Shown piece by piece: positions 1 to 64,000 of a stretch of 64,000 bases of DNA. Positions within the stretch are counted from its first letter, which is position 1. Every line of letters begins with the position of its first letter. The translations under genes and the position numbers were made by a program. The notes beneath the pieces were generated by a model. It saw only the letters and a list, made by a program, of their open reading frames with translations, ran no database searches and was not told where the DNA came from. The DNA lies in assembly GCA_902519235.1 (NCBI GenBank), contig CABYJE010000004.1:4331-68330 (forward strand), given 5' to 3'. Origin of the DNA: an uncultured Prochlorococcus sp. GTDB taxonomy: Bacteria; Cyanobacteriota; Cyanobacteriia; PCC-6307; Cyanobiaceae.

Positions 1-339
1 TTTTTTGTTTACTACTAAAGCATCTGCAGGATCCTCCCTTTTTGTAATGCATCCTAATTTAAGACCACTAGGTAAATTGGTTGGTAAATCTTTTAAAGAA
101 TGTACTGCTATATCTGCATGGCCTACGAGCATTTGTGCTTCAAGTTCTTTTGTAAATAAGCCTTTGTCGCCTATTTTTGCTAGGGCTACATCAAGGATTT
201 TGTCACCTTGAGTTGCCATAGCTTCTATAGATACCTCTAAATTGGGAATATTGCTTTCTAGTTGATCTTTAACCCATAAAGTTTGGACCATTGCTAGCTT
301 ACTTCTTCTACTAGCTATTTTTAGCTTAAAATTAGTCAT
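1..339 (-). CDS. hemC: Porphobilinogen deaminase (hydroxymethylbilane synthase), N-terminal part, runs off the window start
   Basis: Not in the ORF track. Manual translation from ATG at 339 gives [20 protein letters not shown]...[23 protein letters not shown]...[11 protein letters not shown], which are HemC signatures. Confidence 0.97.
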
Positions 340-436
340 TAAATATTATTTAGAGTTTGAATTAAAAATTAAGTCGAATTTATTTTAAGCTATTATTTTG
401 CCAGTTTTTAAAGCTAACTATTATACTTAACTTTTT

Positions 437-1621
437 TTATTTTATATATTCTTTTAAAACCCCATTTCGATTTGGATGTCTAAGTTTTCTTAGGGCTTTT
501 GCCTCTATTTGTCTAATTCTTTCTCTCGTCACATCAAAAATCTGGCCAATTTCTTCAAGAGTTTTCATTCTTCCATCATCAATTCCATATCTCAATCTGA
601 GAACATCTCTTTCTCTTGGACTAAGAGTGGCCAATACTCCTTCCAAATCTTCTCTTAGTAAAGTTTTAGAAACATCTTGCTCTGGATTTTCTATATCAGC
701 CTCTATAAAGTCTCCTAGTCTTGAGTCTTCTTCTTTCCCTATTGGAGTTTCTAAAGAAATAGGAAGTTGCGCACTTTTAGCTATAAATCTTAATTTTTCG
801 ATTGTCATTTCCATACTCTCAGCGATTTCTTCTTCACTAGGTTTCCTGCCAAATTCTTGGCTAAGAACTTTTGTGGTTTTTTTAATTCTGGATATTGTCT
901 CGTATAAGTGAACTGGCAATCTAATAGTTCTACTTTGATCCGCAATTGCTCTTGTAATGGCTTGGCGAATCCACCAAGTTGCATATGTAGAGAACTTATA
1001 ACCTTTTTCATGGTCGAATTTTTCCGCTGCCCTAATTAGACCCAAACTTCCTTCTTGGATTAAATCTTGAAATGATAAACCTCTGTTCATATATTTTTTA
1101 GCAATGGAAACAACTAATCTTAAATTTGATTGAACCATTTTTTCTTTAGCTCTCCGCCCTAAGAGGAGTCTTCTTCTAAATTTGGGAAGAGGCATATCTA
1201 TTAACTCAGCCCATTCTCTTACAGATGGGAAATGCCCTTTTTCTGACTCATATTGAGTTGCTAGCTCTTCTAATTGGAGTAAGTCAGCAATTTTTCTTGC
1301 AAGCTCAATTTCTTCATCTGGTCTTAAAAGTCTAATTCTTCCAATTTCTTGGAGATAAACTCTTATTGAATCTTCAGTGTAGATACCTTTTGGCCCAAGT
1401 TTTATATTCCCGAGCCCTTTATCTTCTTCTTCAGAATCACTAAATTCATTATTGTTATTTTCAATATTGCTTTCGTTTAAATCAGAAGATGTCTGTAAAG
1501 TTTGATTATTTTTATTACTATCTTCTTCAACTAGTGTTTCTAAATTTGTATTCATTTTTTTATTGATCTTTTTTTTTGAACTAGGCTTGGAATTCTTTGA
1601 TTCTGCTGCGACTGGACACAT
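437..1621 (-). CDS. rpoD: Principal (group 1) RNA polymerase sigma factor
   Basis: [11 protein letters not shown], region 2 [12 protein letters not shown]...[14 protein letters not shown], region 4 [17 protein letters not shown]. Confidence 0.97.
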
Positions 1622-1942
1622 AATTGACTCCTTTCTACGGTGAATTTAACTAGATAAAATTTTATTTAGGGCTAATTTGAACATTTAGTAGTAAAGTCCC
1701 CTTAATCTTTAAAAAACTTTTTCACAAAATGAGAATAAGAAAAGTTTTCTAAATTGTTGAAAAATTTAAATAGTGCTATAGATTACCTAAAGTAAAAAGT
1801 CTTGGGATTTCTCAGACAGGCAGATCATTTTTGAATTTTTAGTCAATGATCAGAGCTTCATGTCTCCCTTAAGAGCAGGATACTTACAATGTGCAAAAAA
1901 CACTTTGTGGAATGTTCAACAATCCAATACTAAGAAAAAGTT

Positions 1943-4219
1943 TTGAAGCCGGCAAGTAATCAGTTATTAAATATCTCCTATAAATTGGAAATTTTGCTTG
2001 ATATAGGTAGTAGCAATGAAAGCTTTTACTATTTAGATGGAAATAATCTTGGAGCAGAAGTTGGAGATATTGTAAGTGTGAGACTAAGGGGGAGATTATT
2101 GAATGGGTTGGTGATCTCCAAAAAAGACTTTTCGACAATCAATAATGATGAATCAAATATTACTGGAGGAAAAAGCATAAGATATTTGTTTATTGAAAGT
2201 ATTTTGCAGAAAAAAATAATTGATGAATCTTGGAGAGAATTGATAGACTCCCTAGCCTCTTTTTATATGGTTAGTAATTTAAAAATGTTTAAAACTGCAT
2301 TTCCTCCTGGCTGGATTGGTAGATATAAAAATTTCTCTAAAGGTTTAAAAGATCAAATATGGATTGAAACTAAAAAAGAATTTGATATTAAGAAAAATGG
2401 ATTAACCAAAAAACAATTTTTTTTAATGGATTCTTTATCTAAAAAAGGTAATTGGCAAAGTGAATTAATAAAGTCTGGTTTTAATTACACTCTAATTAAC
2501 TCAATGGTCAGTAAAAATTATCTTGCTAAATCTAAAAGAAAAAAAAATATAATTAGTAAATTAAATTCCTTTTTTAAAGATCATATCGCAACGAAAAAAC
2601 CAAATCTTACAAATGAGCAAAAAATTGCTTTTCAAGAATTTCAAACAATGAGACCAGGAGATGTATTACTTCTTTGGGGCGAAACAGGTTCAGGTAAAAC
2701 AGAAGTTTATATGAGAATTGCTGAAGACCAATTTCTTAAGAAAAAAAGTTGTTTGATACTAGCCCCAGAAATTGGATTAATTCCTCAACTTATTGATAGG
2801 TTTAGTAGGAGATTTAATAATGTCATTTACGAATATCATAGTAATTGTTCTCCCGATCATAGAACTTTAGTTTGGAAGAGAATTATTAATGCTAATGAAC
2901 CTTTAATAGTAATAGGTACCAGGTCGGCAGTTTTTCTTCCAATCAAAAATCTGGGGGTAATAATAATGGATGAAGAACATGATGTTTCTTATAAGCAAGA
3001 TAGTCCTATGCCTTGCTATGACGCAAGAGAGATTGCTATTGAAATAGTAAAAAGGAATTCTGCAAAGTTAATTTTTGGGAGTGCAACCCCATCAATGAAG
3101 ACTTGGAAAAAGTGTATTTTTGAAAGGAATTTTAAATTGGTAAGAATGATTCAAAGGATATCCAGTAATGAGACTCCTGAAATAAAAATTATTGATATGC
3201 GAGATGAGTTCAAGAAGGGAAATATGAAAATTTTTTCCAATGAATTATTACAATTGCTTCCTCAACTAAGCTTAAAAAAAGAGCAAGCAATAATTTTGAT
3301 CCCAAGGAGAGGGCATAGTGGATTTTTAAGTTGTAGAAATTGTGGATATTTAATAAATTGCCCAAACTGTGACGTTCCTTTATCAGTTCATCTCGGATCA
3401 CAAGGAAAAAAATGGTTGAGGTGTCATTGGTGTGATCATAAATCAAGATTGATCAATCGTTGCCCAGATTGTCATTCAACTGCTTTCAAACCTTTTGGAA
3501 TTGGTACGCAAAGGGTAATAGAGTTTTTAAATGAAGAATTTCCTGACTTAAGAGTACTTCGCTTTGATAGAGATACAACTTCAGGAAAGGATGGTCATAG
3601 AGATATTCTTTCAAAATTTTCTAAAGGTGATGCTGATATTCTTGTCGGTACTCAGATGTTAGCAAAAGGTATTGACATCCCCAATATTACTCTTTCAGTA
3701 GTTATTGCAGCAGATGGGTTGCTTCATCGCCCAGATATTTCAGCAGAAGAAAAATCATTACAATTATTTTTGCAAGTAGCAGGAAGGGCCGGCAGGGCAC
3801 ACAAAAAAGGGAAAGTAATTTTTCAAACATATAAACCTAACCACCCGGTGATTTCATATCTTCAAAAAAGAGATTATGAAAGATTCTTAATTGAAAACTC
3901 GAGATTGAGAAAGGATGCTAATTTATTTCCATTTTGCACAATTTGCCTACTTAAATTATCAGGTGAAAATTATGAATTAACTGAGTCAATTGCAATAAAA
4001 TTATCAAAATATCTACTCAGTTTTTGTGAGAAAAAGAACTGGAAATTAATTGGTCCTGCCCCTAGTTTAATAGCTAAAGTCGGTAAAAAATTTAGATGGC
4101 AGATATTAATACATGGTCCTGAAGGAACAAAGATACCTTTACCTGATAGATCAATATTATGGAAACTTATTCCAAAAAATGTTTTTTTAACAATAGATGT
4201 TAATCCAGCAGAGTTGTGA
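1943..4219 (+). CDS. priA: Primosomal protein N' (replication restart helicase); start codon uncertain
   Basis: GETGSGKTEVY Walker A, DEEH box, four CxxC zinc pairs, QVAGRAGR motif VI. Confidence 0.96.
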   Translation: MKPASNQLLNISYKLEILLDIGSSNESFYYLDGNNLGAEVGDIVSVRLRGRLLNGLVISKKDFSTINNDESNITGGKSIRYLFIESILQKKIIDESWRELIDSLASFYMVSNLKMFKTAFPPGWIGRYKNFSKGLKDQIWIETKKEFDIKKNGLTKKQFFLMDSLSKKGNWQSELIKSGFNYTLINSMVSKNYLAKSKRKKNIISKLNSFFKDHIATKKPNLTNEQKIAFQEFQTMRPGDVLLLWGETGSGKTEVYMRIAEDQFLKKKSCLILAPEIGLIPQLIDRFSRRFNNVIYEYHSNCSPDHRTLVWKRIINANEPLIVIGTRSAVFLPIKNLGVIIMDEEHDVSYKQDSPMPCYDAREIAIEIVKRNSAKLIFGSATPSMKTWKKCIFERNFKLVRMIQRISSNETPEIKIIDMRDEFKKGNMKIFSNELLQLLPQLSLKKEQAIILIPRRGHSGFLSCRNCGYLINCPNCDVPLSVHLGSQGKKWLRCHWCDHKSRLINRCPDCHSTAFKPFGIGTQRVIEFLNEEFPDLRVLRFDRDTTSGKDGHRDILSKFSKGDADILVGTQMLAKGIDIPNITLSVVIAADGLLHRPDISAEEKSLQLFLQVAGRAGRAHKKGKVIFQTYKPNHPVISYLQKRDYERFLIENSRLRKDANLFPFCTICLLKLSGENYELTESIAIKLSKYLLSFCEKKNWKLIGPAPSLIAKVGKKFRWQILIHGPEGTKIPLPDRSILWKLIPKNVFLTIDVNPAEL

Positions 4220-5329
4220 TTACTTTGATGGAAGTTGAGGTAAATCTGAACCTAATTTGAATCTATAGAATCTTAATAAATAAGCCAATATTATAATTAT
4301 TAAAATAATAGATATCCCAATCAAGAGTTTGTTGAGGCTCCAGAAAGAAAATTCAAGACTATTTATCTGTCCTTGATTTAAATCCCAAATTATTAGATTT
4401 TTTGTGATTTCTAAATTTGAATTATTTTTATCGGTAAGGATAGCTTTATTAGGGTGAATAATTTTGAAAATGAGTTCTAAATTATCAATGCCTTTAATAG
4501 AATTTAGATCCAAATCAAACCTGTAAAAGTATTTTTTAAAAAAAATGAAGTTTTTTTGAGTAGTATTAATTTCTATATTTGTTGATTCTCCCGCTAACTC
4601 TCCAGCTGTATTTTGGGTGATTTTAAGAACTTGCTTTGTATCCTCTAAATTGAGATTTTTATGTTTCAAAGAAAAGGTTGATTCGTCTTGTTCAATTTCT
4701 GCGTAAGGAAAAATATCTTTCATCTTCTCTTCAAATTTTAATTGCCAAGGAAATTTCTTTATATATTTACTCTCTATCACTAAATTATTAGTTATTGAAT
4801 CAAGTTCACTAAGATCAAGGGTATCCTCAATTTTTACGCAGCCACTTAAAAGTGGAATTAATAATAATAGTATGAAAAAAATGATGAGTGAAAAGCCTTT
4901 CTGAAAGGGTTTTGTTTCACCAGTTGGTGTCTCAGTTACATTAATAAATTTTTTTTTCTTCAATACTTCTCTTTTTTTGCGCAGTGAGTTAAGAGATTTT
5001 TTATTTAGTGATGGGTCGCTTTCAAACTGTACGTTCCAATTTTCTGGCTTTTTAATGTCAGGAGAGTCTATAACTTCCATCAAATATTTTGCATTTTCTC
5101 TCGTCTTATTATCGTAAGATTTTTGAAGTTCTTTACAAAACCTTTTAGCCTCCTCCCTTTTATTGATACCACATAGAGCAGTAATTAGGATTGTTCTTAA
5201 ATTTACTCCCTCTTTGCTTGATAAAGGAAATGATTCGATTATGGGCAAAAGAAATTCAATGCAATAATGATACTCACCTTTAGCTAAAGCAAGTTCTACT
5301 TTTTCTAAAACTTGCTCATAAGTTTTCAT
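4220..5329 (-). CDS. Membrane protein with TPR-like N-terminus and DUF3153-like C-terminal domain
   Basis: Helical N-terminus, internal hydrophobic stretch ending in LLSGC, C-terminal TM helix. Confidence 0.65.
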   Translation of the reverse strand: MKTYEQVLEKVELALAKGEYHYCIEFLLPIIESFPLSSKEGVNLRTILITALCGINKREEAKRFCKELQKSYDNKTRENAKYLMEVIDSPDIKKPENWNVQFESDPSLNKKSLNSLRKKREVLKKKKFINVTETPTGETKPFQKGFSLIIFFILLLLIPLLSGCVKIEDTLDLSELDSITNNLVIESKYIKKFPWQLKFEEKMKDIFPYAEIEQDESTFSLKHKNLNLEDTKQVLKITQNTAGELAGESTNIEINTTQKNFIFFKKYFYRFDLDLNSIKGIDNLELIFKIIHPNKAILTDKNNSNLEITKNLIIWDLNQGQINSLEFSFWSLNKLLIGISIILIIIILAYLLRFYRFKLGSDLPQLPSK

Positions 5330-5332
5330 GGG

Positions 5333-6184
5333 TTAGGCGACTATCATTGTACCTATTCCGGAATTTGTAAAAATCTCAAGAAGTAATGAATGTTCTATTC
5401 GTCCATCAATTATGTGAGCTGCTTTGACTCCTTGGGCTAAAGCTCTTATACAGCATTCTGTCTTTGGAATCATACCTTCAGTCACAATTTTTTTCTCAAT
5501 AAAATCTCTTGCCTCTTTGAGGTTAGTTTTTTCAACAAGACTATTTTTGTTATCTTTTTCTTTTAAAATCCCTTGAGTATCAGTAAGAAGAATAAGTTTT
5601 TCTGCATTTATTGCAGCAGCAATTTCTCCAGCAACAAAATCTGCGTTAATGTTATGGGAAATACCCTCCAAGGTTGATCCAATGCTAGAAATAATTGGGA
5701 TATATCCTTTAGAAATAAGAGGATCTAATATTTTAGGATTTATTTTTGTAACCTCTCCCACTAACCCATGGCTACCATCTCCTAGTTCTCTAGATTGAAT
5801 TAAGTTGCCATCAAGACCTGATATTCCCACAGCTAAGGATCCAGTTTTATTAATCCCTTTTACAATTTGTTTGTTAACTCTACCCATTAGAACCATCTCG
5901 ACAATTTCCATTGTTTTTTGATCAGTAATTCTTAATCCATTTTCGAATTTAGGAGATATTTCTAATTTCTTTAACCAATTATTAATCTCGGGTCCACCTC
6001 CATGAATTACTATCGGACAAACCCCAACGGTTGATAAAAGTGCAATGTCTCTAAAAAAAGCATTTTTTAAATTATCATTCTCCATAACAGAACCACCATA
6101 CTTGATAACAATTTTTCTACCTGAGAAACTTTGTATGTATGGAAGTGCTTCGCTTAATATTGATACTCTTTGAGAATCATTCAT
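5333..6184 (-). CDS. argB: Acetylglutamate kinase
   Basis: [35 protein letters not shown] motifs. Confidence 0.97.
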
Positions 6185-6248
6185 TATTAAAATTCATTAA
6201 AACTTGATTGAATTGAGAAATTAGGTTTTTACAAATATATCCCTATAT

Positions 6249-6779
6249 TCAATAAAAGAGAATAAAATCAAATTCTTTTTTATTATCGTCGATAATAAAT
6301 TCTGATTCAAGACCTTTGACGAAAAACCTATTTAATCTTTCTTGTTTATCAATCCATTTTTCTAGAGGGACAGCGTTTAATTCGAAACGCATTCTGAGAC
6401 CATTTTTTTCTTCCTTTGTAATTTCTTCTATTTCTTTTAGTTGAGGGGGATTATCCTCGTCCCACAAATTTAAAGATTCTAATGAAGATTCAAGATGAGC
6501 TTTTATCCCATACCTCCATCTTGTAACGTCTTTAACCAGTGCTGTTAATTCTTTTGGTCTATTAAATTTATTTGTCGCAAAATTTGCCTTGTCAAACAAC
6601 TCTACAGGAGGTATTTCAGAAGTTTTTAAACCTAATCCTATGAGAAAAATAGGTACTCCATAAAAAAATGTAGGTACACTTAAATTCACTGAATCTGTAA
6701 AATAAGCAGTCATTCCAACAAAAGCTAATATACCCCCAGCGGTTACGATTAAGTTCCCAGGCGAAAAGTATTTCTTCAT
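6249..6779 (-). CDS. Conserved cyanobacterial/plastid membrane protein (DUF2854-like)
   Basis: Two N-terminal TM helices, FFYGVP...GLGLKTSE and KDVTRWRYG motifs. Confidence 0.7.
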   Translation of the reverse strand: MKKYFSPGNLIVTAGGILAFVGMTAYFTDSVNLSVPTFFYGVPIFLIGLGLKTSEIPPVELFDKANFATNKFNRPKELTALVKDVTRWRYGIKAHLESSLESLNLWDEDNPPQLKEIEEITKEEKNGLRMRFELNAVPLEKWIDKQERLNRFFVKGLESEFIIDDNKKEFDFILFY

Positions 6780-6821
6780 TTTGATTTAGTAGAATGAGTT
6801 TTGAATAGGTTAACAAGTATT

Positions 6822-7004
6822 ATGCAAGATCTTAATACTGCAAATCAAGAAGATTTAATTTTTAGACTTGATCAAGAAAGAGCTTGGCTATTAGAAAATC
6901 TTGATAAGGGTAAATGGCCAGAAATCAGAAGCGAACTTGCCGCTCTTGAAAGAAAAATAAGCAAACTTATTATAAGTGTTCAAGAAAATAATGTTGATAA
7001 TTGA
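6822..7004 (+). CDS. Small hypothetical helical/coiled-coil protein (ATG at 6822 preferred over TTG at 6801)
   Basis: Fills the gap between neighbours without overlap; amphipathic sequence RAWLLENLDKGKWPEIRSELAALER. Confidence 0.65.
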   Translation: MQDLNTANQEDLIFRLDQERAWLLENLDKGKWPEIRSELAALERKISKLIISVQENNVDN

Positions 7005-7005
7005 T

Positions 7006-7431
7006 TTAAAAAGGTATTTCGTCTACTTCAGGTACTAAGGGTGAACTATCCCAGCTGGAATTTTTGGTGCTTTCTTTATTTTTTAATGAATCACTATTTT
7101 CTTTTTGATCAGAATTAATAACGTCAACTGGCGATATTTGATGAATCTTTGAAGCTGTTAGTTCTGGTTGCTTTTCTTTTGTCCCGTCTTTTCTAGTGAC
7201 AGAATTCATCTTTAGACGTCCTTCAATAACAATATTTTGCCCCTCCTTTAGTTCGTCTACCATTTCTTGGGCAATATTTCCCCATCCTATGATCTTGAGA
7301 TCTCTGGTTGGATCTTCACTACGTAATCCTTTAAAATTAACAATCATTTCTGCAATTGCAGTTTGGTTTTCTTTGGTATACCTCATTTGGGGAGCGCTAT
7401 TAATGACCGCCTGAATTAAACAATGATTCAT
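7006..7431 (-). CDS. ssb: Single-stranded DNA-binding protein (Ycf41/Slr1034-like)
   Basis: OB-fold pattern PQMRYT...GWG...GQNIVIEGRL and acidic C-terminal tip VDEIPF. Confidence 0.85.
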   Translation of the reverse strand: MNHCLIQAVINSAPQMRYTKENQTAIAEMIVNFKGLRSEDPTRDLKIIGWGNIAQEMVDELKEGQNIVIEGRLKMNSVTRKDGTKEKQPELTASKIHQISPVDVINSDQKENSDSLKNKESTKNSSWDSSPLVPEVDEIPF

Positions 7432-7460
7432 TAATTACTATATTAATTAAAGACATACTG

Positions 7461-8258
7461 ATGCAGAATCAAGAAAATTGCTATAAAAATGTTTGGATCC
7501 TATCAGGGACTTCGGATGGACCTGTAATAGCTAATAGACTTCTTGAACTTAATTATTCAGTTTTTGCAAGTGTTTTAACTTATAAAGCAGGCCAAGCTTA
7601 CATTAAAAATCCAAAGTTACATATCATTACGGGTAAATTAAAAAATAAAGATCAAATAATTAATTTCATAAATAAAAACAAAATCAAATGCGTTGTCGAT
7701 GCTACTCATCCGTTTGCCGAGGTAATTTCTAAAAATCTTTATAGTACATGTAAAGAGATTAATATACCTCTTCTATTATTTGAGAGGAAATCTCTAATAA
7801 ATAAAACTAATAATTTTTTTTATATTGGTGATCTAAAGGATATAAATAATGTTGATCTAGAAAATAAGAATATTCTTCTAGCAATAGGATCGAGGTTCCT
7901 AAACGATACAGCTAGGTATTATATAAATTGTAAAGCAAATGTATTTACAAGGGTGCTACCAACTTATGAAAGTATAACTAAAGCTTTTGGATCATGTATA
8001 AAAAAATCAAATATCGCGATACTTGAACCGAGTAAAAATAATAAAAGCATTATAGAAAAAAAACTTTGTGATTTTTGGGAGATAGATTATGTTCTATGCA
8101 GAGAATCTGGAAGTTATTCTCAGAGAAACTGGGAGAGAATTGTTTCTGGAAGTAAAATGAAGTTATTTTTGGTTAAAAGGCCGAAAGTTAAAAATGATTA
8201 TTCTTACTCTTTTAATCAATACAACCATTTGATAAATCACATAATAAAAAAATATTGA
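7461..8258 (+). CDS. cobK: Precorrin-6A/cobalt-precorrin-6A reductase
   Basis: ILSGTSDG, VVDATHPFA, LLAIGS, RESG, VKRP motifs. Confidence 0.92.
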   Translation: MQNQENCYKNVWILSGTSDGPVIANRLLELNYSVFASVLTYKAGQAYIKNPKLHIITGKLKNKDQIINFINKNKIKCVVDATHPFAEVISKNLYSTCKEINIPLLLFERKSLINKTNNFFYIGDLKDINNVDLENKNILLAIGSRFLNDTARYYINCKANVFTRVLPTYESITKAFGSCIKKSNIAILEPSKNNKSIIEKKLCDFWEIDYVLCRESGSYSQRNWERIVSGSKMKLFLVKRPKVKNDYSYSFNQYNHLINHIIKKY

Positions 8259-8271
8259 TGTTTAATTAAAT

Positions 8272-8577
8272 ATGGAAGTATTAGTTATGGTCACAACTGA
8301 ATCAAGTAAATCGAATGCTTTGCAAATGGCTAAATTATTAATACAAAAAAAACTTGCAGCTTGTGTTTCGATAAGGCAAATTTTTTCAATATATAAGTGG
8401 GATGATGATATTGAAGAAACTAAAGAGTTTGAAATCACAATAAAAAGTAAACTTGAATTTAAAGATTATTTAATTGAATTCTTAAATAAAAATTCCACAT
8501 ATGATGTCCCTCAAATTATTTTCAGAAAATACCATGCTGAGATGAAATATTATGATTGGTTGAATAATTCTATTTGA
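8272..8577 (+). CDS. cutA: Divalent cation tolerance protein CutA
   Basis: KKLAACVS, SIYKW, YDVPQII motifs. Confidence 0.92.
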   Translation: MEVLVMVTTESSKSNALQMAKLLIQKKLAACVSIRQIFSIYKWDDDIEETKEFEITIKSKLEFKDYLIEFLNKNSTYDVPQIIFRKYHAEMKYYDWLNNSI

Positions 8578-8583
8578 TTAAAT

Positions 8584-9588
8584 TTATTTTATTAAGTTTT
8601 TAAGATCAATATTTGATCTAGATCCTAATTGCGTAATTATTTGTCCGGCACAAATTGAAGCTATCTCTCCGCATTTTTTGAGGGGAAAATTGTTTATTAA
8701 TCCATGGATAAATCCTCCGGCATAGATATCTCCCGCTCCTGTAGTATCAATAATCTTTCCTTTCGTTATTGACTCAATTATTTCAACATTATTTTTGTTA
8801 ACTATTAGAGAACCATTGCTTCCAAGAGTAACTATGACTAATTCACATAAGGAAGATAGGTTTTCTTGGCAACTTGCAAATTTATCATTTTTAAATAGAC
8901 TTAACACCTCGGATTCATTACAAAAAATAATATCTACATATTCATCAATTAATTCCAAGAAACTCTCACGATGTCTATCTACACAAAATGAATCAGACAA
9001 TGAAAGGATTATTTTGGTATCAGATTGTTTTGCAATTTGGGCGGCTTTAATAAAAGCATTTTTAGCTAATTCGCTGTCCCATAAATACCCTTCTAAATAT
9101 AAGTATTTACTTTCTTTAATTACATTAAAGTCAATGTCTTCAGGTTCGAACTCTATAGATGCTCCTAGGTAAGTGCACATAGTTCTTTGTGCATCAGGTG
9201 TAATCAAAATGATTGAATGAGCAGTTGAAGCACCTTCAATAGTTGGTGGAGTATTAAATATAGTTTTACTTTGTTTAATATCTTCAGAAAAGAAATTACC
9301 AAATTGATCATTTTTCACCCTTCCAATAAACTGCACATGATTACCTAATTCTGCTAAACAAACAACGGTATTTGCTGAGGATCCCCCTGATATTTGTTTA
9401 ATCACTTTGCAGTTCTCTAACAACCTCTTAGATTCATCAGAATTAATTAGATTCATTGATCCTTTATCCAGATTATTTATCTCAAGAAACTCATCTTCAA
9501 TATTTACAATAATATCTACTATTGCGTTGCCCAGACCAATGAGATCAATAGTTTTATTATGTTCAAAATATCTTAAGGAATCCTTCAT
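8584..9588 (-). CDS. PfkB-family carbohydrate/nucleoside (adenosine) kinase
   Basis: GNAIVD, GGSSAN, DAQRTM, DTTGAGD motifs. Confidence 0.9.
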   Translation of the reverse strand: MKDSLRYFEHNKTIDLIGLGNAIVDIIVNIEDEFLEINNLDKGSMNLINSDESKRLLENCKVIKQISGGSSANTVVCLAELGNHVQFIGRVKNDQFGNFFSEDIKQSKTIFNTPPTIEGASTAHSIILITPDAQRTMCTYLGASIEFEPEDIDFNVIKESKYLYLEGYLWDSELAKNAFIKAAQIAKQSDTKIILSLSDSFCVDRHRESFLELIDEYVDIIFCNESEVLSLFKNDKFASCQENLSSLCELVIVTLGSNGSLIVNKNNVEIIESITKGKIIDTTGAGDIYAGGFIHGLINNFPLKKCGEIASICAGQIITQLGSRSNIDLKNLIK

Positions 9589-9603
9589 TAATTTGGAACT
9601 AAA

Positions 9604-10968
<1,365 letters not shown>

Positions 10969-10995
10969 TTACTTTTAAAAAGTAAATGAATTGTA

Positions 10996-11433
10996 TCAAC
11001 TTTCTCTTAAAACCATTTTTTCAGCAAGAGAAAATTCTTTAGTTAAACGCTCCTTCAGTTTATCTGGTAAAGGTCTACTTGCAAAGTTTTTATAATGACC
11101 TGCCATAGCATTTAACGCTGTTTGCATAGTGGTAAATGATTGTGTTTTATTCACCATTCCTCTATTTCTGTATCTGGAAATATAGTCAGTTATAAGTGTA
11201 AGAGCCTCAGTTCTTACTTCATCTTTATTTGGAGAATCTTTTGGCGTATCAACAGCTGTTTGTAATGTTTTAACAACTGAAATTGTATCTTTTGTGTAGT
11301 CACCTGTCATAGAGGTTTTTGCAGCTATAGAAGGGGAACTAAATAGTGTAAAAACAATAATTAAGGATATTGAAAAAGATATAGCTTTGAAGAGATTTTT
11401 TAAAAATAATTTTGATGTCCATTTTAGTAACAT
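10996..11433 (-). CDS. psb27: Photosystem II assembly factor Psb27
   Basis: TGDYTKDT, YISRYR, SFTTMQTALNAMAGHY, RPLP motifs. Confidence 0.93.
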   Translation of the reverse strand: MLLKWTSKLFLKNLFKAISFSISLIIVFTLFSSPSIAAKTSMTGDYTKDTISVVKTLQTAVDTPKDSPNKDEVRTEALTLITDYISRYRNRGMVNKTQSFTTMQTALNAMAGHYKNFASRPLPDKLKERLTKEFSLAEKMVLRES

Positions 11434-11458
11434 AACCTAGCTCCCAAAAAAATAAGCC

Positions 11459-13261
11459 TTAAGACTTTTTATTGTACATTATTTCTGATTCGGAAATAAA
11501 TGTTTCCAACAATTTATCAGTACTAATTTTAAACTTAGTATTATTTATTCTAGATAAAAGTTCTACTTCTTTATTAACTGAATCTCTGCCAATAATTATC
11601 TGAAAAGGAATACCAATTAATTCCGCATCTTTAAATTTCACTCCAGCCCTATCTTTTCTGTCATCAAGAAGGACATCAATTTTATTAATTAAAAAGTTGT
11701 TATAAATTTGCTCAGTAAGTTCACTTTGAATAGGATCTTTTAGATTTGTTGGAATAATAATAACTTCAAAAGGAGAAATCTGGATAGGCCAACAAATCCC
11801 CTTTTGATCATGATTCTGTTCGATAGCAGCTTGAGCAATTCTTGTAACTCCTATTCCATAACAACCCATCCATAAATTTTTTAACTGACCATCCTTATCA
11901 GAGAACTTTGCATTTAATTTTTCACTATATTTTTGACCTAGTTGGAAAATATGTCCAATCTCGATACCTTTTTTTTCTTTAAGTTCCTCATCATTAGCAA
12001 TACTTACTTTATCTCCTTTTTTGGCATTCCTGATATCTCCAATTAGATAGTCTTTCGAAGCAAAAGAAAATTCTTGAAAAACTTTATGGAAATTAACTTT
12101 ATTCCCACCACTTATGAACTTTGAAAGCTCACTTGCAGAAGGATCAATTATTCTTGTCCATTTTTTTTCCCAACTAGAACTAGCTTTAATAGTCTTATTA
12201 TCTAAATCTGGACCGATAAAACCTAAGGGAAAATCAACTAGATTTTTTTCAATAGTATTTTTGTCTTCAATATTTTTGAGATTAATTAGATTGAAATTAT
12301 GATGTTTATTAATTAGGTTAAAAAGCTTTACTTCATTAATGTGTTGATCGCCTCTTATGCATGCAAGAATTGGGACCTCAAATTCACCTTCGAACTGTGC
12401 AAGGAATATTACTACTTTAATAATCTGACTAGGATCTAAATTATTGTTATCGCAAACTTCTAGGATTGTTTTTTGATGAGGTGTTTCCAACCACTCTGCA
12501 ATATTATTTTTTAGTGGAATAGGTTTAGAAGGTAAAGAAACAGCTTTTTCAATATTTGCAGCATAAGAACCACTTTGAGTAAACAAAATGGAATCTTCCC
12601 CAGTATCAGCAGTGACCATAAATTCTTTCGATGAAGCACCGCCAATTGCTCCACTATCAGCTTCAACCCCTACTGTCTCCAGTCCACAAGATTTAAAAAT
12701 GTTTTCATAGGCATTTCCCACCTTTTCATAGAAAGAAGCCAGATCTTTTTCTGAAGAATGAAAAGAATAACCATCTTTCATTATAAATTCTCTACTTCTC
12801 ATCAATCCAAACCTTGGCCTTATTTCATCCCTAAATTTTGTCTGAATTTGATAAAAACATTGAGGTAATTGCTTATAGGAGTTGATGGTCTCTGATGCAA
12901 TACTTGTGATCACCTCTTCGTGAGTTGGAGCTAAACCAAATTCTTTACCTTGTCTATCTTTTAGATTGAACATTATTCCTTCCCCAGCAGTATATCCTTC
13001 CCACCTTTCACTTTTTCTCCATAAATCTGCAGGATGAAGTTGGGGTAATAGTAATTTTGTACAGCCAATACTATTAAGTTCTCTCTCTATTATTGCGGAT
13101 ATTTTTTCAATAACTCTAAGCATTATTGGCATGTATGCATAAATACCGCTGTTAACTCTGCGAATATACCCAGCTTTTAAAAGTAATTGATGTGAAATGA
13201 TCTCAGCTTCAGAAGGTGTGTCACGAAGTGTCCCCAGAGGAAATGAGGTTGTCACGCGCAT
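11459..13261 (-). CDS. proS: Proline--tRNA ligase
   Basis: SHQLLLKAGY, PTHEE, KFRDEIRPRFGLMRSREF, GIEIGHIFQLG, MGCYGIG. Confidence 0.99.
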   Translation of the reverse strand: MRVTTSFPLGTLRDTPSEAEIISHQLLLKAGYIRRVNSGIYAYMPIMLRVIEKISAIIERELNSIGCTKLLLPQLHPADLWRKSERWEGYTAGEGIMFNLKDRQGKEFGLAPTHEEVITSIASETINSYKQLPQCFYQIQTKFRDEIRPRFGLMRSREFIMKDGYSFHSSEKDLASFYEKVGNAYENIFKSCGLETVGVEADSGAIGGASSKEFMVTADTGEDSILFTQSGSYAANIEKAVSLPSKPIPLKNNIAEWLETPHQKTILEVCDNNNLDPSQIIKVVIFLAQFEGEFEVPILACIRGDQHINEVKLFNLINKHHNFNLINLKNIEDKNTIEKNLVDFPLGFIGPDLDNKTIKASSSWEKKWTRIIDPSASELSKFISGGNKVNFHKVFQEFSFASKDYLIGDIRNAKKGDKVSIANDEELKEKKGIEIGHIFQLGQKYSEKLNAKFSDKDGQLKNLWMGCYGIGVTRIAQAAIEQNHDQKGICWPIQISPFEVIIIPTNLKDPIQSELTEQIYNNFLINKIDVLLDDRKDRAGVKFKDAELIGIPFQIIIGRDSVNKEVELLSRINNTKFKISTDKLLETFISESEIMYNKKS

Positions 13262-13435
13262 ACAAAAAAATCCTTAATAATATTTAATTTTATCAATTAA
13301 GGTGAAAAAATAATTTAAAGTGTCTTGAGTCCCTCAACGCGGCTAGTCTAAAAATATTGTTTCTGCTAACTTCTTCAGTAATGAAGTTCAAACTCTTTTA
13401 AAAGTTCATTATTACTAAAACATTTTCTTAAGTTT

Positions 13436-13786
13436 ATGGAAAATATAGATTCCAATATTTCTAGCGAAGAGGAATTAGTAGGTATTGATGAAGTTCAAAA
13501 ATTCCTAAACAGGTCAAGAGCATCTGTCTATAGGTATACAAATACAGATTTAAGAAATCTAAATCCTAGCTTTAATCCAAGAAAATTAAATCCCGAATAT
13601 AGAACTGATCAAAAAGATCCTTTAAAATTTCATCCTAATGAAGTAGCAAGATTTGCAAAAGACATTTTAAGAATTAAGGAAGTTACTGTAGAGGTCTTTA
13701 ATACTCCTTCCTCCGCTGCTCAAAATATTATGATACAAATCTTAGAGGAACTAAAATCTATTAGATCTTTACTAGAAAAAGAGTAA
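13436..13786 (+). CDS. Small DNA-binding protein with AlpA/excisionase-like helix-turn-helix
   Basis: LVGIDEVQKFLNRSRASVYRY resembles the HTH_17/AlpA pattern; C-terminal short coiled coil. Confidence 0.7.
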   Translation: MENIDSNISSEEELVGIDEVQKFLNRSRASVYRYTNTDLRNLNPSFNPRKLNPEYRTDQKDPLKFHPNEVARFAKDILRIKEVTVEVFNTPSSAAQNIMIQILEELKSIRSLLEKE

Positions 13787-13882
13787 TTAAAAAGTCACCA
13801 ATCAATGTTTTGATTTATTGACATTTTGAATGTAGGATAATGAAGTTAAATTATCTCATTGATCTTTACCAATTAAGAGTTC

Positions 13883-14137
13883 TTGAGTTACACGAAACCA
13901 AAGCAGTCTATTAAAACTAAATCAAGCGAAGAATCTTCTCTTGGTTCTGCTCGAAGTGACTTCGAAAGAGATGATGATGACCCTTTAAGTATAAGGAGTT
14001 TATCGATAACATCTTTGGGTATTATTTTTGCCACGTTGACAATTTTATTACCTTCAATAAGCGTTTTAATTGGAAGACCTTTATCTCAAGGAAACGAGAT
14101 AATTCATAATCACGATTTTAAAAAAGATGGACCTTAG
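13883..14137 (+). CDS. Small hypothetical single-pass membrane protein
   Basis: One hydrophobic helix (ITSLGIIFATLTILLPSISVLI); stop overlaps the ppa start region. Confidence 0.55.
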   Translation: MSYTKPKQSIKTKSSEESSLGSARSDFERDDDDPLSIRSLSITSLGIIFATLTILLPSISVLIGRPLSQGNEIIHNHDFKKDGP

Positions 14138-14675
14138 TTCAATACCTCCATCTCCAATGAAGGGAATAGTAAATATTGTTGTTGAAATACCTGCAGGGAG
14201 TAGGAATAAATACGAATATTGCTCTGATGCAGGAATAATGGCCTTAGACAGAGTATTGCATTCTTCAGTTAGGTACCCTTTTGATTATGGTTTTATTCCA
14301 AATACCCTCGCGGATGATGGGGCTCCTCTTGATGCAATGGTGATAATGGATGAGCCTACTTTTGCTGGTTGCTTAATAAAAGCTAGACCTATTGGAGTTT
14401 TGGATATGCATGATTGTGGTGCATATGATGGCAAACTTTTATGTGTGCCTATGGCTAATCCTAGGCAGGCTAATATTATGAGTATTAATCAAATTGCTCC
14501 TAATCAGCTTGAGGATGTTGCTGAATTTTTTAGAACAAGTAAAGGACTTGATGGAAGAACAGTTCAAATTGATGGCTGGAGGGATTTTGATGTGGTTGAA
14601 AATTTATTAAAAAGTTGTATACCCCTAAAAAAGAAAAACTTTAAAGTACTTAAGAAATCAAACATTAGTAAATAA
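14127..14675 (+). CDS. ppa: Inorganic pyrophosphatase (family I)
   Basis: VEIPAGSRNKYE, YGFIPNTLADDGAPLD motifs. Confidence 0.93.
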   Translation: MDLSSIPPSPMKGIVNIVVEIPAGSRNKYEYCSDAGIMALDRVLHSSVRYPFDYGFIPNTLADDGAPLDAMVIMDEPTFAGCLIKARPIGVLDMHDCGAYDGKLLCVPMANPRQANIMSINQIAPNQLEDVAEFFRTSKGLDGRTVQIDGWRDFDVVENLLKSCIPLKKKNFKVLKKSNISK

Positions 14676-14677
14676 AA

Positions 14678-15034
14678 TTGAAAAAAATAATTTTTTATAG
14701 TTATTTAAGATGCTCTACTTGCCGAAAAGCTACAAAGTGGCTTGAAATGAAAGATTTCGAATTTCAATTAATTGATATTGTAAAAGAACCACCACTTGTT
14801 GATTATTTAAATCTAGCTTTAGACCAATACTCTGATGATAAAAAAAGAATTTTTAATACAAGAGGTAAAGCCTTTAAGACTCTTAATCTTGATATTTATG
14901 GTTTATCAAGAGAAGAAATTATTCACCTTCTTTTAAGTGATGGCAAATTAATAAAAAGACCATTTTTGATTTACGAAGGGAAAAAGGTAATATTAGGTTT
15001 TAACGAAATTGAATATGCCAAACAATTAATATAA
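14678..15034 (+). CDS. ArsC/Spx/MgsR family protein
   Basis: CSTCRKA N-terminal CxxC, FNTRG, LIKRP motif. Confidence 0.85.
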   Translation: MKKIIFYSYLRCSTCRKATKWLEMKDFEFQLIDIVKEPPLVDYLNLALDQYSDDKKRIFNTRGKAFKTLNLDIYGLSREEIIHLLLSDGKLIKRPFLIYEGKKVILGFNEIEYAKQLI

Positions 15035-15062
15035 GTTTAAAAAATCAAGACTTTTAAATTTT

Positions 15063-15722
15063 ATGCCTGCTTCTATTAAAAGTTTTTTAAAAGAATGGGG
15101 TCTTCTTATTACATTAACTTTTTTTGTTTCTTCTTGTAGATCATTTTTCGCAGAACCACGTTATATCCCTTCTGGTTCAATGCTCCCAGAATTGCAAATA
15201 AATGATAGGTTAATTATTGAAAAATTTTCGCTAAGAAACTCCTTACCAAAAAGAGGAGATATTGTTGTTTTTAACTCACCTTACTCTTTTGACGAAAAAT
15301 TAATTTCATTAAGATCTAAGCCTTTACCAAAAAAAACATATTGTTTTTTTATGAGTTTTCCTCCCATTTCGTTTATTCCTGGTTTAAGAGATCAAGCTTG
15401 CGATGCTTATATTAAACGAGTGGTGGCACTTCCAGGAGAAATTGTGAGTGTGAATTCTAAGGGTGAATTAATAATAAATAATAAATTAATTGATGAACCT
15501 TATGTCTTTTATAAGTGCTCATTATCAATCTTTAATAAATGCGGTAAATTTGAAAACATAAAAGTTCCAGAAGATCATTTTTTAGTTTTAGGCGATAATA
15601 GGTCAAATAGCTGGGATGGAAGATATTGGCCTGGCAGCAAATTTCTTCATAAAAAAGATATAATTGGCAAAGCATATTTCAAATTCTGGCCACTTAGTCA
15701 AATTGGCTTTTTCAATAAATAA
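15063..15722 (+). CDS. lepB: Signal peptidase I
   Basis: IPSGSMLP (catalytic Ser), YIKRVV (Lys), GDNRSNSWDGR. Confidence 0.95.
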   Translation: MPASIKSFLKEWGLLITLTFFVSSCRSFFAEPRYIPSGSMLPELQINDRLIIEKFSLRNSLPKRGDIVVFNSPYSFDEKLISLRSKPLPKKTYCFFMSFPPISFIPGLRDQACDAYIKRVVALPGEIVSVNSKGELIINNKLIDEPYVFYKCSLSIFNKCGKFENIKVPEDHFLVLGDNRSNSWDGRYWPGSKFLHKKDIIGKAYFKFWPLSQIGFFNK

Positions 15723-15776
15723 AGCCTTTTTCTGCCTATGACTTCATCAAAATAAATTTTTTAAAAAGGTTTTGAT

Positions 15777-17105
15777 TTAAAGTGCTCCGGAAGCAGTTGA
15801 ATCAATTATTCCTCCTAGGTGTGTAGTAATGTTTAGAGCGCTAATCACAGGGAGCTTATTTGGATCATTAAAAAGATCAATTATTGTTATGCCGCCATTA
15901 CCTTGTTTTATCATCCAAATATTTGAATAATTAATCCCAAGGATATTGCAAATAAGAGTTTTATTGACCGCATCATGAGCAACCAGCAGACTTATATCAT
16001 TATCCTTTTGAGATAAACAAATTTTGTCAAAAGCTTCTACGGACCTTTCTGATACATCTTTTATAGATTCACCCTCTGGCATTATTACTTCTTCAGGTTT
16101 ATCATGCCAATTTTTTAGTAAAACAGGCCACTGTTCTCTAATTTCTGCTTCCAGTTTTCCCTCCCATAATCCGTGACTAATTTCTACAAGTGAATCTATT
16201 TTTTCTATTTTTAAATCTTTGTTTTTTTGAAGGATTATTTGTGCAGTCTCATAAGGCCTATGCATTGAACTTGAAAATGCCTTATTGAAAGAAATACTTT
16301 TTAAATATTCAAAAGTCTTTCTAGCTTGATCTTTTCCGTTTTCATTTAAAGGGATATCAATTTGGCCTTGAAATCTACCTTCTTTGTTCCAGTTAGTTTC
16401 ACCATGCCTTATTAGAAATATTCTGGAATCTCCAATTTGATTTGGAATATTTTTATTGAGATGGGAAGTTTGATTTAAGCATTCAATTTGGGTCTTAAAA
16501 GAGTTATCTTTTCTTGAAATATTGAGTATCGAGAAAGAAGCATTTTCTAATCTTATTTTCCTAAAACCTTGCTTAGGCTTTCCTAATAACGAGAGGATTA
16601 AACATCTTAGAATCGCATTATGTCCCACAACTAAAATATTTACATCATCTTTGTCTAGATAAATTTTAAAAATTTCTTCTACAAAATTTGTTGCTTGAAA
16701 AAATAACTCTTGAATTGGTTTATAAGCTTGATTGTCATTTCTTGTTAAGATTAGATTTTCTGGATCATTTTTCCATATAGGGTAAATTTCTGGAAATTTA
16801 TTTTTTATTTCATCAATTTTGAGACCAGACCATTCGCTAAGATCTACTTCTAGTAAATTATCATCGAATACAATATTTTGTTCTTTTTTGAAGGTCTTTT
16901 TAATTGTTTTTGCAGTCTCTGCAGCTCTCACAAGTGGGGAGGAATAGATTTTATCGAAGTTTATTTTTGATAATGCTTTTCCTGCTTTTCTGGCTTGTTC
17001 ATATCCTTCATCAGTTAATAATGAATCATCTGTTCTTCCTTGAATTAATCCTTTTGCATTGAAACTGCTTAGTCCGTGCCTAACCAAAACTAATCGTATA
17101 GTCAT
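15777..17105 (-). CDS. Two-domain histidine phosphatase (phosphoglycerate mutase/CobC family)
   Basis: Two RHG motifs (LVRHG...QG and LIRHGET...FQG), each with a downstream His (VGHN, VAHD). Confidence 0.88.
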   Translation of the reverse strand: MTIRLVLVRHGLSSFNAKGLIQGRTDDSLLTDEGYEQARKAGKALSKINFDKIYSSPLVRAAETAKTIKKTFKKEQNIVFDDNLLEVDLSEWSGLKIDEIKNKFPEIYPIWKNDPENLILTRNDNQAYKPIQELFFQATNFVEEIFKIYLDKDDVNILVVGHNAILRCLILSLLGKPKQGFRKIRLENASFSILNISRKDNSFKTQIECLNQTSHLNKNIPNQIGDSRIFLIRHGETNWNKEGRFQGQIDIPLNENGKDQARKTFEYLKSISFNKAFSSSMHRPYETAQIILQKNKDLKIEKIDSLVEISHGLWEGKLEAEIREQWPVLLKNWHDKPEEVIMPEGESIKDVSERSVEAFDKICLSQKDNDISLLVAHDAVNKTLICNILGINYSNIWMIKQGNGGITIIDLFNDPNKLPVISALNITTHLGGIIDSTASGAL

Positions 17106-17220
17106 TATATAATTTTGAAAATTAAGATAATTTAATCATCTCATGGCGTGATTAAATTAGATATAAAATATTAGAATCTTCAATAATAACTAAGTATAGT
17201 TTTCAACTATATTATGTGTT

Positions 17221-18582
17221 ATGAACTTTAAAAATATTTCTAAGTCAAAACTCTCTTTAGCTTTAATTTCTATCGTCATAACTTTTTTTGTATGGCAGCA
17301 AGGTTTAAGAGATAGTTTAAATAGACCATCTGTTTCATTTGATATAAGTCAAAAGGAGCTAGAAATTACTGAATTATCGGTCCAATCGATACCTGTTAAT
17401 CTTAAAAAATTTTTTATCATAAATAATCCTGTTGAACAAATAAATAAATCACTCTCTGAGGTTCCATTTGATGAATTAACAGAAAGAAATAAATTAATTC
17501 GAATAATTTCTTCAGAAACAAATGATCCCATAATCTATAAGAATATATCCAAAGATTTTGAAAATAAAAATTTTAAATTACTCATTTATGAGATAGAAAA
17601 AAAATCTAATAATAATTCATATAAACCAAATTCTGATAAATTTGATTTATTTAAAGGAGATAGATTTTTATATCACCTTTTAAGCCAGAAATTTGATTTT
17701 GACGATAGTTCATTAATAACAAAATCATTTTCAAGCAAAATGTTTTTAAAAATATTGGCAATCAGAATAATACCAATAGTTACAATTCTTGTTGGTTCAA
17801 TTCTGGCTTTAAAAATATTATGGACCACTATTTCTTTAAAAAAGTTTGGTTGGCAAGAAATTAAATCCTTAGATTTAGAACTGATAGATATGGTTTTATT
17901 AATTGCAGGAGGATTTGTTGTTTTAGGAGAAGTAGTATCACCTTTGTTTTCTATTAGTTTAGTTGAGCTTTTTTCTAAAAATATCCCTTATGAATTGTCT
18001 CAATCTTTAAAAATTTTCTTTGGATATCTTTTTATGGCTATTCCGCCACTAGGGATAGTTTATTATCAGATTAAATCTTTGAATGGGGAATTTAGTTTTA
18101 AAAAGGATTATTTACAGTTCAATTTCTTGCCAATAAAATATGCAATTATTCAGGGGATTAAAGGTTGGTTAACAATAGTCCCTTTTGTTTTATTGATTTC
18201 TCTAATTATGAATAGTTTGATCGAAAATCAGAATGGGAGTAACCCTTTGCTGGAAATTGTACTTAATAATAATAATTACTTATCATTTTTTCTATTATTT
18301 GTAACAACAACTCTCTTAGCTCCTTTATTTGAGGAGATTATATTTCGCGGTATTTTACTACCAACTCTCTCTAGAGATTTTGGAGTAATTTCGGGGATCA
18401 TAGTTTCAGGTTTTATCTTTGCATTGGCTCATTTAAGTTTGGGAGAAATGCCACCATTATTTGTACTAGGAATTGGATTGGGAATTACAAGAATTGCTTC
18501 AGGAAGTTTGTTTTCTTCAGTGATTATGCATTCTTTATGGAATGGATTGACTTTCTTAAATTTGTTCTTATTGAGGACATAA
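17221..18582 (+). CDS. CPBP (CAAX/Abi) family intramembrane protease
   Basis: EEIIFRG, FALAH, HSLWN motifs in a multi-TM C-terminus. Confidence 0.9.
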   Translation: MNFKNISKSKLSLALISIVITFFVWQQGLRDSLNRPSVSFDISQKELEITELSVQSIPVNLKKFFIINNPVEQINKSLSEVPFDELTERNKLIRIISSETNDPIIYKNISKDFENKNFKLLIYEIEKKSNNNSYKPNSDKFDLFKGDRFLYHLLSQKFDFDDSSLITKSFSSKMFLKILAIRIIPIVTILVGSILALKILWTTISLKKFGWQEIKSLDLELIDMVLLIAGGFVVLGEVVSPLFSISLVELFSKNIPYELSQSLKIFFGYLFMAIPPLGIVYYQIKSLNGEFSFKKDYLQFNFLPIKYAIIQGIKGWLTIVPFVLLISLIMNSLIENQNGSNPLLEIVLNNNNYLSFFLLFVTTTLLAPLFEEIIFRGILLPTLSRDFGVISGIIVSGFIFALAHLSLGEMPPLFVLGIGLGITRIASGSLFSSVIMHSLWNGLTFLNLFLLRT

Positions 18583-18664
18583 AGAATTTAATTTTTACTT
18601 GCGAATCAAACAAAAAGATGTTTATTTAATTAATAATACTTCTTTCATTTTAAAAAAATCATAG

Positions 18665-19093
18665 ATGAAACCTTATGGGAATCAACTTAATTTTCAAAAA
18701 AAAGTGGCATATGACAGTAAAAAAAAATCTGATAAAATATCCAAACTTAATATCAAATTAATACATCGAATTTTCGATACCACTAATGTCTCTCTTTTGG
18801 TATTGATTTTCACTTTATTTTTCTTATCTTTTGATAGTCAAAGGAAATGGTCAAATACATATAAAAGCTTATCTAAAACAAGAGCAATCAATAATAATCT
18901 CATTGATTATATTTCTAAAATTGAGGAATTTTATATTAGTGAACTTGAATCTCTCAGTATTTATAGAAAAACTAGACCTGAAGATCTAATCTATCTAAAT
19001 AAACTTGGAGAAGAAAAAGAAAGTTTATTAAAGAAAAATCTTAGTAGTTTAATTGAAGGTTTGAGTGATAGTAATTATCAAAGAGGATATTGA
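18665..19093 (+). CDS. Hypothetical bitopic membrane protein, FtsL-like architecture
   Basis: Basic N-terminus, one TM helix, helical/coiled-coil segment; stop overlaps ftsI start (TGATG). Confidence 0.6.
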   Translation: MKPYGNQLNFQKKVAYDSKKKSDKISKLNIKLIHRIFDTTNVSLLVLIFTLFFLSFDSQRKWSNTYKSLSKTRAINNNLIDYISKIEEFYISELESLSIYRKTRPEDLIYLNKLGEEKESLLKKNLSSLIEGLSDSNYQRGY

Positions 19094-20844
19094 TGAAAAA
19101 ATATAAAAAAATTGTTCATCTAATACCCCTTGATCAAAGAAGATTTAGATTTCTCTATATTTTTAGCCTACTATTAATATTCTGTTTGTTTGGTAGATTA
19201 GTTAACTTGCAAGTCTTCAAAGCCTCTGATTTGCAAAAGAAAGCTAGATTAATCCAGTCTTCTAAAACTAACTCCTTAAAAAAAAGGAGATCAATTGTCG
19301 ATAGAAATAATAGACTAATTGCTTACGATAAACCTCTATATAAATTATGGGCCCATCCAAAATATTTTAATTTCCCCGGTGATTCAATTAATAGAGTTCG
19401 CAGTATTGAAGAAGTTATAGAAAAATTGTCACCTATCTTAGATATTAACGATGAAATACTCTTGGGGAAATTTAATAATAAAATTAGTGGTATCAAGCTT
19501 TTGGATAAAATTTCTGAAGAAAAGGCAGAAAAGATTAAGAACCTTCAAATAAGCGGACTTGATTTGTTTAAATACTCGCAGAGATATTATCCACAAGGGG
19601 AGCTTTACTCTAATCTTGTCGGTTTTGTTAATGATGAGAATAAAGGATCAGCAGGACTAGAGCTTCATTTAGATAATCAAATTAAAGTTTTTAATAAAAG
19701 TAATTTAATAAAAAGAGGAGGAGATGGAACTCCACTGCCGGATAATTCAGCCCCAGGTGATTTTATTCCTGATTACAAAAGTTTAGGCTTAACTATAGAT
19801 TCAAAATTACAGAAAGCGTCATTTGAGGCATTGTCAAAGCAAGTAAGTAAATGGAGAGCAAAGAAGGGATTTGCCATAGTTATGGATGTAAATAATGGTC
19901 AGATTCTCTCCTTGGTTTCAGTCCCGTCATATGATCCAAATAAATTTTGGCATTATGATTCTGAACTCTTTAGGGGTTGGTATTCTCAAGATTTATTTGA
20001 GCCTGGTTCAACTTTTAAGCCTATTAATCTTGCCTTGGCATTAGAAGAAAAAGTAATACAGAAAGATGGATTTGTTGAAGATATTGGAAAGATTAATGTT
20101 GGAGGATGGACACTTTCTAATTGGGATAAAAAAGGTAATGGATACATTGACTATCCAAAAGTATTGCAGGTTTCAAGTAATGTTGGGATGGTAAAAATAA
20201 TGCAAAATTTAGATCCCAGAATTTATTGGGATTGGCTAAAAAATTTAGGTATAAATAAAAATTTAGAGACTGACTTATTTGAATCAACTGCTGGCCAACT
20301 AAAGAGAAAAGATCTATTTGTAAATCAATCAATTGAGCCTGCTGTAACTTCTTTTGGTAAAGGGTTCTCAATTTCGCCGCTTAAATTGGTTCAACTTCAT
20401 GCGGCAATAGCAAATGGGGGGTTTGAAGTAACTCCTCATGTTACCTCAACTTTCAAAGAAAGAGTTAATAAAAGTCCAAAAAAACAATTTTTTTCACAAG
20501 CGGTCTCTAAAACTGTTCTTGAATGGATGGAGAGCGTAGTTGAAAAAGGTAGTGGATCTGGAGTGAAAATCGAAGGTTATAGGATCGCTGGGAAAACGGG
20601 CACTTCTCAAAAAGCCTTAAATGGATCATATTCAAGTAAAAAAGTTTGTAGTTTTGTCGCTGCCTTACCAGTTAATGATCCGAAATATGTTGTCCTCGTA
20701 GTCGTCGATGAGCCATCTAAATCATATGCATATGGTTCAACTGTTGCTGTACCAGTTGCAAAAGCAATTATCGAGAGTTTGATAGTAATTGAAAAAATAC
20801 CTCCCAAAATTAAAGATCACGGAATGATTGTTAAAAAACCCTAA
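19093..20844 (+). CDS. ftsI: Class B penicillin-binding protein (FtsI/PBP3-type transpeptidase)
   Basis: EPGSTFK (SxxK), SSNVG (SxN), KTGT motifs; N-terminal TM anchor; ATG at 19093. Confidence 0.9.
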   Translation: MKKYKKIVHLIPLDQRRFRFLYIFSLLLIFCLFGRLVNLQVFKASDLQKKARLIQSSKTNSLKKRRSIVDRNNRLIAYDKPLYKLWAHPKYFNFPGDSINRVRSIEEVIEKLSPILDINDEILLGKFNNKISGIKLLDKISEEKAEKIKNLQISGLDLFKYSQRYYPQGELYSNLVGFVNDENKGSAGLELHLDNQIKVFNKSNLIKRGGDGTPLPDNSAPGDFIPDYKSLGLTIDSKLQKASFEALSKQVSKWRAKKGFAIVMDVNNGQILSLVSVPSYDPNKFWHYDSELFRGWYSQDLFEPGSTFKPINLALALEEKVIQKDGFVEDIGKINVGGWTLSNWDKKGNGYIDYPKVLQVSSNVGMVKIMQNLDPRIYWDWLKNLGINKNLETDLFESTAGQLKRKDLFVNQSIEPAVTSFGKGFSISPLKLVQLHAAIANGGFEVTPHVTSTFKERVNKSPKKQFFSQAVSKTVLEWMESVVEKGSGSGVKIEGYRIAGKTGTSQKALNGSYSSKKVCSFVAALPVNDPKYVVLVVVDEPSKSYAYGSTVAVPVAKAIIESLIVIEKIPPKIKDHGMIVKKP

Positions 20845-20909
20845 AATTTCCCTATTTTTTAAATATTTAGTTCATGATCTGATGATTTCATTAGGAATAA
20901 AAGCTAATT

Positions 20910-20924
20910 TATATATATATATAT
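20910..20924. repeat. (TA)7T dinucleotide tract upstream of tal
   Basis: tatatatatatatat read directly, ending 12 nt before the tal ATG. Confidence 0.9.
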
Positions 20925-20936
20925 GATTATCTAGAT

Positions 20937-21938
20937 ATGAAATCAATTTTAGAACAATTGTCCTCAATGACCGTTGTTGTTGCTGATACTGGAGATTTAG
21001 ATTCGATAAAAAAATTTCAACCAAGGGATGCCACCACCAATCCATCGCTAATACTTGCTGCTGCTAAGAATCCTGATTATGTGAAATTAATTGATAAAGC
21101 CTTAGAAAATTCAGAAAATGCGTTGCCCAAAGGATTCTCTGAAGTAGAGTTAATTAAAGAAACTGTAGACCAAGTTTCAGTATTTTTTGGAAAAGAAATA
21201 TTGAAAATTATTTCAGGGCGCGTATCTACAGAAGTTGATGCAAGACTGAGCTTTGACACTAAAGCTACGGTAGAAAAAGCGAGAAAATTGATCAACCTTT
21301 ACAAAAATTTTGGTATTGATAAGGAAAGAATTTTGATTAAGATAGCCGCAACTTGGGAAGGAATCAAAGCGGCTGAACTTTTGGAAAAAGAGGGTATTAA
21401 GTGCAACTTAACTTTACTTTTTAACTTCTGCCAAGCGGTAACTTGTGCCAATGCAAAGATAACTCTAATTTCTCCTTTCGTTGGCCGCATATTGGATTGG
21501 CATAAAGCAAAAACTGGTAAAACTAGCTTTGTTGGCGCTGAAGACCCTGGCGTTATTTCGGTTACACAAATTTATAATTACTTTAAACAAAAGGGATTCA
21601 AGACAGAAGTAATGGGAGCGAGTTTTAGAAATCTTGATGAAATAAAAGAATTAGCAGGTTGCGATCTTTTAACAATCGCACCAAAATTTCTTGAGGAACT
21701 TAAAAAAGAAAAAGGAGAGTTAGTAAGAAAATTAGATGTAAGTACCCAATTAAATAATTCTATTGACTACGAATTTGAAGAAAAAGATTTCAGATTAAGT
21801 ATGTTAGAAGATCAAATGGCAAGTGAAAAGCTTAGTGAAGGGATCACTGGATTCAGTAAGGCTATAGAAGAATTGGAAGAGCTGCTACTAAAGAGATATT
21901 CAGAGATTAAAAATAATAAATTGATTTCTGCTAACTAA
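20937..21938 (+). CDS. tal: Transaldolase
   Basis: [47 protein letters not shown]. Confidence 0.98.
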
Positions 21939-21966
21939 ATTAAATTTAAGTTCGAATTGAAAACAA

Positions 21967-23100
21967 TTAAGATCCACTTTTTGTTATGAGTCTTCTGATA
22001 ACTCTTTTTGCAATATCTTCATAACTCATTTCTCCTGATAATATTTGAGCAATACGTTTAGGTGCTGTTTTTCTTTTAACACCTAATTGATACCCAGTTC
22101 TGGGAAATCTATAAAATACTTGGGCTATTCTCCTCCCCCAAGCCATTGATTTACCCCAAATGTTGTTAATTTTTTTCGTATAAAGATTTAAATCATCTAC
22201 TTTTCCTGATAGGCACTGATCTATGTATTCTGCAGCATAATAACTGCTAATTAAAGATGGTCTAATTCCCTCAGCTAAAAATGGATCACACAGAGAAGCT
22301 GCATCTCCAACCGCTAAAACTTTGTCACCATTAATTGAGTGGAAGCCATTCCATATTCTAAGTTTCTTGCTTATTGTTTTATGAGGGAAATCATCAAAAC
22401 CGAAGCTTTTGATCACTTGTTTATTTATAGCCTGATTTTCTAAGAGACCATTATTTATAAAAGTACCTAAACCAATATTTAAGCTCTCTCTTAGGGGGAA
22501 TGCCCATGCAAAACCATATTTTATAAATCCAAACTCAAATCTAACTGCATCTCTAGGTATTTCACCTAATCCTTTCAATCTTAAAGAGATTGTATTAGCA
22601 AATTTCGGTTTTCTTGGCCCTAAATTGAAATAACTCGCCCATGTCGATTGGGACCCATCTGCAATTACAAGAAATTCAGTAATATACCTTATCTTGTTAC
22701 TACAAGTAATTTCCCATTTATCATTTTTTTTTATGATTTTTTCTATCAATAATGGTCTCATTATCTGAGCTCCATTACTCAAGGATTCATTAAGTAATAA
22801 TTGATCTAGTTTTTCTCTTTTAACAATCCAAAATGGGGATTCACCAGTCAGATCAGCATTCACATTATCTGCAGCCTTCCATCTGAATTCAACATTTTTA
22901 ATTTTTGATTCTATGCAATCTTCTATATTTAAATTAAGAAATCTTTGCATTGAAGATGCCATCCCACCTGCACATGGTTTGTAATCTTGGAGTTTTTCTT
23001 TTTCAATAATTAGAACGGAATATCCTTTCTTTGATAGGTTAAGAGCAGCAGAAGATCCTGATAAACCTCCACCAATTATTACAACGTCAAATTCTATCAA
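21967..23100 (-). CDS. FAD-dependent oxidoreductase, geranylgeranyl reductase family
   Basis: GGGLSG Rossmann motif, KPCAGG, IADG, AWAFP, VGDAA...PFLAEGI. Confidence 0.85.
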
Positions 23101-23645
23101 ACTTTTAGAATTTCCTTCTCTTTCTCCGACAATTTAGTTTCTATTAAACCAATATATTTATCAGTAATTTTCTGAATTTCAGATTGATTATCTCTTGATT
23201 CGTCAATAGAAATAAGGCCATCTTTTTCGTCTTTTTTTTCTTTATCAACAGCATCTCTTCTGATATTTCTCAAGGCTACTTTTCCTTCCTCTGCATATTT
23301 AGAGGCTAATTTACAAAATTCTTTTCTTCTCTCTTCCGTTAAAGGAGGAACATTTATTCTAATTACTTTCCCATCATTATTAGGAGTAATACCTAAATCA
23401 CTCATAGAAATAGATTTCTCTATCGCTTGTAAACATGAAATATCGAAAGGTTGTATTGAAATTGTTTGCGAATCAACAGTGCTTATAGTGGCAAGCGATT
23501 TGATTGGTGTTTCTGCTCCGTAGTACTCAACACTTACTCTGTCCAACAAGGAAGCATTAGCTCTGCCTGTCCTAATTGTATTAAAGTTTCTTTGTGTGGC
23601 TTCAATACTTTTATTCATATTTTCTTGAATTTCTTTTTCTTTCAT
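23097..23645 (-). CDS. frr: Ribosome recycling factor
   Basis: [20 protein letters not shown] motifs; downstream of pyrH. Confidence 0.98.
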
Positions 23646-23667
23646 AATTAAAAAAATTAAATGATCT

Positions 23668-24372
23668 TTAACTAATTAAAGAGCCTATTGGCTCACCAGC
23701 AACAGCTTTAGAAATGTTCCCTTTTTTGAATATATCAAAAACCATAATTGGGATATTATTATCTTTGCAAAGTGCAATCGCAGTGCTGTCCATTACAGCA
23801 ATTTCATCACTAAGAACTTGTTGATAATTGAGAGAGGAATATTTTTTTGCATCTTTAAATTGATTTGGATCGCGATCGTATACTCCATCAACTTTAGTAG
23901 CCTTCATAACAACTTCAGCATTTATCTCTGCTGCCCTCAGGGCTGCCGTAGTATCAGTTGTAAAAAATGGATTTCCGCAGCCACCTCCGAAAACTACAAC
24001 TCTACCTTTTTCTAAGTGCCTCATGGCTCTTCTTCTAATGTAGGGTTCGGCAATTTCCTGCATTTCGATTGCTGTTTGCACTCTGGTTGCAACTCCTACT
24101 CTCTCAAGACCATCTTGAAGTGAAATTGCGTTCATTACTGTTGCTAGCATCCCTACATAATCAGCCGTCGCGCGATCCATTCCGTCTGCAGATCCTTTAA
24201 GCCCCCTAAAAATGTTTCCACCACCAACAACTATTGCAAGTTGTACATTATTTTTGACTACTTTTGAAACATCCTCTGCAATTGATTGAACTATAGCAGG
24301 ATCAATACCATAAGGTTTTTCACCCATTAGTGCTTCACCACTAAGTTTTAAGAGAACTCTTTTGTAAGTCAT
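23668..24372 (-). CDS. pyrH: UMP kinase
   Basis: [30 protein letters not shown]. Confidence 0.98.
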
Positions 24373-24499
24373 TCAATAATTGTACTTTTAAGACCTTAGC
24401 AAGTAAATGCGCCAAATTTATTTTTTGTTCAGATATTGCTTGCGTCTTTAAACATTTCTAAACCTGACTAAAGAAAATTTAAATAATAATTTACTTCTA

Positions 24500-25192
24500 C
24501 TAAAATTCAACGCACTTTTGTGCTTTTATTCCTTGTTCTTTAAATGGATGTCTTATTAGTTTCATTTCTGTTACTAGATCAGCATAATTGATAATTGAAT
24601 CAGATGCTCCCCTTCCAGTTAAAACAATATGATTTTTTCTATTATTTAAGCTTTTTAAAAAATTGATTATTTCTTCGGGGGCAAGATAACCAAGTTTTGT
24701 CGCAATATTAATTTCATCAAGAATGATAAGTTTATAAGATTCATTTTGAATGTATTTTTTGGCTAGTTGCCAAGCCTCTTTAACTAATTTTTCATCTCTT
24801 AATCTGTCTTGTGTTTCCCAAGTAAATCCCTCTCCTAATGAATGCCAAGATAAGTTTGAAGACAAGTTTTTAAGTGCTTTTTCTTCTCCAGTGGTCCAGC
24901 CTCCTTTGATAAATTGTATTATTGCTACTTTATAGCCATGCCCTATCGTCCTTAAAGCCATACCTAAAGATGCAGTAGTCTTGCCCTTGCCATTGCCTGT
25001 AAAAACAATCAATAATCCTTTTTTTGTTTTTCTAATTTGTAGTCTTTTGGCTTGAATATCTTTTCTTTGCTGCATTCTTTTTTTATATGAGCTCTCATCG
25101 ATATCCGGTGATAATTTACCTCCCATTCCAAGTTTATTTGCTTGATTATCGAGGTTAAATATTTTCTCGGAAGATGAAGGTTTTTCTTGCAT
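24500..25192 (-). CDS. cobO: Cob(I)yrinic acid a,c-diamide adenosyltransferase
   Basis: TGNGKGKTT, QFIKG, GEGFTW, ILDEI, LTGR, HPF motifs. Confidence 0.96.
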   Translation of the reverse strand: MQEKPSSSEKIFNLDNQANKLGMGGKLSPDIDESSYKKRMQQRKDIQAKRLQIRKTKKGLLIVFTGNGKGKTTASLGMALRTIGHGYKVAIIQFIKGGWTTGEEKALKNLSSNLSWHSLGEGFTWETQDRLRDEKLVKEAWQLAKKYIQNESYKLIILDEINIATKLGYLAPEEIINFLKSLNNRKNHIVLTGRGASDSIINYADLVTEMKLIRHPFKEQGIKAQKCVEF

Positions 25193-25226
25193 ATGACCCT
25201 TATTTTTATTTAATTATTATAAATCT

Positions 25227-26396
25227 TTAAATATTTTTAACTCTTTTAACTTTTAAAAGTGCATTATTTACTGCCTGTTGTTGATCTCTTTTAGTAATCC
25301 AGTGGTGATAAGTTTGAGTATGTAAACTAACCGAATGTCCCATCATTCTGGCAGCCACAGTATCAGGTAAATCATAAAAAATTGTTCTTACTGCCCAAGC
25401 ATGTCTTAGATCATAAGGTTTTATTTGCAAAGAGTAACGCTTAAACTGATCTGTAATTTTTTTCCCAATATTTTGTAAGGTTGTAATTTTAAGGTCTCTA
25501 TTAATATTTGGTAGAAGTTCTGGATTTTCACCAAGTTTTAATAATTCGAACTTTTCCACCCATTCAGGGTGAAATGGCCAAACTTGATGTTCCCCAGTTT
25601 TAGTAGTAGGTAAAACTCTAATAATTTTGTCCCCAAAATTGGTAAGAGAACTTAAGTCACAAAAAAATACTTCATGATTCCTTAATCCATATGTAGCCAT
25701 GAGACCAAAAACAAATTTCCAAGACTTGTTTGGTATCTCCTCCCACAGTTTCTCTATTAATTCGTCTTTAGGTAGATCCCTAAATCCTGCTTTGTTCAGA
25801 CCATATCCTCTAGAATTTAATTTCCAATCTTCTGGTAGTTTAATTTCTAAAAACTTAGCCAAAACACTTAGAGAAGTAGCACATTGTTTCCTACTTCTGG
25901 TACCTTCACTATAACTTTCAAGTGTTTTTTGAAATATTTTTTCTAAAGCTTCATTCTCATAGTCATTGTAAATATTTAGGATTCTTTTCATATATGGTTT
26001 GTAAGAACTTCTCCAAGTAGTTTTTCTAGTGCTGGTTCGAAAATCACTTTTATTTTCTTTAAAAAAAAATTCCTCAAATTGATTTAATCTTTTTGGAAAT
26101 TCAAACCCATCTTTTATTTCCTTTTTATAAGGCTTGCCTATCCAATTAATCCAATCAAATTGATTCAATTCCAATTGCAAATTGATTAATTGTAATTTTT
26201 TTTTGGCCTCCTCTAATCCAGAAATATCAGCCTTTAAACCAAGAGATATTCTTTGAATTTTAAAGTTATTGTTATCTTCTTTGGAGGGTAGTGAACCACG
26301 AATATTTAATTTCTCTCCTCTTTTCTCGATTTTAAGCTTGCTGCCTTGAGTAGCAAATTTATCATTGATATTATTAATTTCCTGAATTACGTTCAT
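25227..26396 (-). CDS. Tyrosine recombinase (phage integrase family, XisA/XisC-like)
   Basis: YGLRNHE (R), TTKTG (K), PYDLRH (R), MGHS (H), HTQTY (Y) catalytic set. Confidence 0.92.
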   Translation of the reverse strand: MNVIQEINNINDKFATQGSKLKIEKRGEKLNIRGSLPSKEDNNNFKIQRISLGLKADISGLEEAKKKLQLINLQLELNQFDWINWIGKPYKKEIKDGFEFPKRLNQFEEFFFKENKSDFRTSTRKTTWRSSYKPYMKRILNIYNDYENEALEKIFQKTLESYSEGTRSRKQCATSLSVLAKFLEIKLPEDWKLNSRGYGLNKAGFRDLPKDELIEKLWEEIPNKSWKFVFGLMATYGLRNHEVFFCDLSSLTNFGDKIIRVLPTTKTGEHQVWPFHPEWVEKFELLKLGENPELLPNINRDLKITTLQNIGKKITDQFKRYSLQIKPYDLRHAWAVRTIFYDLPDTVAARMMGHSVSLHTQTYHHWITKRDQQQAVNNALLKVKRVKNI

Positions 26397-26461
26397 TTAC
26401 TTATATAATTGACCATATAATGACGTTTTTAATGTTGATTTTCAATCTTCATAAATTTTAA

Positions 26462-27637
26462 ATGGATAAAATAGGCGTCTTACTAATGAATTTAGGAGGG
26501 CCTGAACGCATTAATGATGTAGGCCCATTCTTATACAATCTATTTTCTGATCCAGAAATTATCAGGACACCTTTCCCCGTTTTTCAAAAGCCCCTCGCTT
26601 GGTTAATTAGCACGCTTAGGAGTACTACTTCCCAACAGGCTTACCTTTCTATAGGTGGAGGTTCACCTATAAGAAGGATAACTGAACAACAAGCAAGAGA
26701 ATTACAATCTAAATTAAGGAACAAGGGATTTAATGCTACTACCTACATCGCTATGAGGTATTGGCATCCTTTTACCGAATCAGCAATTGCTGATATGAAA
26801 GCAGATGGCATAAATCAAGTAGTTGTAATACCCTTGTATCCACATTTTTCGATAAGTACTAGTGGTTCGAGCTTTAGGGAATTAAAAAAATTGCGAGATT
26901 CTGATGATGAATTTAAGAAGGTTCCAATGAGATGTGTAAGGAGTTGGTTCAGTCAATCAGGTTACTTAAAGTCTATGGTTGAATTAATTTCTGAACAAAT
27001 TTCACTTTGTGAATCACCTTCAAAAGCCCATATATTTTTTACTGCGCATGGAGTTCCTAAGAGTTACGTAGAGGAAGCTGGAGACCCTTACAAACGACAA
27101 ATTGAAGATTGTTCTTTATTAATTATTGATGAGTTGGAAAAATTTTTAGGGCATAGTAACACACACACACTTTCTTATCAAAGTAGAGTTGGTCCTGTTG
27201 AATGGTTGAAGCCTTATACAGAAGAAGTATTAGCTGATCTTGGAAGGTCAAATGTTAATGATCTGATTGTGGTCCCTATAAGTTTCGTTGGAGAGCATAT
27301 CGAAACATTGCAAGAAATTGATATTGAATATAAAGAAATTGCTGAAAAGGCTGGTATTAAAAACTTTAGGAGAGTTAAGGCTTTAAATACTCATCCTACT
27401 TTTATTGAAGGCCTTAGTGATCTAGTGATTTCCTGTTTGGAAGGTCCTATAGTGAATATAGAGGAGGCTTCTCAGTTGCCTGAAAAAGTTAAACTTTATC
27501 CCCAAGAGAAGTGGCAATGGGGTTGGAATAATAGTTCAGAAGTGTGGAACGGAAGGGTTGCAATGATTATTTTTCTTGTGCTTTTTATTGAACTTATTTC
27601 AGGCTCTGGACCTTTACATAAATTAGGCATTTTGTAG
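26462..27637 (+). CDS. hemH: Ferrochelatase with C-terminal CAB/Hlip-like helix
   Basis: [36 protein letters not shown]; C-terminal EVWNGRVAM. Confidence 0.98.
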
Positions 27638-27773
27638 AGAAATATTGAAATTTATTTGATAATTTTTAATTTTTTAAAAGAATATTTTGAATACATTTCT
27701 GACATTACATTTCTAAATGAGGCAAAAGTATTTAATTAAGTTTAATATTTATAGTAAATGTTGAATTTATTTA

Positions 27774-29537
27774 GTGACCCTTACTTCAAGATCCTTTCCA
27801 AAGGGTAGTCCAAAACATGAAAATCCAGTTTGGATGACTGGTGCAGATGCACTAATGGATTCTTTAAAAATTCATGGGGTAAAAGTTATATTTGGATATC
27901 CTGGAGGAGCAATACTACCAATATATGACGCTGTTCATAAGGCAGAACAAGATGGTTGGTTAAAGCATTATATGGTAAGGCATGAACAAGGTGGTTCACA
28001 TGCGGCTGATGGATATGCAAGGTCTACTGGTGAAGTGGGAGTATGTTTTGGGACTTCAGGTCCAGGGGCAACAAATTTAGTAACTGGAATCGCAACTGCT
28101 CAAATGGATTCAGTCCCTTTAGTTGTAGTTACAGGTCAAGTCCCAAGACCTGCTATAGGGACAGATGCTTTTCAAGAAACTGATATTTTTGGTATAACTC
28201 TTCCAATAGTGAAACATTCTTGGGTAATAAGAGATCCTTCAGATATCGCGAAAGTAGTTTCTGAAGCTTTTTTTATAGCCTCTTCTGGAAGGCCAGGTCC
28301 TGTTTTAATTGATATACCAAAAGATGTAGGTCAAGAGTTCTTTAATTACAAAAGAGTTTTGCCTGGTGAAATTATTCCTAAAGGATTTAAAAGGAATGGA
28401 GACATTAATGATTGCGATATCAATAAAGCAATTAAATTAATACAAAATTCTGAAAGACCTCTTCTGTACGTAGGAGGTGGGGCAATATCTTCAGGAGCTC
28501 ATGATGAAATAAAAATTTTGGCAAAGAATTATCAAATACCAGTTACCACAACTTTAATGGGGAAGGGTGCTTTTGATGAAAAAGATAATTTATCAGTAGG
28601 GATGTTAGGAATGCATGGAACTGCTTATGCAAATTTTGCCGTTACAGAATGCGATCTTTTAATTGCTATTGGAGCTAGATTTGATGATAGGGTGACAGGA
28701 AAATTAGATACTTTTGCACCTAATGCAAAGGTAATTCATATAGATATAGACCCAGCAGAAGTTAATAAAAATAGGCGTGTAGATGTCGCAATTGTTGCTG
28801 ATGTTTCAAAAGCTGTTCTGAAAATTAATGAACAATCTCTAAAAAACAAATTTACTTGTCAGACAAAAAACTGGTTAGAAAAAATTGATTTTTGGAAGCA
28901 TAAACACCCTTTATATGACCCACCTAAAGAAGGAGAAATTTATCCTCAGGAAGTTCTTTTAAAAGTGAGGGAACTTTCACCAGAAGCTTATATAACTACA
29001 GATGTAGGACAACATCAGATGTGGGCTGCTCAATATCTTAGGAATTCTCCAAGAAAATGGATTAGTAGTGCAGGCTTAGGAACTATGGGTTTTGGATTAC
29101 CAGCGGCAATTGGAGTAAAAGCAGCCTTACCTAATTCAGATGTAATTTGTATTGCAGGAGATGCAAGTGTCTTAATGAATATTCAAGAATTAGGAACTTT
29201 ATCTCAATATGGTCTAAAGGTGAAATTGATTATTATCAATAATCGCTGGCAAGGGATGGTAAGACAATGGCAGGAAAGTTTCTATGATGAAAGATATTCC
29301 TCATCTGATATGAGTTGTGGTGAACCCGATTTTGTAAAACTTGCAGAGTCTTTTGGAGTTAAAGGATACTTAATTTCTGATAGAAAACAATTACAGAATG
29401 AATTAAAAAATGCGCTTGATCATGACGGCCCTGCCTTGATTAATGTCCTTGTCAGAAGAGGTGAAAATTGTTATCCAATGGTTCCTCCTGGTAAAAGTAA
29501 TGCTCAAATGGTTGGATATGTTAATTGTGAAGACTAA
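27774..29537 (+). CDS. ilvB: Acetolactate synthase large subunit
   Basis: [32 protein letters not shown]...NN TPP motif. Confidence 0.97.
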
Positions 29538-29606
29538 TTTTTTTAAAATTCGTCATTTTAAAAAATTAACTTTAAGATAATTCAAAAAACTTAGTTATTT
29601 CTTGAA

Positions 29607-29957
29607 TTGAAAAAATTATTAAAAATTTTAATTATAACCTGCTTGATTTTTCTTAATCCTGTAATAGTAAACTCGGCCGAAATCCTTCAAATTAAAAGTT
29701 CAAATACTATTTTGGTGGGGGATCAAAATAGAAATTTAACTATTGGATTATTTTGTCTAGATGTAAATAAAAATGATGAGATTGAAGCAACTAATCTTCT
29801 TAAGATTGAATTCCCAAGGGGGAGCAAAGTGAAAATAAAGCCTTTTGGTTTTAAAGAGAATGTTTTGTTAGCCAAAGTTTTTAATATTAAAGGTACTAAG
29901 GAGATGACGGAATTATTGGTTGCTAAAAACTTAAGTAGTAAAATTTGTCCAAGTTAA
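29607..29957 (+). CDS. Exported hypothetical protein, degenerate thermonuclease (SNase)-like fold
   Basis: Signal peptide ending VNS-A; sequence layout resembles SNase but lacks DGDT and the other catalytic residues. Confidence 0.55.
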   Translation: MKKLLKILIITCLIFLNPVIVNSAEILQIKSSNTILVGDQNRNLTIGLFCLDVNKNDEIEATNLLKIEFPRGSKVKIKPFGFKENVLLAKVFNIKGTKEMTELLVAKNLSSKICPS

Positions 29958-29963
29958 TTATCC

Positions 29964-30746
29964 TTATGAGCAAATAAGATTCCATTGTCTTGAGATTGTT
30001 TTGCTCCTTCTCCAGGAATAAAATTCATTATTGAATTTGTATGTGCATAAATTTGAGATGTCTATATTTGTATGAGGGATGTTCTCATTTAAAAGTTGTC
30101 TATAGGCAGATCTTTTTAGATCAAGTTGATTTAAGTTTTGCTCTCTAAAGTGATTTAAATCACTATGACAGAGATCTTTTTTAGTTTTAGTCAATTTGAC
30201 AGTCAAGTTTTTGTTTTCGGCCTTTCTATAAAATTCTTTGAGTGTCATTGTATCAACTAGATAATGTTCCTTAGAAATCGCTGGTCCTATTGCGACAAGT
30301 AAGTCATCTCTAGATGACCCAAAATTATCGAAAATTTTTACCAGATTTTTTATTATTTTTTTTTCTAAACCTTTTCTTCCACAATGCAAGGTTGCTACAT
30401 TTCTTGTTCTTTTATCTGCAAAAAATATTGGCATACAATCAGCTGTGTAAACCCATAAGTTTTGACTGCATTTATTGCCAATAAGACCATCTGCATCAGT
30501 CTTAGCTCCTTTTTGCAAATGAGATCCAAACACAATCACATTACTGTGAATTTGATTGGAAACACAATTTATGGAATTTTCATTAAAGTAATTCCCTAAT
30601 AATTGAAGAAATTTCTTAGAGCTTGACTTTGTAAAAAAAGCATGTTTGAAATTATTTTGAGTAAGGATAGGTGATGAATAATACTCAAATTTTTTGTTTT
30701 GAATAAAAATTTCAGCTTTTGAGAAAGCTATTTCTTTGTAAGGAAT
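29964..30746 (-). CDS. pgeF: PgeF/YfiH (laccase-domain) family protein, 260 aa, with proposed ATT start
   Basis: Frame is open 69 codons upstream of the track's GTG (30539) and includes HAFFT and NQIHS; further motifs ADG, TADCMPI, HCGRKG, IGPAIS, CT, FYSWRR. Confidence 0.85.
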   Translation of the reverse strand: MPYKEIAFSKAEIFIQNKKFEYYSSPILTQNNFKHAFFTKSSSKKFLQLLGNYFNENSINCVSNQIHSNVIVFGSHLQKGAKTDADGLIGNKCSQNLWVYTADCMPIFFADKRTRNVATLHCGRKGLEKKIIKNLVKIFDNFGSSRDDLLVAIGPAISKEHYLVDTMTLKEFYRKAENKNLTVKLTKTKKDLCHSDLNHFREQNLNQLDLKRSAYRQLLNENIPHTNIDISNLCTYKFNNEFYSWRRSKTISRQWNLICS

Positions 30747-30750
30747 AGTT

Positions 30751-30759
30751 CCTCCTCCT
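30751..30759 (-). promoter_or_regulatory. Strong Shine-Dalgarno sequence AGGAGGAGG for pgeF
   Basis: + strand cctcctcct at 30751-30759; the upstream AGGAGG lies 7 nt before the in-frame ATT at 30746. Confidence 0.75.
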
Positions 30760-30768
30760 AAACTTAAT

Positions 30769-31674
30769 TTATGAAATTAATTCAATATCTCTCAAGATCC
30801 AGAATCCTGCAAATTTTTCGATGTATGGCGTTGACTGTATGGCAATAAATTGATACCCAAAAGAATTTTTTTTATTCTCTAAAAACTTTGTATTCAAAAT
30901 GTTTGCATCTTTTTCTGGTAAATCAGTTACCAGCCACTTATCATCTTCTGAAGCTTCAAGTATGAGTTGGTTCTTATTTACGACTAATTTAATAGGTTCT
31001 AAACAACTAAACCATGCAGAAAGTGCCAAAGATCTATCTTTGCTAAAAAGTCTTAATCCTGGAACTAAGTAATTATCATCTAAATCTTGCTGAATTGGGA
31101 AAATATCTCCAAATTCCATAGGCCAATTTTCTGCTGATTTTAATTCGCTAATTGATATTTCAGAGATAGTTAAAGCATCACCTCTTACTGCTTCAGGTAG
31201 AGGTGTAGGAGAGTTTTCCATTTTAGAAGTAAAAGTAGGAGCTAATACACCTCTTACATAACCTTTTTCCTTTGGATAAATTTCTTTTTCAAGAAATTCG
31301 ATTCTATCTAATAAATTGTAAGTTCTCCTACTTACAATAGCCTCAATACTTATCGCCTCCAGGGATTTCTTAATGATCGATTTCATTGACGACCTCCAGA
31401 ATCGAACTATAGAAGGTTTCTCCCACCCTTGTTTTTTTGCTTCACTTATTGCTTCATTTAGCGCTTTTGTAAGCCATACTGAATTAACTTCATTAGCAGG
31501 GCACTTTTTATTCCAAAGAAAAACATCTTCTGTCCTATAACTTCCTGTAGAGCAAATAATTAACTCCCACCTTTTTTTCCCATTTGATTCAATAATTGGT
31601 CTTGAGTAAAAGTCTAATTCCCAATCTGAAATTTTTAATTTAAGACTTGACTCCATTTTTTTATTAATGTTCAT
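30769..31674 (-). CDS. Tab2/Atab2 family RNA-binding protein (DUF1092)
   Basis: WELDFYSRP...GKKRWELIIC, VNSVWL, SRRT, FAGFWIL. Confidence 0.92.
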   Translation of the reverse strand: MNINKKMESSLKLKISDWELDFYSRPIIESNGKKRWELIICSTGSYRTEDVFLWNKKCPANEVNSVWLTKALNEAISEAKKQGWEKPSIVRFWRSSMKSIIKKSLEAISIEAIVSRRTYNLLDRIEFLEKEIYPKEKGYVRGVLAPTFTSKMENSPTPLPEAVRGDALTISEISISELKSAENWPMEFGDIFPIQQDLDDNYLVPGLRLFSKDRSLALSAWFSCLEPIKLVVNKNQLILEASEDDKWLVTDLPEKDANILNTKFLENKKNSFGYQFIAIQSTPYIEKFAGFWILRDIELIS

Positions 31675-32885
31675 TTATCTTGTTCTTTTTTATCGAAGAG
31701 TGCTTTAGTTTTTAATGCTCTCTCAGTGGCTTCTTGCATAACTTTTTGCTTATCAATAATTAATTCTCCCGCAGAGTTTTCTAGGAGTGCTGTATTTAGA
31801 CCAATGCGCCCTTTTTCGAGGTCAATTTCAGATATTAATGCTTTAACTATTTCCCCTTCTCTAAAAACTTCTCTTAAAGAACGAATCGATCCTTTTGTTA
31901 GTGAGGATTGATGAAGAAGTCCACTAGCTCCACCTAAATCTATGAAGAAGCCATATGGTTTTACAGCTAAAACTTCTCCTTCAATTAATTGACCTAATTC
32001 TAGACTTGTAAGTTTAGAGACTAATAATGCTTTCTTTTCAGAGAGAACTAATTTTCTGGATTCTGGATTTACCTCAAGAAATGCTACTTTTAGAGTTTTG
32101 CCAACAATAGATTGATAATCTTGACCATCTTCAAGTTGGGATCTTGGGATGAATCCTCTCAATCCATCTACATCGCAAGTAAGCCCACCTCTGTTAAATC
32201 CATTAATTAAAACGTTAATTAATTCTCCATTTTTTGCGGAACTCGATACTTTCTCCCAACTTTGTCTGAGAATTAATGCCCGAGCGCTTACTGTTACCAT
32301 CCCATCAGCATTTTGTTCTTTAATAACCAAAACTTCCATTTCAAGGCCTATAGAAAACTTTTCTTTAAAGTTAGTTATGACACCCAGACCACATTCTTTT
32401 TTGGGCATATAACCAGGTGCTTTCCCTCCAATGTCAACATATAGTCCATCACTTTCGATTGCTATAACCTTACCTGTAATTGTTTCTCCTGTAGCCCCAA
32501 TTGGCTCATTTGCATTTAAAGCCTCCAAAAAAGCACTTTCATCAAAATCAAATTCATCAACTGTTCTTTCTAATTGAAAGTCTGTGTTTTGCTCAGAAAA
32601 ATTAAGGGGTTTATTTAAGTCTTGTTGAGAAATATAAAATGCTTTAATGTTTTCATCATTATTCTCAATTTCTTTTACTGATTCATTTTTAGTTATTTGA
32701 GGTTTGATTGCAATATTTTCATTTTTAATGTCTTCTTGCGAGTTGGGCTGCTCATTTTGTATCTCTTGAGATTTTTTTTGAATATCTTTCTTGCTTATGT
32801 GAAGTACCTGAAGAGGTTTTTTAAAATCCTTTTTATTGCCCTTTGGTTGGATATTATTTTGGGCATTTTTATTACTGACTCCCAT
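31671..32885 (-). CDS. 30S ribosomal protein S1 homolog B (three S1 domains)
   Basis: YVDIGGKAPG, NRGGL...GLRGFIPRS, KPYGFFIDLGG...GLLH S1 repeats. Confidence 0.9.
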   Translation of the reverse strand: MGVSNKNAQNNIQPKGNKKDFKKPLQVLHISKKDIQKKSQEIQNEQPNSQEDIKNENIAIKPQITKNESVKEIENNDENIKAFYISQQDLNKPLNFSEQNTDFQLERTVDEFDFDESAFLEALNANEPIGATGETITGKVIAIESDGLYVDIGGKAPGYMPKKECGLGVITNFKEKFSIGLEMEVLVIKEQNADGMVTVSARALILRQSWEKVSSSAKNGELINVLINGFNRGGLTCDVDGLRGFIPRSQLEDGQDYQSIVGKTLKVAFLEVNPESRKLVLSEKKALLVSKLTSLELGQLIEGEVLAVKPYGFFIDLGGASGLLHQSSLTKGSIRSLREVFREGEIVKALISEIDLEKGRIGLNTALLENSAGELIIDKQKVMQEATERALKTKALFDKKEQDK

Positions 32886-32951
32886 CGTAGGTAAAATAAG
32901 AATAACTAATTATTAACATACTCTAAATGTTAGTACTCAAAATTAAAATTA

Positions 32952-33746
32952 ATGAACTTTAAACCAATTCCTAATAAATTTGAATATTTAAATTGGCAAG
33001 AAATTGAGAGTATTGCAAAAGATAAAAGATCAACAGTGATTTGGCCCTTCGGCGCTGTTGAGCAACATGGGCCGCATTTGCCCCTTGCTACTGATAGTAT
33101 TTTTGTTGATGAAATCATTAGCGAAGTTTTTAAATTATTCTCTCCTGAAATTCCATTAAAAAAACTTCCAACTCAATACATTGGGTTTTCTCCAGAACAT
33201 AAGGGTTTTGCCGGGACAATTTCACTTTCCTCAAATTTAATAACCTCAATGATAAAGGAAGTCGGAGGTCAATTATCTGAAATGGGTTTTAAAAGATTGA
33301 TATTGATTAATGGACATGGAGGTCAAATCTCACTATTAAATACAGCGGCAAGAGAACTAAGAAGTTTCGCTCCTAGAATGGCAGTCTTTCCTTGCTTTTT
33401 ATGGAGTGGTGTTAATGGATTAAGTGAATTGTTAACAAAAACTGAGATCGAGGATGGGCTTCATGCTTCATTAGCTGAAACAAGTTTGATGCTCGCCTTA
33501 AAACCAGAATTAGTAGGTGATGAACGCCCAAATGAGGTTAATAAAGCAGAGATCCCTGAAGGCTGGAGCCTAGAGGGCAATGCGCCTACTGCTTGGCTTA
33601 CTAAAGACTTCAGTAAATCAGGTGTTATTGGAGATAGTAGAGGCGCAAATGAGTCTTTAGGGAATAATCTAAAGGAATTATTGATTAATCATTGGTTCAA
33701 ATTGATTATGAATCTGATGCAATCAGATTGGCCAAACAATTCTTAA
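32952..33746 (+). CDS. Creatininase family amidohydrolase
   Basis: GAVEQHGPHLPLATD, SPEH, NGHGG, HASLAETS, SGVIG. Confidence 0.92.
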   Translation: MNFKPIPNKFEYLNWQEIESIAKDKRSTVIWPFGAVEQHGPHLPLATDSIFVDEIISEVFKLFSPEIPLKKLPTQYIGFSPEHKGFAGTISLSSNLITSMIKEVGGQLSEMGFKRLILINGHGGQISLLNTAARELRSFAPRMAVFPCFLWSGVNGLSELLTKTEIEDGLHASLAETSLMLALKPELVGDERPNEVNKAEIPEGWSLEGNAPTAWLTKDFSKSGVIGDSRGANESLGNNLKELLINHWFKLIMNLMQSDWPNNS

Positions 33747-33830
33747 ATAAATTTAAGTAAAAAATGTGACTTAACAATTGAAACTATTTTCATGATATTT
33801 AAATAAACTCTCTATAATCGTGTAATATTC

Positions 33831-34586
33831 ATGCATAATGAGCTAAAGATTACTGACATGCAAACTCTAGAATCAAATAAAAAAACTATTGAAGAATCGA
33901 CTAATCCGATTTCTTTAGATTTGCCCGACTTCACTACAGATTCTTACAAGGATGCATACAGCAGAATAAATGCAATTGTTATAGAGGGAGAGCAAGAGGC
34001 TCATGATAATTACATTTCAATAGCAACTTTAATTCCAAATGAGTTAGAGGAGTTAACTAAATTGGCGAGAATGGAAATGAAGCATAAAAAAGGCTTTACT
34101 GCATGTGGAAGAAATTTAGGTGTAGTAGCTGATATGGAATTTGCGAAAAAATTCTTTTCTAAATTACATGGTAATTTTCAAGTTGCTCTTGAAAAAGGAA
34201 ATTTAACAACATGTCTTTTAATACAAGCTATTTTAATTGAAGCATTTGCAATTTCTGCTTATAACGTCTACATAAGAGTTGCGGATCCTTTTGCAAAAAA
34301 AATAACAGAAGGAGTGGTTAAAGATGAATATCTTCATTTAAATTATGGTCAAGAATGGCTTAAAGAAAATTTATCTACTTGTAAAGAGGAATTAATGGAA
34401 GCTAATAAGGTTAATCTTCCGTTAATTAAAAAGATGTTAGATGAAGTAGCAGATGACGCATCAGTTTTAGCTATGGACAGAGAAGAATTAATGGAAGAAT
34501 TTATGATTGCTTATCAAGATACATTGATGGAGATAGGTCTAGATAATAGAGAAATTGCAAGAATGGCTATGACAGCTATTGTCTAA
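33831..34586 (+). CDS. ado: Aldehyde-deformylating oxygenase (alternative start MQTLE at 33858)
   Basis: YKDAYSRINAIVIEGEQEAHDNY; di-iron ExxH motifs EMKH and EYLH; adjacent to aar. Confidence 0.97.
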   Translation: MHNELKITDMQTLESNKKTIEESTNPISLDLPDFTTDSYKDAYSRINAIVIEGEQEAHDNYISIATLIPNELEELTKLARMEMKHKKGFTACGRNLGVVADMEFAKKFFSKLHGNFQVALEKGNLTTCLLIQAILIEAFAISAYNVYIRVADPFAKKITEGVVKDEYLHLNYGQEWLKENLSTCKEELMEANKVNLPLIKKMLDEVADDASVLAMDREELMEEFMIAYQDTLMEIGLDNREIARMAMTAIV

Positions 34587-34694
34587 TAAAATTTCTAATT
34601 AATTAAGAATTTTAATAATTTATCAATCCTATTTAAGTAGTTATCTCTGTGCTATTGTTCATAACATTGTATAGAAACCATTTATAAATTTTAA

Positions 34695-35735
34695 ATGTTT
34701 GGGTTAATAGGCCACTCAACCAGTTTTGAAGATGCAAAAAGAAAAGCTTCTATGCTAGGCTTTGATCATATTGCTGATGGAGACTTGGATGTTTGGTGTA
34801 CTGCTCCTCCTCAGCTTGTTGAAAATGTAGAAGTTAAGAGTGCTACTGGAATATCTATTGAAGGTTCTTATATAGATTCCTGCTTTGTTCCTGAAATGCT
34901 TTCTAGGTTTAAAACGGCTAGAAGAAAAGTACTAAATGCTATGGAACTAGCTCAGAAAAAAGGGATTAACATTACTGCTTTAGGAGGATTTACTTCTATT
35001 ATTTTTGAGAATTTTAATCTTCTACAGCATAAACAAATTAGAAATACTTCATTAGAGTGGGAAAGGTTTACTACTGGCAATACTCATACCGCCTGGGTTA
35101 TTTGTAAGCAACTAGAAATAAATGCACCTCGCATTGGGATAGACCTTAAAAAAGCAACTGTTGCTGTAATTGGTGCTACAGGTGATATTGGTAGTGCTGT
35201 TTGTAGATGGCTTATCAATAAAACTGGGATTTCAGAACTTCTTATGGTAGCAAGACAACAAGAGCCACTAGCGCTTTTACAAAAAGAATTAGATGGTGGC
35301 ACCATAACAAGTTTAGATGAGGCATTGCCTCAGGCGGATATTGTTGTATGGGTAGCAAGTATGCCTAAAACTATTGAAATTGATACTGATAACTTAAAAA
35401 AACCATGTTTAATGATTGATGGTGGATACCCCAAAAATCTTGATGAGAAATTTCAGGGTGAAAATATTCATGTTTTAAAAGGAGGAATAGTAGAGTTTTT
35501 CAATGATATTGGTTGGAATATGATGGAACTTGCAGAAATGCAAAATCCTCAGCGAGAGATGTTTGCTTGTTTTGCAGAAGCTATGATTTTAGAATTTGAA
35601 AAGTGTCATACAAACTTTAGTTGGGGAAGAAATAACATTTCCCTTGAAAAGATGGAATTTATTGGAGCAGCTTCTCTAAAGCATGGGTTTTCCGCCATTG
35701 GACTTGATAAGCAGCCTAAAGTATTAACTGTCTAA
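34695..35735 (+). CDS. aar: Long-chain acyl-ACP reductase
   Basis: [47 protein letters not shown]. Confidence 0.97.
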
Positions 35736-35738
35736 ATT

Positions 35739-36746
35739 ATGGCTAAACGTTACCTCCTTGATTTTGAAAAGCCTCTTGTTGAACTTGAGAAGCAGATAGA
35801 GCAAATTAAAGAATTAGCTCGAGATTCAGAGGTAGATGTTAGTCAACAGCTTCTACAGCTTGAAACCTTAGCTGCTAGGAGAAGAGAAGAAATATTTAAA
35901 TCCCTTACCCCTGCACAAAAGATTCAGGTAGCTAGACATCCTCAAAGACCAAGTACTTTGGACTTTGTTCAAATGTTTTGTGATGACTGGATCGAATTAC
36001 ATGGAGACAGAAATGGTGGCGATGATATGGCACTAATTGGGGGGATAGGTTCGATAAATAATAGACCAGTGATGATGTTAGGGCATCAGAAAGGGAGGGA
36101 TACAAAAGAAAATGTAGTACGAAACTTTGGGATGGCAAAACCAGGAGGATATAGAAAAGCTCTTAGATTAATGCAGCATGCAAATAGATTCTCCTTGCCT
36201 ATTCTTACATTTATTGATACTCCTGGAGCTTATGCTGGTTTAAAAGCTGAAGAACAGGGTCAAGGTGAAGCGATTGCAAGAAATCTGCGAGAGATGTTTG
36301 GATTTAAAGTTCCAATTGTGGCTACTGTCATTGGAGAAGGAGGTTCAGGCGGTGCACTTGGAATAGGCGTTGCCGATAGGTTGCTAATGTTTGAACACAG
36401 TGTTTATACAGTTGCTAGTCCAGAAGCATGTGCATCAATTTTGTGGAGAGATGCTGCGAAAGCACCAGAAGCTGCATCAGCACTTAAAATTACAGGTAAA
36501 GATTTACTTAAATTGGGAATAATAGATGAAGTATTAACAGAACCTTCTGGTGGGAATAATTGGGCTCCTTTAGATGCTGGTAATACACTTAAAGAGGCTA
36601 TTGAGAAACACCTTAATGCTTTACTGCAAATGTCTGAAGACGAACTAATTGAGGAAAGATACAAAAAGTTTAGGGTTTTAGGTAAATTTATCGAAGCAAA
36701 TAATATTGAAGAGATTTATAGTGAAATCCCCCAAAAAACTGAATAA
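35739..36746 (+). CDS. accA: Acetyl-CoA carboxylase carboxyltransferase alpha subunit
   Basis: [38 protein letters not shown]. Confidence 0.98.
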
Positions 36747-36747
36747 C

Positions 36748-37455
36748 TTGAAACTAGCTTTTATAACTGGTGCTACGAAAGGTATTGGTAGATCTACCGC
36801 AATTACTTTTGCCAATGCTGGCTGGGATTTAATTTTGCTCTCCAGGAATATGGATTTAATGGAGAAACTAAAGAGCGACCTTTTGAACACTAAATCAAAA
36901 ATTAACCTAGTAAAGTGTGATTTATCTAATCCTTTAGACATAGAGCATTGTGTTAAAAAGGCAATTGAGAAGTATGGGTGCCCTTCAGTACTGATAAATA
37001 ATGCCGGTTGCGCATTTAATGGCCCTTTAGTTGAAATGGAATTAAGTCAATGGGAACAAACTATTCAAATAAACCTCACAAGTGTTTTTCAAATTTGTAG
37101 TTCAATAATTCCTGAAATGAGAAAAAATGGTGGTTTAGTTATTAATGTTAGTAGTCATGCCTCTTATAATGCATTCCCCCAATGGGGAGCTTATTGTGTC
37201 TCAAAATCTGCACTAGCTATGTTTACAAAATGCTTGAGGGAGGAGGAGAGATCTAATTCAATAAGAGCGTGCACAATAACTCTTGGTTCAGTAAATACTC
37301 CTCTTTGGGACTCCGAATCAATCAATTCTGATTTTGATAGAACTTCTATGCTCTCCTCAAAAGAGGTATCAGAAACTATTCTCTATATGGCTCAAAAACC
37401 TGAATCTCAATTGATCGAAGACTTGACTTTGATGCCTTCTGGAGGTGCCTTTTAA
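36748..37455 (+). CDS. Short-chain dehydrogenase/reductase (TTG at 36748 preferred, avoids overlap with accA)
   Basis: TGATKGIG, NNAG, NVSS, YCVSK (YxxxK). Confidence 0.9.
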   Translation: MKLAFITGATKGIGRSTAITFANAGWDLILLSRNMDLMEKLKSDLLNTKSKINLVKCDLSNPLDIEHCVKKAIEKYGCPSVLINNAGCAFNGPLVEMELSQWEQTIQINLTSVFQICSSIIPEMRKNGGLVINVSSHASYNAFPQWGAYCVSKSALAMFTKCLREEERSNSIRACTITLGSVNTPLWDSESINSDFDRTSMLSSKEVSETILYMAQKPESQLIEDLTLMPSGGAF

Positions 37456-37506
37456 ACATTCTGTTTATCTGATTAATCTCAAAACAGTGATTTTTTTTAG
37501 TGCTAT

Positions 37507-37540
37507 TTGAACCCGATTGAACAAGAGAATGTGATATAAT
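37507..37540 (+). promoter_or_regulatory. Putative folE promoter: extended -10 TGATATAAT with an upstream TTGAAC direct repeat
   Basis: TGnTATAAT at 37532-37540; TTGAAC at 37507-37512 and 37517-37522. Confidence 0.5.
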
Positions 37541-37608
37541 ATATTAGCAATTAAGCTTTTGGAAGATACAGTTAATTAAGTTGCATACAATTTTCTGTTT
37601 AAAATTTT

Positions 37609-38349
37609 ATGACCTCTACATTACCCAACGATAATATTAGAAACTTTGACGACCAGATTACTAATAAACTAATTTCTGAAATTATAAGAGATAGAATTAA
37701 GAATTCTGGGACAAGATATAGTGCTAACGATAATATTGCTGATTTTATAAATCCTGGTGAATTAGAAATTTTAGAAAAAGAAGTAGCCTCAAGAGTTAAA
37801 GACTTACTAAAGTCCCTCGTAATAGACGTTGAAAATGATCATAATACTCAAGAAACTGCTGAAAGAGTTTCAAAAATGTATTTAAATGAAGTTTTTAAAG
37901 GCAGATATCATGAACAACCTAAAGTTACAAGTTTCCCTAATGACAAGAATCTTGATGAAATTTATACAGTTGGCCCAATTTCTGTCAGATCAGCATGTTC
38001 GCATCACTTAGTGCCAATTTTAGGAGAGTGCTGGATAGGTATTAAACCTGGTAATAAAGTCATAGGACTTTCAAAATTTGCGAGAGTTGCTGATTGGGTT
38101 TTTTCAAGACCTCATATACAGGAAGAAGCTGTAATGATCCTTGCAGATGAAATTGAAAAATTATGTGAACCTAAAGGTTTAGGCATTATTGTAAAGGCCC
38201 AACATTATTGTATGAAGTGGAGGGGAGTCAAAGAACCCAATACAAGTATGATAAATTCTGTTGTGAGAGGCGATTTTAGACACGATTTAAGTTTAAAACA
38301 AGAATTTTTTGAGCTTGTAAAACAGCAGTCCGCTACTAATAATTACTAA
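37609..38349 (+). CDS. folE: GTP cyclohydrolase I
   Basis: TAERVSKMY, SACSHHLVP, GLSKFAR, IQEE, HYCMKWRGV zinc ligands. Confidence 0.96.
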   Translation: MTSTLPNDNIRNFDDQITNKLISEIIRDRIKNSGTRYSANDNIADFINPGELEILEKEVASRVKDLLKSLVIDVENDHNTQETAERVSKMYLNEVFKGRYHEQPKVTSFPNDKNLDEIYTVGPISVRSACSHHLVPILGECWIGIKPGNKVIGLSKFARVADWVFSRPHIQEEAVMILADEIEKLCEPKGLGIIVKAQHYCMKWRGVKEPNTSMINSVVRGDFRHDLSLKQEFFELVKQQSATNNY

Positions 38350-39002
38350 TTTCTTTTTAAAAACTTAAAGAGATCCTCTGTTTTTTTGATATCTTTTAAA
38401 CCTGGCGAAATTTCAATACTACTTGAAATATCTAATCCATCTGGGTTGAATTCAGTGAGGATTTCATCAATCCATTCAATTGATATTCCACCTGCCAACC
38501 ACCATGGTTTGCTAAATTGCAAATTCTTTAAATAAATAGAATTTATTTTTTCCCCGGAACCTCCATAAGTATCTTTATTCCAAGAATCAAGTAGTATCGC
38601 ATCTACAAAATCCTCAAAAGGTTTTATTTTATCTATGTCCTTTTCCGTTTTTATCCTGAAAGCCTTCCATAGACCAATATTGGGAATTTTTTCTCTTATT
38701 TCTTTGCAATAATCAATATCTTCATCTCCATGTAATTGAATGATAGTTTCACTTGGTTTTCCTAAGAAATTTTGAATAATTAAGTCTATTGGACAATTTT
38801 GTACAACAGATACCCTCTCGATTTTTGGATACAATCTTTCTAATGTTGTAAAAATATTTTTCTTAATTTCAGCTGATATATATCTTGGTGATTGTTCCAC
38901 GGAAATAATGCCGATAGCATGCGCTCCTAACTTTGCGACTCGAAGAGCTTGTTCTTCTGAAGTTAGGCCACAAATTTTAATTAAAGTATTACTCTTGGGC
39001 AT
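38346..39002 (-). CDS. trpF: Phosphoribosylanthranilate isomerase
   Basis: IKICGLT, SPRYI, IQLHGDE, LLDS...GGSG, LAGG. Confidence 0.96.
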   Translation of the reverse strand: MPKSNTLIKICGLTSEEQALRVAKLGAHAIGIISVEQSPRYISAEIKKNIFTTLERLYPKIERVSVVQNCPIDLIIQNFLGKPSETIIQLHGDEDIDYCKEIREKIPNIGLWKAFRIKTEKDIDKIKPFEDFVDAILLDSWNKDTYGGSGEKINSIYLKNLQFSKPWWLAGGISIEWIDEILTEFNPDGLDISSSIEISPGLKDIKKTEDLFKFLKRN

Positions 39003-39057
39003 ATAATTAGCCTTTATGTAAAATTAATATTATTGCTAAATATAGCGGAGATTATTT

Positions 39058-40281
39058 TTGAGAAGTTGGCAAATTTTTAAAATATGGGGAATTCCCTTTA
39101 AAGTTCACCCTTATTGGTTTGTTATTCTCTTTTTGTTCTCATGGAGTATAAGTAATCAGGTTAATTTGACTTCAGGTGATATTTATAATATTAAAGAATC
39201 TTGGATTATAGGATTTTTAACTTCTTTTTTCCTATTATCTTCAATTATTTTTCATGAGGTTTTTCATACTTTTGTTTCACTTAATCAGGGTGTAAAAATA
39301 AAAAAAATCACTTTTTATTTTCTAGGAGCAATTTTACAAATAGATAAGTATTGCCAAAATGCCTTAGGTAATATAAAAATTGCAATTGTTAGACCTCTTT
39401 TATGCTTCGCTACAGCATCTATCCTACTTTTAATTAGTAAGAACAGTGCATCTCAAGAACAAATAGCAGTTAATGTAATTTCTAGAGTGGGTATATTTAA
39501 TTTATTCTTAGGTTTCTTAAATTTGATTCCAATTGGTTCTTTAGATGGGGGAAATTTATTAAAAAGTATTATTTGGTATTTCTCAGGGAGTAAAAATAAA
39601 GGAAGAAATTTCCTCAATAAAGTAAATTTATTATTATCTTTTTTTGTTTTATTTTTTGGGATAGTTTGTTTATTTAGATTTAACTTTTACTTTGGTTTTA
39701 TTCTTTCTTTTTTGGGCTTGTTTGGAGTTAATTCTTCAAAATCTGAAAGTCAATTTTTTAAAATTGAAAACATACTTAAATTTAGTCAAATTTCTGAGAT
39801 CAAATTAAAGCCTTTGAGGAAAATTGAATTCGATTCAAATTTGTCAGAGTTTAATACATTAATAAAAAATAAAAAGGATGCATCGGATAAATATTTTTTT
39901 GTTACGAATAATGGTAGATGGACCGGTTTTGTTGATGAGAATATTTTAAAAACTGTTTCCTTAAAAAAATGGGAACGGAACTTTGTTGGAGATTTTAAGA
40001 AACCAATCGATAGTTTTGAAAGTGTATCTTATAACGATAAATTATGGAGAACTATAGAAAGACTTGAAGAAACAAATGAAGGTTTTTTATTGGTTCTCAA
40101 TGGTGCAGATATCCCTTTAGGGATAATTGATAGGTCAAAAATTGGAAATTTTGTATTGAATAAATTAGGATTTAATTTGTCTTCAGAGATTGTTAACAAA
40201 TTAAACTTTAAAAATCATTATCCCTTAGGAATTGAATTGCCAAGAATAATTAATTCAATGAAGCAGAAAGGAGATCTTTAA
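39058..40281 (+). CDS. Site-2 protease (M50) with C-terminal CBS-like domains
   Basis: HEVFH (HExxH), NLIPIGSLDGG, multiple TM helices. Confidence 0.88.
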   Translation: MRSWQIFKIWGIPFKVHPYWFVILFLFSWSISNQVNLTSGDIYNIKESWIIGFLTSFFLLSSIIFHEVFHTFVSLNQGVKIKKITFYFLGAILQIDKYCQNALGNIKIAIVRPLLCFATASILLLISKNSASQEQIAVNVISRVGIFNLFLGFLNLIPIGSLDGGNLLKSIIWYFSGSKNKGRNFLNKVNLLLSFFVLFFGIVCLFRFNFYFGFILSFLGLFGVNSSKSESQFFKIENILKFSQISEIKLKPLRKIEFDSNLSEFNTLIKNKKDASDKYFFVTNNGRWTGFVDENILKTVSLKKWERNFVGDFKKPIDSFESVSYNDKLWRTIERLEETNEGFLLVLNGADIPLGIIDRSKIGNFVLNKLGFNLSSEIVNKLNFKNHYPLGIELPRIINSMKQKGDL

Positions 40282-40303
40282 TAATTCTTGTCATTAAAAT
40301 TTT

Positions 40304-41032
40304 CTATTTTTTATTTCCTATGGCAATATTTTTGAAATTTATATTTGATTTATTTTTTAGGAATGAATTACTCAAATGTTGAACTATTTCATCATTTGTT
40401 AGTTTTAAATTTACTTTTGGTGGAGCTTCTTCTTTGAATAATTTGAACCACAAATCTCTTGGAGGATTTGTTTGTATCTCTCCATGTTGAAGGAATGCAC
40501 CTTTTTTACGAAATTGGGCACTACCTATTCTCTTAAACCCATCCTGATCAACTAAATCAGAAATTAATGAAGTCCCAAAACAATTTGTTTTAATGCTTGA
40601 TTTTTGTAAATTACCGTATTGTAAGTTTAGACCTAATTCACTAAAACTTTTAATTAACCAACTATTAACCATTTCATAACTTAAGACTTTATAGTAAGTT
40701 TTTTTAAATGTTAATGCATATGTTATGCCTCCTGAATGCAGAACAGCCCCCCCTCCAGAGGGACGTCTAACAATATTAATTTCCCCATTTGATAATAAAT
40801 TTTCCCAATGAAGAGGAATCTCCTTTTGGTGATAGCCAATTGAAAGCCAATCCCCAGTCCAATAGTAGAACCTCAATGTGAGAATTATTTCAGGATTCGA
40901 AATTGTCTGATCTAAAGAATTTAAATCTAAAGCCATTTGATCAAATCCAGGTAAACTATTTGTCGAAAAAATTAAAGCCTGATTTTCTATTCCCAAAATT
41001 AACTTAGTAGTTTTATTTATGATAATTTTCAA
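40304..41032 (-). CDS. Lipoate-protein ligase A family protein
   Basis: [39 protein letters not shown]. Confidence 0.9.
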
Positions 41033-41133
41033 TAAATTTTTTCTTTCAATTTGTTAATTACGTAACATCATTTTGTAATAGTGTTTCAAATCTTCTCTTT
41101 TCGGTGGAGAATATAGAAAATAATTTTTTTAAC

Positions 41134-41238
41134 ATGGAGCCAACTCAAACAATAAATCTTATTGCATTAAGCCTCATAGTTGTTATGCATGCAGGAGTTT
41201 TAGCACTAAGACTAGGAATTAGTTTAGGTAGGAACTAA
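41134..41238 (+). CDS. psaM: Photosystem I reaction centre subunit XII (34 aa)
   Basis: Below ORF-track cutoff; manual translation [34 protein letters not shown] with the LAxRLG motif; lies upstream of por. Confidence 0.88.
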
Positions 41239-41296
41239 AGTCTTAAATTCTATTAGAAAATTTAAACTTATAAGGTAATAATAAAGTAAGACTGAA

Positions 41297-41677
41297 TTGA
41301 TTCATTCAGTAAAATATCAAGTACTTAATTTGTCAAAATCTTTTTATAAAAATAGTATCTTGAACAAAAAATATTTAGGTTCTGTTTTTATAAAAAGACA
41401 ACAGAAACAGGATAATTTTGTATCATTGATTTTTTTAATTATAAAAATTAGCTTTTCTCTTTTAGCAATAATAAGCCTGATTAAACTTGGCTATAGTTCT
41501 AAAGTAAGGTTGACCAGATTAAGGGAAATTGAAGACTCATTTTTATACGAAAAATATAGATTTAATGTTTTAACAGATAAGTTTGATGATTTATTCTCTT
41601 CCGAAGGTGAGCAAAGATTTATGAAGGATCAGGATCAAATAATTTCTAGGGACATTATCAGAGTAATATGGCGTTGA
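41297..41677 (+). CDS. Hypothetical bitopic coiled-coil protein, FtsB/DivIC-like architecture (start may be TTG at 41330)
   Basis: One TM helix, about 30-residue heptad segment, short C-terminal beta strand (IIRVIW). Confidence 0.6.
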   Translation: MIHSVKYQVLNLSKSFYKNSILNKKYLGSVFIKRQQKQDNFVSLIFLIIKISFSLLAIISLIKLGYSSKVRLTRLREIEDSFLYEKYRFNVLTDKFDDLFSSEGEQRFMKDQDQIISRDIIRVIWR

Positions 41678-41725
41678 TAAGTATGATCTAAAATCATTTT
41701 ACTTATCATTTAACTATTTAATTTT

Positions 41726-42736
41726 TTGCTAGTGAGTAAAGACATTAAGGGATTAGCCCTAATAACAGGCACAACTTCAGGAGTTGGACTGAATACTCTA
41801 AAACCTCTTATAAGATTTGGATGGGAAGTTATAGCGGTTAATCGATCAAATAAAAGAGCTATATCAATAACCGAAAAATTCTTAACAAAAGAGGAATTTA
41901 AAAATATACATTTTATAGAAATAGATCTCTCTGACTTGGATGATGTAAGAAAAGGTTGTAATGAAATATTGGATAGATTTAAAAAACCAATCAATTCTCT
42001 TATTTGTAATGCAGCAGTTTATAAGCCAAGACTTAAGAGACCTGAAAGATCTCCTCAGGGTTTTGAAAACTCCATGGCGGTAAATCATTTTGGGCATTTC
42101 CTTATGATAAACATGCTTTTAGAGAATATTTTATCTTCAGAAAGAGAAATTTCTTTAAATGGAAAAGCTACTTTATTCAAGCCAAGAATTACGGTATTAG
42201 GGACTGTTACTGCTAATTATTCAGAACTTGGAGGGAGGATCCCCATCCCTGCTCCAGCTGATCTGGGAGACTTATCTGGATTTAAAAATGGTTTTTTATC
42301 TCCAATAAGTATGGCGAATGGAAAGAAATTCAAACCTGGCAAGGCTTATAAAGATAGTAAACTTTGCAATATGGTGACCGTTCAGGAATTATCAAAAAGA
42401 TATCCTGCAGAGAAAATTATTGTAAATTCTCTATATCCTGGATGTGTTGCTGATACAAAACTTTTTAGAGATACACCTTGGTTATTTAGATTCCTTTTCC
42501 CGATATTTCAAAAATTTATAACAAAAGGATATGTTTCACAAAGACTGGCAGGAGAAAGGGTCGCTCAAGTGGCAACTTATAAAGAATTTGCTAAACCATC
42601 AGTCCATTGGAGCTGGGGAAATCGTCAGAAAACTGGTAGAAAAGCTTTTTCTCAAAAGTTGTCGAAAAGAATAATTGATACGAAGACCTCTCAACAAACC
42701 TATGATTTAACGAGCCAATTGGTTGGATTAGGTTAA
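41726..42736 (+). CDS. por: Light-dependent protochlorophyllide oxidoreductase
   Basis: TGTTSGVG, CNAAVY, VNHFGHF, AYKDSKLCN, LYPGCVA. Confidence 0.96.
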   Translation: MLVSKDIKGLALITGTTSGVGLNTLKPLIRFGWEVIAVNRSNKRAISITEKFLTKEEFKNIHFIEIDLSDLDDVRKGCNEILDRFKKPINSLICNAAVYKPRLKRPERSPQGFENSMAVNHFGHFLMINMLLENILSSEREISLNGKATLFKPRITVLGTVTANYSELGGRIPIPAPADLGDLSGFKNGFLSPISMANGKKFKPGKAYKDSKLCNMVTVQELSKRYPAEKIIVNSLYPGCVADTKLFRDTPWLFRFLFPIFQKFITKGYVSQRLAGERVAQVATYKEFAKPSVHWSWGNRQKTGRKAFSQKLSKRIIDTKTSQQTYDLTSQLVGLG

Positions 42737-42742
42737 TTTAGA

Positions 42743-43630
<888 letters not shown>

Positions 43631-43819
43631 TTAAAGCTTAAAACACATTATTATTTATATTCTTGCAGCGCAAATACACATGAAATATGTTTCTAAACAA
43701 ATATGTATTTAATTGTATTAATAGCCGGTAATATGTTCTTATAACTGAATTTTTAGAATTAAATCTATTAGATTATGAGTGGAAATACTCATGACTTAAT
43801 TATAATTTATTAGTAGAAA

Positions 43820-45391
43820 TTAACTGAAATATGCTTTGGCATCGTAAAGAGTTTCATCGCTTATCTCTGGAATTCCTCTCAAGATTGCGTATTTTTCAGT
43901 ATTTGTTTTAACTTTACCTCTTACAAAAAATGGAACTTTTGTTAATTCAGCTCTACCAGATTCAGTCCAGATAATTCCTTCTTTACTATTTTTTTCTTTT
44001 TTTTCGTCAGAATTTAAAATGTCCTTTGTGCTTGTCGCTGTATGTCCTAAATGGCTTTGATGACCATCAACAAACTCAAAGTCATGTTTGAACATATCAA
44101 TAAGATGCTCTTCTAAGCCCATCATTAGAGGATGTACCCAGTCATCAAAAATCACATTTGCACCTTCCCATCCCATTTGAGGGCTATATCTTGCAGGAAC
44201 ATCTTGAACATGCATTGGAGTACTAATTACTGAGCAAGGAATGCCTAGTCTTTTTGCACTATGCCTTTCCATTTGGGTCCCTAAAACTAGTTCAGGGGCG
44301 GCTTTTTTCATGGCATCTTCTACTTCTAGATAATTGTTAGTTATAAGAGCTTCTAGATTTAGATCTTTTGCAGTTGCTCTTACTTGCCTGGCCATCTCCC
44401 TGCTGTATGTTCCAAGACCCACTACTTCAAAACCCAATTCTTCCTTAGCAATTTTGGCAGCTGCAATTGCATGTGTTCCATCTCCAAAAATAAAAACTCT
44501 TTTGCCAGTTAGATAATTTGAGTCAACTGATTTTGAGTACCAAGGAAGTTTTGATTTATTTTCTAATTCTTTTTTATTTGTCAAAGGGAGATCTAATTTC
44601 TTATGAACTTCATTTATAAATTCAATTGTATTTTTTATTCCAATTGGAATAGTGTTTGTATATTCCATTCCAAAGTTCCGTTTAAGCCATTCGCATGATG
44701 CTTCCGCAATTTCTGGATAAAGACAAATATTTATCTCAGCATCAATTAGTCTTTCAATGTCATCTGGACTAGCACCTAATGGAGCAACTACGTTTGTATC
44801 TATTCCTTGCTCTGAAAGTATGCGTTGGATTTCGATTACATCATCTCTGCATCTAAATCCTAGTAGTGAAGGGCCAAGTATATTGACTTTTGGTCTACGC
44901 CCAAATTCCTTCCACCTTAAAGGACTTATTTTCTCTGAATAGCTTACTTTTTCTTTTAAAAGGGTTCTTGTTAATTGATAAAAAGTTTCTGAGGCCCCCC
45001 AATTTTCTTTCTTGCTATAAGCAGGTAATTCAAGATTCACAATCGGCATATCAAACCCCATCCCTTTCGCAAGAGCTCCAGGTTGGTCTTGAATTAGTTC
45101 TGCTGTACAACTTTCTCCTACTAAAAGAGTTTTGGGTTTGAATCGTTCAACCGCTTCCTTAATATTTTTCTTCACTAATTCAGCTGTATCGCCTCCAAGG
45201 TCTCTAGCCTGGAAAGTTGTATAAGTTACTGGAGGCCTTTGCCCCCTCCTCTCGATCATTGTAAAGAGAAGATCTGCATATGTATCTCCTTGAGGGGCAT
45301 GAAGCACATAATGAATATCTTTCATTGACGAGGCAATTCTCATAGCCCCAACATGCGGTGGTCCTTCATACGTCCAAAGAGTTAATTCCAT
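43820..45391 (-). CDS. chlB: Dark-operative protochlorophyllide reductase subunit B
   Basis: [27 protein letters not shown]-terminal PCP_red VPFFVR. Confidence 0.98.
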
Positions 45392-45396
45392 AGTTT

Positions 45397-46662
<1,266 letters not shown>

Positions 46663-46811
46663 TCAAGAGCTTATATTTCAAGCTTGCATAAACTTTTTAA
46701 TTAAAGAAAGTAATTAATAAGTTCTCTTACAAAATGAACACATTTAAAAAACTTATATGAATGTTTAAATACTTAAATGGGAATTATGAAAAAAAACTTT
46801 GGAGGCGTATT

Positions 46812-47180
46812 TTAATTTCTGTAGAAGGAATTTCCTTGACTTATTTTCGAAATTTTCCACACATTTCTAGCTATTTTCGTCGCTAATAATCCTGCTCTTT
46901 CTAACTTCGATTTTCCGGGCTTTGCCCCAATTAAAGCTGTGACTTCTGAGGTGGTTAAAGGTGCTCCAGTATTTATAGCTAATTGCGTTAATTCCAATCT
47001 ATCTCTAAGGTTTTTAAGATTTACTTTTTCAATTTTATCTTCTTCTAACCAACTAAAAGATGGGTCTTTTTGAGATAGTTTTTGCATCAAGCTTAGGCTA
47101 ACTAATCCAAGAGTTTGATCAGGAGTTAATTCTTTTTCAGTACCAGAAACATTTGGTTCTTTTTTTTGAGAAGTTCCCAT
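46812..47180 (-). CDS. Conserved hypothetical protein, possible C-terminal winged/HTH element
   Basis: Clean ORF between chlN and csoS1D; LTTSEVTALIGAKP...RNVW. Confidence 0.7.
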   Translation of the reverse strand: MGTSQKKEPNVSGTEKELTPDQTLGLVSLSLMQKLSQKDPSFSWLEEDKIEKVNLKNLRDRLELTQLAINTGAPLTTSEVTALIGAKPGKSKLERAGLLATKIARNVWKISKISQGNSFYRN

Positions 47181-47277
47181 AAAAATGCATATCTTTTACT
47201 TGAAGTTATCGTTTTGTGCGAAGCATGCAAGTAAATTGAATAGAAAAAATGAACCATTATCCGTTATAGTCGCGTGA

Positions 47278-48048
47278 ATGGAACCAACTTCTAGTTTAAA
47301 CAGAGGGGAACGAAAAAAAGGCCGTTCTCTTGTTACCGGATCTGAGGTGCAATCTCAGGCCAGTGGTGCAAGCTGTTTTATTACAACTGATTCAGAAAAG
47401 TCTTTGGTGTCCAGACAAGCAAGTCAAGTTGAGCAAATTGAGTTGAGAACATATGTTTTTTTGGATTCTCTTCAACCTCAATTAGCTGCATATATGGGGA
47501 CGGTTAGTAGAGGTTTTTTACCTATACCCGGAGATTCATGCCTTTGGATGGAAGTTTCACCTGGGATGGCCGTGCATAGAGTCACTGATATTGCCTTAAA
47601 AGCAAGTAATGTAAGACTTGGTCAGATGATTGTTGAAAGAGCATTTGGCTCTCTTGCTCTTTATCACAAAGATCAAAGTACTGTTTTACATTCTGGGGAT
47701 GTTGTTCTGGATGCTATTGGAAGTGAAGTTAGAAAAAGAACCAAACCTTCAACAAGTTGGACAGAAGTTATTCGAGCTATTACTCCAGATCATGCTGTTT
47801 TAATAAATAGACAAAACAGAAGTGGATCAATGATTCAATCTGGAATGAGCATGTTTATATTAGAAACTGAACCAGCTGGTTATGTTTTAAAAGCAGCTAA
47901 TGAAGCTGAAAAGGCATCTAATATAACTGTTGTTGATGTTAAGGCAGTTGGAGCTTTTGGTAGATTAACTCTCGCTGGGAAAGAAGGGGATGTAGAAGAG
48001 GCAGCAGCTGCTGCTATAAGAGCAATAGAAGAAATTTCTAATTATTGA
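47278..48048 (+). CDS. csoS1D: Tandem BMC-domain carboxysome shell protein
   Basis: [36 protein letters not shown]; position before ham1 and csoS1. Confidence 0.95.
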
Positions 48049-48072
48049 GAATTTTTTAATTTAAACTTTTTT

Positions 48073-48657
48073 TTAACTTAAACCCATCTCTTTTTTTAAA
48101 AAAGGTGACATAATTTTTGCAGCTTTACCTCTACTACCTAATTTATTTAATTGTGATTGTGATAGCTCACCGTAAACACAGTTAGACTCTTTTACCCAAA
48201 AAATAGATTCGAATTCCCCATTTGGATATTTGGGGTTCTTAAGAATTTCTCCCCAGCATATTCCCGTTGTATCTTTAACTAAGTTTCCTGAGGGATCGCA
48301 CAAAACCATACAACTTATAAATCTTGCACTCCTATAAGGACTATCAGAAAGTTCATTAATTAATTTTTTAATTTTCTCATCATTAGTTTTGGCATATCGA
48401 GCAGAATAAATTCCTGGCCGACCATCTAAAACATCTACTTCAAGCCCCGAGTCATCAGCTAATGCCCAAGTTTTAGTCTCTAAAGCTGCTGCTTTTGCTT
48501 TAAGAAGTGCATTCTCAAAATATGTGTTTCCAGTCTCTTCGACATTTAAGTATTCTGGTTGCTTCTGAACCTTTAAAGACAAAACATCCAGCATCTCTGA
48601 AATTTCAGATACTTTTCTTTGATTGCCACTAGCAATGGTTAGAACTGGAAGGTTCAA
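48073..48657 (-). CDS. rdgB: HAM1/RdgB non-canonical purine NTP pyrophosphatase
   Basis: ASGNQRK, EETGNTYFENALLKA, ADDSGLEV, GRPGIYSARY. Confidence 0.92.
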   Translation of the reverse strand: MNLPVLTIASGNQRKVSEISEMLDVLSLKVQKQPEYLNVEETGNTYFENALLKAKAAALETKTWALADDSGLEVDVLDGRPGIYSARYAKTNDEKIKKLINELSDSPYRSARFISCMVLCDPSGNLVKDTTGICWGEILKNPKYPNGEFESIFWVKESNCVYGELSQSQLNKLGSRGKAAKIMSPFLKKEMGLS

Positions 48658-48696
48658 AATAACAAATAAATTTATTGTGAATATTATCTTACTTCA

Positions 48697-48765
48697 AAGC
48701 TTGATACGGAGACAGGAAAGGTTGAACATTCCACACCTGTGTAGACAGGGCCTGTCTCGTACGGA
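48697..48765. ncRNA. Candidate structured RNA (sRNA or leader element) upstream of the carboxysome operon; strand and ends unknown
   Basis: GC-rich island in an AT-rich spacer; outer stem GAGACAGG (48709-16)/CCTGTCTC (48751-58); inner hairpin CCTGT-GTAG-ACAGG (48736-49). Confidence 0.5.
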
Positions 48766-48966
48766 AATAACATAATGTAAATTTTTTCTTAACACAACAG
48801 TATGTTTTGATGCACTAACTAATTTGCATAAGTATTGACATATCAATAGTACCAAGGGTGATAAGTTTAACTTATGAATGATAGAAAAAACATTAATGGA
48901 GATTTTGTCGAAAACGCTTGACTTATAAGTACTTAATGAAGCATTCTTCGAATTGAACATTCCACA
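48722..48966 (+). repeat. Exact 14-bp direct repeat TTGAACATTCCACA (48722-48735 and 48953-48966)
   Basis: Read directly; each copy is also followed within 12 nt by GTAGACA. Confidence 0.95.
48918..48947 (+). promoter_or_regulatory. Possible proximal promoter of csoS1-rbcLS
   Basis: TTGACT (48918-23), 18 nt spacer, CATTCT (48942-47); would place the start site near 48953. Confidence 0.35.
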
Positions 48967-48984
48967 TTTAGTATTTAGTAGACA

Positions 48985-49296
48985 ATGGCTACAGAAACAA
49001 TGGGTATCGCTCTCGGCATGATCGAGACACGCGGACTTGTACCTGCAATTGAAGCAGCAGACGCAATGACAAAGGCAGCAGAAGTTCGCCTTATTGGTCG
49101 TGAATTCGTTGGTGGCGGTTATGTCACAGTATTAGTTAGAGGCGAAACAGGTGCAGTTAACGCAGCTGTAAGAGCTGGTGCTGATGCTTGTGAAAGAGTT
49201 GGTGACGGTTTAGTTGCAGCTCACATTATTGCTCGTCCTCATAGAGAAGTTGAACCTGCTCTAGGTAACGGTGAATTTCTTGGTCAAAAGGACTAA
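48985..49296 (+). CDS. csoS1: Major carboxysome shell hexamer protein
   Basis: ALGMIETRGLVPAIEAADAMTKAAEV...RGETGAV...HIIARPH BMC domain. Confidence 0.98.
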   Translation: MATETMGIALGMIETRGLVPAIEAADAMTKAAEVRLIGREFVGGGYVTVLVRGETGAVNAAVRAGADACERVGDGLVAAHIIARPHREVEPALGNGEFLGQKD

Positions 49297-49365
49297 TTAA
49301 GTAAAGCAAGATTTATAAATTTTGCACAATAATTATTTTCCCTACACAGACCTAAATTTATCCTT

Positions 49366-50781
49366 ATGAGTAAGAAGTATGACGCAGGGGTAAAGGAGTA
49401 CAGAGATACCTACTGGACTCCAGAATATGTCCCCCTAGACACCGATTTACTAGCCTGTTTCAAATGTACAGGTCAGGAAGGTGTCCCAAGAGAAGAAGTT
49501 GCAGCTGCTGTTGCCGCTGAATCTTCAACAGGTACTTGGTCAACAGTTTGGTCCGAGTTACTTACTGACTTAGAATTTTATAAAGGACGTTGTTATCGAA
49601 TCGAAGACGTCCCTGGAGATCCTGAAGCTTTCTATGCTTTTATTGCATATCCTTTAGATCTTTTTGAAGAAGGCTCAATTACAAACGTATTAACATCTCT
49701 TGTAGGAAACGTTTTTGGATTTAAAGCTCTAAGACATCTACGTCTAGAAGATATTAGATTCCCAATTGCTTTCATTAAAACTTGCGGTGGTCCACCAAAT
49801 GGAATCGTAGTTGAAAGAGATCGACTTAACAAATACGGAAGACCTCTACTTGGTTGTACCATCAAACCTAAATTAGGATTATCTGGTAAAAACTATGGTC
49901 GAGTTGTATATGAATGTCTTAGAGGAGGTCTTGATTTAACTAAGGATGATGAGAATATTAATTCTCAACCATTCCAACGTTGGAGAGAAAGATTTGAGTT
50001 TGTTGCAGAAGCAGTTAAGCTTGCTCAACGAGAAACTGGAGAAGTTAAAGGTCACTATCTAAACTGTACTGCTAACACTCCTGAAGAACTCTATGAAAGA
50101 GCTGAATTTGCAAAAGAGCTAGATATGCCAATCATCATGCATGATTATATAACTGGTGGTTTTACTGCAAATACTGGATTAGCTAATTGGTGTCGTAAAA
50201 ATGGCATGCTTCTGCATATTCACAGAGCTATGCATGCTGTTATTGATAGACATCCAAAGCATGGTATTCACTTCAGAGTTCTTGCAAAATGTTTGAGACT
50301 ATCTGGAGGAGACCAATTACATACTGGAACCGTTGTTGGAAAACTGGAAGGTGATCGTCAAACAACACTTGGTTATATTGACAACTTAAGAGAGTCATTT
50401 GTTCCTGAAGATAGATCAAGAGGTAACTTTTTTGATCAGGATTGGGGTTCAATGCCTGGAGTATTTGCAGTCGCATCAGGTGGTATCCATGTTTGGCATA
50501 TGCCTGCACTTCTAGCGATCTTTGGAGATGATTCCTGCCTTCAGTTCGGTGGAGGAACACATGGTCATCCATGGGGTTCAGCTGCTGGAGCTGCAGCTAA
50601 CAGAGTTGCTTTAGAAGCTTGTGTAAAAGCCCGTAATGCTGGTCGCGAAATCGAAAAAGAGAGTAGAGACATTCTTATGGAAGCTGCTAAGCATAGTCCT
50701 GAATTAGCTATTGCTCTAGAAACTTGGAAGGAAATTAAGTTTGAGTTTGACACTGTCGACAAGCTTGATGTTCAGGGTTAA
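49366..50781 (+). CDS. rbcL: RuBisCO large subunit, form IA
   Basis: [11 protein letters not shown] active site, AGVKEYR N-terminus, HIHRAMH. Confidence 0.99.
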
Positions 50782-50795
50782 CTCAAGTTTCGAAA

Positions 50796-50817
50796 TTGAG
50801 GAGATTTATCTCTTCAA
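50796..50817 (+). other. Intergenic stem-loop between rbcL and rbcS
   Basis: TTGAGGAGAT-TT-ATCTCTTCAA inverted repeat with one G-U pair. Confidence 0.6.
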
Positions 50818-50869
50818 ACTTATTAAAATCTCGTTTTTACGAGTAATTTCATTCACATTTTGATTAATT

Positions 50870-51211
50870 ATGCCTTTCCAGAGCACAGTAAGCGACTATC
50901 AAACAGTTGCAACCCTGGAAACATTCGGTTTTTTACCACCGATGACCCAGGAAGAAATATATGACCAAATTGCGTACATAATTGCTCAAGGTTGGAGTCC
51001 AGTTATTGAGCATGTTCATCCTAGTGGATGTATGCAAACTTATTGGTCTTATTGGAAACTCCCATTCTTTGGGGAAAAAGATCTTAACTTGATCGTGAGC
51101 GAATTAGAGGCATGCCATAGAGCATACCCTGATCATCATGTAAGAATCATCGGATACGATGCTTACACTCAAAGTCAAGGAACAGCTTTTGTAGTTTTCC
51201 AAGGACGTTAA
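50870..51211 (+). CDS. rbcS: RuBisCO small subunit
   Basis: ETFGFLP, YWSYWKLPFF, HVRIIGYD. Confidence 0.99.
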   Translation: MPFQSTVSDYQTVATLETFGFLPPMTQEEIYDQIAYIIAQGWSPVIEHVHPSGCMQTYWSYWKLPFFGEKDLNLIVSELEACHRAYPDHHVRIIGYDAYTQSQGTAFVVFQGR

Positions 51212-51233
51212 AACTACTTATCGTAGTTAATAT

Positions 51234-51267
51234 CTTTCTCCAAAAAAAATTTTTGGAGAAAGTTTTT
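51234..51267 (+). terminator. Intrinsic terminator-like hairpin between rbcS and csoS2
   Basis: CTTTCTCCAAAAA-AAA-TTTTTGGAGAAAG (13-bp perfect stem) followed by TTTTT. Confidence 0.75.
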
Positions 51268-51292
51268 CAAAAGAGTTTCACATTTGAAGATT

Positions 51293-53587
51293 ATGTCAAA
51301 AAAAACCAGTAGAGAGATTGCACTTGAAAGAAGAAAGGCTATGAGTGATAGCGGTAAAAAAGCTACTGCTTATTCTTCAACTACCAAAGATAGAGTTCGA
51401 TCTTCTCAAGATATACAGATTTCTGGCACTCAGTCTTCTCCTAATAATCATAATTTTTCTAAACCAGCTACAAAACATATTCCAAAAACTCAGGTAAACA
51501 GAAATTCTTCAACAACTTTATCTAGTAAAGAGTTAGTAATAGAAAGAAGAAAAGCAATGTCTACCCATGGTAAATCAGCTATTACTTCATCCGATAGAAC
51601 CCGTACTGATGTTAAAAAAGAAAGTCCTGTTAACACAGTTAAATTAACTATAAGTAAAAATCAAGAAAGTCAGGATTCAACTAGTACAGAATCTAAGTCC
51701 CTAAAACCCAACATTAAGAGAAGAATTAATCAGAAGAGAAAGCCTATTACCAATACAAGTAGAGATATTGTTTTAGCGAGAAGAGAAGCTCAATCTAAAC
51801 ATGGTAAATCAGCAACTAAACAAAACACTAGTGCCGCTTCCTTAGCCAGAAGGGCAGACCCAGATTTAAGTAGTAGAGAAATTTCTCAGAGAGTGAGAGA
51901 GCTAAGAAGTAAAACTGGTGCCACAGGTAAAAAAGGTAATGGTAAATGTAGACCATGTGGTCCAAATAAAAATGGTGCCAAACAAAATATTGCAGATGCT
52001 AGCTGGAAAGTTGGTAAAAGTGAAACTGATTCAGGTCAAATAGTTACTGGAACTCAAGCTAATAGATCTGTAAAAACTACAGGTAATGAAGCAAGTACAT
52101 GCAGAACTGTAACTGGTACCCAATATATGGGAGCAGAAGTTGTTGATCAATTTTGTCAAGATAGACCAAGTTATAAACAACCACTTAGATCTACTGTTAC
52201 CTCTACAACATCAGGTAATAAAATAACTGGAAATGAAGTTGGTAGATCTGATAGGGTCACAGGCGATGAGCCAGGAACTTGTAAAAACCTTACAGGTACT
52301 GAATATGTATCTTCTAATCAATCGCAGAAGTATTGTGGTGATGTCCCAAGAAATCCTTCAAAGGTTAAACACAGCACTACAACCGATGGATTAAAAGTAT
52401 CTGGATCACTTCCTGGTAGATCAACCCTAGTTACTGGAGATGAATCAGGTTCTGGACATCAATTAACTGGAGATCAATATCTTGGCTCTGAGCCAAATCC
52501 AAAAGGTAAAGTATTTGAAAAAGTAGGAAGTTACAACACTCTTAATGGGAATAATGTAACTGGTACAGGAGTTGGAAGATCAGACCATATGACAGGCAAT
52601 GAACATGGGAGTTGTAAGAATGTAACTGGGGATGAGTATATAGGTTCTCAACAATATGAGAAGTTTTGCGGTTCAAAACCAAAACCAGAAGCTAGAAAAG
52701 TAGGATTAAGCCTTTCTTCAAAGTCAAATTTAATAAGCGGCACTATGACAGGAAGATCAGAAATAGTAACTGGAGATGAACCAGGATCATGCAAAGTGTT
52801 AACAGGAACACCATACGCAGGCTTAGATCAGATTAATGAAAATTGTAGTACTGAGATTTCAGAAGATATGAAATCCCGAGCAACAGTTAATTCTGGAAAT
52901 AATTCAAATGCCAGACTTACAGGACAGCAACCAGGAATTGGCGGAGTAATGACAGGTGCTAAGAAAGGTGCTTGTAAAAATTTAACAGGTACTCCTTATG
53001 TTGGTGGAGATCAACTCTCACAAGCTTGTGATAATCCTCCACATGATGCGGCTTATGCTAATCCGGAAAAGTCGGCAGGTAACTCTTGGAAGGAATTTTC
53101 TGTTAAATCACCATCAAGAGATAAATATTCTGAAAAAAATACTCAAGGTGTTACAGGTAATGAATATGAAAATGGTTCAAAGGTAACAGGACCTTTTGAT
53201 ATGGCAGTTGATAAGGTCACTGGAACTGAAAAATTCAGATTTGAACCGAATAAAAATATTACTTATAAACAAAAAATGGAAATTGAAGAGGCGGACCGTG
53301 CTGCAAAGACACCAGAAAAAAGAGTCGCATCAAGGATTACTGGAGAAGGGCAATCAGTGGGAAATGTAACTGGTGATGATTGGGATCGCGGTGATAAGGT
53401 AACAGGCACAGAGGGAGCTTCTTCTAGAAAGCGAAATCCATCAAGAGCAGGATTCATGAGCGCAATGCCCCCTATGGAAGTTAAAAGGAATGAGGAAACA
53501 GAAAAACCAGATTTCTTGATAACTGGATCTAGTGGAAATACTCGTGAAGGACAACTCGTTACCTTTTCTGGTGGTGCAAGAGGTTAA
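51293..53587 (+). CDS. csoS2: Carboxysome scaffold protein CsoS2
   Basis: Four N-terminal R/K-x5-RR..GK-type repeats, many (V/I/L)TG repeats with paired Cys, C-terminal VTFSGGARG; ATG at 51293. Confidence 0.97.
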   Translation: MSKKTSREIALERRKAMSDSGKKATAYSSTTKDRVRSSQDIQISGTQSSPNNHNFSKPATKHIPKTQVNRNSSTTLSSKELVIERRKAMSTHGKSAITSSDRTRTDVKKESPVNTVKLTISKNQESQDSTSTESKSLKPNIKRRINQKRKPITNTSRDIVLARREAQSKHGKSATKQNTSAASLARRADPDLSSREISQRVRELRSKTGATGKKGNGKCRPCGPNKNGAKQNIADASWKVGKSETDSGQIVTGTQANRSVKTTGNEASTCRTVTGTQYMGAEVVDQFCQDRPSYKQPLRSTVTSTTSGNKITGNEVGRSDRVTGDEPGTCKNLTGTEYVSSNQSQKYCGDVPRNPSKVKHSTTTDGLKVSGSLPGRSTLVTGDESGSGHQLTGDQYLGSEPNPKGKVFEKVGSYNTLNGNNVTGTGVGRSDHMTGNEHGSCKNVTGDEYIGSQQYEKFCGSKPKPEARKVGLSLSSKSNLISGTMTGRSEIVTGDEPGSCKVLTGTPYAGLDQINENCSTEISEDMKSRATVNSGNNSNARLTGQQPGIGGVMTGAKKGACKNLTGTPYVGGDQLSQACDNPPHDAAYANPEKSAGNSWKEFSVKSPSRDKYSEKNTQGVTGNEYENGSKVTGPFDMAVDKVTGTEKFRFEPNKNITYKQKMEIEEADRAAKTPEKRVASRITGEGQSVGNVTGDDWDRGDKVTGTEGASSRKRNPSRAGFMSAMPPMEVKRNEETEKPDFLITGSSGNTREGQLVTFSGGARG

Positions 53588-53594
53588 GTAAATA

Positions 53595-55124
53595 ATGCCT
53601 TTAAGAGGACTGGCTAAAGCCAAGAACTTCACATTGGGGCCAACCGCTCCAATGAAAACCTTTACTGAAAATATACATATACAAACTAAAGAATCAAATA
53701 ATTTCCGAAATTCTGGAAAGTCTCATAAATTAACCAATAATATTCAAAATGAAAATCTATTTAGGTATGAAAGCAAAATAAAAAGTGATTTTAACGAAAT
53801 TGTTCCAACTCTCAAGGAAATTGCTCGAATCCAACATCACGAAGATTTTATAAATAAGGCTCAGAAAATATCAAGAAAAAATTTGGGAATAGATTTACCT
53901 CTCCATGTATTAGATAAATCTTGGGTAAAACCTCTTGATATGAGAGCTTTATATGCATGGTGTGCTTTCAAACAGCATGAGAAACTTAGCGATAATTTTT
54001 TTAATAATGATCCACTTAAAGGCGCTGCTGGAAGTAGGGATGCGGAAGATTTTGAAAAATTTCTCTTAGATTGTGGGATACATTTACTTGATATAACTCC
54101 TTGTTCAGATGGAAGGTTAGCTCATTCAATTGCTTATGTAATGAGAATACCTTTTAGTTCAGTAAGAAGAAGATCCCATGCTGGAGCACTGTTTGATATT
54201 GAAAATACTGTTAATCGATGGGTAAAGACTGAACATAAAAGATATAGAGAGAATGTTCCTAATGAAGCTCATAAAGATACCAGGTACTTAAAAGTTGTAA
54301 CCTATCATTTTAGTTCAGTAGATCCTTTACATCAGGGATGCGCAGCTCATGGCAGCAATGACGAGTTAGCTGCAGCAGAAGGTAGAAATAAATTATATGA
54401 TTTCAAAGAAGCTGTAGAGAATAGCTTTTGCTGTGGAGCTTCTGTGGATTTAATGTTAATTGGACTTGATACAGACACTGATTCATTAAAAATACATTTA
54501 TCAACTAGCGATGGCTGTATAGATTTAGAAAAAACTATTTCTACATTAGAAATTTATAATTCAACAATAAACTTTTCAAAAGAGGATGCTGAAAGAGAAA
54601 TTTGCCAGACAATTTCTAAGCAATCATCAAAAGATAAACTCAGTGGACTGGAAAAATTTACATATAAATTAATTGTTAATAATATTTCTCAAATTGATTA
54701 TGTTAAGAGTTTTCATAATGGTTCTTATGAAGATATTGGACATGCAGAGAGGTTTATTGGAGTAGGTATAGGTTTCAAAGAAGTACATCTCAGAAATTTA
54801 ACTTATTTTGCTCATTTAGATACAGTCGAAGAAGGGGCTCCAGATTTAGATGTTGGAGTAAAGATTTTTACTGGATTAAATGTTTCTCAAGATCTACCTA
54901 TTCCGGTAGTAATAAGATTTGATTACTCTGGAAAAGTGCCCGGCGCAAAAGAGAGGGCAATAAATGATTGTGAAAGAGTAAATAATGCGATATCAATTAG
55001 ATATAAAAATTTAGTTGATCAAGGTTTGTTACATACTTGCTCTACTATTAGAGATAGGGACAACATTCATTCCGCCCAAATTATTGGAATGTCTTTAGAT
55101 AAAAAAACAGAGGAGGCTCACTAA
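53595..55124 (+). CDS. csoS3: Carboxysome carbonic anhydrase CsoSCA
   Basis: PCSDGRL, YHFS...GCAAH zinc ligands; operon position. Confidence 0.96.
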   Translation: MPLRGLAKAKNFTLGPTAPMKTFTENIHIQTKESNNFRNSGKSHKLTNNIQNENLFRYESKIKSDFNEIVPTLKEIARIQHHEDFINKAQKISRKNLGIDLPLHVLDKSWVKPLDMRALYAWCAFKQHEKLSDNFFNNDPLKGAAGSRDAEDFEKFLLDCGIHLLDITPCSDGRLAHSIAYVMRIPFSSVRRRSHAGALFDIENTVNRWVKTEHKRYRENVPNEAHKDTRYLKVVTYHFSSVDPLHQGCAAHGSNDELAAAEGRNKLYDFKEAVENSFCCGASVDLMLIGLDTDTDSLKIHLSTSDGCIDLEKTISTLEIYNSTINFSKEDAEREICQTISKQSSKDKLSGLEKFTYKLIVNNISQIDYVKSFHNGSYEDIGHAERFIGVGIGFKEVHLRNLTYFAHLDTVEEGAPDLDVGVKIFTGLNVSQDLPIPVVIRFDYSGKVPGAKERAINDCERVNNAISIRYKNLVDQGLLHTCSTIRDRDNIHSAQIIGMSLDKKTEEAH

Positions 55125-55126
55125 TT

Positions 55127-55378
55127 ATGTTAATTTGCAAGGTTGTAAAACCACTTGTTTCTACCAATAGGATTCCTGGTTTTGAACATAAACATCTGCA
55201 GGTTGTATTAGATGGTTCTTCTAATAAAGTTGCAGTTGATGCTGTTGGCTGTAAGCCAGGAGATTGGGTTATTTGTGTTGGAAGTTCTGCTGCTAGAGAA
55301 GCTGCGGGTAGTAAATCTTATCCAAGTGATTTAACGATTGTTGGAATTATTGATCATTGGGATCCTGACAAGTCATAA
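55127..55378 (+). CDS. csoS4A: Carboxysome vertex pentamer protein A
   Basis: VAVDAVGCKPGDWV...DLTIVGIID; GAGGAGG RBS upstream. Confidence 0.95.
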   Translation: MLICKVVKPLVSTNRIPGFEHKHLQVVLDGSSNKVAVDAVGCKPGDWVICVGSSAAREAAGSKSYPSDLTIVGIIDHWDPDKS

Positions 55379-55395
55379 AAAGGAGGATATAAATT

Positions 55396-55644
55396 GTGGA
55401 AATTATGAAGGTATTAGGAAGGATGGTATGTACTCAAAGAGTTGCTGGCTTAGGTCATATGAATTTAAGAATTTTAGAAAATAATAAAGGAAAGAAATTA
55501 GTTGCTGTTGATCCTGTTGGAGCTAGAGAAGGTAATTGGGTTTTTACTGCTAGTGGCTCTGCCGCTAGATTTGCATGCCCTAATCCAGAAGTTCAAACCG
55601 ATTTAACAATTGGCGGGATTATTGATTATTGGGAGAGTGACTAA
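55396..55644 (+). CDS. csoS4B: Carboxysome vertex pentamer protein B
   Basis: VAVDPVGAREGNWV...TDLTIGGIID; AGGAGG at 55381-55386 before the GTG. Confidence 0.95.
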   Translation: MEIMKVLGRMVCTQRVAGLGHMNLRILENNKGKKLVAVDPVGAREGNWVFTASGSAARFACPNPEVQTDLTIGGIIDYWESD

Positions 55645-55718
55645 AAATTTTATCTTCAAAAATTTATAGAGAAACTTTGTTGAAGGTATAGTGTAATTAG
55701 TCTTGAATAAAGAATGTA

Positions 55719-55958
55719 ATGTGGAATGAAAGAGAATCACCTTTGAGAATTGAAAAAAGATTTGAATTTGATCAATACTCAAAAATTAGTAAATTCATAG
55801 AGGAAATTGAGAAATTATGTAAAGAAAGAGATATCTATCCAAATATTAGCTTTGGCAAGAACTTTGTAAGTCTTTCAATATTTTTAGATAATAAAGAAAT
55901 ATCAGACAAAGAAAAAGACTTTTCAATTGAAATTGATAAATTTTATTTAGAAGATTAG
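55719..55958 (+). CDS. Pterin-4a-carbinolamine dehydratase-like protein (acRAF/Raf2-type RuBisCO assembly factor)
   Basis: W...RIEKRFEF...YPNISFG PCD-like fold without the catalytic HHP; follows csoS4B. Confidence 0.75.
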   Translation: MWNERESPLRIEKRFEFDQYSKISKFIEEIEKLCKERDIYPNISFGKNFVSLSIFLDNKEISDKEKDFSIEIDKFYLED

Positions 55959-55964
55959 TACTTT

Positions 55965-56192
55965 TTAATAATTATTTGGCTTAGCAATATCTCTTTTGAT
56001 TAAAGCCATTAAATATGTTGGAGCTTTATATCTTCCAGGTAGACATCTATTTAGAGTTTCAAGATGACTCCAACACACTGTCTTTTCAATATCTTTAACT
56101 GAGTTTCCCTTTAAAATTAATAGTCTAAGAGCTTTGCAAAATAAAGGATAACCTGCTTCTAGTTCATCTATATTAAGCTTTGCTGCTGACAT
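55965..56192 (-). CDS. Conserved picocyanobacterial protein (DUF3136-like)
   Basis: ELEAGYPLFCKALR...TVCW..LETL..CLP.RYKAP pattern. Confidence 0.75.
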   Translation of the reverse strand: MSAAKLNIDELEAGYPLFCKALRLLILKGNSVKDIEKTVCWSHLETLNRCLPGRYKAPTYLMALIKRDIAKPNNY

Positions 56193-56277
56193 AGATCAAA
56201 GATGAATCATCAAATAATAATCTATACAACTATGGTGCACAATTGGTTCATATTTCAAATTTCTCAATAATTAGAAA

Positions 56278-56670
56278 TTAATCTAGAAATGCGACGCAAT
56301 CTATTTCAACTAAAACTCCTTTTGGTAAAGATGAAACTTCTACACAGGCCCTTGCTGGAGGATTCTCTATATTAAAAAAATCACTATATATTTTATTGAC
56401 AATTTGAAAATTACTCAAGTCTGTTAAATAAATAGTTGTTTTTATTACATCCTCTATTTTGGCTCCACCAGCTTTAAGAACTTCTGCGAGATTTTTTAAA
56501 ACTTGAATAGTTTCCTGCTCTATATCTCCTAAACATGTTATTTCATTTAAAGCAGGGTCTATGGCAATTTGACCAGAACAATATATAAAATCCCCAGCTT
56601 TTATAGCTTGATTATAAGGTCCTACTGGATCTGGAGCATTTGATGTTTTAATTACTTGTTTGGAAGACAT
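56278..56670 (-). CDS. RidA/YjgF family enamine deaminase
   Basis: APDPVGPYNQA, SGQI, PPARACV, LPKGVLVEID. Confidence 0.93.
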   Translation of the reverse strand: MSSKQVIKTSNAPDPVGPYNQAIKAGDFIYCSGQIAIDPALNEITCLGDIEQETIQVLKNLAEVLKAGGAKIEDVIKTTIYLTDLSNFQIVNKIYSDFFNIENPPARACVEVSSLPKGVLVEIDCVAFLD

Positions 56671-56694
56671 TTGTTTGAAAAGATACCTATCTAT

Positions 56695-57435
56695 TTAAAC
56701 CCATAAATCTTTATTTGTTCTTAAAAAAATAAATTCTTCTAAATTTTTTGCTCTTAAGAAAAGGTTTATTTTCATCTCTTCATCAAGTAAAAATGGAATT
56801 GTCAATTCATTAAGAGAAAGTTTTTTTTCAACTTCCGAAAGTTTATTTTTGATATCTTGATCTTCTGGCTTGAGATTCAATGCCCACAATATATTTGCCT
56901 TTGTATATTCATGTGCACAATATATCAGAGTATTTTTTGGTAAAGATTTGATTCTTTCTAGTGAAGAATACATTTGTTGATAAGTTCCCTCAAAAATTCT
57001 TCCACACCCTCCAGAAAATAATGTGTCACCAATAAAAAGAACAGGATTTTCACTATTCAAAAAGAAGGCAATATGTGAGCTTGTATGTCCTAATACTTCA
57101 ATTATTTTTACTTCTTCACCTAAAATATTCAAATTTTCTCCATCTTCTACAGATACATTTTGAAAAGGTATTCGTTTTTTTTCTTTGGAGGAAGCAATTA
57201 CTTTTACATTAGGCCATTTTTCAATAAGAGACTTCGTCCCTCCAATATGGTCTGAATGATGATGAGTTTGCAAAATAGCTTCTAAGTGAAAATTGTTTTC
57301 ATTTATATATCTAATAACTGGTTCGTGAATAGATGGATCTATAACTACAACGGATTTATCTTTTACCAACAACCAAATGACGTTATCACTTAAAACTCTA
57401 AGTCCGATTATATTTCGAGCTTTATTTAAATCCAT
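56695..57435 (-). CDS. gloB: Hydroxyacylglutathione hydrolase (glyoxalase II); start trimmed to ATG 57435
   Basis: [30 protein letters not shown]; the longer ORF would overlap hisG. Confidence 0.93.
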
Positions 57436-57475
57436 TGTTAACTTAGAATGAAGAATCCTTGGAAGAAATTGATCT

Positions 57476-58114
57476 ATGTTTACTATAGCTTTACCAAAAG
57501 GAGCTCTGTTAAAAGATTCAATTTCAACTTTTAAAAGAGCTGGGTTAGATTTCTCTGATGCTTTGGACGAAAATAATAGATCATTAACATTTGAATCAAA
57601 TTGCAAACGGGCAAAAGCTTTATTAGTAAGAAATGGAGATGTGCCTGTTTATGTAAGTTATGGTCAGGCTGATTTGGGTATTGTTGGGTATGACGTTTTA
57701 CGAGAATCTGAATTAAAAGTCGCAAAGTTATTAGATTTAGGATTTGGTGGTTGTCATATGTCGTTGGCTGTTAAGAAAAATAGCAATTATTCAAAACCAA
57801 CTGATCTTCCAGCGAATTGCAAAGTAGCCAGTAAATTTATAAAAACAGCAAGGTCTTATTTTGAAGAATTAAATATTCCTGTAGAAATAGTTCATTTGAC
57901 AGGATCAGTTGAGCTTGGTCCTATTACAGGTATGGCAGAGGCAATAGTTGATTTGGTGGCAACTGGAAAGACTCTTAAAGAGAATGGTTTAATTAAAATA
58001 GACGATCTTTATTACTCTACTGCAAGACTAATTGGAAATCCTTTATCTATGAGGTTAGATGATAATCATCTCAGAGATACTATTTTATCAATAGAATCAA
58101 CTAATGCTTTATAG
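57476..58114 (+). CDS. hisG: ATP phosphoribosyltransferase, short form
   Basis: [40 protein letters not shown]. Confidence 0.97.
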
Positions 58115-58126
58115 AAGATTAGCTAA

Positions 58127-59923
58127 ATGTTTTTTAAAGATTTTAGAAGGATTAAAAAGTTAGGTAAATATTTAACTAAAGATAAAAAAACAATCTATCT
58201 AATCTTGATAGTTTTGTTACCTGTTTCTTTCTCTGGTGCTATTCAACCATTATTAGTTGGTCAAGCAATTACTATTCTAAAAAACGAAACTACAGATGTT
58301 TGGCTAAGTAAAACTTTCTTTGGGCAGTCAATAAATGCCATAATCCTAACTTTACTTATAACTGTATTATTTAGATTAGTTCTGCAGGGATACCAAACTT
58401 ACAATATCCAAGCGGTGGGACAACGTTTGACAGCAAGAATAAGAAGAGAACTTTTTGATCATTCAATATCTTTATCTCTTAAGTATCACGATAAAATGCC
58501 AGTGGGTAAATTATTAACGAGATTAACAAATGATGTTGATGCTTTAGCCGAGGTTTTTGGGAGTGGGGCAGTTGGAGTTATTGCTGACTTCGTCAGTTTG
58601 ATAGTAATTTCTTTGACAATGCTGTCAATTGATAGAGGGCTTGCCATTTTATTACTTTTGACTCAAATCCCAGTTTCATATTTTATTATCTGGCTTCAAA
58701 AACGTTATAGAAGAGCCAATTATCAAGTAAGGGAAGAATTGTCTCAACTCAACTCTGATTTTCAAGAGAATCTTCAAGGTTTAGAAGTTGTTCAGATGTT
58801 CAGAAGAGAGGCTTTTAATAGCAAGAAATTTTCCAAAACTGGAGTTGCCTATAAGAAAGCAGTTAATGGAACAATATTTTATGACAGTAGCATTTCGGCT
58901 TTTATTGAATGGATTTCTCTGGCTGCAGTTTCCTTGGTTTTGGCAGTTGGAGGATATCTTGTTACTTCCGGCAATATTGGTTTAGGGACATTAACAACTT
59001 TTATTTTATATTCCCAAAGACTTTTTGAACCTTTAAGACAGCTTGCAGAAAGATTTACTCAGATACAAGGAGGTTTAACAGCTGTAGAGAGAATAAATGA
59101 ATTATTGGATGAAGAAATACAGATTAAGGACTCTATCTCCGCAAAGAAATTTTTAGAAAATACTAAAAAGGTAAATAAGAAATTTAAGGGCAAAATTGAG
59201 TTCAAGAATGTTAATTTTTTCTATAACGAAGGAGAACATATCATAAAGAATTTATCCTTCATGATTAATCCAGGAGAGCATGTGGCTTTTGTAGGTCCAA
59301 CTGGTTCAGGTAAGACTACGATAATAAGACTTTTATGTAGATTGTATGAACCTCAATCAGGCCAAATTTTAATCGATGATGTAGATATAAAGGATATTCC
59401 TATTGCAACGCTAAGAAATATGTTGGGAGTAGTTTTGCAGGATACCTTTATCTTTAGTGGAAATGTCGCAGATAATTTGAAATTAAATTCGAATTTAGAC
59501 AATCTTGAATTAGAGAATCTTTGTCACGAATTAGGGTTAGATAATTTGTTAAAAAAATTACCAGAAGGTTTGAATACCTTATTAAGAGAAAGAGGTGGGA
59601 ATCTCTCTTCTGGAGAGAGGCAACTTCTTTCAGTAGCTCGAGTAGCAATAAGAAATCCTATTGTTTTAATAATGGACGAAGCAACAGCATTTATGGATCC
59701 ATCTACAGAGGCTACTTTGCAGAAAGATCTTGAGAGAATTTTGTCAAAAAGAACAGCTTTAGTAATAGCTCACAGATTAGCAACTATTGAAAGTTCTGAT
59801 AAGATTTTAGTCTTAAAAGGGGGATCATTAGTTGAAGAAGGAACACATAATGAATTGAGACTGAAAAAGGGTTTATATTTTCAGCTTTCTGAGCTTCAAC
59901 AAAAAGGATTCGCAAATTTTTAA
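58127..59923 (+). CDS. ABC exporter, fused permease/ATPase (MdlB-like)
   Basis: Six-TM domain, GPTGSGKT, LSSGERQ, IMDEAT, IAHRL. Confidence 0.93.
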   Translation: MFFKDFRRIKKLGKYLTKDKKTIYLILIVLLPVSFSGAIQPLLVGQAITILKNETTDVWLSKTFFGQSINAIILTLLITVLFRLVLQGYQTYNIQAVGQRLTARIRRELFDHSISLSLKYHDKMPVGKLLTRLTNDVDALAEVFGSGAVGVIADFVSLIVISLTMLSIDRGLAILLLLTQIPVSYFIIWLQKRYRRANYQVREELSQLNSDFQENLQGLEVVQMFRREAFNSKKFSKTGVAYKKAVNGTIFYDSSISAFIEWISLAAVSLVLAVGGYLVTSGNIGLGTLTTFILYSQRLFEPLRQLAERFTQIQGGLTAVERINELLDEEIQIKDSISAKKFLENTKKVNKKFKGKIEFKNVNFFYNEGEHIIKNLSFMINPGEHVAFVGPTGSGKTTIIRLLCRLYEPQSGQILIDDVDIKDIPIATLRNMLGVVLQDTFIFSGNVADNLKLNSNLDNLELENLCHELGLDNLLKKLPEGLNTLLRERGGNLSSGERQLLSVARVAIRNPIVLIMDEATAFMDPSTEATLQKDLERILSKRTALVIAHRLATIESSDKILVLKGGSLVEEGTHNELRLKKGLYFQLSELQQKGFANF

Positions 59924-60453
59924 TGATTTTTAGAAACCAAGGGTCCTTAATAAAAAAATCAAACAGCATATCTAGAGATGAGCTGATAGATCTTTATGGT
60001 TTAAATTCTTATGAGTTCACTCAAACAAATAATGATGAAATATTTGTATGTAGTAAAAATAAAGATTTAGATTTAATTGAACTAGATCAACTTTTGCAAA
60101 CTGTTGGTTGGAGCAGAAGGCCTATAAGGAGAGTGAAAAGAGCCTTGGATTTCAGTATTTTGGTGGTTGGGTTATGGCGTCATGATGATAAATTCCCTAG
60201 ACTTGTAGGATTTGCAAGATGCACTGGCGATGGGATTCTAGAAGCAACAATTTGGGATGTAGCTATTAACCCTGTCTACCAAGGAAATGGATTAGGGAAA
60301 GAGTTAATGAAATATATCCTAAGAGAATTAAAAAATATTGGAATTTCTAAAGTAACTCTTTTTGCTGATGCTGAAGTGGTTTCATTTTATAAAAGACAAG
60401 GTTGGGTATTAGAACCAAGAGGATCTAAATGTGCTTTTTGGTATGCAAATTAA
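59923..60453 (+). CDS. GNAT acetyltransferase (Ycf52-like)
   Basis: VGWSRRP, LVGFAR, WDVAINPVYQGNGLG, FYKRQGW. Confidence 0.9.
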   Translation: MIFRNQGSLIKKSNSISRDELIDLYGLNSYEFTQTNNDEIFVCSKNKDLDLIELDQLLQTVGWSRRPIRRVKRALDFSILVVGLWRHDDKFPRLVGFARCTGDGILEATIWDVAINPVYQGNGLGKELMKYILRELKNIGISKVTLFADAEVVSFYKRQGWVLEPRGSKCAFWYAN

Positions 60454-61136
60454 TCATTTTTATAGTAGTCAGAATATATAGATTTTAACGATTCCCCTTT
60501 TAACCATCTTCTTCTAAAGTGCCAGTTCCTGATTGCTTGGAGAAAAATATTAGTTCTTTCCCATTTTCTTGAACTTATAAAAATAGGTAAATTTAATTGT
60601 CTTAAATATCTTTTATTATTTAATCTCCTTAAAAATTCTACATCTTCCATTAAAGGTATCTTTTTAAAACCATTATTCTTAAAATAAGTATTTCTATGGA
60701 TTATTAAACCTTGATCACCATATGGTTGTTTAAAAAATTTACTTCTAAAATTTACAAAAACTTCGAGGATTCTATAAATAATATTTTTGTTATTAATTTT
60801 AAATTTAAAATAGTAAATATAATTATTGTCCCCATTTAAAACTGAATTTATTTTCCTAAACCAATTTTCAGTTAATCTTGTGTCTGCATGCAAAAACATT
60901 AGCCAGTCTCCTTTTGAATTCTTAGCACCAATATTTAGTTGTAAACCGCGATTTTTTTCTTTAGATTTATATACTTTTGCTCCATAAATATTAGCTACAT
61001 CAATAGTCTTATCTTCACTTCCACAATCAACAACTATAATTTCCCCCTGTTTCTGAATACTTGATAAGTCTGAAAGTAATAATGGCAAATTATTAGCTTC
61101 ATTGATAGTTGGAATGATAATTGAGATTTTAGACAA
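60450..61136 (-). CDS. Family 2 glycosyltransferase (TIGR04283-like)
   Basis: IIIPTINEA, VVDCGSED, FLHAD, PYGDQG, LMEDVE, SSRKW. Confidence 0.88.
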   Translation of the reverse strand: MSKISIIIPTINEANNLPLLLSDLSSIQKQGEIIVVDCGSEDKTIDVANIYGAKVYKSKEKNRGLQLNIGAKNSKGDWLMFLHADTRLTENWFRKINSVLNGDNNYIYYFKFKINNKNIIYRILEVFVNFRSKFFKQPYGDQGLIIHRNTYFKNNGFKKIPLMEDVEFLRRLNNKRYLRQLNLPIFISSRKWERTNIFLQAIRNWHFRRRWLKGESLKSIYSDYYKND

Positions 61137-61141
61137 TTCGA

Positions 61142-61777
61142 TTATTTTATATTTTCAATATCAAATATTGTATCTATATCTATTTTTTTATCTAATAACT
61201 TATATTTCAATTTTGTAGAAGCAAAATTATCAATTGTATTTTGAAGAACATTTTCGGAACCCCACTTAATATTGATAAAAGGTAAATATATTTGCGATGA
61301 CAATATTTTTTCTGATAAACCAATAAGCCAATATCCTCCATCATTAGATGGTCCTAAAATAAGATCATTTTGTTGAAGCTCTTTTAGAGTATTCAATAAA
61401 TCTTGATGGCACAAATCTGGTAGGTCTGTGCCAATAAAAATAATATTTTTGATCTTATTTCTAGCACAAAATTTTTTGTTGATAATTATTTGCCTCTTCA
61501 TTTTTTCTCCCAAGCAACCCTTCCCCTGTAAATTAAATTTTTTGATGCCTAATTCTCTAGACCATCTTTGACAATTTCCTATCCCCAAACCAGATATAGC
61601 CATCGAAATATCAATCAGTTTATTTTCTTGGAGGAATTTTGCGACTGAAATGGTGTGTTTGGTCATCACACTTTGTACTTTCGCCGAATTACTTTTACCA
61701 ATATCTTTTGATAATCTCGTTTTACATCTTCCAAAACCATGCCATTTTGCCATGATAATAAGTAATGCTTTATCCAA
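61142..61777 (-). CDS. DUF2064/TIGR04282-like nucleotidyl- or glycosyl-transferase (start trimmed to TTG 61777)
   Basis: MAK...GRCKTRL, QGKGCLGEKM, IGTDLP, LGPSNDGGYWLIG, DID. Confidence 0.85.
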   Translation of the reverse strand: MDKALLIIMAKWHGFGRCKTRLSKDIGKSNSAKVQSVMTKHTISVAKFLQENKLIDISMAISGLGIGNCQRWSRELGIKKFNLQGKGCLGEKMKRQIIINKKFCARNKIKNIIFIGTDLPDLCHQDLLNTLKELQQNDLILGPSNDGGYWLIGLSEKILSSQIYLPFINIKWGSENVLQNTIDNFASTKLKYKLLDKKIDIDTIFDIENIK

Positions 61778-61946
61778 TACTTTAGGAATGTTTAAAATAA
61801 TTATATGCCTATTAAAAAAATTTAAATTTTTTATGATAAATTTAGTCGATGCTTTGTTAAATAGTTTTAAATTTGTTGTGATCTTGTGATTTGACAATGG
61901 CCAATTATTAAATTCCAACTAGATTAATAATCTAGAGAATAAAACT

Positions 61947-63341
61947 TTGCAAGCAACTAATCCTATTTGGGCGGAAGTTCAACAATTACTCCAAAAAACT
62001 TTAAGTAAGCCTTCATTTGAGACATGGATAAGGCCTGCTAAATTTAATTGTTTTGAAAATGGCTTATTAACTTTAATCGCTCCAAATACATTTTCTAGTG
62101 ATTGGTTAAGAAAGAATTATTGTAAAACTATTGAAAAAGCTGCAAAGGAAATCTGCGGTCATGATGTAAAAGTTGTTTTTAAATCTGAAACGAATACCAG
62201 TAGTGATTTAACAAATGATGATAAACCTAACGAACAGAACGTTCATCATAAAACAAGATCTTTTTCTAATAATAACCAAAATAATTCTTCAAAAAATCAT
62301 TTCAAAAATCCTAATGGTTTAAATTTACGCTACGTATTTAAAAGATTTGTTGTAGGTCCAAATAGTAGGTTGGCTCATGCCGCAGCTTTAGCCGTTGCCG
62401 AATCTCCTGGGAGAGAATTCAACCCATTATTTATTTGTGGAGGAGTAGGTCTTGGTAAGACTCATCTAATGCAAGCAATAGGTCATTATCGAGTAGAAAT
62501 AGATCCAGAGGTAAAAGTTAAATATGTATCAACAGAGACTTTTACAAATGATGTTATTAGTGGTATTCGAAGAGATGGAATGACAGCTATTCGAGATAAA
62601 TATAGAAATGTAGATTTGATTTTAATAGATGATATACAGTTCTTAGAAGGCAAAGAGTATACACAGGAAGAATTCTTTCATACTTTTAACGCTCTTCACG
62701 AATCAGGAAGTCAAATAGTTATTGCAAGTGACAGACCACCAAATCAATTGTCAGGTATTCAAGAAAGATTAATTTCTAGGTTCTCAATGGGTATGACCGC
62801 AGATATTCAACCCCCTGACCTTGAGACGAGGACAGCTATCCTTCAAAAAAAGGCAGAACAAGAGAGTATGAATCTTCCAAGAGATTTAATTCAATTTATA
62901 GCAGGAAGATTCACTTCCAATATTCGAGAGTTGGAAGGAGCATTTACTAGAGCTGTTGCATTTGCATCAATAACAGGCTTGCCAATGACAGTCCAATCAA
63001 TTGCTCCAATGCTTGATCCAAATAGTGTTGGAGTTGTTGTTACTCCAAAACAAGTTATTAATAAAGTGTCAGATTTCTTTAAAGTTTCTACTGATGAATT
63101 GATCAGTTCAAGTAGGAGAAAACCAGTAAGTCAAGCTAGGCAAATAGGTATGTATCTTATGAGACATGGGACGGATCTAAGCCTACCAAGAATTGGAGAC
63201 GAGTTTGGAGGAAAGGACCATACAACAGTTATGTATGCTATTGAACAAGTTGAAAAAAAATTATCTATTGATCCAAATATTGCAAGTCAAGTTCAAAAAA
63301 TAAGAGATTTACTCCAAATAGATTCAAGAAAAAATTTATAG
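61947..63341 (+). CDS. dnaA: Chromosomal replication initiator protein
   Basis: [47 protein letters not shown]. Confidence 0.99.
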
Positions 63342-63349
63342 TTTTACTA

Positions 63350-64000
63350 TTAAATAGAAATGAAATTTATAGGATCTTGATCATATCTATGCCTGAAAGG
63401 TATCTTATCTATTTTGTTGTTACTACATAGCGATTCAATTTTATTTAATGATTGCCTTAATAACCTTGCTGAAATAATTGGCATATCTCTTGGAACTGAG
63501 ATTCTATTTTTTAAGTATCTTAGAGAGATTCCTGAAAGTTTTTTTGGGATTAATACTTCACCTATGATCATATAACTCAAAGCTGATCTCAATGATTCGT
63601 CAAAGGATTCTTTATTGTATGGATTTACCTTTAGTAAATTGTCTTTATGCTTTATCACTCTTTTAAGAGCAATTTTTGCGAAATATTTTGACTCATAATT
63701 TTGATTTAATTCATAATTACCTAGACCCTCCCCATTATCTATAAGCTTAGAGAAAGTAATCTGTTGTTCATTGCTTTCTGTATAGCATCCTCCCATTTGT
63801 GGGGGTAAATCATGAGAATGAGTATGAAAATCTCCTTGAGTTCCTCTATAAGCACTTGTCCCTTCAAAAAGGGTAAGCCAGTTATCTACATGACGGTAAT
63901 TAGATCTTAAATTAAACCCTTTATAATAAATCAGAGATGCATTCATTCTCTCCATATATGGAATAAAAATTATATCTCCAACACCAGGCTCTATATCACC
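63350..64000 (-). CDS. Glutathione S-transferase family protein, C-terminal part, runs off the window end
   Basis: Frame is open to 64000 (GDIEPGVGDIIFIPYMERMNASL); TQGDFHTHSHDLPPQMGGC and RISVPRDMP motifs. Confidence 0.75.
   Translation of the reverse strand, partial: GDIEPGVGDIIFIPYMERMNASLIYYKGFNLRSNYRHVDNWLTLFEGTSAYRGTQGDFHTHSHDLPPQMGGCYTESNEQQITFSKLIDNGEGLGNYELNQNYESKYFAKIALKRVIKHKDNLLKVNPYNKESFDESLRSALSYMIIGEVLIPKKLSGISLRYLKNRISVPRDMPIISARLLRQSLNKIESLCSNNKIDKIPFRHRYDQDPINFISI

Follow-up and report, generated by a model that had tools for sequence, protein, structure and literature searches.

Background

Several described RNA regulators of cyanobacteria resemble, in part, the element that we report here. 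Yfr1 and Yfr10 are base-pairing regulators in which a short conserved single-stranded motif is displayed by stems; in Yfr10 the motif lies in a loop on a stem, and Yfr10 pulled down csoS1 mRNA (PMC6778093). Yfr28, a nitrogen-responsive picocyanobacterial small RNA with a length of about 70 nt, is encoded next to ftsZ, which is also the first-ranked of its predicted targets (PMC7368042). In Synechocystis, the rbcL antisense RNA RblR regulates the Rubisco message (PMC5306279). Furthermore, in actuatons such as yfr2c-sll1477, a single start site yields a small RNA with a protein gene behind it on the same strand (PMC6596454). As for the carboxysome-Rubisco operon of Prochlorococcus, the main text of a 2026 regulatory map of MED4 infers RbcR only (bioRxiv 10.64898/2026.04.15.718746).

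The element in the ham1-csoS1 spacer differs from each of these RNAs. The Yfr1/Yfr10 motif holds UCCU, whereas the core of the element is GGAAUGUUC; furthermore, those RNAs have many targets, whereas one target is evident here. Yfr28 lies between ftsQ and ftsZ and occurs in high-light strains only, whereas the element spans Prochlorococcus, Synechococcus and Cyanobium and, unlike Yfr28, is an antisense copy of the leader of its target at a separate locus. In a beta-cyanobacterium, RblR is encoded opposite rbcL, with which it overlaps, and acts positively (PMC5306279), whereas the element overlaps no target. Unlike the protein gene of an actuaton, ham1, which lies downstream of the element, has a second start site of its own.

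A conserved structure between ham1 and csoS1

The window analyzed is a stretch of 64,000 nt from an uncultured Prochlorococcus sp. Within it, ham1 (48073-48657, minus strand; RdgB/HAM1 family pyrophosphatase, TIGR00042 above the cut-off) and csoS1 (48985-49296, plus strand; alpha-carboxysome major shell protein, NF053791 above the cut-off) are separated by a spacer of 327 nt. csoS1 is the first gene of the csoS1-rbcL-rbcS-csoS2 operon, in which we take the following genes, from their translations, to be rbcL, rbcS and csoS2. Its first ATG (48985, protein start MATETM) is conserved and has a conserved upstream context, and is therefore the likelier start; the MED4 annotation appears to use the second ATG (49000).

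The original prediction described a GC-rich island in this spacer that carries an exact copy of part of the csoS1 leader, and its basic observations were reproduced. The GC content of the island is 53%, against 31% for the spacer. The arms of the closing stem (P1), TACGGAGACAGG and CCTGTCTCGTA, lie at 48705-48716 and 48751-48761, and enclose an inner hairpin (P2, CCTGT-GTAG-ACAGG, 48736-48749) and one copy of the 14-mer TTGAACATTCCACA (48722-48735). The 14-mer recurs exactly at 48953-48966, 19-32 nt 5' of the csoS1 ATG, and GTAGACA follows both copies (at 48741, 5 nt after the first, and at 48978, 11 nt after the second). When the spacer was shuffled 5000 times with dinucleotides preserved, 4 of the shuffles contained a direct repeat of at least 14 nt, in agreement with the earlier estimate of its chance occurrence. 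The TATCTT hexamer is found at 48685-48690 as predicted, but its proposed role as a plus-strand promoter is not supported: it overlaps the promoter of ham1 itself. Single-sequence folding was modest (z = -2.2 for the plus strand and -1.4 for the minus strand); thus, the case for the element rests on comparison.

We searched 201 genomes of the family with CsoS1 and examined the upstream DNA in 70 of them. A scan of genome contigs for the two-copy motif gave at least 120 further stretches which, among the matches listed, are nearly all from Prochlorococcus, with some from Synechococcus, one from Cyanobium and one unrelated chance match; the conservation of the motif in these stretches is built into the search pattern, and that of the stem and promoter is independent of it. 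We then searched 80 whole genomes, picked to be complete and widely spread, with a covariance model. It matched 44, including one in which the csoS1 leader alone was hit, and so placed the RNA in 43 of the 80 genomes, which are kin, with one copy in each. Three more genomes have divergent copies that the filtered search overlooked. The labels high-light, low-light, marine Synechococcus and Cyanobium-type used below are inferred from GC content and likeness to named records. Where a genome gave a second match, this was a csoS1 leader, the duplicated end of a contig or a weak match in a coding region, and paralogues of the RNA were accordingly rejected. A phage copy was also rejected: the lone match in a viral contig is a chance match inside a ribonucleotide-reductase-like reading frame, and nine weak phage matches had E values of 0.9-3. 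Decayed remnants, with a stem arm or the promoter retained and the seed gone, were observed in L043 (759-818), L063 and L256, and in L063 the csoS1 leader beside the remnant has drifted too. In L248 and L258, P2 contains an insertion of about 25 nt, and P1 and the seed are retained.

The cross-species alignment showed that P1 and the segment at 48722-48735, referred to below as the seed, are conserved across Prochlorococcus and that P1 varies on both sides. On the minus strand, the 5' arm of P1 is 48751-48761 and its 3' arm, from the comparative alignment, is 48705-48716; in 48 Prochlorococcus-type sequences, 99.5% of 384 cells are paired, 4 of the 8 pairs have two-sided changes, and none of 500 shuffles scored as high. 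The P1 stems of Synechococcus are quite different in sequence and retain the pairing. RNAalifold found no structure in a mixed alignment of 61 sequences because the Synechococcus stems are out of register; with 11 Synechococcus sequences, it found P2 and not P1. The core of the seed, GGAAUGUUC (48724-48732), is invariant across the alignments and mostly unpaired.

The variation in P1 also indicates the strand. In the 48 Prochlorococcus-type sequences, every one of the 25 one-sided changes reads as G-U on the minus strand, with a single A-C cell to the contrary, and a strand-neutral register search of 108 unique cores gave 36 G-U versus 9 A-C. Folding energy is undecided on this point (minus strand more stable in 17 of 46). 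A minus-strand open reading frame of 88 codons (48694-48960) was considered and discarded; its beginning lies upstream of the mapped transcript start, and the tail that runs from the AUG inside the seed is unconserved. This AUG occurs in all three frames (63, 39 and 34 of 136) with reading frames of 5 to more than 60 codons, neither frame nor length being conserved.

Transcription of the element

On the minus strand, a -10 box (TATGTT, 48769-48774) precedes P1. In relatives it takes the form TAnnnT, and such a box stands 40-48 nt 5' of the seed in 146 of 147 unique spacers, versus 0-74% in control windows. A promoter and terminator scan gave one promoter-like site, which is below chance, and no terminator.

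The published start-site tables place a transcript start within 48700-48765, on the minus strand. In MED4, a minus-strand start, 518485(-), appears in three of four tables (S8-S11 of PMC5607370), where it is filed as 102 nt upstream of ham1; the csoS1 start is 518681(+), 44 nt 5' of the annotated ATG, and the ham1 start is 518401(-), 18 nt 5' of the gene (PMC5607370). The starts of the small RNA and csoS1 are thus 196 nt apart in these tables, and an equivalent pair, 194 nt apart, is recorded for wild Synechococcus reads on CC9605 (start of the small RNA, gTSS-716220; PMC5069720, Table S2). We transferred the MED4 positions by relative distance, with the annotated csoS1 start presumed to be the second ATG of MATETM (49000). 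The csoS1 start then falls on 48956, the first A of GAACATTCC, that of ham1 on about 48676 (near 48675-48679), and 518485(-) on 48760-48761, the first base of P1. By these positions, the distance from the csoS1 start to that of the RNA, upstream of it, is about 195 nt, and the RNA is transcribed away from csoS1.

A minus-strand peak of 64 nt (518428-518491), distinct from the ham1 peak (518230-518413), is present in MED4 libraries (PMC6778093). The lower end of this peak falls 57 nt away from the start site and coincides with the base of P1. Since the libraries derive from lysate pull-downs, with approximate peak ends, and no U-rich terminator or U-tract follows P1, we regard the base of P1 (about 48703-48704) as no more than the likely 3' end, which would give a small RNA of about 58 nt (48704-48761). 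In the same libraries, the RNA was unenriched with Yfr2 (0.68), and an antisense peak within the ham1 coding region (517866-518026, plus strand) was enriched 7.6-fold (PMC6778093).

The start or peak of the small RNA is filed under ham1 in the data of PMC5607370, PMC5069720 and PMC6778093. One alternative is therefore that a longer ham1 transcript begins with the structure, an alternative leader of the actuaton kind that would control ham1 in cis or persist as a stable processed by-product; the csoS1 message may then be a ligand, and ham1 the regulated gene. ham1 is indeed downstream on the same strand in all 35 genomes examined of the 43 with the RNA, no terminator separates the two, and the ham1 transcript value was +2.96 at 24 h of starvation (PMC5607370). 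However, ham1 has its own start site with a conserved CACAAT-like box, the RNA peak is separate from the ham1 peak (PMC6778093), and the AUG in the seed lacks a conserved frame or length. Furthermore, L205 has kept the RNA at a distance of about 700 nt from ham1, and ham1 there retains its own box. On balance, a ham1 leader appears improbable.

The original prediction also offered a further model, in which the cso operon has a long alternative leader on the plus strand. The spacer is bridged by some contigs of RNA libraries, though three of the four public RNA runs, whose contig-level data do not resolve the small RNA, have a flat, DNA-like depth. In the tables for MED4 and Synechococcus CC9605, the csoS1 start is just 29 nt 5' of the ATG, and in Cyanobium-type genomes two genes separate the element from csoS1; the probability of a long leader is therefore close to nil. 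In run X10, in which the small RNA is also beyond resolution, the depth is about 10 over the spacer and more than 100000 from 48966, consistent with a short csoS1 leader.

Predicted pairing with the csoS1 leader

In its second copy, the motif forms the beginning of the csoS1 transcript and follows a conserved TTGAC-CAnnnT promoter (48918-48947; -35 box TTGACT, 48918-48923; -10 box CATTCT, 48942-48947). With the start site of csoS1 at about 48956, just 11 of the 14 bases of this copy are transcribed. TTGAC is found 37 nt 5' of GAACATTCC in 143 of 147 spacers, and the promoter pattern in 77 of 80 genomes. The csoS1 leader is 29 nt long (48956-48984). Its first part (48956-48969) is complementary to the seed, and its last seven bases, GTAGACA (48978-48984), just 5' of the AUG, are complementary to UGUCUAC in P2 (48741-48747). 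The predicted duplex has 14 + 2 + 7 pairs and an energy of -26.1 kcal/mol before unfolding costs. The model of the original prediction in which a minus-strand RNA presents UGGAAUGUU to the csoS1 leader gained support from the strand asymmetry, the conserved promoter, the published start sites and the coverage peak, and we consider it likely, from complementarity, that the RNA base-pairs with this leader.

The distribution of the two sequences among genomes agrees with this pairing in the main. All 43 genomes with the RNA have GAACATTCC at the csoS1 start, versus 18 of the 37 others; of the latter, 17 have a changed leader and 2 leaders were unlocated. Three of the 18 exact-leader genomes outside the 43 carry a divergent RNA. 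An unfiltered search around ham1 or csoS1 found the RNA absent from all 10 drifted-leader genomes checked of the 17, and since the 17 drifted leaders are of about five motif types, they represent a handful of events. Counting against the pairing, the RNA was undetected in four exact-leader genomes (G095, G174, G191 and G185), and two genomes (G049 and G077) have a one-base seed mismatch. Among 998 start regions of its own genome (71% complete), csoS1 is the sole carrier of the seed site; by ensemble binding energy it ranks 10th, not first. The two motif copies show an excess of G-U over the alternative (24 versus 4), a comparison confounded by P2 and AT drift.

The putative second pairing site was above the shuffle mean in 67 of 74 unique pairs, versus 53 of 74 in the wrong-strand control. 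In a four-by-four comparison of lineages, the own-lineage pairing relative to shuffles was -4.7 kcal/mol in high-light Prochlorococcus (off-diagonal, -0.8 to -2.0) and -4.0 kcal/mol in the Cyanobium type (off-diagonal, +1.2 to -0.7); it was weak in low-light Prochlorococcus (-1.1, with 25 of 42 pairs sampled) and marine Synechococcus (-1.3). For example, the Cyanobium-type leader CUCCAGG is opposite CCUGGAG of the RNA, and in L223 the leader CCAUAAGGA is opposite UCCUUCUGG. Thus, as judged by sequence comparison, the predicted second site changes together with the csoS1 start-codon region in two lineages.

In Cyanobium-type genomes, two genes lie between the RNA and csoS1, and the distance is 1.6-2.0 kb, so that the RNA need not adjoin its target. 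From their translations, the inserted genes are presumably SbtA-like and SbtB-like; the pair was observed in L208, L209, L222, L224, L226 and L265-L274. We ruled out a cis-encoded antisense RNA, since the RNA has no overlap with the target, runs away from csoS1 and is 1.6-2.0 kb distant in these genomes. The features by which a trans-acting small RNA is recognized include an own promoter and start site, a conserved structure with covariation, a conserved accessible seed complementary to a non-overlapping target, and the lack of a conserved reading frame. The first, third and fourth were found here, and the second was found for P1, P2 being conserved with little covariation.

The middle part of the covariance model (positions 12-41) matches csoS1 leaders in reverse, which suggests that the RNA may have originated as a copy of the csoS1 leader. 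A duplication of this kind would also produce the complementarity as a mere by-product, if both copies were sites for one DNA- or RNA-binding protein or if the element were a plus-strand decoy, and GAACATTCC is in fact retained in genomes without the RNA. However, the transcribed strand is the minus strand, the second site tracks lineage-specific changes of the leader, and GAACATTCC is unenriched in the own genome (8 occurrences versus 10 for the reversed control). The plus-strand mimic that had been proposed as a second model is also unsupported by the structure, the stem variants being A-C on that strand, and by the start sites: the four MED4 tables list none at the plus-strand candidate (518410-518459). 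A protein site or decoy is thus a remote prospect. We conclude that the element is genuine, namely a small RNA that is both conserved and transcribed and whose specific predicted target lies in the operon for carbon fixation.

Possible mode of action

Our preferred explanation, to which we assign a probability of about 0.58, is repression of csoS1 translation through pairing of the RNA with the leader of 29 nt. P1 would close the RNA and display the seed, which would bind the 5' end of the csoS1 message at bases +1 to +9 or more. P2 would then open, and the second stretch would cover the bases just 5' of the AUG. The pyrimidine-rich leader and the start region would be hidden from the ribosome, and csoS1 translation would be lowered. 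Such a system may function as a threshold device that completes the shut-off of the operon once its transcription drops, for example in nitrogen starvation. After 12 h without nitrogen, reads at the csoS1 start of MED4 fell from 90415 to 1859, and the RNA start appeared, with 216 reads; at 24 h, the RNA start had 462 reads with nitrogen versus 595 without (PMC5607370). The tables are noisy, since the primary csoS1 start is not called in those for 24 h. Among the points against repression, the read counts of the RNA start (216-595) are far below that of csoS1 in replete cells (90415), and blocking of the ribosome site may be less general in Prochlorococcus (PMC6778093).

Another possible explanation is that the same RNA pairs with the leader and protects or activates the message, either by blocking 5'-end-dependent decay (RNase J, RNase E) or by opening a fold of the leader. 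Decay from the 5' end begins at the first transcribed bases, and the invariant seed is opposite exactly these bases. Furthermore, two of the four lineages show only weak pairing at the start-codon site, and the rbcL antisense RNA of Synechocystis is reported to act positively (PMC5306279). However, the leader is just 29 nt long, the predicted duplex extends right up to the AUG, and at 12 h the start of the RNA appears as csoS1 falls. Protection is therefore doubtful, and repression seems the likelier effect of the predicted pairing.

The shared upstream region

An inverted repeat, ATAAG-N5-CTTAT (48861-48875), lies between the two promoters, with its center 88 nt 5' of the csoS1 start site. 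Of 150 unique upstream regions, 145 contain the form AT-N2-G-N5-CTTAT, whose distance to the csoS1 -35 box, on the 5' side, is constant at 47-49 nt, and a GT(G/A)AT half-site follows downstream in 80 of the 150. The RbcR consensus is ATTA(G/A)-N5-(C/T)TAAT, about 90 nt upstream (PMC13249358). By this resemblance, the repeat is a candidate RbcR site of alpha-cyanobacteria, bound presumably by a LysR-type, RbcR-like regulator. At 48795-48850 and in orthologous spacers, we also observed a conserved TGT...GTGCTNAC-like block and ACAG-N8/9-ACAGT repeats, which may be sites for another regulator of the RNA promoter. In most lineages, the -10 boxes of csoS1 (48942-48947; CATTCT, CATTGT or CAATGT) and ham1 (near 48675-48690; CACAAT) begin with C.

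Relation to known RNAs

No Rfam family (Rfam 15) corresponds to the element; four matches in this search (E = 7.6-9.4) were far below the cut-off, and none lay over it. The original prediction had allowed for overlap with published Yfr RNAs, and no locus listed for Yfr8-Yfr21 in Table 1 of PMC2518516 coincides with the element. Membership of the Yfr1/Yfr10 family was rejected on the different motif (GGAAUGUUC versus UCCU) and the lack of an Rfam match. The RNA was not found in the parts covered of PMC2518516, PMC1242208 and PMC7368042 (the latter two with supplements), PMC6596454 and PMC13249358, or in the main text of bioRxiv 10.64898/2026.04.15.718746. In the literature covered we found it neither named nor described; the 2014 MED4/MIT9313 and 2012 marine Synechococcus transcriptome papers are outside this coverage and may name it. 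The RNA would thus work like the base-pairing Yfr RNAs, yet it is distinct from Yfr1/Yfr10 and from the loci of that table.

Conclusions

Prochlorococcus and marine Synechococcus, which have very few regulatory proteins and a single carboxysome-Rubisco operon, perform a large share of ocean carbon fixation. We give about even odds to the wider proposal of an ancient alpha-cyanobacterial small RNA, an antisense copy of the whole csoS1 leader, that would grip the first bases and the start-codon region of the message at once and would serve, beside RbcR at a shared divergent promoter, as a dedicated post-transcriptional switch of carbon fixation in these organisms. It is unusual for a seed to face the very beginning of a message. 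A single-copy RNA that has a defined start, seed and predicted target, and that is retained in lineages as far apart as high-light Prochlorococcus and Cyanobium, makes post-transcriptional control of the operon directly testable, and is relevant to anyone who expresses alpha-carboxysome operons with the native leader. With such a switch, the production of the carboxysome shell would be a control point of ocean carbon fixation.
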